A stretch of 62,892 nt of DNA, the filler included, from Parasitella parasitica NRRL 2501 (taxonomy: Eukaryota > Fungi > Mucoromycota), in NCBI GenBank assembly GCA_025201805.1. It is 13 parts of 12 records of this genome, joined end to end, with 100 filler letters (N's around TTAATTAATTAA, not from the genome) between each part and the next. Parts side by side here need not be neighbours in the genome. Positions count along the whole stretch, not along the records: positions 58,115 to 60,226 come from MU619580.1; 12 more parts are not named here. One strand, 5' to 3'. Positions 1 through 62,892 of this stretch are shown in pieces. Position 1 is the first letter of the stretch. Each line of letters begins with the position of its first letter. The translations under genes were made by a program, and so were the position numbers. The notes beneath the pieces were generated by a model. The model was not told the origin of the DNA and did no database searches. It saw only the letters and a list, made by a program, of their open reading frames with translations.

Positions 1-1236
1 TGGGACCTCTGAGAGTATACAGCACTAGAAGCCAGGAAAGAGCGATTGGCTACTTTAAAAACCTGATTACAAGAAATGTCAAAACGCAAGCATAGGCCTC
101 TGACTTGATCCAAAAAGTCGCAATTAGATCATTTCTGAATCAAACACTCGACATTGCTGATGAAGGTGAAATTATACGTCCTTCCTCGTATTCAGATAAC
201 TCCTATCTTGACAATGATGACGATGAAAACTGTACTGCTCAACTTTGGATTCCCTTTAAAACGGTTAAACTTGAAAATGATGGCGAAGAATTTGAAGGAG
301 TCAAAGTGTCCAAATTTCGAAAGGCTTTGAGCAAGTATTATCGTCGTGAATTTTCTGAAGACAATATCAACATTATTGGTGATATCGAATTTGTTCTTGC
401 TGGCCGCGCTTGGTTTGATGAATCAACTGTCATACCATCGATATACTATGCAAGAACCAAGGGAGAATTTCGTCGTGCTGGCTACTTTGTTATGTTTGAC
501 AGCCCATATCTTACAGCTCAGTTTGTGTCTCGTAGAAAGTGGTTTGTTGGAGAAGTCTTGTTTTTTTTCAAGCACATTCTCAGAGATCGTATGTATTTTT
601 TGGCATTAGTTCGCGTGATGAAAAGAAATACAACAGCTGAGCACGATAAAGCCATTCCTGTTGTCGACAAAGGAAGCCCTGCCATTCCATCCAAGTACGC
701 CGTCATCTCTATCCCATACGACATAAAAAGACAGGTTGGTTTGGTAAAATTTATTGGTAGCAGAACCAAATTCTCAGTCATAGCACCATCTCATGTATTT
801 GAGGCTGATATGTCAGTAGATGCTGGCAACATCGTTAATCTATAGCTTACCTTATTTCCTTCTGTAAATAAAAAAAAACAGAACATACACAGTATGATAT
901 TTTTTTGTAATTTATGAGCTGAGGCTTATTATCACTGTCACCATTAGGCCATCTTAAGATGCACATGTGCATAATACTTCCATTTAATAAAATTACAATT
1001 GATATATCTCGACAATGAGAGGTCGCAATGATTCCAAATCAACTCGTATATTACTTACATCATCCAAGCTATCACAACTAGTGATTATATCGCAATCTAG
1101 TTACTTTGATAAATTACGTTAAAAACCTTGATCATCTTGCTATGCACATTTGAACAGCTCAATGTGCCCAATTTTTTTTATTATGCCCATTTGTGCATAT
1201 TATTATACCCATGGGAATACTACTTCGGCCGTAGTG
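1..1236 (+). mobile_element. CACTA/EnSpm element, right end with transposase C-terminal remnant (ORF 105-845)
   Basis: Frame 3 from the window start reads GPLRVYSTRSQERAIGYFK, an EnSpm/Tnp2-like C-terminal motif, then a premature TAG. The element ends ...GGCCGTAGTG (reverse complement of CACTACGGCC) at 1236. 738-1236 is repeated in inverse at 51925-52423. Confidence 0.8.
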
Positions 1237-1790
1237 ACCGTGAAACCGCGAAGCATTTATAAAAAGAAATCGAACCACAAACCACATTTGGAACGCATAG
1301 ACGAATGTAAGGACTGGTCCATGCATGTTATTTACAAATGTGTCAGAAACATCGATATTAGAATACCACACTTGATTATGTAAAATCAAATACACAGAAA
1401 AACCTGACTGACAGTTACGGCATAACTGACTGACAGACCATTTACAACAACGAATATAAATAGAGTAGAAATATGTCTAACCTTTGCACGTTATCTTATT
1501 CCAAAAAATAAAGAAGGAATTAAATTGTATCTATTGTTGTTTTACACTTTGTATTACAATCGCATCTGTTTTTAGTAAAAGTTTATTTATGCTCGCACGA
1601 TCATACAAATGTTCATTTGAGAGCAAAAAGTGACGAAGAAGTACCTACTGTTAACCAAAGTGTTGCTGAAGATGATGAAAAAAAAAAGCCGCTGTTGATG
1701 AATGTTGTGCCAGAAAGGCATGAGATTAAGCAATTATTAGATTGGTAATTCTTTGTATACAATGGCAAGGAATAAGCTATTAATGTACAA

Positions 1791-1984
1791 CGAGCTTTCA
1801 TACACCCCCCGAACTATGGTGAAAAAAATCGACCTTCGTTTCGCTTCGGTGATATTTTTCGACCTTCGTTCTATTGGGGGGGTGCATAGCTCGCGCCTGC
1901 AGCGGGCTGTCCCACTCGACAATGCTAAATCAAACGAAATAAAAAAAAAGTTCCAGTTTGTATAGCACAGTTTACTTTATATAT
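1791..1984 (+). repeat. ~160-190 bp terminal repeat (TIR-like), inverted copy at 43686-43847
   Basis: CGAGCTTTCATACACCCCCCGAAC... aligns by eye with the reverse complement of 43686-43847. It contains an imperfect hairpin (AGCTCGCGCCTGCAGCGGGCT) and an internal ~30-bp duplication. Confidence 0.8.
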
Positions 1985-3534
1985 TTAAGAAGATTGAAAC
2001 ACTTCAGTATATACTACATTTCTTGTATGATTATTAGAAAGCTCTTTTGATATAATGCTGTGCTTTGAGGAAAGTAGAATTTTGATTGATTTTGCGGATT
2101 TGGCTCTTGATAAAGCAACATATAATTGGCCATGACTGAATACTGGATTAGGAAGGTATAGGCCTATTTTTTCAAGCGTTTGTCCTTGTGCTTTGTTGAT
2201 AGTCATAGCGAATGCAAGACGGACAGGAAATTAGCAACGCTTAAATTGTATAGAATCAGTTTCAGAGGAGATTAATTTGATCTTGGGTATATATGTAACT
2301 TTTCCCACATGAGAACCTGTTGCTATTGTTGCTTCTATAATGTTGCCCAGTAAAGATTTTACAATAAGTCTTGTTCCATTGCATAATCCGCTTGCTGGAT
2401 CTATATTCCTGAGAAGCATTATTGGACACCCGACTTTCAAAGTCAACAGATGGGGTGGCAGCGAAGCTGACTCAAGTGAATTCAAATATTCAGGGGGGCA
2501 AAGCAAAGCTTGATTATCGTCACATAGGACATCTGCGCTAAAATAGTCAACCTGTTCACCAGGGAATCCAGCTATCATTATACTGTTGATTTCCGTTACA
2601 TCACTGTTCTTTGGCGTCAATATGCTATGGTTGATAAAAGCCATGCCATTGTCCATAGTTGCTAAGGTGTTGCTTAAATTAGGGAATACAGAAGAAAGAA
2701 AATCTGAAATACTCTCGCCCGGGATAAGCATAGATCGGCAATTCGTATATAATCATTATTGATGGTGCCTCCATTATTGTTATTCTGATCATCTACTTTG
2801 AGAGTTTCAAAGCGGCCATCACCAATTGACAAAAGCATGTCTGCGAATTGTTGCAACTCAATGGACAAAGACATGTTGTTGCTAATTTGGGCTTGCTGTA
2901 CCCTCATATTTATCCTCAACTTTTTTACTTGAACATGATGCCAAAGAACAGACCTGTTGATACATTGATTGACCACGTCTGACCTACTCCCTCTGGGCAC
3001 CACCGGTAGCACCTGGCGAAAGTCTCCTCCAAACACTATCAATCTACCACCAAACGGAACTGACTCCAGATTTCGGTTAGTTTTACCAAATATATCGCGA
3101 AATGTCCTATCAAACGCTTCAAAGGTTGCTCTACTGATCATTGAGGACTCATCCCAAATAATTAATTTGGTGTTCCGGATTAAATCAGCAAGCTCTGAGT
3201 TGGGTTTTATATTAAACATGGTCAGCGAATTAACGAACAATGGGATCTTGAAAGTTGAATGGGCTGTTCTGCCGCCATCTAACAGTAGTGCTGCAGTTCC
3301 GCTCGAAGCCACCGATAAAGCAAATCCGTCTTGAGCTGACCTTGTTGCATTCAAAATCGCATTGAATAGGTAAGTCTTACCAGTTCCTCCAGGACCATCA
3401 ACAAAAAACAATCTAGCATGATCAGTTGAATCGCACATATTGTCTTCAATGCTTTTCATAATAACATCATACACATGACGCTGATCAGAGTTGAAGCTGT
3501 TTATATTGAATGTGCTTGCTCTTGCTTGTGCTGT
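1985..3534 (-). pseudogene. Helitron-type PIF1 helicase, C-terminal part, disrupted
   Basis: Motifs [60 protein letters not shown] and [10 protein letters not shown]. Frameshift near 2730 and stop at 2231. Confidence 0.92.
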
Positions 3535-3634
3535 NNNNNNNNNNNNNNNNNNNNNNNNNNNNNNNNNNNNNNNNNNNNTTAATTAATTAANNNNNNNNNN
3601 NNNNNNNNNNNNNNNNNNNNNNNNNNNNNNNNNN

Positions 3635-6334
3635 ATACGAATAAATATATCCAGTTTTAATTGTATATCTATTTCGTATATTAAAACATTTTTTACAATT
3701 AATCACTGCTTATTATATATTTATCATATCAAGTACTTATCTTCTGGTTATGTCCGTTAACGCTACTCCGTCTTCTGCTCAAAGCTTGAATGCTTCTTTG
3801 TTTCCTGATCCGTTGGAAGATTTTGAGTTGGAACCTGTAAATGATGTCCCGGTTATTGCACCCGATGGTGGTGCTGACGCCCCTGGTGGGGGTAATAAAG
3901 AACAAACCAATGGTCCTGGTCGTCATTCTGGTCTGAACGCTGAGGTGAAGTTGGGGCAAGACAATATGGCTATGTCTCTGCTGGGTGACAAGGATAGTGT
4001 GATGTCTTGGTCCAACGAGCAAGATCTTGATTCTATGAGTTACAATGAGTTCGATGAAGAAGAGGCTGTGGAAGGAGCTATCAAGACTTTGCGCAATGAG
4101 AATGCGAACTGTTTAAAAAAGATAGCATTAGGTGTGTTGAGTGAAACTGAGCGTAGTGTGACCTTGTCGAGAGTGATCAAAAACAGACAAGATATTGGGG
4201 CTTTGATGCAGTACAAGTGCGATGTGTTTAACCGAAGTGGCGTGCAGGTTACCAAGGATGTGAAGAAAGGTGAGAGCTTGGCTCTTAACCGCCGTGATTT
4301 GCCAAAATTTCAATTGGCATCCTCTGCCATTAAGGCTTTTCCTAATGAAGAGGTGTTCGAGAGTGTGGATCATTACTTGGCAACTTTCGAAAGTATTTTG
4401 AACTCGTCGTCCTTGGACCTCCAGACTCAGTGGTCCAAGTTATTGCCATTGTGCATGTCTCACAATGATCGTGCGTGGGTAGACAAGACCCTGTTGAATT
4501 GTTCCTCCTGGAAAGATGCCAAGGTTGTGTTTGCGCGTCGCTTTGGATCGGCTGTGGTTACTCGTCGTAACACGGATCTCGTCTTCACCATGACGATGAA
4601 GGCCTCCGAGTCCATCATGGACTATTCTTGTCGCTTCCAGCAAGCAGTTTACAATGCGGGTCTGCAGTTGGACGATCCTCGTGTAGCTGATCGTTTCATG
4701 GCATCGTTAATTTTACCTGTGCAAACAGCGGTTCGTATCACTTTGGTGCGTGAGCAAGGTACTGAGTCTTGGACGGTCGACCGTATTACTCAAGTTGCTC
4801 GTGATGTGTTGGGTGATGATAACACCTTCTATGCTCATGCCACGTCCTTGTTGCCTGGAGCGGTTGCCTCGGGCGTAGAACTGAATGATGTGGATGGGGG
4901 GTCTCGTCGCGGAAGATCTTCTCCTGGTTCGTGGAAAAGGCCGGATAAGAGAGGTGTGCAGAAGAGATTCCATTGTGAGCAACATGGTCCAAATGAGTCG
5001 CATGCCACCAAGAATTGTCAGTTTCTCAAGTTTCAAAGAGCTAAGGCTGAAGGCAAATGCGTAAGATGTTGGAAACAATTTGAGAAAGGTCATGTGTGTC
5101 ATGGTAACAAACCTCCTGGAGTTGGTCCATCTGCTACTGGATTGAGCAACCGTGAAGTTTTTGCGACAAGTGTGGTACCAGCTCCAAAGGCCGAGGTACC
5201 AACCAAGGATCTAGTGGAGATTCACGCTGAGGATGAAGACTCTCTTATGGGAGAATTGAACTTCGATTGTAAGTTACCAAAAGTTGTGAAAAGTGGTGCT
5301 GAGACTAATTTCTTTGCGTTGTTGACACCATTGTTAATTTGTGTAGAACATGATCGAGATGTGAAAGCGGTTGGGAAAGTGGACACTGGTTCACAAATTA
5401 GTTGTATTAATATTAATTTTTTGATTAATAAATTGAGAATTACAAGAGTCCAAAGAGTTGAGGGTCATTTAAAGTTTTTGTCCAAGTCTGTGAAGAGAGT
5501 TGCGATGACATTTCCTTTGAAATTTAAATATGCCAATGGGATTGTGTTTGAACATGCACTTGAGGTAGTAAAATTTGAAGATGACTTGGATTTCGATCTG
5601 CTGTTGGGCGTTGATGTGTTACCAAAAATGAATATTGGGTTAACAGGTGTGGCGTTTCGCATTGATAGCGAGCATATTCATTCTGACGCAGCAATTAACG
5701 ACGAGGACATGTTCAAGAACATCAATTTAGACTGTGACGGAAAGGACCTGGAAGCGGATAATGCTCCAGCAGGAACAGCCAAAGAACGCATAGAATTTGT
5801 GAGATATATTGAAGACTCTTTGAGAAGAAATAAGTTGATACCTGTAACGTCACACTGTCCATTGCCTGAATCCATCATTCGATTGCCAACAAAAGAAGGT
5901 GCGACGGCACATCGCCGTCCTTATCCTATCGCGGAATCGTTGAAGCCAGTTGTGGAAAAGCAGATTAAAGAGTGGTTGAGTACAGAGACTATTGGCCGTT
6001 CCAGAATCAATTCGTCCTTTAACAGTCCTTTATTGGTGGTGCCAAAGCGAGATAAACTGGGAAACATCGTGGATCATCGCGTGTGTTTGGATGTTCGTTT
6101 ATTGAATAGTATTTTGCCACCTCCATTCAACTTCCCCATACCTTTAGTCAAAGATATATTTGAGAATCTTCGAGGGATGTCCTATTTTGGCACCACGGAT
6201 CTAAAAAACGCGTACCATAGATTTTCAATCGAGAAACCGAGCCAAATCAAGTGCAGCTTCTCGTTTAATGGCCAAGGATTTTACTTCAAAAAGGGATGTT
6301 TCGGATTAAATTTATTGCCAAGCCAATTTCAATT
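3635..6334 (+). mobile_element. Ty3/gypsy LTR retrotransposon, 5' part: LTR end (...AACA at 3688) and single gag-pro-RT ORF from 3750, truncated by gap
   Basis: Gag with CVRC..HVC knuckle, protease VDTGS and LLLGVD, RT motifs SPLLVVPK, RVCLDVRLLN and DLKNAYH. Confidence 0.92.
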
Positions 6335-6908
6335 NNNNNNNNNNNNNNNNNNNNNNNNNNNNNNNNNNNNNNNNNNNNTTAATTAATTAANNNNNNNNNN
6401 NNNNNNNNNNNNNNNNNNNNNNNNNNNNNNNNNNTACAAAAAATAAGAATAAAACAGCGATTTAACCACTGCGCTACGAAGAGCTTTACTAAATTAATAC
6501 TCTTTTTTTTTTATTTTTGTAGTTAATTAATTTATACAAATAATAATAAGCATTGATTATCATGAAATTAATGAGCATTTTACTTTATCTCAAGTTTATT
6601 CGCCATCCCAATTACGTATTTGAGCATTATAAGTGGCTTCTCCCTTTCAAATTCACAATTCTTAAATAGAATTCCGCTTTTTTTTTTGCCAAATAATTAC
6701 AAAATAATTTAAGTCAGGAACTATATGCTAATTATGACTTTCTGCCCAGTGGTATTGTTGTAAAGTAACATAAACACGCCCAGGAAATCATGTGAACCCA
6801 GCAATCCCTATTGAGCATTATCATACAATTATCCCAAACAAAATATGAATAAACAGACATCTTTATCCCCGCTAGTTATTCTTTATCAGTTTTAGTAACT
6901 GAGCAAGA

Positions 6909-7950
6909 TGTTGTTAGAGTTTTTACTGTCAACTAACCAATTCCTATTTTATATCTATTTATTTTCTTTCCTATTGTCAGGTAAATACATAGACCCACGC
7001 AACAGTATAATACAGGTTGTTTGAGAAACTATGTTTGTATGTTTGTTCCTATGAACCAACTTTATCATATATTAGTAAAGGTTTGTTGACATATAGTTAT
7101 TATGTTGTATTTTACCAGAACTACTGTTGCTGTTAGTTATATCATTACGGGTAGGTTAAGTAACACCATCGTGATGTGTCGGTGTTTATTTGAAAAGAGG
7201 CTTGCCTCAAAGCACTCACCCTCCCCAGACTAAGGGTTACATACTCATTGATTGCGCGCAATGAAGCTACATTAACTCGTCTCTTGAGGGGGCAACCGAC
7301 TTTATCCTGAAGTTGGCAAGTTCCGTTGTTGAAGGATGCGACCACGTTGCAAATTTCTGGTTTGTAATTGGAGTCCATCTTGGAGAATTTATTGTGCCTA
7401 AGGCGCACAACCTTGGTTCCTGGTGCAAAACGCTTGCGCCTAATCAGTTGCTTTTCTTGATATTCGTTTAGTACGTTATAATCTTCGATATGAGTATTAC
7501 GGTCCTGCAGTGCGACTAATCTTTCCATGCCCAAAGCACGGCCAAGTGTTTTTATGGGATCTTGTCGGATTGATGGAGGGGACACACCATGTAGATACTC
7601 GTAAGGAGACACCTTGAGAATTGAATGAATCTTGGTTCTATACTAATACAAGGCAGCATCAAAGTGCTGATCCCAGTCAGAAGGGTTACTGATAGAGAGT
7701 TTTTTCAATGCCTTGGTGATATTGCCATCATTCATCTGCTCGTTTCGCCCATTGGTCGAAGATGGTCTGTAAGGTGCTGTATATTGATGATGAATAGATA
7801 CCCAGGACAATAAACCTTTTACTATTTCGTTATCAAAACTCGCACCGTTGTCAGTCAGGATGTGAGTAGGGAGGCCAAATTGACAAAAAAATATGTTTCT
7901 CAATTTCGGTTGCTTGGATTATGAGCAGTGTAGAGACAAGAGAAACAACC
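6909..7950 (-). mobile_element. Degenerate LTR-retrotransposon integrase with PPT and probable 3' LTR
   Basis: rve motifs LPTHILTDNGASF and YRPSSTNGRNE. PPT GGGGAGGG (7219-7226, minus) followed by TGAGTG. The left boundary is a guess. Confidence 0.7.
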
Positions 7951-9200
7951 CACATGTCAATTATAATACACCTGCAATGGAATGGTATAACTAAAAGCAA
8001 GTAACTAAAAAAAATAAGACTCAAATGTCACGCATAGTCAATTCATGCCATTCAAGTTCGCATAACATATTAAGTCATATAAATCAAATCGAATTACAAA
8101 TACAATTTAAGACCTTATCAATGAATGTCGTGTGAAGGAAAACACTCCTGATCAAAGTGCTTTCCCTTACACAATAGATATNNNNNNNNNNNNNNNNNNN
8201 NNNNNNNNNNNNNNNNNNNNNNNNNTTAATTAATTAANNNNNNNNNNNNNNNNNNNNNNNNNNNNNNNNNNNNNNNNNNNNTTTCTTCTAAAAGTGCGAC
8301 ACCTTAAATTTTTTTTTTGCGACATCATTTTGGCAAAAGGTGTATTTTCGTTCAACTGCGCGGCCTGGGCTTCTTGGATTCTCTTCAACAGTAACAAGCT
8401 CTTCAATAGCCCCATTCTTCTCTCTGCAATTGACTCTCCTTTACTTCAAAAATATACGTTGCCATCACTTCTCTTTGCTCAATGCACTTTTTTTTTGGTT
8501 CATTATTCACCTACCTTCAATCATTTTCATTTCTACTTTTTGTTTCCTTGCTGCCACCACTGGTTCCCCTTCCGTCCTTGTTTGCAAGAGTCGTATCCCA
8601 ATCCTTTCCTAAACGAACAATCTTGCTTGGATGCTTATGCTGCTGACCGCTATACTCACTATGATGTGGATGCTATTACTTGTTGTTCTTGCACCTACAT
8701 AGAATATTATTACATTCCCTACCTACTGATTATTCTCACTATCCCGACTTTATACCTCCAAATCAAATGCTCATCCAAGAAAAGTACACTGCCACAAGAA
8801 GAGCTTATTTTAACATATTATAAATTAGAACGAAGTGTACAGCTTAAAAAATCGCCTTTTTTGGATTTTGAATCTCCTAATTTGGTTGATTCAAGCTATT
8901 TCGCCCGACTTTCAACATGATTTACTCTGTTGAAAGAGTTCTTATTTCAAATCAAAATACATGACCATTTATTTCACGCTTTGTTGCATACGCACATATT
9001 TTTTTTTATAGTTTTCTGAAGCTTCTATATATTTTTAATTAGTTTTTTTGAAAATGAGATATACTTGATTTAACGCCGACTTCTCAAAAATTCGAAACTT
9101 GAATGGGAATTACAAAACCAAACAAAGCATTTATACACTCTATTCCTCGCTGGATTGTGTTTATTTTGCTGTGTTCTTGTTTATTTATTTATTAATTCAT

Positions 9201-12198
9201 CTATTTTTTATGGATAAAGTTGTGCAACTTTCGTCCATACTCCAGGCCAATTAGTTCTTGAAGCGTCTTTTGATTTGAATGGAACAACTCATCCAAGTCT
9301 TCGAAATGGTTCATTATGATGCGATAATTTGTTGAGTTTACGCCTGGCATGCTCCTCAAGATGTCCTGAGGTGTCATGTTGTAGATGGTGTCCCCATCTT
9401 CGTTCCCTTCTGCTCCGACACTAGCCGCTACCTTAGAATCCGGCTCTTCTTCAGTTTTCTAATGAGATAGATGTCCTTAATACTTTTCGGATTTCATAAT
9501 AGACATGTGTTACCTTGAGCTCGCTAAAGACTTTTGCTGTTTCATGAGGACTCGATGACCAGATGATTCGCAATTTCGGGAAAGCTAAAGTCAAAAGCAC
9601 CAGTTTTGACGACAAGGCAGTAACTCGGATGGTCTCCCTCATATCTGCTACGGCTTGCAAAGAAAACGATTTGTTTTCATCAAATTCGATTAATAAGATT
9701 GGGATTTTGTAGGATACAGACATCATTTCACATTGCGTGTACCTGATAAAGGTTAGCCCTTGTTACTCAACTCAGCGACATGCACAACTCACAGTCTTCC
9801 AGAACTGAACGATTGAATGAGATCGGCAATCGATTTACGTTCCACACAAATGTCTGGACTCAGAATGTAATCCCCTACTTGCAAGGTATAGGGCTCAATC
9901 TTAATGCCATCTGCGTACAAGATGGGTGGCAATGAACTACGAAATTCACGCATGTCCACAGTGACAATCTGAGGGCCACTGACAGCTTTTACTTGGCCGC
10001 CTGCAATTCTTGTGCTGGGACGTATGATATCATCTTGTCTTTCTTTGCGCTTATCTGGCAATGGAATCGCCATGATGGATTTTTCATGAATAAGTCGTTC
10101 AAACGACTCTTTTTCTTTGCGTATCAAACTCAAGTAGTTCTGCTCCTCAACCGAGTTTTCATAAAGCATGAAATAAACTCGAATGTCGACCGTAGGGTGC
10201 TGTGTTCTGTAAACCTCAATTTGGCGCACAAACGCTGGACTCGGGTCAAAAAGCACAATAAAACGAGGCTGTGCATCTTGCAAAACTTGTTCATTGGCGT
10301 CTTCCTCGTAGCATTGAATAGTAATCAAAGATGTGTTGGGTATCTCTTCAAAAGTAGGCAGTATATCGTTTTGATTGTAGCGTATCTCATAGGAATCCGC
10401 CAAAGGCCCAACGCCATGAAACCTGTCATCTATGTCATCTTGATCATCTTGATCAGTTTCGTTTAAATTATCGTCCAATCTAACAATGTCCATTAAAATC
10501 AAATCTTTTGACACAATTAGTACAACCTACACAGATATGTTATCAATAACGTCGTCCTGGAAAGTCTCTGCCAATGCCATTGATCTGCTCCCAGAAGAAG
10601 ATGCCGTTGCAGATCCTCCCCTCACTCTTCTACGCTTATTAGGTGGTGGCCTTCCTCGCATTGTAGTGGGCGCAGGTGCTTGTTTAACCGGTTCAACTGC
10701 TTGCATACGATGAATGTTGGCTCTCCACTTGAAAAAGTTTTGAGCAATCTTGGTCAAAAACGGCTCTTCTTCGTTGATACGGCTAATGTAGTCTTTCAAT
10801 TGTGAGCATGTGCGTTTTTCAGAGACCATAATCAATATAGGAGCGCCTTCGCCGTCATTCAGCTGTAGAGCGTCTTGCTCTATCTCTGCCAAAATACTCT
10901 TCAATAGCTGCCATTTGGGTTGTTCCTCGAGCATTAACTTTATATGTTTAGGTATGACAGAATTGTCCTGTCTTTCAGGCAACTCTTTAAACTCTTTCTC
11001 GCCTTGCTTCACATAGACTCTTTTTCGGGCGGCCTACGCATCAACAAAGGCTATCAGACATTGAATCCGTGCAAATTTTTGTTAAAGAAGCCTTACCAGA
11101 ATGGCTCTATTGCCAGCTTCGTACAATAACCATTGGGATTGCTTTATCTGCTTACCATCTTGTGCAGAGTTGGCAGCAATGATGGTTTCGAGAAAACTGT
11201 AAAACGACACGCAATCGTAGGTTGTCAGGTATCTGGACTCCTTATAGAATTAACAGGCATTCATTGTTATGTGTATAGAAACATCATGTTTTACCCTAAT
11301 AATTGACGCAGAATCTTTAAATCACCCACTAATTGTTTAGACGCAGATGTTACTCGGTGCCAGATAGGATCTAACTGACGCCTCACAATTGCATCAAAAG
11401 ACTTGAAAAACGAATTTTCAATGGTAAACTCTCCAACGTCAATCGACGGATTCGATCTTCGCAACTCGGTCAACGTCTCTTCCATGCACTGGACTAGACT
11501 CTGCTGGATGATATCCATCGATTCCGACATGGGCTGGCGCAATTCGACCACATTGTCGTTTGTATTGGCCAAGTCTTCTGATACTGTGATTTGAAAACGA
11601 GGCCATAAATGCACTTTACGCAGAAACAAGGATTTCATAGTGTTTTGTAACGGGGCAAAGCCAGTTACAAAGGCTTCAGGTCTGTCAGAAAATGCTTTAA
11701 TGAAGCCTTCCTGGTTTTTCTCTTTGTATATTCTCAATATCAACTCTTCCATCGAGTTGGGCCTCACCCTATATCGATTAATATCTACTGTTTTTTGGCT
11801 AGGGGGGGGGGGTTTTCTTACCTATGTGCATTGTACACAATAATGCCATTGATGAGCAAAGTTGGAATTCTGTCAAGCAGCATATCAACAGCCAAGATCC
11901 TTGACGTGATGGAGAAAATGCCGCTTTCACGATACATGCTGCTTCTTTTCTCAGCAGGCGTGTTGTACTCAATTCGTCGTATGACATGCTGGCTGGGCAC
12001 ACTGTTAGCAATCAACTGTTCTTGCAGCAACTCGTCCTGTTCTTTTGACGTGTTGATCAGCAGTATCAAATGATTGCCGCCAGAATACACTTGCACAAGA
12101 TGGCAAAGGATCTGAAATATCCCCAGCCCAGGTGACATGATGAGCAGGCCGTCTTCTGTTACGATTTCGGTTAAAATTTGCTTTTGAAAGGCCAGCAT
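9201..12198 (-). CDS. RAD1: DNA repair endonuclease XPF (Rad1/Rad16/ERCC4), multi-exon
   Basis: N-terminal helicase-like region (SITSRILAVDML, FIKAFSDRPE), nuclease VDMREF...GDYILSPDICVERKSIADL, and a C-terminal HhH region. GT-AG introns link the ORF pieces. Confidence 0.95.
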
Positions 12199-12375
12199 GA
12201 GTGTTAAAGATGCAATGGGCAGCTTTTACGCAGTAGCCTTGGTGGTGTATGCGGGAGATCGAGTGATCTTCTGTGACGCGTGAAAATATTTTCCATCCTT
12301 AAATCAACACCCTTCAACCCCCTTCTCTCTCTTTTTCTCTCCTTTTTCCTCTTGTTAATATCACATTGTTTCAAC
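12199..12375. promoter_or_regulatory. Short bidirectional promoter between XPF and importin-alpha, with an MCB-like ACGCGT at 12276-12281
   Basis: The divergent ATGs are only 177 bp apart and the motif is visible directly. Function is inferred. Confidence 0.5.
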
Positions 12376-14138
12376 ATGGAAAAATCCGCAGCTGACAGAA
12401 AGAACACCTTTAAAAACAAGGATGCTTTTGGCACCGATCAGGTCAGAAACCGTCGACAAAAACATACTGTCGAAATCAGAAAGCAAAAGCGTGAGGAAAA
12501 TTTGTCGAAGCGTCGTAATATGAATATCCCAAGCGCGTCCATGTCTGACAGTGAGGACGATATCGAGGTCGAAGATGACGTTAATGTAAGTTGGTTGGTT
12601 ATAAAACAAGTAAACAGTATGTCAACTTATACCTTACGTGGTATATATAGCTCCATGCCAACTTGGTCGCTTTGATTGGAGATGTAAATTCAGACAATAT
12701 CGAGAGGCAATACGACGCTACTACCAAGTTTCGTAAATTGCTCTCCAAGGAGAAAAACCCACCCATCAAGGATGTTATCAGTACGGGCGTTGTTCCTAAA
12801 TTTGTCGAGTTCTTGAGATCCACGCACCCTTTATTACAGGTAAGTTTATTTTCTGGGTATGGTCACAGCGAAGATCTGAATGGCTCTGCATAGTTTGAAG
12901 CTGCATGGGCTTTGACCAACATTGCCTCTGGTTCTTCTGATCAAACTGAAGTTGTCATTACGTCTGGTGCAGTGCCTATCTTCATCGAGTTATTGGGAAG
13001 CAACGTGTCCGATGTGAAGGAACAAGTACGTGTTTATAAGGGATAAGCAAATCAGTTGATTTAACTTTTCTTTCTGTAGGCAGTTTGGGCTTTAGGCAAC
13101 ATTGCTGGTGATAGTGCTCTTTGCCGTGACTACGTCTTAGACCAAGGTGCTCTGAACCCGCTACTGACCATTTTGAACGAGCAAAACAAATTGAGCATGT
13201 TGCGTAATGCTACTTGGACACTCTCCAACTTGTGTCGAGGCAAGAACCCTCAGCCTGCATGGAAAGAAGTCGTCCCTGCTTTGCCTGTCTTGGCCAAGTT
13301 GATTTATTCCACTGATGAAGAGGTTTTGATCGATGCCTGTTGGGCCATTTCCTACTTGTCTGATGGTTTTAATGATAAGATTCAAGCTGTTATTGAATCT
13401 GGTGTCTGTCGCCGTCTTGTAGAATTGCTTATGCATCCTAGTGCCAGTGTTCAAACACCTGCTCTTCGCTCTGTTGGCAACATCGTAACAGGCGATGACT
13501 TGCAAACTCAAGTTATTATTAACTGTGGTGTTTTACCCGCTTTGTCTGCTCTTTTGAGCAGCCCCAAGGAAACCATTCGTAAGGAAGCTTGCTGGACTGT
13601 CTCCAACATCACTGCCGGTAATACGACTCAAATTGATGCTGTTATCGAGAGTAACATCATTCCCGCCCTGGTCCACATCCTGTCCACTGCTGAATTCAAG
13701 ACTCGCAAAGAAGCTTGCTGGGCAATTGTTAACGCCACTAGCGGCGGCCTCAACAAACCTGCTCAAATCACTTATATGGTTCAACAGGGCATTATCAAGC
13801 CTTTGTGTGAGATGTTGACGGTTATAGACAATAAGATTGTGCAAGTTGCATTAGATGGTTTAGAAAATATTTTGAAAGTTGGAGAACAAGATCGCCCCAA
13901 TGACCCTGAGGGCCTCAATAGATATTCGCGTGTCATTGAAGATTGCGGCGGAATGGAGCTTATCCATCAATTGCAATCACATGATAATGGAGATATATAC
14001 AAGAAGGCCTATCATATTATTGATCGCTACTATAACGATGAAGATAACGGAGACATGACCGATGAAGGACAAGGACAAGCTCAGCATGAATTTAGTTTCC
14101 AACCAAATGTAGAAGGCGGATTTAATTTTGGTTCTTGA
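12376..14138 (+). CDS. SRP1: Importin subunit alpha (karyopherin alpha), 4 exons
   Basis: IBB domain ([24 protein letters not shown]) and ARM repeats ([39 protein letters not shown]), ending GGFNF. Confidence 0.96.
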
Positions 14139-14899
14139 AAAAAATGTTACAATGTACACTTTCATAATTATCTTTCTTACAGCACACACATACACGATCT
14201 CTGTCCTAAGTTTTAATCCTTTTTTTTTTTTTTTTTTTCTATTCCGTTTTCCCCTTTCCACAGCAATTCTTTTAGAATTGTGCTTGTCTTTGCCGCTCTC
14301 GGAAGCAATCACCCACCAATGCACCACCTTCTCCCACCCCCCCCCCCCCCCCTTTTTTTTCCCTATACACATTCAATCAGATTCACATTTTATCACCCAC
14401 AAATAAAGAGACTATATATATATAACTTTATTTCTTCGATTTAAAGATTTTTTTATAGAAATTATCTATAAACTTAAAGCAAGCTTTCACTAGTAGCATA
14501 TCTTTGCTTTGCTGCTTCTTTTGTAATTTGGATTTTGCTTTTTCAGTCACTGTGTGCCAGATGGTGAATCTCTATTTTGAAAATTTAATCAAGACTGTAA
14601 GATCAGTGATCTCACATTCATACGTACTTTTGACTCTATCCCATTTGGAAGAATTTGATTTTGATTCATTTTTATGGTAAAGAAAGTGTGAAAAGTATCC
14701 GATTTACTAGTTTGTGGCTCTTTATACCGGGAAATATTGGTAGACGATTGATTTTCGTGTGAATAGAGGTTTTTGGACTGACAGGTTCGGTTTTATGTGA
14801 AATGAATAAATTTCTTCGACCCATACAGTTTGAACTTTCTTTATTATTACCACTACTTTCTCTGCTGCTTCATCTCCTAATACTACTTTTACTATAACT

Positions 14900-16500
14900 T
14901 CCGCTCTGTTTTCGTAGCAACCATTGTAGAAAATAGAATTGTTTTTGGGGCCAAAGTCCATACATGCATAGATGATTGACATCTTTCAAATAAAAATAGA
15001 TTACGTTAACTATATTTCAGATGAAAACTTCAGTAATTTTATGACTAAGAGAATGGAAATTGATGAGGTTGCTATTAAGTTCGGCGACATTGAGATGCTA
15101 AATACTTCGTTAAGATATCTCTCATGCGATTACTCAACTCGTTTTCCGAATCAAAGATGTAAATTAATAGCCTGACGGGATAAATTGGGTTGACCTTCTT
15201 CTCTGCATGTATACGATTGTAGAATCTCGTTGTTTGTGTATAGGGCTATATAAATAAATAGAGTTGTACATGTCTTGGTATCGACAAATACCTTATTTCT
15301 ATGACCTTTTTGCTTTCAAGTTTGATTTCATTGCAACTAATGCGTTCTCTTTTCTTTAGATTGATTTTTATAGAAAAAAAAGTAACTTGAACTGGGAGAA
15401 AATCACAATGCCAGTACACGATAAAAGTTTGGTGTTGTGTATGATACTCTGGAATTTGCTGCAAATCTGCGACCACTGCAACACACAACCGTGAGTCATC
15501 ATCGAACAGAGGCACTACTTCTCTCAGTAACACAAGTTCATTCAGATAACAGTACATCCACTTTTTCAACGTACAGCACAAAATAAGTTAAATTGACACT
15601 GATTGATAAAGAAAACATAAGAGGAATGTATCAAAAACTCGATCTAGATAAAATGTGGAAGCTATCAACTTATTGTTGTAGAGGAAAATTGAAAGAGTTC
15701 GCTTTATCCAGTTGTTATAGTACCCAGAAATATTTAGCATTCACATTTACTAAAGAGGAGATTGAAGAAATAACAACATACAAACCAAAGAAGCTTGATG
15801 AATTAATAAACGGGCTGAACGCTTATATTGGGAATCTCAAAAAGGTACGAGACATAAGCGCACTAAAGAAAGCTTATTGGAAGATACGACTTGTTCTGCT
15901 TGTGAATGGTTCAGGTATAATGGATACACTTTCATACAAAAAAAAAAAAGGTTCAGGTATAATGTATTGGATTATTTCAAGTTTTTCAAGTAGGGCCAAT
16001 TACCATGACATAATGAGAAAAATTTGGTTCTTTATCGATACGGCTTAAACGTTATCTTGCTCAGGATACATGTATATCTTCCTTAGTTTCGAAGCGAAAA
16101 TAAGCTTCTACTGACAGGAGCGATCTCGCGAAGGCGAAGATAATTGTACTCCCAAAAAATATCAGTTGCATTACTCTACGAGTAGATGTTGACAGAGAGA
16201 AAAGGGGATGTTGTGGATTATACAAAAAATAAATATCTTTGAGACAAAAAGCATGGTTTGAGAGGTTTTCTTGAAACCGGTTTTCTTATATATGGCCACA
16301 AGCTTCTGCGTTTTGAGAAATATCTTCAACAAAGTACTCATTTCCCCTGAGCATCTCAATGTCGCCCGACTCAACAGCAACCTCATCAACTTCCATTCTC
16401 TCAGCCATAAATTAGTTTTCGTCTGGAATATAGTTAGCGAAATCCATTTTTATTCGAAAGGATGTCTAATCTGAAAGAAAGTAAATCATCTCAAGAGCTT
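14900..16500 (+). pseudogene. Degenerate member of a probable Mucorales multicopy gene family
   Basis: Broken ORFs, e.g. 15593-16048 (DKMWKLST...FTKEEIEEI), with stops and frameshifts. Family assignment is from recall only and boundaries are approximate. Confidence 0.35.
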
Positions 16501-16625
16501 AGTTCTCAAAAAATTTCTATTGGTCTAAAAAAAATTATAAATCTTCGCAAATGCAATCAAGAATATGTAATTTAGGCTTAAAAAGTCAAACGGCTCTTCT
16601 TTTCATCTCATAAATTTACACCATC

Positions 16626-17115
16626 ATGTCATTTTCAAGAAACTTATCAGTCTATCGTGGCTTGCTAAGAGAAGTTAACGTTCAGGTTTGAGTGAAAAAA
16701 AAAAAGTAAAGGAGACAGCGATACAGAAAGCTGATATCTGTATGTGACCCTTGTAATAGTACACAAAGGGTGCCAAAAATCCAACTTTTGCACAAGAATT
16801 AAAGTCTATTTATCGTAAAAATCAAGACATCAAAGATCCTTCTAAGATTCAAACGCTAAACAGCAATGCTGAAGACGTACTGACATTTCTAACCAGCTCC
16901 AGAAAGCATAAAGTAAGTTCTTCGCAAATGAAATCAAAGTATGCTTATTTACAGGAAAAAACAAGGAACTTCGAGCATTGTATTCGGCTATTGTGATGGA
17001 ACAGAAGAAAAAGATTGAGCTTTCAGCTAATCGCGTTGGTCTGAACTTGCCAAAGCAATACGACCCTGAAAACCCTAAGCCTCTTACAGGCAGCAAAGAC
17101 GATGAAAAGAACTGA
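16626..17115 (+). CDS. FMC1: Mitochondrial ATP synthase assembly factor FMC1 (LYR-like); exons 16626-16685, 16760-16912, 16966-17115
   Basis: Not in the ORF track. Spliced translation gives MSFSRNLSVYRGLLREVNVQ...VLTFLTSSRKHKELRALY...IELSANRVGLNLP, matching the FMC1 YR.LLRE and A.RVGL.LP pattern. Confidence 0.8.
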
Positions 17116-17199
17116 CATGGATACTGTGAAATGACAAAAAATTTCAAGTTATTGAAAAATTCATAGAGAATAAATGATAATGAATTAAAGACACATGAT

Positions 17200-18045
17200 A
17201 TAATCGAGCTTTCTACCGCAAATGTACAAAGAGTGAAAACTTAATTACCTTTTAGTTACTGACGATCCAATTAATGTCTCTGCAGACGGTGGCGTTCTTC
17301 CTTTTGAGCGAACCATCTGGTTTGGTACGAGCACCCATAACATTTTTACTGAGCTCCTTATGTACATTTTGACGACCGATGTAGTTGAGGAACTTTACCG
17401 TTGAAATTTAAGATCATAAAACGAGAGAATTCTTTTCAATTGACCAAGTACATCCACAGTATACTGATTGATCTTATTCTTGTAGACTGTTTTTGGTGAT
17501 ATTTCTGATTCAAGAAACATCAATTCCCTAATCCTTCTGGTATTTTTTTTTTTTTTTNNNNNNNNNNATGGTAGTACCTGATGACGAGTATTAAATGACA
17601 CCTCCGAACTAGAGTATAAAGCTCTGTCCCTAATCATCAACAGCCACAAAGACCTCTTTTTCACCAGGGTCGACTCCCCATTTTTACAGCGATTCCCATT
17701 CCTTTGGTCCAAAGTCTTGTAAAGAGAATCAGTCGAGACGATCTTAAAAAACTGCAAACGAGGTTGCAAAGCCATTAGTCATAAAGCTGTTTTGGAATAC
17801 CTAGCGCCTGTAATGATAAAACTAGAACGTCAGTTCCAAATCAATATACAGGTAGGTAAATCATGTGCATACTGGAAAAATCAAAGATATCGAAATTGGG
17901 AGGATTTCCATTGGGTGGAATAGGCGCGGACTGGGTTGTTCCAAGTCTAGCAAGTTTTGATCAATGCGAATGTACGTTCGAGTGTATCCTGAACAAGGAA
18001 AAATTGTTGAATAATTGAATGAATCATCCTTTTTTATACACACGT
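17200..18045 (-). pseudogene. Decayed Fanzor (eukaryotic TnpB-like RuvC nuclease)
   Basis: Minus-strand reading across stops and frameshifts gives IFPCSGYTRTYIRID...FQNSFMTNGF...LQDF...WGVDPGEKEVFVAVD (RuvC-I, 17663-17680)...ILSFYDLKFQR/KFLNYIGRQ...TVCRDIN (RuvC-III-like). Confidence 0.75.
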
Positions 18046-18259
18046 AGATCTACGTTTGTAGTCAAAGAGTATTTAAAATTTGATTATCAAGAAGTGAATA
18101 GCATAAAGTGTGTTTAAACTTTCATTAAAATTAATGTTATATCCAATGTTCGTAATTTGACAAAATCTGAAATCAAGGTTCCTGTTGTGTTTACTTTTAT
18201 TTCTGAAACGTTTTTCTCATGCTTTGAAAAAACAGCAAATAAAAAATTAGATAATCCCT

Positions 18260-20951
18260 TTATTGACTGTTGATAGTGTTTGATTTATTTTCTTCTTGCT
18301 GTGAATGGTGTTGGTAGATTTCTCGAATCAAGAAACCGGCAACATCGACATCCTGCCAATACGACATGTGTACACTCAATGCACTTAGATATGCATTTTC
18401 CAACAGCCCTTCCTGTAGATAAAAATCCACTCTTCCAGTGCAGTTTAAAAGCTTGAGTTTAGAGGCACTTTTAGCGTTGGCTCGAGTGGTCATGATGTCT
18501 GGATCTGTTTGAGATTGCCACTCCTGCAGCTCAGAGCCTGCGTATTCCAATGGTTTCGAAAATCCCAAACCACGCATCAATAAGCTACTAGTGAACCCTG
18601 TCTTGATAGATTCAAACATGGCACCAGCTCGATTAGCAAGGTCACTGCCAGCATTAAAGCCAGCATCAAGCATGCTTTTGAGGCCGCCTTTGATATACGG
18701 AATAGGGACAGGCTTCAATTTAGCACCATAATGTCGAACTACCAAAGGCTCCAATCGATATGCCACAGGGTCAGATTTGTGGAAAATGTTGTATATATTG
18801 TCAGCGGCGGGATATACAAAGGATACGGGGTTGTCATTGTTTTGTTTTGGTGGTGGTTCAGTCAATGCTTTACGAGAAACCATTTTATTCCCTCGTAAAA
18901 GCATGATCATACCTAACGGAGAACCCAATGCAAAGTAGTTTTTTACTGGAAAATTCAAAGTGGCCAGGCGTTTTTCATTGTAGGCAGATGTGTCTTGCAT
19001 ACTGGACTTCTGTATGTTTGAAAATGGCTGTACACTTAGAATGTCAAACCCTAACAAAGACTAGCATGTTTGGGCCGTTAGTACGAAAGCAACGGGCATT
19101 GCAAAACCTATACCTACACCTAAGGAATGAGCTATAATGGTTACCTGACCATTGTTTCTTAAGAAGTACGGGTTTCTTTCAACGAATAACTTGTAGACAC
19201 GATTGATCTCTTTGGTAACTACGTGTATCATTAAATCATGATATTTGCTGGTCATGTACAAAGGAACTATGCATATTTAAGTAAAGTATAAAATGTGATT
19301 ACTTTACGCAGTAACTTACTATCAAGGAACACATCCGACACTAATGTTCTGATATTGGGAGCGCCTTCTAACGTAATTTCATCTAAAGTAGGGCAACCAT
19401 CATCTTCTTCTGAAATGCCAATATCTGATTCTAATTTTACTTGATCATCTGTGTCGTCTGTCCCGAATAAAATTCCTTTCCTCCAAAGAATTGGCAATAC
19501 TTGGATTCCATTAGGACGGTCTAGGGGTCCTGTTCCTGACACTGCAATTGGCCAAGTTGATTTTATGGTTTTACGCAAAACATTGACATCTAACGCAAAT
19601 TAGTACATGCACGGATTATCCATAGGCATATACTACGTACCATGCACAAAATTTTGGCCCATACGCTCAGACATTTGCTGCCCAATACTACGTAGTAACA
19701 ACAATTTTGTTCAATATCAACTATGCAAATACAAATATTATGTTTCTTACCCATGGATGACAAAGACTATCTGGTCAATATTTCGCACATCTTCTTCGCT
19801 ATCTTCATTCTCATAGTCCTCGGCACGCTGCTGTATCATCTCTTTTTCCTCTAATTCTTTCTTTTTTTGAGGTGAAATATTTCTCGACAAGTCTCCTGAA
19901 TCATTTGAAAGTCGAGGCTTGTCCTCGTCTACGCCCAAGTGTAACGTTTTATTCGTTTTATTCGCATCTTCTTCTACTGATTTGACCTTTTTCACTTCTC
20001 GCTCTTTCTTTGCGGTTTCATTTTCTACCTCGTTATGCCCACGAAGCAACTTGATGCCACCCAGATTTTGGTTATTTGTTAGTTTTTCTAAAAAGCTTTT
20101 TGCAATTTTTGCTGGAGCCGTATCACTTAGGATTCATTAATATACATGTGTGTGGTTGTGATGATGATGATTTTGTTTTTTGACTTACTATAATAACCAG
20201 GCTTGCGTTGGGCTAGAATACACAACATATTGTCCCAAGTAAGGTCCAAGGAGATACTCTTTTTGCCCTTCGTCCACTTTTATTTCAGCAGCTTGCTTTT
20301 TTGGTGCTTCCTTGGCTTTTTCTACTTGGCCTATATCCCTTTCCTTATCGCCCATGGTCGCTGCTGTCTCTTCAGGTTCTGATTTGATTGGTTCGTGTTT
20401 ACTGTTACCATACAGTAAGTAATTTTTCGGCTGTCCCTTGCCTACAAAGATCACTTACCGATAACCTTCTTCAACTTGTTTTGCCATATTCTCTTCACAT
20501 GGTAACCACTTTGAATCTGCTTGCATAAACCATGTGGCTCGACGTACTTCGAATATAGGGCCTTCCCAATAGACTGGGCTAATTTCTCTTTTGTGGATAT
20601 CAACCTGAAATAAATGATCTTCATTTACGGATACTACTTTTGTGCCATTTTCGAATGCTATTTCTAGTTCTGTGTTGTCACGTTTGGAAAAGGGAACCCA
20701 ATTTTTTGGATTATTGTTGGAAGAAGTTGAGTCAGGAGATATGCTGGAGTTTTTAAGGCTGGTGAATGTCTTGTTTCTTTTCGCTTTTCGTATGGCAATA
20801 GGATCCACAATAGGCTTGTCGATAGCGTGAAACCTACCAAGATAAATAAAAGTCTAAACCACCGAGTCTACTTTCGAATTGTTAACGGTGATTTTTACCA
20901 ATGAGCCACCAGTATTGGTGTTTGGAAGGTTTTGTCCTTTGACTCTGTCAT
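18260..20951 (-). CDS. DDHD-domain phospholipase A1 (DDL1/PA-PLA1 family), multi-exon
   Basis: PVYWEGPIFEVRRATWF, VFVIHGIGQ, lipase AHSLG, FALGSPLG, and the DDHD motif NIFHKSDPVAYRLEP...HMSYW. Confidence 0.93.
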
Positions 20952-21494
20952 TTATAATGAGCAAAAGAAGAATGCTTCTATGGGATATGATGCCATATTT
21001 GAAAATCATGCCTGAGGGAGTTCAAATAAACATCACCTGAAAATTGATTTTCACTTTTTTTGTCGTGTTAGGATCACCACTTTTTATTTTTCGATTAAGC
21101 CTAAGCAGACTACCGCGATCCGAACTTGATACAATTTGCTGTCCATGACTTTTTGAGCTGATCCGACTGAACTCATGGTGGGGGGGGGGAGCTGTGGGTA
21201 TCTGCTTCATTATCTACGCAAAAAAAAACTGAGGGTTCTTTTGCTCATTTGACATTTCATGATTAGGCTTTGAAACTGCATGAATTGGGTTGCATTAATG
21301 TTTTTAATGATTTTTTGCTTTGGAGATTAAAAATTAGACATTGTTGAGAAAAGAGTGCTACGAGATAGTTGGTTTGACGATTATATATGACAATAGATTT
21401 GGAAAACAAAAAAAAGGGTAATATAAATAGGTAGAGTTTCTTTTTTTCTGTTTAGATTTTCTCTTTGCTGAAATTAGATTTATAAAAGGAAAAG

Positions 21495-22221
21495 CTAACT
21501 GAATCCACTGCTAAAGTTACTTTGAGCTGGAGGAGCTGGAGGAGCTGGAGGAGTAGGATTTGCCCAATTTTGCTTCTGTTCGGATTGGCTAATTGCTGCA
21601 GGCTTTGATTCCGCTTCGATAGTATCGGGAGATGATTGTCCAGGCAGTTTACCAGTTCTTTCCAGTTCTTCTACTTCCTTAGCAGCTACATTTATGATGA
21701 ATTTATGATCCAATGCATAGAACAAAGAAATAAAACTTACTCAAGAAACGGCCGCCTGGACCACGAGGTCTGCGCATGGCATGCTTGTGTCTGCTTTCAT
21801 GGAGATACGGCTTTCTTGCTCTACTCAATTTGTTCAATTCCTCCAACTTTGCACGAGCAGCTCTACGTTTTAAAATTCGATGATATTGCTTTGGATTGAC
21901 GTATAACGGCTCTTCTGAAGTCTGAACAGCAGCCTGTGTTGGGGGCGCTGTAGCTGCTGCTGCATCCATGGGTCTAAAGCCTAGATTTTGGGGTGAAGGA
22001 GGAGAATGACCTATAGATTGCTATTTTACATGTTATTAAGCCTCTGGGGAAATTACCAAAAATGATAATGTTACCATAGCATAAGGCGGCTGTGCTGCTA
22101 CTTGGGAAGGGTACATATGCTGTCTTGGATCATGAGCTGAATGCATATCAATGCTGGGCGGGTAACCTCCGTTGTACACTTCATGTGGAGGGTATTGGTG
22201 TGGTTGGTGTGAATCTGTCAT
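21495..22221 (-). CDS. HAP2: CCAAT-binding factor subunit NF-YA (Hap2/HapB), 3 exons
   Basis: [21 protein letters not shown]...[25 protein letters not shown]. Confidence 0.95.
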
Positions 22222-24241
22222 ATTACTGTTTTAGATTGGCGTTACTCAAAAGAAAGGATAAAAAGGATTGGTCAAAATATGAAAGCTTTTTATACACAAT
22301 GGAAGGAAGAATCAAATAAAGATGACGTCTTGGCCAGCTTTTGTGGAGATTTGTCTCATATAGAAACTATGAATCATGTCAGCTTATTGTCTTTATTCTA
22401 CGCCCATCATATCATAGGATGTGCATCAGAAATACATTATATTGTAGGAGAAATCCACCGAAACAAGACATCCCTAATGTCAACCCCATGTATTCTCAGG
22501 CTGTGTAATAAGTCTTTACCGTTTATAAATCAACCGTTCAATTGTGTGATTAACCGACCGTTAAGATTGAGCTTAGACCTACCATCATTATAGCTCTATG
22601 GTTGGCGTCCAACGTATGATGGTCTTTACAAAGATGACTAGCGTCAGATTTGATGATAAATCCCACAGAAAGATTCATGTCATGAACAAATACATTGTCC
22701 CATTCAACAATTTGAGTCTAGATATGCTTAGAAATACTGCCGCTAGATTCTGCTTCTTCGTCAAGCTTCTTTTTCATTTTGGCTACTTGATTCTCTGCTT
22801 CATATTTTCTTTTTTGAAAAGCAGCCACTTCCACTGTGGTAACAATGAAAATAATATATATCCCCTTCTTCTTCATGTCTTTCTACCTGCAATGAAAAAA
22901 AACTCTTTTTTTTTTTTTGGGAAGGAAAGATCAGGATCTTTTGTAAGAGGTATCGCTGTAGGATACAGCATTTTGAGGACAGAGAGGCAATAGATGATTT
23001 ATATCCATTTAGGGTATGAGGTGAAAAATGATAAAAAAGCACACATTATTTATGGATATCAGGATAGCTGCAAGTAAAGAGCACGAAATTTGCCGTTCTT
23101 TAATTCTGATAATTTAGTAGTTCTAATTTGTCACTTGGTCAGATCCTCAAAGTTCTCGTTTGAATATTTGCTGCTACCTTCAAAATCTACACTAAAACCT
23201 ATTTCGCTTCGGATCACACAATTGCAAAGCGTAACTACTTGAATGTTATCCAAATAAAGCATGACTCAAAGAGCATTTACCACATTTTGACCTCCACTTC
23301 GGCAACATCTTGATTTATTAGGTGGATATCTCAAGACAAAATCTTTGTTTAACAGGACCGTAATGGCTTCGTAATGTTCCCACTTCTTTACCTTGAAATA
23401 AACATTGGCTACTTTCTTTATCTAAAAATAGAGATGATAAAGCTTTTGATGAGCATGGAAATGAAACTTATGTGTGGGGTACAGACAGCGAACAATACCC
23501 ATTAGAGCAGCTAACTAGCTACCATCAGTAGCTGGCTCTAAAAATCGCCTAAAATGAAGATTGCAGAGCTACACATTGAATGTAATTGTTAGAAACGAGT
23601 AATTCAAAGGGCTCGCATTCATACACATGTTGATATTCTCTAAATACATTGAACAAAGATGTTTACCTTCCGGAGTTGAATTCAAACGAATAATTTTGGT
23701 CAGTGTGCAAAAGTTAATTGTGATATACACGGGTTTTGCAGATATATCTGAAATTTGTAAAATGATCAAAAAGTTGGTTGTAAACATTCAGAGCCGAAAG
23801 TTTACTTCTCATCTATGAGAAACCATTCTTCAAATTACTACTAATAGCTTATATCACGTTTTCCAAGACATGCTCCCACCAAAATAGCGCAGAAAAGACT
23901 AGAACATTACATATTTTGACTTGCAAAGGATTCAATTTCCCAGAAAATTAGCATTTGGCAGAGCCACTAACAAGGCCCAAGGCCAAAAACCTCAGCTCTG
24001 TAGGTGTGTATTTGCCGCTCCATGTTTTGGCCACGGTCAACTATTTTAGCTTTGTCCCGTGTTCGAAATCCCAGATCAGTGAAGTTAATGATTTCTCCCG
24101 AAATCTGTGAATTAGAAGATCAAGTTGGCAAATTCACCAACAATATTGTCTTTCGAGAAATTCTTCAACAACCCTAGTATTCGAAACAGTTGCTTGGCAT
24201 GTAGAATGAGATATCCCGCTGCAGGCACGAGTTGTGCACCT

Positions 24242-24275
24242 TCTCCTCCTCCTCCTCCTCCTCCTCCTCCTCCCC
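24242..24275. repeat. (CCT)n microsatellite
   Basis: About 10 CCT units seen directly. Confidence 0.9.
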
Positions 24276-24384
24276 CCTTCCCTTGGAGCGAAGGTCGAAA
24301 AATCATCGTGGAGACAGTTCGTTTCTGTTTTGAAGTATTGATGTACGTAAATGACCGCACGAATTTATTTTCTTAAACTATACG

Positions 24385-24437
<53 letters not shown>

Positions 24438-24744
24438 TGTAAAGTTTTTCTTTATTGACTATACAAACTTTATTGAAGTTTTTTTCCTCAACAGGTGTGC
24501 GAAAAAGTTTCTGAAAAAGGTATAAATAACATTGAATTGAGGTTATTTTGCCTTTGGCATCGGTGCTGCAACAGAAACTAGGAACATTTACTATTAATAA
24601 ACGGTCGAAATCCACTAGCTTCCTCTTTCTCTCTCTCTCTCTTTCTATCATTGAACAGCACTGCCATAATATCAAGCACTAATATTTTTCCCTGCAGCTA
24701 ATTTATGAATCAAACCGTTATTAACAAAGACAACGCTAAATCTA

Positions 24745-25548
24745 ATGACTCTGGTTGCAATTTACTACAGCCCAGCTTCAACCAGCTCTACTCTTACTAG
24801 CTCCAAGATCAAGACACTGACCACTCATTCAAATTTTGCTAATAAATGGAAAAGGGGAATTGCACTGCTATCTTCCAAATATAATCACAAAAGAAAAATC
24901 CAGTGTTCTCCTACAACAGCTGCGGCCGCTACCGAGAAAATTCTCTGCCATATAAACAGCAACAATCATGACAGTAATATCAAATGCGAAGATCTCACAG
25001 CAAAGGAATTTGCAAAGATGGCAGGAATTAAAATAAAGTCAGATGAAGATGCCGATTACGTCGAACTGGATGATGAAATCACAGAGTATATATCAGTAAC
25101 GACTGCACCAGCACATCAGCAACAACATTACCTAGCAGCCTCTATTATTGATGAACCTATGACGACTCAAATGACATCTGTTTCTACAGGTACAGCACTC
25201 TCTAGTAAAAGTTGCCACCAAATTTGGGATTCAGATTTTTGGCAGTGTAACATGGATAACAACAAGAAAACCAAAACAAATACGACACCGAGCACCACGA
25301 AAACAACGAATACTGACAATAACAACGATACCCTGTTTTTATCAAAGCTTCGCTCCTCCTCTTCAACTATGGATAGCGATAGTTTGACGGTACCTGGCGT
25401 GATTCAGAAGGGTAGGTTTAAAATTGTTGTGGGACAAGATGATTGCTCTGAGCCTGTTACCCAGCACCATCATGTCGTACTTGAATGGAAGCGCAAAAGA
25501 TCTGACTCTTCCACCAATTCAACAACCAAAAAGAAACAGCCCATGTAA
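24745..25548 (+). CDS. Hypothetical low-complexity protein, 267 aa
   Basis: Intact single ORF, S/T/N-rich, with motifs LTAKEFAKMAGIKI and QKGRFKIV. No domain recognised. Confidence 0.7.
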   Translation: MTLVAIYYSPASTSSTLTSSKIKTLTTHSNFANKWKRGIALLSSKYNHKRKIQCSPTTAAAATEKILCHINSNNHDSNIKCEDLTAKEFAKMAGIKIKSDEDADYVELDDEITEYISVTTAPAHQQQHYLAASIIDEPMTTQMTSVSTGTALSSKSCHQIWDSDFWQCNMDNNKKTKTNTTPSTTKTTNTDNNNDTLFLSKLRSSSSTMDSDSLTVPGVIQKGRFKIVVGQDDCSEPVTQHHHVVLEWKRKRSDSSTNSTTKKKQPM

Positions 25549-28005
25549 ATTTTCTATATACACATCCATTGATATCTTTTCACACAAATATGAGCATACC
25601 TTCCTTTATTATCTCTTGTTTATCCTATATATGTAACCCTATTATTTTCTTTTATAGATTTTGCCACGTTCTTTTCCTCTCGTATTATCCCCTATTCTTT
25701 TCATGTTGTACATAATGAAAATTTTTTTTTTACACATCTAATTGTGCGCTGCAAATAACGTCATTTGATGTTTCCTCAAACTATTTTGAGCAAGAGAATC
25801 CTGGGCTAATGCAATGTGCCCCAGCTTTTCCCCTATCATAGTTGGCTTCTTTCATATGTAGACGTTATCAGCACAAAAGCCAAGACCAGATGCGAGCCTG
25901 TCAATATGAAAATTTGTAACAATAGGGAAGGGGGAGGGGAAGTAGTCAGTCCTGGAAAATGTAGATTTACAAATATTTACATGCAAACAAAGCACAATCA
26001 TCAATTGAGGAGATTATACAATCAAGTCATGTACGATATTTATAGTATATATAACACAAATGTTGGTGTGCCAGGGGATCTAGCAATTTCCATTCAATAG
26101 AGCAGTTTTCTTTGCTGAGAAATTGGTTTGCTTATGAATAAATCAGAATCATCTGAAACTACTAGATGCTCTGGCCCCAGATGCCTATATGCAATACAAA
26201 GAGATCCGTGCAGTACAAGCATTCACCTGAATAGGGCATCAAGAGAACTTGTAGCAGTGACATTCTCATAAATAGGACACCAGGAACATGATCTCGAGCC
26301 AATCTTGGATATTCGTCCTCAGCTCAACGGAAAGAATACACATTGACCTTAACCTCCTTTAAGTGAGAAAAAAACTTGATTTTGCTGAACACGGCATTAC
26401 TCAGAGATAATCAGAAATGTATCATCCATAATAATGGTATTAATATTGGGAGCGCAAGACAATGAGAGCAGCAGGCGTTGTCTTGGGGCAGTAGCTAGCG
26501 TAGTAGCCATGAAGTGCGAGATGCAAATATTTTTAGCCTCTTACCCAAAATTTTTGGCTTGCAAAACAGAATATGACATCGAATATATATATCCGCCATT
26601 TTACCTGACTGAATTTGCTACACGTAGGCACATCATTTCAGCTGCAATAGCGTAAGAGACTCCTGTGAGCTGGATAGTACGTTGAATAAGGATTCGTAAA
26701 ACTGTAAGGAAAAATTGTATGAAAAGATGGCAGCCTGTGGATCTCTGAATGTTTTTCCTATATACTTATATACAGGCAAGCCGTTTCTGATGTTTAAAAC
26801 CTACTGAAGTCATATTAACTACAGTGTTCAGGATTTTTATTACTGAGGGTCTCGAGTAAAATTAACGCAAAAAGCGAAAAATTGATATTTGATATTTGAT
26901 ATGATGTATATTACTACCCAAGGAAAAAAAAAAAAAAAGCTCTGTTTTCTGGAGCATATGCTGTCGTTATTCATGGTTCTATATGTGTGTGTTAAAGTGT
27001 ACAATATCGCGAGAAATTCATTAATTAGAGTATGTTGTTTCTCTCCCAGAAAAGAAAGCAATGCTGTGCTGCATGAGCACGATACAATAATGTTATTTCA
27101 TCTATTGCATCTTTTGTCAAAATGCCTACACAGAATGTGAACTGATATACAAGGATATTAGTTTTTTTTATATTATTTGGAGAGAGAGAGTGTGTGTGTG
27201 TAGTTGAAATAAAGGCTTTATACGCAGTAAAGTGCAGATGTGGCAAAAGCAGAGCACATATTTGATAGCATCATATCAAAGCTACCTTCGAATGGTTTAA
27301 GAAATAAATACTTGTGAAAACTGCAGAAATATATTTTTCATCATTGTATACGATGCTGAATATTTAATGGGTTTTGGCATGTACTTATAATTCAATAACA
27401 TTTTTCAAGCCAAAGTCAACAGAAGTCAACAGAAGTCAACATGATATAGAATTACATCTACATGCCATATTTGCCAATACAGTAACAAATATTTGTTAGT
27501 GTCATTATTGACAAAGTACGTCTAATGACAAAAGTGCAACTAGAGGTAATTATGCGAATTACCATATAGCTACAAATTCTTACCTATATTGCTATCTGAA
27601 GTACGTATTCATATTGATACACATGTGACATTTGTATAATCTAAGGCCTCTTTACAGATTGTGTGGCTCAGAAGCTTGTTTTGAATAAAAGCAGGCTGTA
27701 AACTTTAAATTAGAAGCATTTAGGAATTCCCCCAAGGTTTTCATTGAGAGATAAGTTGAATTCCAGAGTTACCAGTCTCAATGTTGAATACATGTTGGTG
27801 ATTTGAGCCAAATCTGTTACCCCTGAACCTCTGTCATTTAAGCAACCGACTATACCGTAGGTTTTCTTCACTTCAGTCATCTAGCGATCAACAAAAAAAA
27901 ATAAAAAATAGAACGTGTTGATGTCAAAGAGTATACTCTATTTCTACAGAATATATCACGCTTTTATGCTATTATTACTATTTTTTTTTTTTTTTTTTTT
28001 TTTTT

Positions 28006-28045
<40 letters not shown>

Positions 28046-28384
28046 CAATATTTAGCATTGAGAAATCTGCTTTAAACCGCGTTTTACATCAAGTCTATCG
28101 ATAACCCATATATGCCATATAACGAGTTACACAAGAGATCATATTGCAAAAAACAGAAAGCAAGATAAACTATAGGTAGTGGCTTGGGGGAAACCAACAC
28201 GAATTTTCTATATCTAGATTACAGCGTCTGCTTAGGCTTAGTTTTTATTTGTATCCATTTATTGTTGAACATGACTGATCCAGTATTATGTTGTTTCTGA
28301 TCTAAGCCCTATACCAAAGATTTGTGTTGAAAAAACACACAAATTATATCCTTCTTCTTATTCTTTATCTCTTTTTCACATAAA

Positions 28385-31194
28385 ATGTCTATCAGTCCAG
28401 CCATTACCACTGGAATCATCTGCTCAGAGTACAAGAATGAAACCAATCAATTCATTTTTATATCGAAAAACAGCGACTTTAATAGCACTGAAGACTATCA
28501 TTTGAACATTTATAACAACTCCAACAAGACAATGTTGCGCCCAATGCCATTAACAAAAATCAAAAATTACCCAAATGCAACAAGTCTTCACTTTGGAGGA
28601 CTTTGCTCTTATGCTGCTAGTCAATCTTCGTTGTATTTGAATTTTGAAGAATGTAGGTTGCTTTGCAGGTGCATATAGCATAATTTTTGACATGATATTG
28701 ATATAACACTGCGAAATAGCCACAGCTACCAACAGCACCACAACATTGGTCTATCAACTTCAGCTTGATAATACAACCAGCTTACCCTTAAAGTTTGAAA
28801 AGAAAGCGCTAGAGTTATTCGATGCCACGCTGTCTTCGTTCCTGTATGCAGCTGGCGCCAACGACACATCTAATTTGGCCTACATTTCAACCTCCAAAAA
28901 TCGCCAAAACTCTCTCAATTTGATAAATTTAGATCATCCTCGACACCACAGTACTAAAAATATCTCTGATTTTGGGTTGTTGGCCGTTGGTGGAACAAAA
29001 TCGCAAAGCCTCTATTTTATTCAGAGCAATGCCGTTGATGTGTACAAATTAGACAGCTTGCAGTACAGCCACAGTGCGATACAGACAAACATGACCCTAC
29101 AGGGCTTAAGAAGAGGCACCACAGGTCATGTCTTTTCTAATAATAACTTTACAAAAGAATACATCTCGATTTATCATCCTAATACGGGACAGGTGGATAT
29201 TTTCGACATTGATACTTTGCTGATCAAATATACTCCCGCTTCAGTCTCCAAGAAAGGCTATATAGATTTAAACACAAATACGACAAGCACCATTCCTTCT
29301 AGTTCTACCGTGCCCTCTTTTACTACACTACCCTCCTCCGCTACGACATCAAATACCGTAACACAACCCTCATTTGCTAGTCGTCTTGGTGGTACAATTG
29401 ACAAGAGAGACGACACGGACAACCAGTCGAAAAGGTCCCAACTCAAAGTGTTTTCCAACAAGTTTTATTTAAAAAGTAAGATTTCATCTAATTGAGATTT
29501 GTTCAAGGGCTTTATTAACTTTTGCTCATTTGGTAGAAGGCGCTGCTAATAAAGCACTGCATAAGCGAGCAGTTGAATACAACGATGGCAATGTTCAATC
29601 ATCTTCTGATGGGGCAATCCGATACCGCACTTCTCAAGTTTTGCCTGACAATGGCGGGAGGTTACCACAGGCTGCTTTGCTTGTCCCAGGATCTGGCAAC
29701 GATGACATATACGATTATGCTCTCTTTTCTGACAGTGGTGACTCGAATCAATTCACAGTATCAACTGAGCCTAGTCGGCGTCGAGTAGCACCACTTGTGC
29801 CAACATCAACATCAACAGCAACATCAACGCCCACTCCAGCTCTGGATGCCTCATCATCTGATACAAGCAATCTAGGCGGTGGGGCCATTGCTGGGATTGT
29901 CATCAGTGTTATCGCCTTCATTGCAATCATTGCTGGCATATTGTTTTACTCCAAGAAGCGAAAACATAAGGCTTATAACCCCAATAGCCGCGGCATCCAG
30001 CCTGAAATGTCAGCCTTAAACAGTGCTACGCCGATCTCTGTTCAACCTCAAGATTTCACTGGTGCCCACTACTCTGGAGGCATTACCGTAACAAGGGTTG
30101 ACGACAATCATACCAGCACAAGTAGCATACTACAAGCAAGCGTCTCTATACCCGAGGAATACTATGATGACAGCCGACCTGATATTCGACCATTGTCTTA
30201 CAACCAAGAAATCATTGACTATGCCCACCTATCCAACGAGGAGCTCTTGCAGCTTGAGCCCGATGTGCTGGGCCCTTTGTTCTTGTTTAGCGGCTCGTAC
30301 ATTTCATCTGATAAGGAGAAAGTCTCCTATTTGCGAGATGGATACGCCATCCGTACATTTGAAGCAAAGAATAACATCAAGCATACTGTGCACTACTTTT
30401 CTGCGTCGCATTTGGATACATTTGTCCGTTCTGTGTATGCGGCAGAGGCTGTATCACAAAGGCCGTCCCAAGACAACGTATTCAGCAAGAGACACAGTCT
30501 TGTATCACCCAGTTATGTTATCAAAAGCGACAGAGCAATTGTCCTCAACTCCCCCACACCACAAAATGAATACCAGTATATTTGGATAACATCGCCCATG
30601 ATTCCAAAGCATTCGCTGCATCATCTGCTGTTCCAAAAGTCGCAATGGACCTTTATAGATTATAACAACAGTGATTACAAGATATGGTCCATTTATTCCA
30701 TTCTGAAGAGTGTGGAAAGTATGCACAGCCACAAATTGGCACATTTAGCAATTGATCTGAGGGCGTTTTACTTTGACCATGAAATGAAGGCAACAGACTG
30801 GAGGTTAGGCAACTTGGGCTACACGCGTTCCAAGATAAAACCAAGGGGCGAGATTACATTCCCATCGGTTGATACCCAATTTACAGCACCTGAAATCATC
30901 CAGCGCAAGGCTGAAATACAAATCGAGTCCGTTGACATTTGGTCTTTGGGCTGCGTAATCTACACTGTGGCTACCGGCGGCTTATTACTATTCGAAGACG
31001 CATTTGAGGTCGAGCGATTGTCTGTTTTCCATGATGACATGAAGCAGCATGTGAAAATCAAGATTCGACAGAATATCGAGAGCAATGTTTTTCGAAATAT
31101 ATTAGAAATGATGCTCCAGGTCAATCCCAGTGATCGAAAGAGCATCAATGAAATATTAAATTACTGGGATAGCATATACAATATGGAAGAATAG
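28385..31194 (+). CDS. Single-pass membrane protein with cytoplasmic (pseudo)kinase domain; exons 28385-28652, 28720-29475, 29537-31194
   Basis: Two phase-compatible GT-AG introns join three ORFs (~890 aa). N-glycosylation-rich and S/T-rich ectodomain, TM segment GGGAIAGIVISVIAFIAIIAGILFY-SKKRK, and kinase C-lobe FTAPE, DIWSLGC, MLQVNPSDR. Confidence 0.85.
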
Positions 31195-31644
31195 CAATAA
31201 ACATATTTAAAAATATTTTTCCAAGCCCAATTCTATTGTCCTGTTTAAAAACAGGCGATGCCTTGGGGATAGCAGCAATTGCCTTGACCCAATTTTTTTT
31301 TTTTTTTTTGGGCTAAATGAAATCTTAAAGTTAAGAGAATTTAGCTGACCGTATTTCTGAGCCGTCCCAAATTCTTTAAAGTTCGCACCAAAAATAGTCT
31401 TTAAACACACAACAATATTAAGAATATTATGACTCAAAGTGAGAGACCTAGTGATAGCGCATAGAGCAGCAATACGGTACATGGTAGGTGCATTTCAAAC
31501 AAAGAGAACATCCAGCGACTGCTTTTTCAGGTTACAAAAAAAAAATCGTTCTCGGTCCTTCTGTCCATTCTGCCTACTTGTAAATTTTTTTTTTTACTAT
31601 TTTGCTGTAAAGCTGTTTTCCTCTCTTCACATCATCTTGTCAAA

Positions 31645-33135
31645 ATGTCTGAACCATTGTTTGTTGACCTCAGTGAAAGCAAGCCTGCTGAAATTGAGAG
31701 TTTATGTATGAAATGTGAAGGAAATGTAGGTGTATCTGCTCTCGCTTGTCAACTGTTCAGCGACATGTAACATTGCACATTTACAATAGGGTACCACTCG
31801 TATCCTGCTCTCCAAGATTCCGCATTTCAAGGAAATCATTATTATGGCCTTTGAATGCCCTCATTGTGGCTTTCGTAACAACGAGCTTCAAAGCGCTGGT
31901 GCGTTTAATGAAAGAGGCCACACCATCACTTTGGCTGTCCAAGAGAAACAAGTAATGCAAAACCCGCATATTTACTGCCCCAATTGTAGATTATTGATAG
32001 AATGAATTAGGATTTGGACCGTCAATTAGTCAAGTCAGATTACTGCTCTATCAAATTTGAGGAAATTGATCTGGAGGTTCCTGCCAACAACAATCGCGGC
32101 CTCCTTACAACGGTAGAGGGTTTGATCGACAATGTCATTGATGATTTGGCTGTTGCTCAGCCCGTCCGTAAAGCCACCGACGAAGCAGTCTACAACAGAA
32201 TTGAAGAAATTATCGCCACGTTGAATGGCTACAAAGTGGGAAGCGGAGGATTCACTCTCAAGCTTGACGACCCATCTGGCAATTCGTATGTCGAGAACAA
32301 GTGTCTTCCTAAAGAAGATCCTCAAATCAAGCTGAGATGGTACACTCGTACGCCTGAACAGCAAGCTTTCCTAGGCCTTCAAGCTGAAAATCAACAGACC
32401 CTCGCTGAGCAAGCTGCGGCTTCGGCTGTCCAACGCGCAAGCACTGCATCTGAGATGGTCAATGAAAAGACTGGTATTCCCGAAGTCATATCTTTCCCTG
32501 CCAACTGTCCTACCTGTAACGCTCCTTGTGTCACCAACATGCACGTCATGGAGATTCCTCATTTCAAAGAAGTTGTCATCATGGCTACCAACTGCGAACA
32601 TTGTGGATACAAGAGCAATGAGGTTAAGGCTGGCGGTGCCATCTCCGAGAAGGGCAAGCGTATCATTTTGAAGATCACTGAAGCAGAAGACTTATCTCGA
32701 GACATCCTCAAGTCCGAGTCGTGTGGTCTAAGTGTTCCTGAAATTGACCTTGAAGTTACCAAAGGTACTTTGGGTGGCCGCTTTACAACAGTCGAGGGTC
32801 TGCTTAGACAGGTCCACACTGAACTTTGTGAACGTGCATCCTTTATCGGAGGTGATTCTGGCACTGAGTCTGGCAAGGCAAAGTGGAAGCAGTTTTTGGA
32901 CAAGCTGAACCTCGTTGCTGATGGAAAGTTGATGCCTGTCACCCTCATCATTGACGATCCTTTGGCCAATTCATACCTTCAAAACCTTTATGCTCCTGAC
33001 CCAGACCCAGAAATGACGATTGAAGAGTATGAACGTGATTGGGAGACTAATGAAGATTTGGGCTTGAACGACATGAAGCTGGATAACTATCAAGTAGTAG
33101 ATGGTCCAAACACAAAAGAAGCCGAGACTGCCTGA
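31645..33135 (+). CDS. ZPR1: Zinc-finger protein ZPR1, 3 exons
   Basis: Two ZnF-A/B modules: IESLCMKC...IPHFKEIIIMAFECPHCG and CPTC...IPHFKEVVIMATNCEHCGYKSNEVK. Also GGRFTTVEGLL and DDPLANSYLQ. Confidence 0.96.
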
Positions 33136-33483
33136 CTAGATAACAAACGTAGACGATTGAACTGAACTCTGCCCTTCTTCTGATATGTCTCTGTGTATTA
33201 TACTATAATAAAGACAACATGTACATTGCTCCAAGATCATTATACGTTATACCGTGAGCATGCAAATGTCATTTTTCATTGCCCTCATCTATTGCAGAGG
33301 ATATCCCTCCCAAAGCTTACCTTACTAGACGCAGCCCATTTGCTCGCACGTTGTTCATTGAGGGGAGTTGCAAAATTATATAGCGGCGCGTCGCGTGCAT
33401 GTCAAAAAAGGCGAGTGAGAGTGCGCCAATATAATACTTTTACTACGCGGTTTGCTTTTTCAACTACTCTTTACACTTTTGAT

Positions 33484-36400
33484 ATGGGTAAATTGATTCG
33501 CATCGAAGTTGAAAACTTCAAATCTTACAAAGGCCAGCAGACAATCGGCCCTTTCCATCAATTCACCAGTGTTATTGGCCCCAATGGTTCAGGTATTTGA
33601 CGATAAAAAAAAAAAGCTACTCCCCCCCCCCTCTAGTGTTTTTGACATCAGTGTCACTGAAAACATCAACAGGTAAATCGAATCTGATGGATGCCATTTC
33701 GTTTGTTCTTGGTGTCCACTCTAGCCACTTGCGTTCGCAGACTTTGAAGGACATGATTTATCGGTCCGAAGCCTTGCGCAAAGGCGACGATGCGCCTGCA
33801 TCCAGCGGTCGTAGCCCTAGAAAAGCTCATGTTACAGCAGTGTATGAGAATGATCAAGGCCGTGAAGTCCAATTCATGCGCAGCATCAACAACAGTGGAC
33901 AGTCTGAATATCGCATCAACAACAGAGTTGTCCAGTACACCGACTACAACAAGGCGCTCGAGAAGGAGAACATCCTCGTCAAAGCTAAAAACTTTTTGGT
34001 TTTCCAGGGCGATGTCGAGTCTGTAGCCAGCCAGAATCCCAAAGACTTGACTCGCTTGATCGAGCAGGTCAGTGGTTCTTGGGAGTACAGAGACCAGTAC
34101 GAGGACTTGAAGCAGAAAAGGGACGAAGCCGTCGAAGACAGTGCATACGCCTTCAACAAAAAGCGTGGCATTGCAGCTGAAATCAAGCAATACGAAGAGC
34201 AAAAGGAGGAGGCAGAAAAGTTTGAAAAACTCGTGCTCGAAAAACGTGCCTTTGTGATTCAGTATCTGCTTTGGAGGCTTTTCCATGTTGAAGAAAAGGG
34301 AAAGGCTTTGGAAGAGGAGACAGCGGCCAAAAATGCAGACAAGGACGACCTTCAGTTCGAGGTTACCGGCATGGAGCACAACTTTAAGAAGGCAAGAGAA
34401 GAAAAGGCCCTGATCCACAGAGAAAAAATCAAGTGCGAACTACACATTCGCAAGATCAACAGAGAACTAGACGAGCAACTCCCTACGTCTATCAGCAACA
34501 AGGAAAAGATTGCTCATTTGGAAAAGAAGATGAAGCAGACCGAGCAAAACATCGAGCGTGTAAAGAGAGACGGCCAGCAGCAAGAACAGGTGGTGGCTAC
34601 ATTGGAAAAAGACATTGAGTTGTTGAGCTACGCCGAAAAGGAATTCGAAGCATCTCTTCCCACACTCGGCCTAACCAACGGCCCTACTTTGACAGGCGCT
34701 CAGTTAATGGACTATGAGAGAAGAAAGCAACAAGTCAGTATCAAGGCGGTCGAGGAACAACAGTTGTTGCAGCAATATCAACGCCAATTCAAGACTGAAA
34801 AGCAGCGTGCCGACGACCAGAAAGCCAAGCTTGAAAGGCTGCAAATATCCGAATCCGAAACCGTTGATGATTTGCGTCAGGCAAACGAAGAAAAGGCTGC
34901 CTTGACCCATGAAGCTGAAAACATTCAGGAACGACTTTCTGCCCGTCAATCCGAACTAAAGATACTCGAGAATGAGCGCATCACAACCCATCAAAGAGAA
35001 GTTCAACTGAATGAAAAGCTTCAAGAGGTTTTGAACAAGTTGATGGAAGCCAGTGTTACTCAACAAGAATCTGAAAAGGATTCAAGACTTACCGAAAGTA
35101 TCGCCACTTTGAAGCAGATCTATCCCAATGTACATGGCAAATTGTCTGATTTATGCAGACCAAATCAACGCAAATACGATACTGCCATCGCTACTGTTTT
35201 GGGCAGAAATATGGATGCTATTGTCGTTGAAGACGAACACACTGCCTCAGAGTGCATTCAATATATGAGAGAACAGCATATTGGTACAGCCACCTTTTTG
35301 CCCATTCATTCTCTATCACTGCCCCCGATCAATGATCGTTACCGTAACTTTGTCAAGGGAGCTCGTCTTGCATATGACGTCTTGAAGTTTGATAAGCAAT
35401 ACGAAAATGTGGTTCAATACGCCTGCGGAAGCACATTGATTTGTGATAACCTCAATATTGCCAAGCAAATTTGCTTTGAAATGAATGAAAATGTTAGAAG
35501 TAAGTTTCAATACAGTATGCGCAAGATCAAAGGGTTGACCCAGTCTATCTAGCTGTTACTCTGGAAGGGTCTATCATTCATCAAAGTGGTTTAATGACCG
35601 GTGGTCAGAGTGGCACACAAACTACAAAGAAATGGCAACAGAGTGATATCGAAGGTATGAGCAGCGCAGCCAACCACTATCGAAACCGAGATAATTGACG
35701 TTACTTTCTGATAGAACTGATGCGCAGCAGAGATAAGCTTTTGGCAGACTTGAACCATCTTAGTAAAACCAAGCGTATGGGCAGCGCTGAAGACTCGGCA
35801 AAGAGTGATTGTTCAAATCTCAATAGTCAGCTTAACACACTCAAGGAAGAATTGGTAATATGGATCTGCGACAATTACCACATGAAATGTACTGAGCAAT
35901 TGTGTCTTTTAACAGATCACGCTAGAGAGAAGAATCGAAGGTCTTCAGGGAACACTTGAAAACACACGTAAGAACTTGGCTCAAGCTATTCAACCTTACG
36001 AGCAATCCAAACAAGGCTTGAACCAACTTGAAGCCAACATCAAAAAAATGCAAGAAGAAATAGCTCGAGTGGAAGATCACGTCTTTGAGGACTTTTGTGC
36101 TGAAATCAATGTACCCAACATTCGTGATTACGAAGCCATGCAGTACGGTGTATCCGACGAGGTTACTGAACAACGTGCTCAATTCTCTGCCCAAAAGTCA
36201 AGATTAGATACTCAGCTTTTGTTTGAAAAGGACCAACTAAACGAACTTGTAGAGCGTTTGAAGAAATTAGAGGCCAACATGACGAACGATGCTACAGTCA
36301 AATCTAAACTAGAGGCTGATTTAGCTGGCATGTCTGGGAAGACAGAAGCATTAAAGTCCAAGCTGCAATCCTACCAAATTGATTTGGAAAAGCAGATCAG

Positions 36401-37578
36401 GTTGGAAGAAGAAAAGCAAATCGAAATCAATGATGTGAGCCGTGCACTTGAAACAAAGGGCAAAAACGTTGAAGAAATTTTGCGAGAATTCCGAACAGTT
36501 GAAAGCGAATACGAAAAGGTGCGTGCTGAACGTGTGGCCATCTTTAGAAAATGCAAACTAGAAGGCATCAATCTACCGTTAACCCGCGGCTCAATGGACG
36601 ATATCATTATTGAAGATAGCACTCAAATAAGCGGCCATCAGAACGAGAACGACTCGGTATCAGACGCCTCTTCAATGACGGATAGTGTCAGCACCAACAC
36701 CAGCGTCAACAACAGTGCAAGCACTGATATGGATTTGGATGTGCCTATATCTCAAATGTCCATTCAATCAACCGATTGGGAAGTTGAAGTCGATTTCTCT
36801 TCAGTCGGAGCCTCTCAACGCCGAGACAGCAGCCAAAAATTAGATCTTGAATTCCAGGATCAAATAAAGAAATACAGCGACGAAATTGACCAAATGGCAC
36901 CTAATTTGAAGGCAGTTTCAAGATTAGAAGGCGTCCAAGAAAGACTGAAGGTGGTCGAAGAAGAATTCAGCGCTGCAAGAGCCGCTGCTAAGGAGGCTAA
37001 AGAAGCATTCAACATTGTCAAGCAAAAGAGATACTCCAAATTCATTGATGCATTTAGCCATATCAGCGAAAAGATTGATACAGTGTACAAAGATCTCACC
37101 AAGAGTCCAACACACACACTAGGCGGCACAGCTTATTTGACTTCAGAGGACGAAGATGAACCCTACCTTGGAGGCATCCAATACCACGCCTTACCACCTA
37201 TGAAGCAATTTAGAGACATGGAACAGCTGTCTGGCGGAGAAAAGAGTGTGGCCGCATTGGCACTACTGTTTGCTATCCATAGCTTCAAACCTTCGCCTTT
37301 CTTTGTATTGGATGAGGTTGATGCCGCACTTGACAATACCAATGTCAGCACTGTTGCCAGTTACATCCGTCGTCATGCAACGCCTGATTTCCAGTTTATT
37401 GTAATTTCGCTCAAACACACTCTTTATGAGAAGGCCGAAAGTTTGGTTGGTATTTATCGGGATCAAGATATCAATTCCAGCAGAACAATGACCTTGATGG
37501 TAAATAAACTAACGCCCTACTATCAGACATTCGTTACTAACATACTAATCTTCTTAGTTGGAACAATATCAAAACTAA
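33484..37578 (+). CDS. SMC1: Cohesin subunit SMC1, multi-exon
   Basis: [15 protein letters not shown], Walker [30 protein letters not shown], a hinge domain, signature [18 protein letters not shown], and Walker [13 protein letters not shown]. Confidence 0.97.
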
Positions 37579-37893
37579 ATTTGTATTTTTCTCCTATATG
37601 TAATAAAAGGGATGTCTTAAGTCTTGAAAGTTATTGTAAATCACATAAGAGTGGGGGCCCTTCTGCTTCTCCCTGACCTGTCCCTTTCTTTTTTTTGTTG
37701 TCTTTTGAGCTCCCCCTTTTTTTTTTGCGAACGTTTTTTAAACGTTTTTTTTTTTTTCGAGTGTTTTTTTTCCAGACCTCGTCTTTCTTTTTTNNNNNNN
37801 NNNNNNNNNNNNNNNNNNNNNNNNNNNNNNNNNNNNNTTAATTAATTAANNNNNNNNNNNNNNNNNNNNNNNNNNNNNNNNNNNNNNNNNNNN

Positions 37894-38021
37894 TCCAGTG
37901 ACCGTTGAGATATTATACTGATTCGTATCTGATACAATCATATAATATATTTGCAGTAAATCAGCAAGCGTAATACTTGTAAGAATTGTTATAGTGCAGA
38001 TGTAGCAGTGCGTATACATCA
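37894..38021 (-). repeat. Partial LTR (same family as 46353-46859) inserted into the Helitron helicase
   Basis: Reverse complement of the first ~128 bp of the solo LTR at 46353. Ends TATACATCA. Confidence 0.85.
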
Positions 38022-40171
38022 CATGTCTGGGAATTGTTGCAACTCAATGGACAAAGACATGTTGTTGCTAATTTGGGCTTGCTGTACCCTCATATTTATC
38101 CTCAACTTTTTTACTTGAACATGATGCCAAAGAACAGACCTGTTGTAGATACATTGATTGACCACGTCTGACCTACCCCCTCTGGGCACCACCGGTAGCA
38201 CCTGGCGAAAGTCTCCTCCAAACACTATCAATCTACCACCAAACGGAACTGACCCCAGATTTCGGTTAGTTTTACCAAATATATCGCGAAATGTCCTATC
38301 AAACGCTTCAAAGGTTGCTCAACTGATCATCGAGGACTCATCCCAAATAATTAATTTGGTGTTCTGGATTAAATCAGCAAGCTCTGAGTTGGGTTTTATA
38401 TTAAACATGGTCAGCGAATTAACGATTAATGGGATCTTGAAAGTTGAATGGGCTGTTCTGCCGCCATCTAACAGTAGTGCTGCAGTTCCGCTCGAAGCCA
38501 CCGATAAAGCAAATCCGTCTTGAGCTGACCTTGTTGCATTCAAAATCGCATTGTAGAATAGGTAAGTCTTACCAGTTCCTCCAGGACCAACAACAAAAAA
38601 CAATCTAGCATGATCAGTTGAATCGCACATATTGTCTTCAATGCTTTTCATAATAACATCATACACTCATGACGCTGATCAGAGTTGAAGCTGTTTATAT
38701 ATATTGAATGTGCTTGCTCTTGCTTGTGCTGTAGAACTAAGCCTATGCTGCTCACGGAGTATTCGGCTGATGGAAGTGTCTTCGGTTTGACTTCGTGTAT
38801 CCACAGTGGGTAAAGAAAAACCTGAGAAGTTGTTCAAACTTGAGCCATGTTAGGTGACTAAAATGTCTTCTATATCCAGCATGCTATTATTGTATGCTTT
38901 TTCTTCAATTTCTGCAGTAGGCCTGTTCACTCCAGCAGTAAACACTGCGTTATTTTCTAAAAGCTGGTAAATATGGTCTTCAGACAAATGATATTTGAAC
39001 TTGGCCCATAACTGATAAGGGTTGCCAGGCTCACAGAATACCAGTATAATGCAAAATAGTTTGCGCAGAGATGCAGGCGATTGAAAATGCGCTGCTTCTT
39101 NNNNNNNNNNNNNNNNNNNNNNNNNNNNNNNNNNNNNNNNNNNNNNNNNNNNNNNNNNNNNNNNNNNNNNNNNNNNNNNNNNNNNNNNNNNNNNNNNNNN
39201 NNNNNNNNNNNNNNNNNNNNNNNNNNNNNNNNNNNNNNNNNNNNNNNNNNNNNNNNNNNNNNNNNNNNNNNNNNNNNNNNNNNNNNNNNNNNNNNNNNNN
39301 NNNNNNNNNNNNNNNNNNNNNNNNNNNNNNNNNNNNNNNNNNNNNNNNNNNNNNNACCAAGCGGTAAGAGTTGTCTCTTGAAGCATTGATCTTTGTATGA
39401 CATTGCTAATGTCATCGTCTTCATTAAAATAAACAGGATTTTCACCCTCCAAATGAAGAGCCAGTCGTTGATGAGCAGGAAATTCTCTGTGCATACTAAA
39501 TGAAAATAGTCTCCAACACGCTTCTGGTGGGGAAACATATCTAGCATCGATAAAAGCTTTGATTTCATCTTGTTGTTCGACTGACATGGAAGCTCGATCA
39601 TACTTTTTGTAAACATACTTATAAACGTATTTGATGCTATTAATTGATGAACCTAGCTCCACATTAATATGAGCATCGTATTTGGTGCAGAGGCAAAGAT
39701 TATGGGGTACCACCTGTGAAATTACTAGTAAAAAATATGTAAAAAAATACTTTTTAAAACTGTTATTTTTTTTTTAGATCAAGCTCATCAAAATGTCGAT
39801 TAAAAACTATCTTTTTATACTAGTTTTCCAAGGGTAAATGATTATGGATATGAAGCTAAATTATATTGGATTATTCATCCAGGACGTTTTGGCAGCGAGG
39901 ATTGATAAAGAGATAACCAATGGCAGATTTGACGAGTGTTGGAGTTGTTTCTATTTGTTCTTGATATTGGATTACGTCTTCTTAAATCCATGCTAGCCTG
40001 GTCTTGACGATTGTAATCTTTGTGGAATATTCTGGGTAATTTGAAGTTCATATTGATACTATTTACGGAGATTCTTTTTATGTGATGATCAGTTTATACT
40101 GATCTATAACACCACCCATCTGTTATCTATGTTAATGGTCTGTCTGTTCACAACTTTTGTTATAAATTTGC
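38022..40171 (-). pseudogene. Helitron RepHel remnant (Rep C-terminal part plus PIF1 helicase), second copy
   Basis: IDNRW|VVPHN...YDAHINVE...IKYVYKYV, ARYVSPPEACWR. The helicase part is nearly identical to 2836-3534 but has frameshifts. Confidence 0.9.
39715..40111. mobile_element. Solo LTR (TG...CA, 397 bp) in Helitron Rep
   Basis: 5-bp TSD CCACC at 39710-39714 and 40112-40116. Removing the insert restores NRWVVPHN. Confidence 0.85.
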
Positions 40172-40527
40172 CACTATGGCCTCGCCGATGTTTTCATGAG
40201 AATATTGATGTGCATGAACGGGAACATTTTTTAGATCCAAAAAAAGTGCTTATCGAGCTAGGTTTGTTTAGGATACAGATCAAATCTTAGCGGNNNNNNN
40301 NNNNNNNNNNNNNNNNNNNNNNNNNNNNNNNNNNNNNTTAATTAATTAANNNNNNNNNNNNNNNNNNNNNNNNNNNNNNNNNNNNNNNNNNNNTGTTTCA
40401 ATTTTTGTTCTCGCATGAGCACATTTATCGCCTTAACCTAGCTCGATAAGCACTTTTTTTGGCTCTAAAGAATGTTCCCGTTCATGCACATCACTATTCT
40501 CATAAGAACATCGGCGAGGCCATAGTG
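40172..40527. mobile_element. Two inward-facing CACTA family-2 termini (CACTATGGCCTCGCC...) flanking an assembly gap
   Basis: CACTATGGCC at 40172 and GGCCATAGTG ending at 40527, with ~90 bp of inverted similarity. A third copy ends at 52616. The flanks (TGC vs TAT) do not form a TSD. Confidence 0.8.
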
Positions 40528-40982
40528 TATATCAAGAATTCTGTATATTGATGGAACATTACGAGAAAATTTGTCATTTTGAAGACAAATGCATCCGGGC
40601 TCTTTTCCCACATCATACTCTTCAACTTTGCAATCATTGCCCTGTGAACTTGTTGATTCTGAGCCGTGCTACCCAGCTTAACGGTGTCTCGTATCTTTGT
40701 CATCCAAGCTCTTGCGACGTGAAACAAGCACCATTGGACACTAACTCCAGGAAATACTTCGTTAATGGCACCATGCTCAGTAGCACTGACATCTATTGTA
40801 ATTTTTTATAAGTTTGGCACGGCAATTTGCTCTTTTACAAAACGTAAAAAGGCTGCTACTGGTTGCATAGAGTGATCAGTTGTGTACATATACGCAACAG
40901 GACATCCTGTACCCGTATACGGATGCTTAATCACAATCCTATACAAGATACCTTGGCTAATACTTGTAACGCAGTGGGTTGC

Positions 40983-41443
40983 TGTCATGAACCTGTCGAG
41001 CCTTCAAGCCCAAACAATTATACATCTTGATCTAAAAATATATATCACCTCGTTCTTCCCTAATCAATCCACATTGCATTCTTGCCTCTCTGATTCACAC
41101 TGTCATTCTTGCCTTACCCATCCACATTATACTATTGACTTATTGATCCACGATATCCTATTTACCTAATTGATTCACGTTATAGCAAATATTCTAGTTC
41201 ACATTTCAGTGAACTAGACAGCTCGCAAAAAAGTATAAATAGAGGCCATTTTGACCAGCAAAGAAGAGTTTTCTTCGTCAGATCTCCTCATCGAATTCCC
41301 TTATTAAATATCCCTAGCAATTTTCTTATCTTTCTCTACCTTTCTCTTATTAAATCATAGCCTCCTTATTTGAAATAAACTTCTGCATATCTTCTCTTAG
41401 TACTCTGTCCCTGATTATCTAATAAGGCCCTAGATCCCTGATA
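40983..41443 (+). mobile_element. Solo LTR (TGTCA...TGATA, 461 bp)
   Basis: TSD GTTGC at 40978-40982 and 41444-41448. Contains TATAAATA and AATAAA, and splits the MULE DATH motif. Confidence 0.85.
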
Positions 41444-42011
41444 GTTGCATCTAAGCAAATTGATATTGATGTGGACAATGATGCTTTTTGCCATGAAGAT
41501 GCAAAGCCAAAGGTGTAATTAAAATTGAAATCAGTGGCCAGAAAGGTAACATATCCTTTTTGCGAAGATAATTCTTGTAGCCAAAGTTTTACAGACTCTT
41601 TCTGGTCTCTTGCTTTCAAATAAAATTTTTCTTGGATTTTTTTGTAGATGTTGTAAATCTCATCTGCATGAACCATTTGATCTCGATGAATCAGGGAAGA
41701 AGTCAAATTATCAAGGCCAGCCAGCACTTGATTCTCTGTAATAAACTTGTTACAATTCGTCTGGATGGCGATTCTTGTTTGCCTTTTGCTGAAGCCCTCC
41801 TTTAATCGTTGCTCGATTAGTTCTCTTGCTTCTTTCGATAATGGCAAATGTTGTAAATCATTCAACCCTCCAACATCGTGATTATGTTCTCCAGTATAAA
41901 TGAAGGTTGCATAACCAGGATTGTTCTTGTAACAGATTACTTTGAGTTTAGCACTACAATTAATCTTTTTGCTTGGCTTTTGGAGATCACGAACAACACC
42001 TGATGCACCCC

Positions 42012-42858
42012 TGATCTGCCATAATGTAGGTTAGGAGATCATGATAGTGTACTTCAATTAAAGATTGGAGATTGTCCAATGATGTGTTTGATCTGCCATA
42101 ATTATAGACAGAAGATCATGACAATGTACTTCAATTGAAGATTGAAGATTGTCCAATGATGTGATGTGATACGCTTGTGTAAATTGGAGAATAAAGTCTC
42201 TGTTTCAAATCAAGAAGGTTATTCCTGTAAGTAACACAGATCTGAGCACCAGGATAAAGGTTAAGGCTCTGTCAGATCAAAGACGTGTAGCCCTTGCTAT
42301 ATAACCTCATATCGTACCCTGTCAAGTAGATTGTCACTGTGAATTAGTCTTGTCAATTAGTAATCTAAATAAGTCACCATAAATTTATGTAGTTGTAAAA
42401 AGTATAAATAGCAGATGCAATTCCGATCTTAAATAAAGTATCTTTAGTTTTCGTATCTCGTTAACCTTTGGTTTTTTTATTATCTTTTTGATCCAACAGT
42501 GTTGTTATACTGGTCGAAACAGGAGAATAAAGTCTTTGTTTCAAATCAGGAAGGTTATCTGTAACACAGATCTGTATGATTGACAAACAATAAGGTACTG
42601 TCAGATCAAAGATCAATAACCTTGTAGTATAATAATATATCGTACCCTGTTAAGGATATGATGTTGCTTGCAAATTATTCTTATCGATTACTATCGACTA
42701 GTATTTTAAATAAGTCACCAAAAATTTATGTTGTTGTAAAAAGTATAAATAGCAGATGCAAAGTTGAATCTTTAATAAAGTAATCTCAAGTTTTCGTATC
42801 TCGTTAATTCAACGTTTTATATTATACTTTTCTTATTTCGATCTTGCAGATCTCAACA
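42012..42858 (+). mobile_element. Solo LTR 'A' (TGATCTGCC...CAACA) containing a nested related LTR
   Basis: TSD ACCCC at 42007-42011 and 42859-42863. Removal restores ITKGGASGVVRDL. Confidence 0.85.
42089..42498 (+). mobile_element. Solo LTR 'B' nested in LTR A
   Basis: TSD GTGTT at 42084-42088 and 42499-42503. Near-identical copies at 45071-45478 and 51034-51448. Confidence 0.88.
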
Positions 42859-44149
42859 ACCCCCTTTGGTGATTGATCCTTCGGCCATCTTATTACGCTT
42901 TTCTCCAGCTCGATGGCATTCAAAGGTAGCATACCAGAAATAGAGACTAACTACCTTTCTTTTTTTGTCAGGTCTTTCGTCATTGGCAATTACAGTTTCT
43001 CTAGCCTTGATATTTTTTTTAATCCATTTCACGCCGTACAGTGAAACATTATTTTCCAATGTCGTCTCCCATTCTGATTCAGGAACGGTAAGCTCAGAAG
43101 GAATAGGGCGATATTGATGTGAAGTCATTTGTAAATTAATAAAGTAAATAAAAGGTATCAAATCTTTGGTAAACTTAAACAATGAAGCACCAGCTTTAAT
43201 GTTTATTATTAAATTTCTTTTTCAAGTATAATAGATCTTTTTTTTTTTACAATTTTTTTTTGGAAGTAGTCTAAACCAGTTGAAAATGGTCAATATTGAC
43301 TTAGAAACAAAATTTGCCGGCGAAGGAGTGCTGGTTGGTGGGGACGCGGAAATCCTGCCCCCTAAGGCAACGAACTTTGATGGCATTGCCACCAAAGTTT
43401 AAAGATGTCATCAATTATTTATTCTAAACGCAGCTTATTTTAGGAGGAAATAAGGCTGTGCGGTATTCTATGGATACAACAGATCTGTGACATTTTGTTT
43501 CCTGTTTGAATTTTCACTTGTTGACATGGCTAAAAATGTATGGTAACTTTTATTTGAAAAATTATGTGTGATATACTGTAAAGTGTAAAGAAAAAGATGG
43601 ATACACCATCGGTTTTTGATTTATTATTTAAATCATAATTTTTTACGTATTCAACAAGGTGATCCAGAGTAATACAGCACTACAGTATATAAAGCAAACT
43701 GTGCTATACAAACTGAAACTTTTTTTTATTTCGTTTGATTTTAGCGTTGTCGAGTGGGACAGCCCGCTGCAGGCGCGAGCTGTGTACCCCCCAATAAGAA
43801 CGAAGGTCGAGAAATATCACCGTAGTTCGGGGGTGTATAAAAGCTCGATATTATTATAAAACAAAAAAAGAAGACTACTATTAAAACAGTTGTTGTCTCA
43901 CTAATCATGGCACCATTACCGTGCAGAAAAAGAAAAAGAAAAAGAGTTGGGTCTCTAAAAATAAAAATAAAACGATAAAGCCATTAATTTATTTTTTCTT
44001 TTGCAATATGATAGTTCAATGTACATTTATAAATTGGAAAAAATATATATATATGCATATAAATGTATTGTAAGACGAACAACAAACTCCCATCGTAAAC
44101 TATTCATTTGTTTGTGATTTTATAGGACAAGGTTGTGATGATGGTGGGT

Positions 44150-46070
44150 AAGTTGGGGGGGAAGGAAAGAAATTGACATCGTTGATTCCAATTACTCCAT
44201 AATTGATCGAACCAATGGACCGGAAGGTCGATCCACATTCACGCGTTCTTCAAGTAATTTGCTCTCAACTTCCTGAGAATGTAAAAGTTCAATCTATAAA
44301 TATATAAATATAATACTTGTTAGTATAATGAAATAACCCAATGCAGCAAACATTATCAAGAACCCCCAATTACCACCTGTTTGCCTTACATAAAGTGTTC
44401 CCAATAATTCCAAATATTCTAGTATTGATAATCGATCATCCCATGTTCTTGGTATTTGTGCTGAACGCAATTCAATGTTTTTCCAACGGTTTTTATCATG
44501 AATCATCGTCTTGCTCAAGGTCACTTGCGTTTTAATAATTTGGACCCCATAAGCACCGAGTTTCTTAAACGTTTCCAAGGATGCGTTTTCATAATGACAA
44601 GCCTCCTCCCTCAAAGCAGCAACATTGCACTCAAGGATCTTCACTGAATCCTCAAGACTGTGTGTTGTGTGTTCTTCAACCATACCACTAAAGATATTCG
44701 TAAAAAAACAATTAATTATCAGATTGTTATATTCAAGTGTAATCAATAATAGTATAGTTATGTTTTAATCCAATACCTTGATGATTCTACAACTACCATC
44801 TCCATATTATTGTGCGTCTTTAAAACACCCAAAGCATCGATATATTTTGCAGGTAGAATAGAACGACCATCATAATTGCCATCCTTTAAATATAATGTTT
44901 TGGTAGTCTTGTACTTTGCCTCGCACCTTTCATAATAGTAAAAATAATAAAATAATAATATTGTCAGCCCTCGTCCCATTTACATTGCCCTGTTTCAATG
45001 AACAACTTCTGTTACACTTACCACTTATATTCAATAAACTTGATTATTTTTGACAGAGCTAAAAGACCAGTGTTGGATCAAAAAGATAATAAAAAAATCA
45101 AAGGTTAACGAGATACGAAAACTAAAGATACTTTATTTAAGATCGAAATTGCATCTGCTATTTATACTTTTTACAGCTACATAAATTTATGGTGACTTAT
45201 TTAGATTACTAATTGACAAGACTAATTCACAGTGACAATCTACTTGACAGGGTACGATATGTGGTTACACAGCAAGGGCTACATGTCTTTGATCTGTCAG
45301 AGCCTTAACCTTTATCCTGGTGCTCAGATGTGTTACTTACAGGAATAACCTTCTTGATTTGAAACAGAGACTTTATTCTCCAATTTACACAAGCGTATCA
45401 CATCACATCATTGGACAATCTTCAATCTTCAATTGAAGTACATTGCCATGATCTTCTGTCTATAATTATGGCAGATCAGCCAGGTAATACGGATTCACAA
45501 AAGAAAGATCTTTCATGATTCATCACATCCATTGGTGGAGTTCGTTGCACAAGATGAAATGTTGATAAGATGTGTTTGCAAATAATTAAGAAGTTTTTTC
45601 TTCGATCATCAATTTCAGTATCTCCTTTCCAATTCCAGACTTGATTGAGGAAGTCATCATACGGAACCTTCCTAAGTAAATGAATCAAATTGTCCAGTAC
45701 TCCAAGAGAACAAAGCGAGGAACTATTACTTTGTTGTTCCTTGTTGTTGTTGAATGCAATCTCGCAAAAAGGGTCACTTACACAATATTTTGTGCCAAAG
45801 ACGAATATTTGATGCGATGTTTCAAGTTCGCCTTTGCGAATTTTTGGCATGTGTGGCCGCTCAGTTGATGTGCAAGGTGGATCAAACATGTATCTATTAG
45901 ATCCCTGATTAACAGATATAGAGGCCTATTACACCATCCAAATGATTAGTACTGTTACATTTTGAATAGCAAAAAAAAAAATACGATAAAGAATAATATT
46001 ACCAATGGAGTAGTAGACGTGATAGGAGTAAAAGTGGCGTTGTTGGAAACATCAGTGAATGGTAATGGTC
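44150..46070 (-). pseudogene. Intron-containing gene of a probable multicopy Mucorales family with a possible PD-(D/E)XK-like domain, disrupted by a solo LTR
   Basis: HERSFFCESVLPG|LLALSK...KWCEAK...YIDALGVL...EMVVVESS...HSLEDSVKILEC. Boundaries are approximate. Confidence 0.5.
45071..45478 (-). mobile_element. Solo LTR 'B' copy
   Basis: Reverse complement of 42089-42498. Flanks ACCAG/GCCAG (4/5 TSD). Confidence 0.88.
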
Positions 46071-46352
46071 TCTGTTAAGGAGGAATAAAAATAAGATGTC
46101 CAAAGTGGTGTTAGCGAGTAAATATTTCCAAAATACCATCCTATCCTCCTCCAAAAATACACCAATACATTACCTTATTATTCACAACAACATTAAGCTC
46201 ACCGTGATTTGTAATACCGTGGATACGAATAAGTCACGGTCATTTTTATTTTTTTAACCTCAGTTTTTTTACCATTATTTCAAAGTATTTCTTTGATCAA
46301 GTAAACATGTTAAACAAAGGTTCTTGGATTCGCTTGGAAATTGGAAATTAAG

Positions 46353-46859
46353 TGATGTATACGCACTGCTACATCTGCACTATATCAACTCCTACAAGTA
46401 CTACGCTTGCTGATTTACTGCAAATATATTATATGATTGTATCAGATACGTATCCGTATAATATCTCAACGGTCACTGGATATCGCAATGTCTCGGCTGC
46501 CATGACATCAACAAGATATGCGGACTTGCTCTCTAATGTCAAGGTGCGAACAAACTATTTGATATGTTACATCAGCTCATATTCTTGGATCAATCTCAAC
46601 AATGAAACATATCAAACCAATTGACAATGATAACACGGTGTATTTTCTATTCGTTCACCAACAGTGACAACATACTATCACATTAATCTATTGGTTATTA
46701 CAGCTACCATCTCAGTTGTAGTAAATAATTGAAGATATAAATACCCTGTATTTATATCATAATAAACGCTATACTTCTTTTATTGTTCGGATACAGTTGA
46801 AAGCTGTGAATTATTACAAGTCTCTTTTTATTGTATTGAAATATCTGAAATATACATCA
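46353..46859 (+). mobile_element. Solo LTR (507 bp) with 9-bp terminal inverted repeat TGATGTATA...TATACATCA
   Basis: Perfect TSD TTAAG at 46348-46352 and 46860-46864. TATAAATA and AATAAA inside. Confidence 0.88.
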
Positions 46860-46919
46860 TTAAGAAGATTGACATATTTATTTCAAGAGTATAAAAAAAG
46901 AAAGGAACATTAATATCGG

Positions 46920-47301
46920 GTATTACCGCCATTGGCTTCGATAACTGCCATACAGCGGGACTTCATGCTGTTCACTAAATTTTCTAGAAATGATGGAGGT
47001 ATTGAATACCATTCCTAACGCAATGCTGCTTCTAATTCATCTACATTCTTGATTTGACGTCTTCGGCTTTCAATACGCTTCTCAATATATGCCCAAACAT
47101 GTTCAATTGGATTTAAGTCAGGATTTTGGGCGGGCCAAAAGTCGAACCCCTCAACACCACATCTCTTCTTGTACCAGTTTGCATATTTGCCAGTATGGCA
47201 CGAAGCACCGTCCTCTTGAAAGATAAACGCCTTTTTTTCCTTGGTTGTCAATTCCTCAAGATACGGGAGAAAGTGGGCAGACAAACAGTTGATGTAAGCA
47301 T
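46920..47301 (-). pseudogene. Tc1/mariner DD34E transposase C-terminal fragment
   Basis: FQEDGASCH...WPAQNPDLNPIEHVW. Interrupted at 47302 by an LTR-A-type start. Confidence 0.9.
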
Positions 47302-47376
47302 TGATCTGCCATAATGTAGGTTAGGAGATCATGGCAATGTACTTCAATTGAAGATTGAAGATTGTCCAATGATGTG
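47302..47376 (+). repeat. Start of an LTR 'A'-family copy, truncated by gap
   Basis: TGATCTGCCATAATGTAGGTTAGGAGATC, as at 42012. Confidence 0.85.
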
Positions 47377-47476
47377 NNNNNNNNNNNNNNNNNNNNNNNN
47401 NNNNNNNNNNNNNNNNNNNNTTAATTAATTAANNNNNNNNNNNNNNNNNNNNNNNNNNNNNNNNNNNNNNNNNNNN

Positions 47477-47872
47477 AATAAGAATTATGTTTCAAATGCC
47501 GTCCTTGATCCATCGTTAGATCAACAACGTCAATAAACAACTCAATACTATTCACACTCACGTAAGATTAGAATAGCTACGATAGAATTATCCTATTGAC
47601 CTGATGAATGACCATCTCTAATCAACCCAACAAGTAGTATGATAGTTTACTACTAAGCCAGAACGGCTGATTAGAATTCATAACACAACATATAAAGAAT
47701 AATGGAACGGTTAAGAAATAACGAAACAATTGTCTGCTAGTAAGACGACACTCAAATAATATAAATAGAGATGTAATATAACAGCTTATTGCAGATTCAA
47801 TCTACTTTCAAAATAAAGAAGGATTTTAATCGTATCTTGCTTTTTTACACTTTTTTACTGCGTTTCGCTGCA
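47477..47872 (+). repeat. LTR (3' or solo) of the 58115-60226 gypsy family
   Basis: 47596-47872 is near-identical to 58115-58392. Both end ...TTTCGCTGCA, after which the flanks diverge. Confidence 0.9.
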
Positions 47873-50800
47873 GTATAGTCTCTCAGCGATAGAATAGCAA
47901 ATAATTACTGTATATATGACAGAATTTTAAACGTAAGAAAGTTCGATTTATTTCAAGTATGAAGCATAATTCCATATATATTTCTAAGATGAGACGTTCT
48001 CAGTATTCAACTTCAGATTCAGGAACATGATTTCCATAGGTTCAAACTTAGATCACGTGCAAATGATTAACCAGCACTAGAAAACCATTTACACTCGTAA
48101 CATGCCTCCCTCCTTAAGGTGCTGATAATCATTTCGGGCGTCTAGCTTCTTTTCTTTCCAACCAAGATGAAAATAATCCTTCCAATCTCTTAGTTTGCAC
48201 ATCGGGCACCATACTTCTTCTTGACTCAAACGGAATCAATTGATCACTGTTTACTGCACCCTCCAAGCGTCTTGAATTCGGTCCAGATAAATGATATGTG
48301 CCAGAGCCATTCGCACGCGTAACCGTCATTGGGCCAATCCACCGGTCTGCAAGCTTGTTTTAGGGTAATGGTCTTTCATTAAGACTTGTTCACCAACTTC
48401 ATAAATCTTCCTGTACTTGACGGTCTGATCATATCTAATTTTCATCTTCTTTTTACCTTCGTTCGAAAATTCCCTTACTTTTCTTCGGTATTCAGTAATT
48501 GCACCATCGATTTCTTCTATTCTTCTATCAATCTCTTGCTGGTATTCACCTTCAACATAGTCAATTCTTGGCGCGGACCAATTCCCTGGTGTTCTCAAAT
48601 CATAAGCAAGTAGTAATTTGCCTGGTGTAAAGCCTGTACCTTCACTTTTCATAGTCCTCAGGGCCGGCAATAGAGCAGGTAATTTCTTGTCCCAGTCCTT
48701 GACGTCTTTGCATTCATCTCGCACGATTTTCGATGGAGCCTGCACTAATGTGCCATTCATTTTCTCACATAATCCATTAGTTTGGGGTCGAAATGCTGAT
48801 GTAGTCAAATGCCTGCAATGTATTTGAGTAAGAAACGATTTTACATATCTTGACAAGTAATTGCTCCCGCGATCTGTAAGTATATATTGAGGTACTCGGT
48901 ATAATTGCACCACACAGTCAAACAAAAATGTTGCTGTCGTTTCTTGAGTAATGTCCTTTACAGCCATAGCCACGGGCCACCTTGTTAAATAATCAATCGC
49001 TACCAAAATGTACACTTGCAACCAGAATTAGACTCGACCATGGGATCCACAACATCACATCCAATCATGTAGAATGATCTTGCTGGCGTTGTTATAGGCT
49101 TGGCTGGTATTACTCTTCTTGCCGGCTTCTTCTTTCTAAATTGACATGTTTCGCAATGCTTTACTAAATCTTGAACGCAGATAAATAGCTTGGGTGCAAA
49201 ATGTTGCTGTTTTGCCTTATACCAAGTGTTGTTTACGCCAAAATGTCTTTCTTGATGTACTTGCGTCAAAACTTCCTTAATGTTTCCTTCATGCAATACC
49301 TCAATGGATTGCCATGCTGGTTATTTGGTCTTTTGTACAGCCTTTCTTGTATTACTTGATATTGTTTGCTCTTGTTTTCTAATTTCTAGTTAATTTTCTC
49401 TGTTGAATCTAAACGATACAGCTTTCTTTGAAGTAAATTGGTGATGTCAACGTATGTTGGATATTCCATTGTAGTTGATCTTGCTCTTGAGGATTCCGTG
49501 TACTTGTTTCTTATGCTTGCTTTAGTCTGTGATAAATGTTTATATGTATGTGTTAGTGTCGATTTCTGGTTAGTAAATATGTGTTGTAATGTTTGTCTAA
49601 ATAGTAAGTGTTTAAAATATAGATAAATAAAGTGAAGTAATCAATGTTTCAACCCAACCACCCTGCCTTTTGAATTTTTTTTGTTAATTTCTGTTCTTTT
49701 TTGTCTTTTTTTTTATATTTTTTTTTGTATTTTGTCACATCCCTCCCAACTAACCATAATGTGATAATAAATGCTTAAACCAAACGACTCAAACAATCTG
49801 CTAGATTCTCCTTGCCAGGCCTGTACTCGACGCGGTACTGATATCCCATAAGGCACGCCTTCCAACTTTGCAATTTTGGTGATGGCTTGTCGCTTTCAAA
49901 GATAAATACCAAGGCAGCATGATCGGTTCGTATTACAAACTCCTCCTTGCTTGACAAATAATGACGATACTTGTTTACAGCCCACACCATTGCCATTACC
50001 TCCAAATGGTTGATTGGATAGTTCTTTTAAGTAGCATTCAAAGTCTTGGAACCATACGCGATCACTGTTTCACCATGAAGACCACCATCGGGAGATCGAC
50101 TTAATATACAAGACAAATCAAGCAAAGACGCATCACAGGTATTAATTTTGACATTAGTGCGGATAGGATACGCAAGTATCGGCGGTGAAATTAACGAGCT
50201 CTGTAGATAATTGAATGCATTTCGCTGTTCTGTACTCCATTCAAACTGAACTGTCTTCTTCAACAACTTTGTAATTGGCTCAGCCTTGCCTGCAAAATTC
50301 TCAATAAATCGTCTGTAATATCCCACGCAGCCTAGAAATGACCTGCACTCGTCCTTGTCTTTTGGCTCTCTCATATTCATCATCTTCTTGATATTGCTGT
50401 CCGTTGGACGTAAACCCTCCTTGCCGACCTCATGTCCTAGATATACCACCTTATCTCGACAAAATAGACACTTCGCTAGTTTCAATCTAAAGTTAGCCTT
50501 ATTGCACGCATCGAATATCAACTGTAGATGAACCGCACGTTCAGCCTCGTTTGCTTAATATACCACATAATCGTCCACAAAAGCATACACAAACACTCTC
50601 GTAGTATATCATTCATGCAGCGCTGATAAGTGCTAGGGCTTCCCTGTAATCCCATTGCCATGACCAAGAAAGAGAACACTCCCATTTTGCAGCAGAACCC
50701 ACTTTTGTCAATACTATTTGGATGCATTGGTATTTGCCAGAAACCGAACGCAGCATCTAATAATGTGTAACAATGATTTCCACCAATCGCATCCAGTATG

Positions 50801-51924
50801 TCGTCTATGTGAGGCAAAGGATAGCCATCCTTCACCGTGATCGCGTTCAATTTCTGGAAATTGACCACCAAACGCAACTTCCCATCTTTTTTTGGCGCGA
50901 AAAACGCTGGAGATGTATACTTTGCCGAACTAGGCTATCTAGTCCCAATAAAGTTTTTAGTTCTTCCTTCAAACATTTCTCTTCATCAACAGTTAAGCGA
51001 TATGGTTTGGATTGCACAGGAACATCAGATGTGTGTTGGGTTAAAAAAAGATAAAATAAAAACCAAAATTTAATAACGAGATACGAAAACTAAAGATACT
51101 TTATTTAAGATCGAAATTGTATCTGCTATTTATACTTTTTACAACTACATAAATTTATGGTGACTTATTTAGATTACTAATTGACAAGACTAATTCACAG
51201 TGACAATCTACTTGATAGGGTACGATATGAGGTTATACAGCAAGGGCTACACGTCTTTGATCTGACAGAGCCCAAACCTTTACCCTGGTGCTCAGATCTG
51301 TATTACTTACAGGAATAACCTTCTTGATTTGAAACAGAGACTTTATTCTCCAATTTACACAAGCGTATCACATCACATCATTGGACAATCTTCAATCTTC
51401 AATTGAAGTACATTGCCATGATCTTCTGTCTATAATTATGGCAGATCATTGTGGTTACTATTTCATGATAGACATTGTTCACCCTTCCGAGTCCACCATA
51501 TTCATAAAATGTGTTTATATTTTTCTTGACTACTTGCTGAACTACCTCAGGAACACCACTGAGCACCTCATCCAATGTAGATCTGTTCTTGTCATCTACA
51601 TCACTGTCCCCAACGGAAAAAATATCCTCATGATACGTATTCAGACCTTGGTGCCAGTGCGGTTGCTCACCACCGACGCTCAAAGACACATTATATAGAC
51701 AGGCACGGTTGACGCATTGTTCATTTTTTCTAGTTCTTCTTCGTCCTTGACACAAGCAACTTCTACGTAACTTCTTCCAGTACCAGTTGGTATCAATATA
51801 CTGTTTTCCTTCAAATCAATTTTAATTGAATGGTTAGTGAACCATGTGCGCCCAAGCAAACTCACATCCTTGTCTCTAATAGAATTGTCAATACAAAAGT
51901 GTTCACGCCTAAGCTTTCCACCGG
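47873..51924 (-). mobile_element. Degenerate Ty3/gypsy element: protease end, RT, RNase H, separate integrase, PPT, start of 3' LTR
   Basis: SLLGRTWF; RLVVNFQKLN, LDAAFGFWQ; CDAS; RTDHAAL, YRPGKENLADCLSR; HFG..CETCQ zinc finger, ILTDRGS, PQTNGLCE. PPT AAGGAGGGAGGCA is followed by TGTTACG at 48102. Confidence 0.92.
51034..51448 (-). mobile_element. Solo LTR 'B' copy inserted in gypsy pol
   Basis: Same family as 42089. Flanks ATGTG/TTGTG. Removal restores IVTTSDVPVQSKPYRL. Confidence 0.88.
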
Positions 51925-52423
51925 CACTACGGCCGAAGTAGTATTCCCATGGGTATAATAATATGCACAAGTGGGCATAATAAAAAAAATCGGGCACATT
52001 AAGCTGTTCAAATGTGCATAGCAAGATGATCAAGGTTTTTAACGTAATTTATCAAAGTAACTACATTGCAATATAAGCACAGCTTGTGATAGCTTAGGTG
52101 ATTTAAGGAATATACGAGTTGGTTTGGAGTCATGGCGACCTCTAATTGTCGAGATATATCAATTGTAATTTTATTAAATGGAAGTATTGTGCACATGTGC
52201 ATCTTAAGGTGGCCCAATGGTGACAGTGATAATAAGCCTCAGCTCATAAATTACAAAAAAATATCATACTGCGTATGTTCTATTTTTTTTTATTTACAAA
52301 AGGAAATAAGGTAAGCTATAAATTAACGATGTTGCCAGCATCTACTGACATATCAGCCTCAAATACATGAGATGGTGCTATGACCGAGAATTTGGTTCTG
52401 CTACCAATAAATTTCACCAAACC
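51925..52423 (-). mobile_element. CACTA family-1 terminus (copy of 738-1236) inserted in gypsy protease
   Basis: Begins CACTACGGCCGAAGTAGTATTCCCATGGG at 51925. Confidence 0.88.
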
Positions 52424-52523
52424 NNNNNNNNNNNNNNNNNNNNNNNNNNNNNNNNNNNNNNNNNNNNTTAATTAATTAANNNNNNNNNNNNNNNNNNNNN
52501 NNNNNNNNNNNNNNNNNNNNNNN

Positions 52524-52616
52524 AACCTAGCTCGATAAGCACTTTTTTTGGCTCTAAAAAATGTTCCCGTTCATGCACATCTATATTCTTATGAGAACAT
52601 TGGCGAGGCCATAGTG
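52524..52616. mobile_element. CACTA family-2 terminus
   Basis: Matches 40436-40527 and ends GGCCATAGTG. Confidence 0.85.
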
Positions 52617-53031
52617 ATTCTGACTTTGTCCATCCTAAGAATTGGCCGTCTTACTCTGAGTCCGAGTCTGGTTTTAGTTGGCATCATTCTAACATTCGTG
52701 ATAGAACTCTTATATTCCTACCTTCAGAATTCATGATTGATTATTTGCGTTCTTATTATATAACGTATTTCGATAATGTGTTCACATTTGATAAACGTTC
52801 CAGTTTAGAAGATTTCTTTCTTCTTGTGTCCAACCTTGACAAATTGAGAGGCAGGCAAGTTGTGATTCTAGCAACCGATCTTTTGTCTACTGGTGTCACC
52901 CTGCCCATCGATTCTGTCATAGATTCTGGTGTCACCTCTGAGTTCACTTATGGAGACAATTTAGTCACCCGAGTCGAACGTCATTGCAATTCTAGCGAAT
53001 CTACCCAACGGTTAGGTCGTGTCGGTAGAAT
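52617..53031 (+). other. RNA-virus-like SF2 helicase C-terminal fragment (candidate endogenous viral element)
   Basis: Open, intron-less frame with motif IV RTLIFLPS, motif V ILATDLLSTGVTLPIDSVIDSG and motif VI STQRLGRVGR. Confidence 0.7.
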
Positions 53032-54379
53032 CACCATGGCGAAATTTTGGGATAAATTTTAAATAGTAGAGATAAAATTTAGCTTTACAGCTTGAGTGAT
53101 CGCCAGTGTTAAAATTAAGCTGGTGAAAATCATTTTTTATCGCTAAGCAAAGAATATTTTGACTTTTCTTTACAAACACCCTGAATTTTGATTATTTTTT
53201 GAAAGATTTCCCAAAAAAATTGCTTCCATAATCTGAAAAAATGGCTGGCAGCGTTTACACAAACACCAACGCTAAGATTTTATCGCTTTCAATAAATTAA
53301 CATGATTTATCTGTATTAAAGCTGTCCCTAATATAGCACTAGCTTTAGGTTGCATTACTCTGCTTATAGTTATTATAAATAAAGCTTGATTATTTTCTTT
53401 TTTGAAATGTATACTTTTTTATAAAAACATGACATCTCCCTCACAAATGACAACAACTGACTGCGCTTTGAAGGATAATGTCAAGAATCCAAAAGTGAAG
53501 GCTGAGAACAGTTCAGCAAACAATGCCTTGACATCAGCAAATGATGAGAACAATAAAAAGAGACTCGCAGTTGAAGTAGTTAACAGTCAAGACCATAAGA
53601 GGCCCAAAAAGAAAAGCTTGTCAAGAAAGGTTGATTGGGATTATGGGAGCGATAATCCTTTTCATATGAAAAAATATGTAATCGAAGATGGCGTTGAGGT
53701 GGTCCAAAAGGAGCCCTATACAATTATCAATTTTTTCGTGGCTAAACTTGATCATGAAAAGAAAGTAAACACTGCAGAAAATGACGAGACAAGAGAGAAA
53801 TGTCTTGAAGACATGCTAGATTTTCATTGGCAATTTGAATATTTCCGTGCTTCCTGCTCATACACCCGCCCTAAATCGTTGGTTGCTGCTGTTAAAAACA
53901 ACAGCAATAAATATAGCGTTTTTAAAAGATACGAATAAAACCCCTTTTTTCTTTTTGTAAACTCTATTTGAAATTTGAAGGACAATAAAGGTGTATATAA
54001 ATGAATCTACACGGAGCTAAAGGAGATCACTCAGCTTACCAGCATTAACTGACATGTCCTGGTCAAAAGCAGATATTCACTTACTGCGTGTGGCCAGAGT
54101 ATAGTAGAAGTCTGTTGATCTCAACTCCATCACCATTTATGAAAAGTGCATAGACTTTGCAACGAACAGGTGGAGCTTTGCCGGCTTGAACAACCAGAGT
54201 CTTTTTGCTAAGCAAAAATATCTCTTCGACAATTGGACTCAAAAAAGATTCAAAATCTGATTTCGACTTTCCTGGTAAGATAGCGACTTGGAAGGTGGTG
54301 GCATGTCTTGCATATCTAATTTTTGCACAAAAAGGTGAAACTGAAATTAATACACAGGTATAATATAGCGGTTGCAATG
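53032..54379. mobile_element. Probable CACTA-like element end (CACCATGGCG terminus), with accessory ORF 53402-53938 (+) and EnSpm-type transposase fragment 54081-54377 (-)
   Basis: AILPGKSKSDFESFLSPIVEE...KVYALFINGD...SGH resembles the Tnp2/EnSpm core. The terminus resembles CACTATGGCC. Confidence 0.55.
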
Positions 54380-54481
54380 NNNNNNNNNNNNNNNNNNNNN
54401 NNNNNNNNNNNNNNNNNNNNNNNTTAATTAATTAANNNNNNNNNNNNNNNNNNNNNNNNNNNNNNNNNNNNNNNNNNNNTA

Positions 54482-54961
54482 CAGTAGCCGCTCGATTTAA
54501 GGCTACTTTTTTTGCAAGCTTTTTTTAGCCTTATATCGAACATAGCCTTATATCGTGCATGTGACTATTACTCTTAAAACAGTCACAGGCATAGTTGATA
54601 CGGTACTACAGCTATTAGATTAATTTGACACATGTCCAATCAAATCCATTTACTTCTTTATTCTTAAAAAAGCATATTTTGACAAACAATTATACTATGA
54701 GCATTAATCAACAATCAAGAGAGCGTCTCACTATCGAGCAAAAGTACGAAATCTGTAGCATAATGCTCAGTTTCCAACACAACACAAATTTAAATACCGT
54801 CAATTTACTGTAAAATAAGGCTAAAATTTCGAAAATTTTCAGCCTTATATCGAATAAGGCTAATAAGGCTAACTCCCTGCTTAAAAAAAAAATTCACAAA
54901 AATTTTAGCCTTATATCGTGAATAGCCTTATATCGAACAGCCTTAAATCGAGCGGCTACTG
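54482..54961 (+). mobile_element. Non-autonomous pogo/Tigger-like element (480 bp)
   Basis: Perfect TIR CAGTAGCCGCTCGATTTAAGGCT with TA on both sides. Subterminal AGCCTTATATCG repeats and a CENP-B/psq HTH remnant (RERLTIEQKYEIC). Confidence 0.9.
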
Positions 54962-55968
54962 TACATGATTTATTATATGAGAAAAGCATTATCATTTGAT
55001 ACTACGCTTTCTTGTAGATTGTTCCTTTAAAAAAACAGACTGGAAATGTGTTAATAGTGTTAGTTTCAATTAGACACAAAGTTTTTATTACTTTTNNNNN
55101 NNNNNAAAAAAAATGTAAAGAAAAAGAAAACGAAATCGAAAAAAAGTTGAGCTATTTATATTTAAAATTAGACAGAAAATCTGTCTAATTGGCTGTTTGG
55201 CCACCTCTGCCTCTACCTCTGCTCCTTCTTGTACTACTGGCAAGGGAGGAGCCTCTTCTTTTTGCACCAGCCGCAGGAGAAGATGGGGCAGTACCATGAA
55301 CATCTATACCTACCTGTAGCTCCTCTTGCTGCGCAGGAACAATCTCATTTCCAGCGACAACTGAAAATGCAATTGCGTCCATCGAAATGTTTGAAGCATT
55401 GAAATTCAATTGTATCTACATTAAAAGACGAAGCGTCAGTAATTTTTATCCGTCAAGTCAAATAAGTATGTACTAACCTGTTGTGTGTCATCATTCTTTT
55501 TGCGGTTGCCATTGTTCTTGATAACAACTCCCAACAAATGATTTGTGATGGCAGATCCAACTACAAGATGCAAAGGAAAGCAACCATTTTCGCCCATCAC
55601 CCTGAACATATATTTGAAGCTGGATATTGATGGCTTCACTTGTTCTGCTTCCCAATTGAGTATGGTGATGATTCATGCCGTAGTTCTGAACCTGGATAGT
55701 GCTGAAAGGTACTGAGATATCATTGCAACCGCTATATTATACCTGTGTATTAATTTTAGTNNNNNNNNNNNNNNNNNNNNNNNNNNNNNNNNNNNNNNNN
55801 NNNNTTAATTAATTAANNNNNNNNNNNNNNNNNNNNNNNNNNNNNNNNNNNNNNNNNNNNTATTGGTTCGAAAATAAAAAATATAGAGATTGTTCGATGT
55901 TTGTTTTTTTGTTTTAAAAGAAATTGTTAGACGTTAAAACGTCTATTATTTTTTTTTTTTAAGAGTAT

Positions 55969-56053
55969 GACTGTTTTTTACGATTCATTTTTAAGCGCTG
56001 AGGACTGTTTTTTACGATTCAATTTTAAGCGCTGAGGACTGTTTTTTACGATT
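55969..56053. repeat. 34-bp tandem repeat, ~2.5 copies
   Basis: GACTGTTTTTTACGATTCA...TAAGCGCTGAG starting at 55969, 56003 and 56037. Confidence 0.85.
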
Positions 56054-56062
56054 TCTATCATT

Positions 56063-57760
56063 TTAATATAAGAGATGTGTCTCCAACATTCTTAAAACAA
56101 ATGACTTGCCAGTACCAGCTGCGCCCGAGACAAAGGCAACAGAATTGTGCCCCATTTCTCGTTTCACTTGTTTGTAAACACTTGTCTGATCTTCATTTGC
56201 AGACCTCAACATCAGTTGTATTTCTTGTCGTGTAATATCGTGTCCCCTGTCAAGATCAGATATATCATCGACGCTGGTTATATTCCTTACACCATGTGGC
56301 TCAATACCCCCTTGATCAACTGGAATCCTGATAAGATGCTCATAGTAATCCTTCCACGTCATGTATCTACCTTTATCATCCATAAAGGTAGTAGCAAAAA
56401 TAGCTCGCTTTGTAACAATCTGCTGGTAGTAGAAACTATCACCGCTCATTTTTTCTGATTGATTATACGTACGCCAAAATGATTCTTTAGTGTTTCGCAG
56501 AATAAATTCAAGATTACCGGACGCAACGTATTTAGGAAGAGTACCACCTTCGTAGAAAGGGACCCGAAGGAATTGATTACCATGTTCCTTAACGTATTTA
56601 CAACGCTTGATGAATTCTTTAGATCCAGTAGCTCTTACATAAAAACTGAAAAATTATGGCATTGTAATGTTTATGGCGTCTGTTCTAGCTTCGTACACTT
56701 CCACATGTGTTGCCGAGAACATGTTTTCGCTGTTTTCAGGCAACTCGTCAATATCATCACGAATTTTTCTTGAATCGAAGTTAATTAAGCCAGTGTTTAA
56801 AAATAAAGCGTTTCTTGAATTTTTATGTTTATGCCACCCCATAACATCGTACACAGCCTCCACAGCACCTACAATTCGCGTTTTATAATGAGTGGATTCA
56901 TCTACAGAGTTAGGCCTCTGATAGAAGCCTTGGCCTTTTGCATGAACATTTTTTACTGTAATTAATCCTTGCCTCGTGATCGTCTTTTGCCAGGTACTTT
57001 GCGAGATATCGAACTGCTTGTGGGCCGTTATTATATTGAATGTCCATGCTTGTACGAAATGTTGCTAGTAAGTATGGATTATAGTTATTTAGCCAGCCAT
57101 CGTTCCCTAGGCGTCTATAAGTGCAACTTTGGTTAGCATCCATATACGTAACTGGGGACATTGGCTTTGGAAAACCAAAGCGACATTTTCTGTTGGGATC
57201 TCCTCGTTTACAATAGCTACACAATTGGTTATTCAGCTAGAGCCCAAATATATTATTTTATACAAAAGACGTACTTATCATTGCATCTATGGATTTGCAA
57301 ATCTTCTATACAAGCTTGTGCATAAGGGGATCTTGATGTCTTTCAGTATTAGGAAACCAAGTGTGGACGACCTCCATTTCTATTAGCTCTTCTACAGTTC
57401 TCTCAGTTTATAAAACAAGATGCACGCGAGGGCTACCACGATCCTGAATTTCCATAACCCAGCTAAAGTCCATGACACTACCAATTTGGCTCAAAATGTA
57501 TGTAAAAAAAACTTTTGCCATTTTCTTTTCCAGTGAGCTGTAAAAAAAACTGGATCATCCCAAGGATGCTGACCATTGTCAAACAAATTATTAAAATCTT
57601 GGCTTCTATCATTGCAGGTGAAAATCATGGATAGCTGAGGTGCTCCGAGATTGTTAAAAATACATTGCAAATCCAAGAAATTTTTTTCGCTTGTAGGAAT
57701 AAGATGATCATATTTGAATAGGTACTGTTGAGACGACATTCTTTTTTATTTTGCCTGTAT
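56063..57760 (-). pseudogene. Degenerate RepHel of a second Helitron/Helentron-like family
   Basis: LGAPQLSMIFTCND, EIQDRGSPRVH (HUH mutated), CRFGFPKP, LNNYNP, YLAKYLAK, and helicase SGAAGTGKS. Confidence 0.85.
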
Positions 57761-57955
57761 GTTGTATTGTCAAACACATCTTTCTGGGTGAGTCTATGGG
57801 GTAAATGTACGTATTAATACGTAAATAATGGAGCAAAAAGCATTATACGTTCGTTGTAAAACAGCTCTACGTTTTGATGTAAGTCTTGGCATGCTCATTA
57901 TTTATGTTTAGATAAAGTGGGAAGATAAAGTATTTTTTAATTCTGTTTTCTGTTT

Positions 57956-58014
<59 letters not shown>

Positions 58015-58114
58015 NNNNNNNNNNNNNNNNNNNNNNNNNNNNNNNNNNNNNNNNNNNNTTAATTAATTAANNNNNNNNNNNNNNNNNNNNNNNNNNNNNN
58101 NNNNNNNNNNNNNN

Positions 58115-60226
58115 TTGACCTGATGAATGACCATCTCTAATCAACCCAACAAGTAGTATGATAGTTTACTACTAAGCCAGAACGGCTGATTAGAATTCAT
58201 AACACAACATATAAAGAATAATGGAACGGTTAAGAAATAACGAAACAATTGTCTGCTAGTAAGACGACACTCAAATAATATAAATAGAGATATAAAATAA
58301 CAGCTTATTGCACATTCAATCTACTTTCAAAATAAAGAAGGATTTTAATCGTATCTTGCTTTTTTACACTTTTTTTACTGCGTTTCGCTGCATTTTTTAC
58401 GATTAAACTCAAGTCATTGTTTTCTACTTATCATGTCTGTATCTGCTGGTAGCTCCCCACTCTCATCCCCAGAGCCTGATGAAAACTTGTTGTTGCAAGA
58501 AAGTCAAGAGGAAGACAACGAAGTGTCGAGCTTACCTCACACCACCCAAAGATTAAAGGACATGAACCTCAAAGAAGTTATTAATGAAGAAAAAGCGGAA
58601 GTCGGTCTGTCTGAAGCTACTTCACCCCCACCATCGTTGACCAATGTACTAAAACAAGTTCTGGCAAAAAAAGAAAATGCTCAAACAGCATACTTGTTGG
58701 CTTTGAACAGTGCGAATGTTGATGACGGTGAAGCTGATAGGTTACGAGATGTCGTGTCTAACCTAGAGAAACATATCAAGACTCTATCAAATGGCTTAAA
58801 ATCTGCTTCTATTGCTGCTGCTGCTGTTACAAAGGCATCTGCCAATCTGAACAATGGTTTGAAGATCTCAAAAAGAGACCTACCAAAATTCCAGCTCGAG
58901 GATAACAAGACCAAACCATTTCCTGTCGAAGATGCGTACAAATCTGTTGATCATTTTCTTTCAGAATTCGAGAAAATTGTCTTCTCGTCTGGTCAAGATA
59001 TTGAAACTGTATGGAGAAAATACATCCCTCTTACGCTTTCCTATGAACTTGATGACTGGATGAAGACCGTTGTTCTGAAGGCAGAAAACTGGGAAGGTGT
59101 AAAGTCTGTTTTTAGTAAGAAGTTTGGAACTGTCGTATCAAGGATCCATAAAAGGCGTGCCGTAATGAACATGGAGATTGGATTCGACGAGACCGTAGAT
59201 GAATATTCAAATCGTTTTTTCCGCACAGTTGGTGAAGCAGGCTATCATCGGGATGACCTGACCATTGGCGATATATTCCTCCTCTCCTTGCCTGAAGAAT
59301 GGCAATTGAACATCTGCACTGTCTTACTATCAAATACTAAACGACAAGCCTGGACGACAGGTGAAATTCACAATGCGGCTATTGATCTCCTTGGGGAAAA
59401 AACCCCCCAATCTTGGTTTGCTTCGAAAGGAGAATCTTCAAAAAGAAAGTTTGCTCCTGAGAAAAGAATCGCCATGTCGTCAAGTACTTCCCTTACATCA
59501 AACAACATACCTACATTACCGAAGGCTCGGATGCTGGGCGACAAGAACCTGCCAAATAAAGCATCTTCAAATCCTTGCCGTTTTTGTGGTAGACAATGGA
59601 AACACGGTCATACGTGTGAAGAGTACCGCGCTGCCAAGAAACAGAAAGTTTCGTCTAGTGTCAACGTGTTGACTGTTTCTGCTTCTAATAATAAAGAAGA
59701 AAATGAAGCCCAAATGCTGAACCAAGCAATCAATGAAGTATTCGAAGATGATACTTATCCTTGTAAGTCAAAAAAGACACAAGATAAAAACAAAAACAAA
59801 AATAATATGAAACTAATCACCCCTCTTCTATTAAATAATAGAAGAATTATCGGAAAGGTCGACCCGGGCTCTGATATTAGCATCATAAATAAATCCATAC
59901 TAAATAAAGAATTTTCAAACATTCAAACATCAAAAACAACTGGATATCTAAACTTTTTATCTGTAAATGATGATAATAAAAATAGTACTGTAAAACGAAT
60001 TGGTCAAACGGAGCCAATGAAAGTTACATATACTAATAATATCAAATTCGATCATGTATTTGAAGTCATTGAATTTAATGACGAATTGTCCACTGAATTT
60101 GATGTGCTTCTTGGAGTTGATATTTTACCAAAAATGAATATCTACCTTCAAGGAGTAGCATTCAAGTTCCCTGACTCTGAAAGAAACAACGAGTTAAAGC
60201 AATTCCAAGATATAAATCATGATAAA
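58115..60226 (+). mobile_element. Ty3/gypsy element: 5' LTR (to 58392) and gag-pro ORF from 58433, truncated by gap
   Basis: Gag shares KRDLPKFQL...SVDHFL with the 3750 ORF. CRFC..HTC knuckle, protease VDPGS and VLLGVDILP. Confidence 0.9.
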
Positions 60227-60436
60227 NNNNNNNNNNNNNNNNNNNNNNNNNNNNNNNNNNNNNNNNNNNNTTAATTAATTAANNNNNNNNNNNNNNNNNN
60301 NNNNNNNNNNNNNNNNNNNNNNNNNNGCCTTACAATTAGAATTTCCTAACGGGGCGACCGTCCTCTCCAAGATTTCCACCAAAACATTTCGTCAGGCGTG
60401 TTCTGATACTTTTGTACCTACCTGTGTATCATCAAT

Positions 60437-62892
60437 TTTTTTTTTGTATGAAAGTGTATCTTTATTAAAAGTTTATTATGAAACTATAGATTAGGTAAAG
60501 GCAAGGTCAAGGTGCCAGCTTGAACACTTGCCAAAGACGAAAGAGAAGAAAGTAGTAAGCCATGATCCTGACGAACCATGTTTAAACATGCCGAAGCAAT
60601 CCAGGGCTCCGTGTCTATGACACATCGCCAATGATATTTCCAAAGTGTACTGTACTACGCAGTACCAAGAGCCACCAGAACCTCTTCATCGAGCATTGAC
60701 AAATCTTGAGAGCAGAAACTAGTCAGAGCTTGCCAGATGGACATGGTATTGGGGAGGAGATCCTGCAGGGACAGCAAGGATACAACATCTCGCCAATACC
60801 GGGCTTTGAGTGGACAGCCAACAACAAAATGGAACAGGTCTTCTGGAACAAGACCACACAAAGCACAAAGAGGAGAAGGAACTTTAGCTGGAGCTACACG
60901 ATGGCACCAAGATCGGTGAGCCACGCGATCATGTAACAATCGCCACCAAGGTGTGAACGCCTTGGCAGGCAGATCCAGGGACCAAAAAAGACGCCAAGAG
61001 GGAGGAGATAGTCGCAAATGGACAGGCAGACAAAGTGGAGGACCCATACGAGAGGTAATGATATCTTTTGCAGGATGCCAATACCTTCGCAGGGCGTTCA
61101 AAGACAAGCGAGCCACAGGGACAGAAGAACGAGAGGAATTAGAAATTGTCCAGTGGGAGCAATCTGGCATCCACGAAGAAGCACCATCAGAACGGGGCAT
61201 AGTATGATAGTCTGCATGACACAAGACTATCTTACTATCCATGACAGGCGGGAAAACCAGAGAGACAAGACCAAGATCTTTGTTAATATCCAAATATACA
61301 CGACGGACTTTTGTTGGCCACGTCAGATGCCGAGTAACGCCCTCGACAATACCAAGCTCAGGCTGCCAAAAGCAAATATCAGACACCAAGTAGCGAGGAT
61401 CCAACGTAGCAGGATCAACCATCGAAGGAACTGATGACACAGTACTGAGTACATAACACAGTGGAAAATCAAGAAACCACCTAGCAGACCAACCAGAGGA
61501 AGGAACTAGCTTGGGTAGTTTTATCANNNNNNNNNNNNNNNNNNNNNNNNNNNNNNNNNNNNNNNNNNNNTTAATTAATTAANNNNNNNNNNNNNNNNNN
61601 NNNNNNNNNNNNNNNNNNNNNNNNNNGAAAACCGAACTTTAGCAAGACCTTTTGCAGGTAGTCTAAATTAACGCGATCATATGCCTTTTCTTGGTCAAGA
61701 AGAAGGCCAATATCGGAATCGAGCTGTCTAAAGTAAGGATCAGTACCCGTTTGTTCGGCTATAGTCCATTTTCGCTGAGCATCCTCCATGAGAAGCTGAC
61801 AGATCATGCCATTTTCCGCTATGAAACGCCCAGGTATAAAGCCTAATTGATGTCGACTAATGAGTTGAGATGCAACTTCCATGATACGGTGACACAGAAT
61901 ACGAGTGAATAACTTGTAGTCAGTGTTGGCCAACGACAAAGGTCGAAAATTCTTCATATCCGCCGGATCACCTTTTTTATAGAGAAGACACATAACAGAC
62001 TCGTTCCAGGAATTTGGAAATTTACTCCTCTGAAGAGCGTCCTTATAAACCCGGGAGATCAAGTCTTGGTACGGGGGAAATTGCATTACTAGATATAAAA
62101 TCTCATAAGGCAAGCCATCAGGGCCAGGACTACTTCGTCTGGGAGTGCGTTTGCTTTCTGCCAAAACATCTGCTACTGTTATTACCTCCAACAGATCATC
62201 CTGCTGTTCCGATGTAACCTTCAAGTGTGGGGGAATACTACGGATCAATTGACTTAGAGCAATAGGATCTGTTGGCGTTGGAGTGAAGAGGCTAGTATAA
62301 AAGCCAGTTGCAATCCGTGAAGTATTTGCAAGATCACTGTATAGTTCGCCTGACACCGGATCTCGCAGTTCGGTAATGGTGCGCCGATTTTGTCGGGATA
62401 TAGCCGTTCGCTTCAAGAAGCCGGCAGATTTCTCTCCATTTTCTCGCCAGATCTTACCAGACTTTAATATTTCGATCTCTGCTATTGAATGTTGTAAAGC
62501 TTGAATTTGCGAATTAAGAAAATCCAATCCTTGAAATACCAATCCTCGATGTTTCTTATGTCGGAGAGCTTTATTCCTTTTGGCCTGTAGTTTATGAAGC
62601 TGCTTCTGTCTCCAATTATTATCCTCTCGCTGAAAGGTTTTAACAAAAAGTTTAACTTCACCCTTTATCCAGTCCCATTGTTGCTGTGGGTTGGAAAATG
62701 ACTGAATCGTAGAGAAATGTGTCATGTTAGTCTCAAGGTGTAAGGCCAAAGCTTGGCGAAATCTCTTGCTTCTTGCTAAAAAGGGGTTAGCCTTCCAAAC
62801 TCCCGAGCCACGGCCGTTGGTAACTTGATAGTTGAGCGTAAAACCCAGCAATTCATGATCTGTCCAGTCTGGTGACATGTATTGTTGAGCTA
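60437..62892 (-). mobile_element. L1/Tx1-like LINE ORF2 (endonuclease end, RT, zf-RVT) with 3' poly(A)
   Basis: TDH..., WKANP, SSPGPDGLPYE, FRPLSLANTDYK, QLGFIPGR, LDQEKAYDRV, CALC..EDLFHFVVGC. AATAAA and A9 tail at ~60437-60465. Premature stop at 60655. Confidence 0.92.

Follow-up and report, generated by a model that had tools for sequence, protein, structure and literature searches.

In the mucoralean mycoparasite Parasitella parasitica, a contig of 2112 bp (positions 58115-60226 of the window, i.e. of the whole analyzed stretch of 62,892 nucleotides) carries the 5' end of a Ty3/gypsy LTR retrotransposon of the chromovirus type, and the segment directly following its LTR is very probably a primer-binding site for an RNA derived from the element's own LTR, and not for a tRNA. 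The most coherent reading of this organization, which we hold with moderate confidence, is that the minus-strand primer would be the 3' end of the element's own RNA, formed by the last bases of R and the first few adenosines of the tail.

A 5' LTR, complete or nearly so, is followed on the contig by a leader of 40 nt and by a gag-protease ORF, which the contig end cuts off. The LTR lies on the plus strand at 58116-58392; its start is approximate (58116-58121) because the contig begins there, with similarity to the related locus L001 (4064-4638) setting in at the fifth position of the contig. In contrast to the start, its 3' end is exact. The terminus reads GCTGCA, with the final TGCA ending at 58392, and a contig from another P. 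parasitica sequencing run matches the LTR up to 58392 and diverges exactly there. Likewise, a homolog from Mucor fragilis has two LTRs that are 99.4% identical, both ending in the same TGCA, and is flanked by a 5-bp target-site duplication (CATTC). These observations bear out the LTR end that had been originally predicted. The ORF (58433-60226, plus strand) shows a weak match to the Retrotrans_gag domain, under the Pfam cut-off, and includes a Cys/His zinc-knuckle-like motif (59576-59617, plus strand) and a protease motif, VDPGSD (near 59858-59875, plus strand). Its product is identical to the P. parasitica protein P0002 over the aligned part.

Relatives of this element were fetched by means of the Gag sequence from Parasitella (L001, L004), Mucor fragilis and M. 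ambiguus (L002, L003), Lichtheimia ornata (L018), further assemblies and sequencing runs (L005, L008, L009, L010, L016, L017) and an IMG/VR contig (L020). Full-length relatives carry RVT_1, RT_RNaseH, Integrase_H2C2, rve and Chromo domains, and their best match among solved structures is Ty3 Gag-Pol (7q5b, E 3.8e-76). The Ty3/gypsy gene order, gag-protease-RT-RNase H-integrase, is thus represented by gag and the start of the protease on the Parasitella contig and by the remaining modules in the relatives. The paired LTRs of the relatives have TG...CA termini and are 99-100% identical (100% in several copies), with 5-bp duplications reading CATTC, ATGTA, ATGGG and ACCAC. Given these near-identical LTRs, the intact ORFs and the target-site duplications the elements look young. 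Two of the loci, L019 and L020, are circularly collapsed assemblies with a single LTR.

A single architecture is common to 14 families, including the element in the window, with Gag identity falling as low as about 28-40%; as the 14 families are mutually related, counts of families overstate their independence. This architecture comprises, in order, a TATA(A/T)A box, AATAAA, a segment of 6-10 nt, the U5 region, the terminal CA of the LTR, a pure run of four to seven Ts and the reverse complement of the 6-10-nt segment. In the Parasitella element the predicted TATA box is TATAAATA (58279-58286, plus strand), which starts 52 nt 5' of AATAAA and 65 nt 5' of the complementary segment; equivalents at the same place were found in 11 of the 14 families. 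The predicted poly(A) signal AATAAA (58331-58336, plus strand) has counterparts located 17-30 nt before the end of the complementary segment in 13 of the 14, the distance being 52 nt in the remaining one (L005, minus strand). In every family the last base of the complementary segment is an A, and the next base is T or C; the predicted cleavage would take place after this A, which follows a pyrimidine or G. The region between this A and the LTR end, i.e. the predicted U5, is 29-71 nt long with a T fraction of 0.34-0.59 (13 families measured). In the Parasitella element it spans 39 nt (58354-58392, plus strand), is 54% T and contains two T6-7AC repeats, and might be read as the U-rich element 3' of the predicted cleavage site.

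The proposed primer and its binding site are the two arms of an inverted repeat. The 10-mer TTTAATCGTA at 58344-58353, whose end lies 17 nt past AATAAA, is the exact reverse complement of TACGATTAAA at 58398-58407. A repeat search of the contig extends this relationship to 13 nt with one mismatch (58341-58353 and 58398-58410, both on the plus strand), the perfect part being 58344-58353 on the LTR side. Directly 3' of the LTR end there is a run of six Ts (58393-58398, plus strand), and together with ACGATTAAA it makes up the string TTTTTTACGATTAAA at 58393-58407. Direct reading of the DNA places the poly(A) signal, the 10-mer and this post-LTR string precisely where the original prediction had put them. 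Elsewhere in the window the 10-mer does not occur, the number of matches expected by chance being 0.01.

The stretch that separates the LTR from the gag ATG offers little room for any other priming device. In line with the earlier claim that the LTR is not followed by the TGG of a tRNA-type primer-binding site, no TGG is present in the 40 nt concerned (58393-58432), and none was found at the equivalent place in the relatives; judged from this absence, the site is not of the tRNA type, which would start with TGG near the LTR. Across the families the gap between LTR and gag ATG is just 25-40 nt, and nothing in it other than the candidate primer-binding site is conserved in all of them. Hence, this site is in all probability the primer-binding site, with the primer supplied by the element's own LTR, and the elements are very likely to be "self-priming" in the broad sense in which the term is used for the Tf1/sushi group (PMC7175516, PMC6317226). 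A near-palindromic motif, TCAAGTCATTG, lies at the 3' margin of the site (58409-58419, plus strand) and is kept in the closest families, with TCAATCATTGA as its counterpart in L002, in L004 and in a variant in run X1; as a guess, it could be a dimerization or packaging signal.

Comparison of the families revealed that the two arms change together. Counted from the T-run, the helix formed within a family reaches 6-10 bp in all but one of the 13 families measured, the exception being the plus-strand element of L005 with 4 bp followed by a single internal mismatch, whereas combining the LTR of one family with the primer-binding site of another gives a mean helix of merely 3.2 bp. Each of columns 2-8 of the helix has two to four types of Watson-Crick pairs. 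For example, AATCGTA/TACGATT of the Parasitella element corresponds to AACAGTA/TACTGTT in M. fragilis, i.e. two compensatory changes, and further pairs of LTR segment and primer-binding site are AAATTGTA/TACAATTT, TCACTGTA/TACAGTGA and AGTTGA/TCAACT. Thus, diverged elements with compensatory changes are present among the fetched relatives, and the covariation that had been put forward as a check of the original prediction is seen throughout the 14 families, indicating at the level of sequence that the pairing is under selection. A composite motif was also defined, consisting of CA, T4-9 and an anchored complement with AATAAA before it. It occurs 12 times in the 183 kb of fetched DNA, compared to a mean of 0.175 in 200 shuffles (maximum 2), and all 12 matches sit at 5'-LTR/gag junctions. 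Given the rarity of the 10-mer and these motif statistics, a chance origin of the pairing was rejected.

The favored mechanism, in which the oligo-adenylated 3' end of the RNA acts as primer, would proceed as follows. The transcript would be cleaved about 17 nt past AATAAA, immediately after ...UUUAAUCGUA, such that 58341-58353 would provide the last bases of R and cleavage would take place after A58353. This terminal segment and the first few adenosines of the tail would then pair with the T6 run and ACGATTAAA to form a duplex of 13-15 bp, in which the T6 run would be matched by A58353 and five non-templated As. The 3'-OH of such a duplex would be placed exactly at the edge of the LTR; its extension would copy U5 and R, and the resulting strong-stop DNA would transfer to R at the RNA 3' end in the usual way. 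The cDNA would have a flush ...CA end requiring no trimming of a spacer. A poly(A) tail of normal length would leave a 3' flap, and therefore the tail would have to be trimmed to 3-6 As, or be short or bulged; the surplus might be already absent, looped out or cut at the end of the duplex in a Tf1-like manner. This unproven trimming step counts against the mechanism, as do the AATAAA lying 52 nt away in the minus-strand element of L005 and the mismatch in its plus-strand element.

Priming by an oligo(A) end predicts a pure T-run at the LTR edge, the lack of a templated partner for it, a trade-off between its length and that of the helix, and the position of the cleavage site. The T-run is pure (4-7 Ts) in every family even where the surrounding bases have all changed; it is seen in all 14 families and additionally in L003, L008 and the variant in run X1. 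It begins exactly at the LTR end as set by the LTR pairs and target-site duplications, and is continuous with the heteropolymeric match. A search of five full elements with up to 3 mismatches allowed recovered no templated partner in the form of the complement plus an A-run, and a partner of this kind inside the element was consequently rejected. In 11 of 12 families, folds of the 5' leader leave the T-run unpaired. The longer the helix, the shorter the T-run tends to be (Spearman -0.73, p 0.0065, n 12, the families being related), and because of this trade-off the summed duplex remains steady at 12-15 bp in all families. Inclusion of the A-tail adds about 4.5 kcal/mol to the duplex, the mean going from -8.9 to -13.4 kcal/mol. 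Since these four to seven Ts have no templated partner, what they would pair with is, on this reading, the R-poly(A) junction at the 3' end of the RNA. As another explanation of the T6 run, a Pol III terminator was considered and rejected, since two T-runs of equal or greater length lie upstream in U5 and T6 would not be the first to be met.

The strongest alternative, albeit a less likely one in our estimate, is priming from the 5' end of the transcript as in the Tf1/sushi group. Self-primed reverse transcription in Tf1, Tf2 and Tj1 (Levin 1995-1998, as summarized in PMC7175516, PMC4600332 and bioRxiv 10.1101/2022.12.06.519325) employs in the case of Tf1 the first 11 nt of the transcript as primer, within a three-duplex "pretzel" in which RNase H cuts an RNA duplex (PMC7175516; bioRxiv 10.1101/2022.12.06.519325). 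Applied to the Parasitella element, the transcript would start at the complementary segment (58341-58344), its first 10 nt or so would fold onto 58398-58407 and be cut by RNase H, and the T-run would be a spacer that is copied and later removed by the integrase. The similarities are considerable: both are chromodomain Ty3/gypsy elements without a tRNA primer-binding site, in both the site after the LTR complements a short segment of the element's own LTR, and in both the 3'-OH would have to be furnished by cutting an RNA-RNA duplex at its end. Such a primer predicts the same pairing and the same covariation, and parsimony speaks for it because related chromoviruses are known to prime from the transcript 5' end. 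The annotation rule by which an LTR complement 0-5 bp after the LTR is diagnostic (PMC6317226) would likewise call these elements "self-priming". An AATAAA placed just 5' of the start would be transcribed in the 3' LTR only, which is a sensible design, and the element in the window could still keep a short R, at most about 23 nt long. The original prediction of an oligo-adenylated primer is supported in part: its LTR-derived pairing, AATAAA spacing and T-run are all present, but a 5'-end primer of the Tf1/sushi type would show the same pairing.

Several other features argue against a Tf1-type start at this position. The distance from TATA to the start of the complementary segment is variable, ranging over 44-88 nt among the families with a TATA box found, and the segment ends 17-30 nt after AATAAA, which distinguishes it from the 5'-end primer of Tf1. 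Such spacing is more in keeping with a poly(A) site than with the start of a transcript. Both the transcription start (near TATA +30) and the poly(A) site are here predicted from sequence, an assumed value being taken for the distance from TATA to the start in Mucorales. In these genomes AATAAA appears to act as a genuine signal, being present within 250 nt after the stop codon in 10 of 14 neighboring host genes against a background of 0.20. In the plus-strand element of L017, as well as in L018a, L018b and L020, the complementary segment ends 25-30 nt past AATAAA, and a transcript starting at the segment would retain almost no R for strand transfer once the primer had been removed. Compared to the 11 bp described for Tf1, the helices of 6-7 bp in L010 and the plus-strand element of L017 are also short. 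When RNAs that begin with the complementary segment are folded, only the central helix forms; the flanking duplexes of the "pretzel" are absent, leaving the T-run without a partner. Finally, the Tf1-type scheme supplies no reason for a spacer of pure T in all families or for its trade-off in length with the helix; judged from its description, Tf1 may differ from the Mucorales elements, in which four to seven Ts without a templated partner separate the LTR end from the heteropolymeric match.

Possible transcripts of the elements were sought among the available contigs. One P. parasitica run has next to none of the words of the element, and its contigs behave as genomic DNA from related copies. 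A scan of metagenomes for AATAAAGAAGG..TT.AA followed by A10 within 15 nt returned only five unrelated, A-rich chance matches. Several candidates were set aside: L019 and L020 were rejected as transcripts on account of their being circularly collapsed one-LTR assemblies; L008, a transcript-sized contig, breaks inside the LTR; and the 5' ends of L005-L007, which begin a few bases 3' of the TATA position of their relatives, were not accepted as transcription starts.

A further possibility, whose masking form was raised along with the original prediction, is that the inverted repeat is solely a leader hairpin that masks the promoter-proximal poly(A) site or acts in packaging or dimerization, the primer being something else. 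The leader does fold with 58344-58353 paired to 58398-58407 (-16.2 kcal/mol, z -2.3), and the helix would bury the predicted cleavage site in the 5' copy only. Nevertheless, we consider this account improbable: it leaves unexplained the pure T-run that starts exactly at the LTR end, and the 25-40 nt that precede gag, in which TGG is lacking, have no space for a different primer-binding site. Masking is in any case compatible with priming and does not exclude it, and the part of the claim that survives is its consistency with the pairing. That a host RNA (a tRNA fragment, an snRNA or another RNA with an A-rich end) is the primer and the LTR match incidental is highly improbable, notwithstanding that internal tRNA fragments prime some LTR elements (PMC6317226), as the primer-binding site differs between families while always tracking the LTR of its own family, with which a conserved host RNA cannot covary, and the composite-motif statistics also argue against it.

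In a full-text search of the literature, no account was found of LTR elements that prime with a poly(A) or oligo(A) 3' end, in agreement with what the original prediction had stated, absence from such a search not being proof. To our knowledge, only a few kinds of primers have been described for LTR elements, namely the tRNA 3' end, the half-tRNA and the Tf1-type 5' end. Beyond Tf1, two other systems offer partial parallels to the proposed oligo(A) primer. In Ty1 the initiator tRNA-Met binds a site that directly adjoins the LTR and starts with TGG. As in Ty1, the primer 3'-OH would be at the LTR edge and the cDNA end would form without trimming; unlike in Ty1, the bases at the edge are Ts and the primer would come from the element itself instead of the host tRNA. 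LINE-1, in its target-primed reverse transcription, uses T-rich genomic DNA as primer and the poly(A) tail as template. In both cases an oligo(T)/poly(A) duplex would set the start of reverse transcription, but the roles would be exchanged, with the A-tail acting as primer and the U-run in the RNA as template. A potential link to other chromoviruses is provided by SM-Tcn1 (Novikova et al. 2010, PMC2864245), whose authors recognized no site for tRNA priming or self-priming, described the stretch from the 5' LTR to gag as "conservative and thymine-rich" and wrote that the mechanism "remained unclear". The thymine-rich stretch of SM-Tcn1 and Tcn1-like chromoviruses may be akin to the T-run of the Mucorales elements, though the comparison is by description and constitutes a lead and not a match. 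We give an even chance to the broader proposal suggested by these comparisons of sequence organization, that a Mucorales chromovirus clade, and possibly Tcn1-like elements too, would prime with their own oligo-adenylated 3' end or with a short, R-only polyadenylated RNA, the non-templated As in the duplex setting the LTR boundary.

The choice of primer is a defining step in the replication of a retroelement. If the above proposal is true, the poly(A) junction would join the tRNA, the half-tRNA and the Tf1-type primer as one more answer to the priming problem, and would make a third kind of primer, distinct from both a host tRNA and the transcript 5' end. Reverse transcription would thereby be coupled to 3'-end processing, in that only correctly cleaved and adenylated RNA would prime, and elements left without an assigned primer-binding site would be accounted for. 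Automatic annotation would call the elements "Tf1-like self-priming", with the result that the difference would be hidden. The host fungi can be cultured and the elements are young-looking, which makes the idea directly testable. If it holds, it would represent a new variant of self-primed reverse transcription that is spread across the Mucorales.

Among the more diverged relatives of the window element, the family at L008:1-60, with a Gag identity of 37%, also shows CACA followed by T6. No partner of the sequence after this T6 (AAGATTATCC) is present on the same contig, because the LTR is mostly missing there. The sole outlier in geometry is found on the minus strand of another locus of the clade (L005:2780-3075), where a second element lies head-to-head with a truncated first element. 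Here T6 is followed by ACACATA and the complementary LTR segment is TATGTGTA, with the closest AATAAA situated 52 nt upstream. The Mucor ambiguus copy (L003:9700-10000) retains T6, and its LTR segment AACAATA has lost the match to the primer-binding site TACTGATA; judging from these sequences, it looks like a decayed copy. In the Lichtheimia ornata locus, direct repeats of 94% identity, about 4.6 kb apart, flank RT and integrase-chromodomain genes (L018:17565-22620), and no T-run is visible at the apparent ends of these repeats.

Reading of the window sequence in and around U5, the predicted part of the LTR after the complementary segment, revealed three copies of a T6-7AC motif between 58359 and 58400. 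These lie at 58359-58366, 58370-58378 and 58393-58400, the last being the T-run together with the first bases of the primer-binding site; weaker versions are again present in U5 of the Mucor fragilis (L002) and Parasitella (L004) relatives. Directly 3' of the primer-binding site is a near-palindromic motif, TCAA(G)TCATTG(A), which is kept in the closest families only (window 58409-58419; L002 ~9980-9992; L004 ~5342-5352) and could act as a signal for dimerisation or packaging.

Two contigs, L019:1-5133 and the IMG/VR contig L020:1-5590, are each a circular permutation with a single LTR and overlapping ends (30 nt and ~120 nt, respectively); neither is a transcript. Their form reflects either two LTRs collapsed in assembly or reads from one-LTR circles. 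Young Ty3/gypsy copies occur in dense nests at L016 and L017 (JGI 3300066330); these comprise at least three families of the window element's clade, alongside Tc1/mariner-type DDE_3 transposase genes.

Beyond the elements themselves, 10 of the 14 called host genes (L002, L003, L010 and L017) have AATAAA in the 250 nt that follow their stop codon, as against 20% of random 250-nt windows, which suggests from sequence that the canonical hexamer is in wide use among Mucorales.
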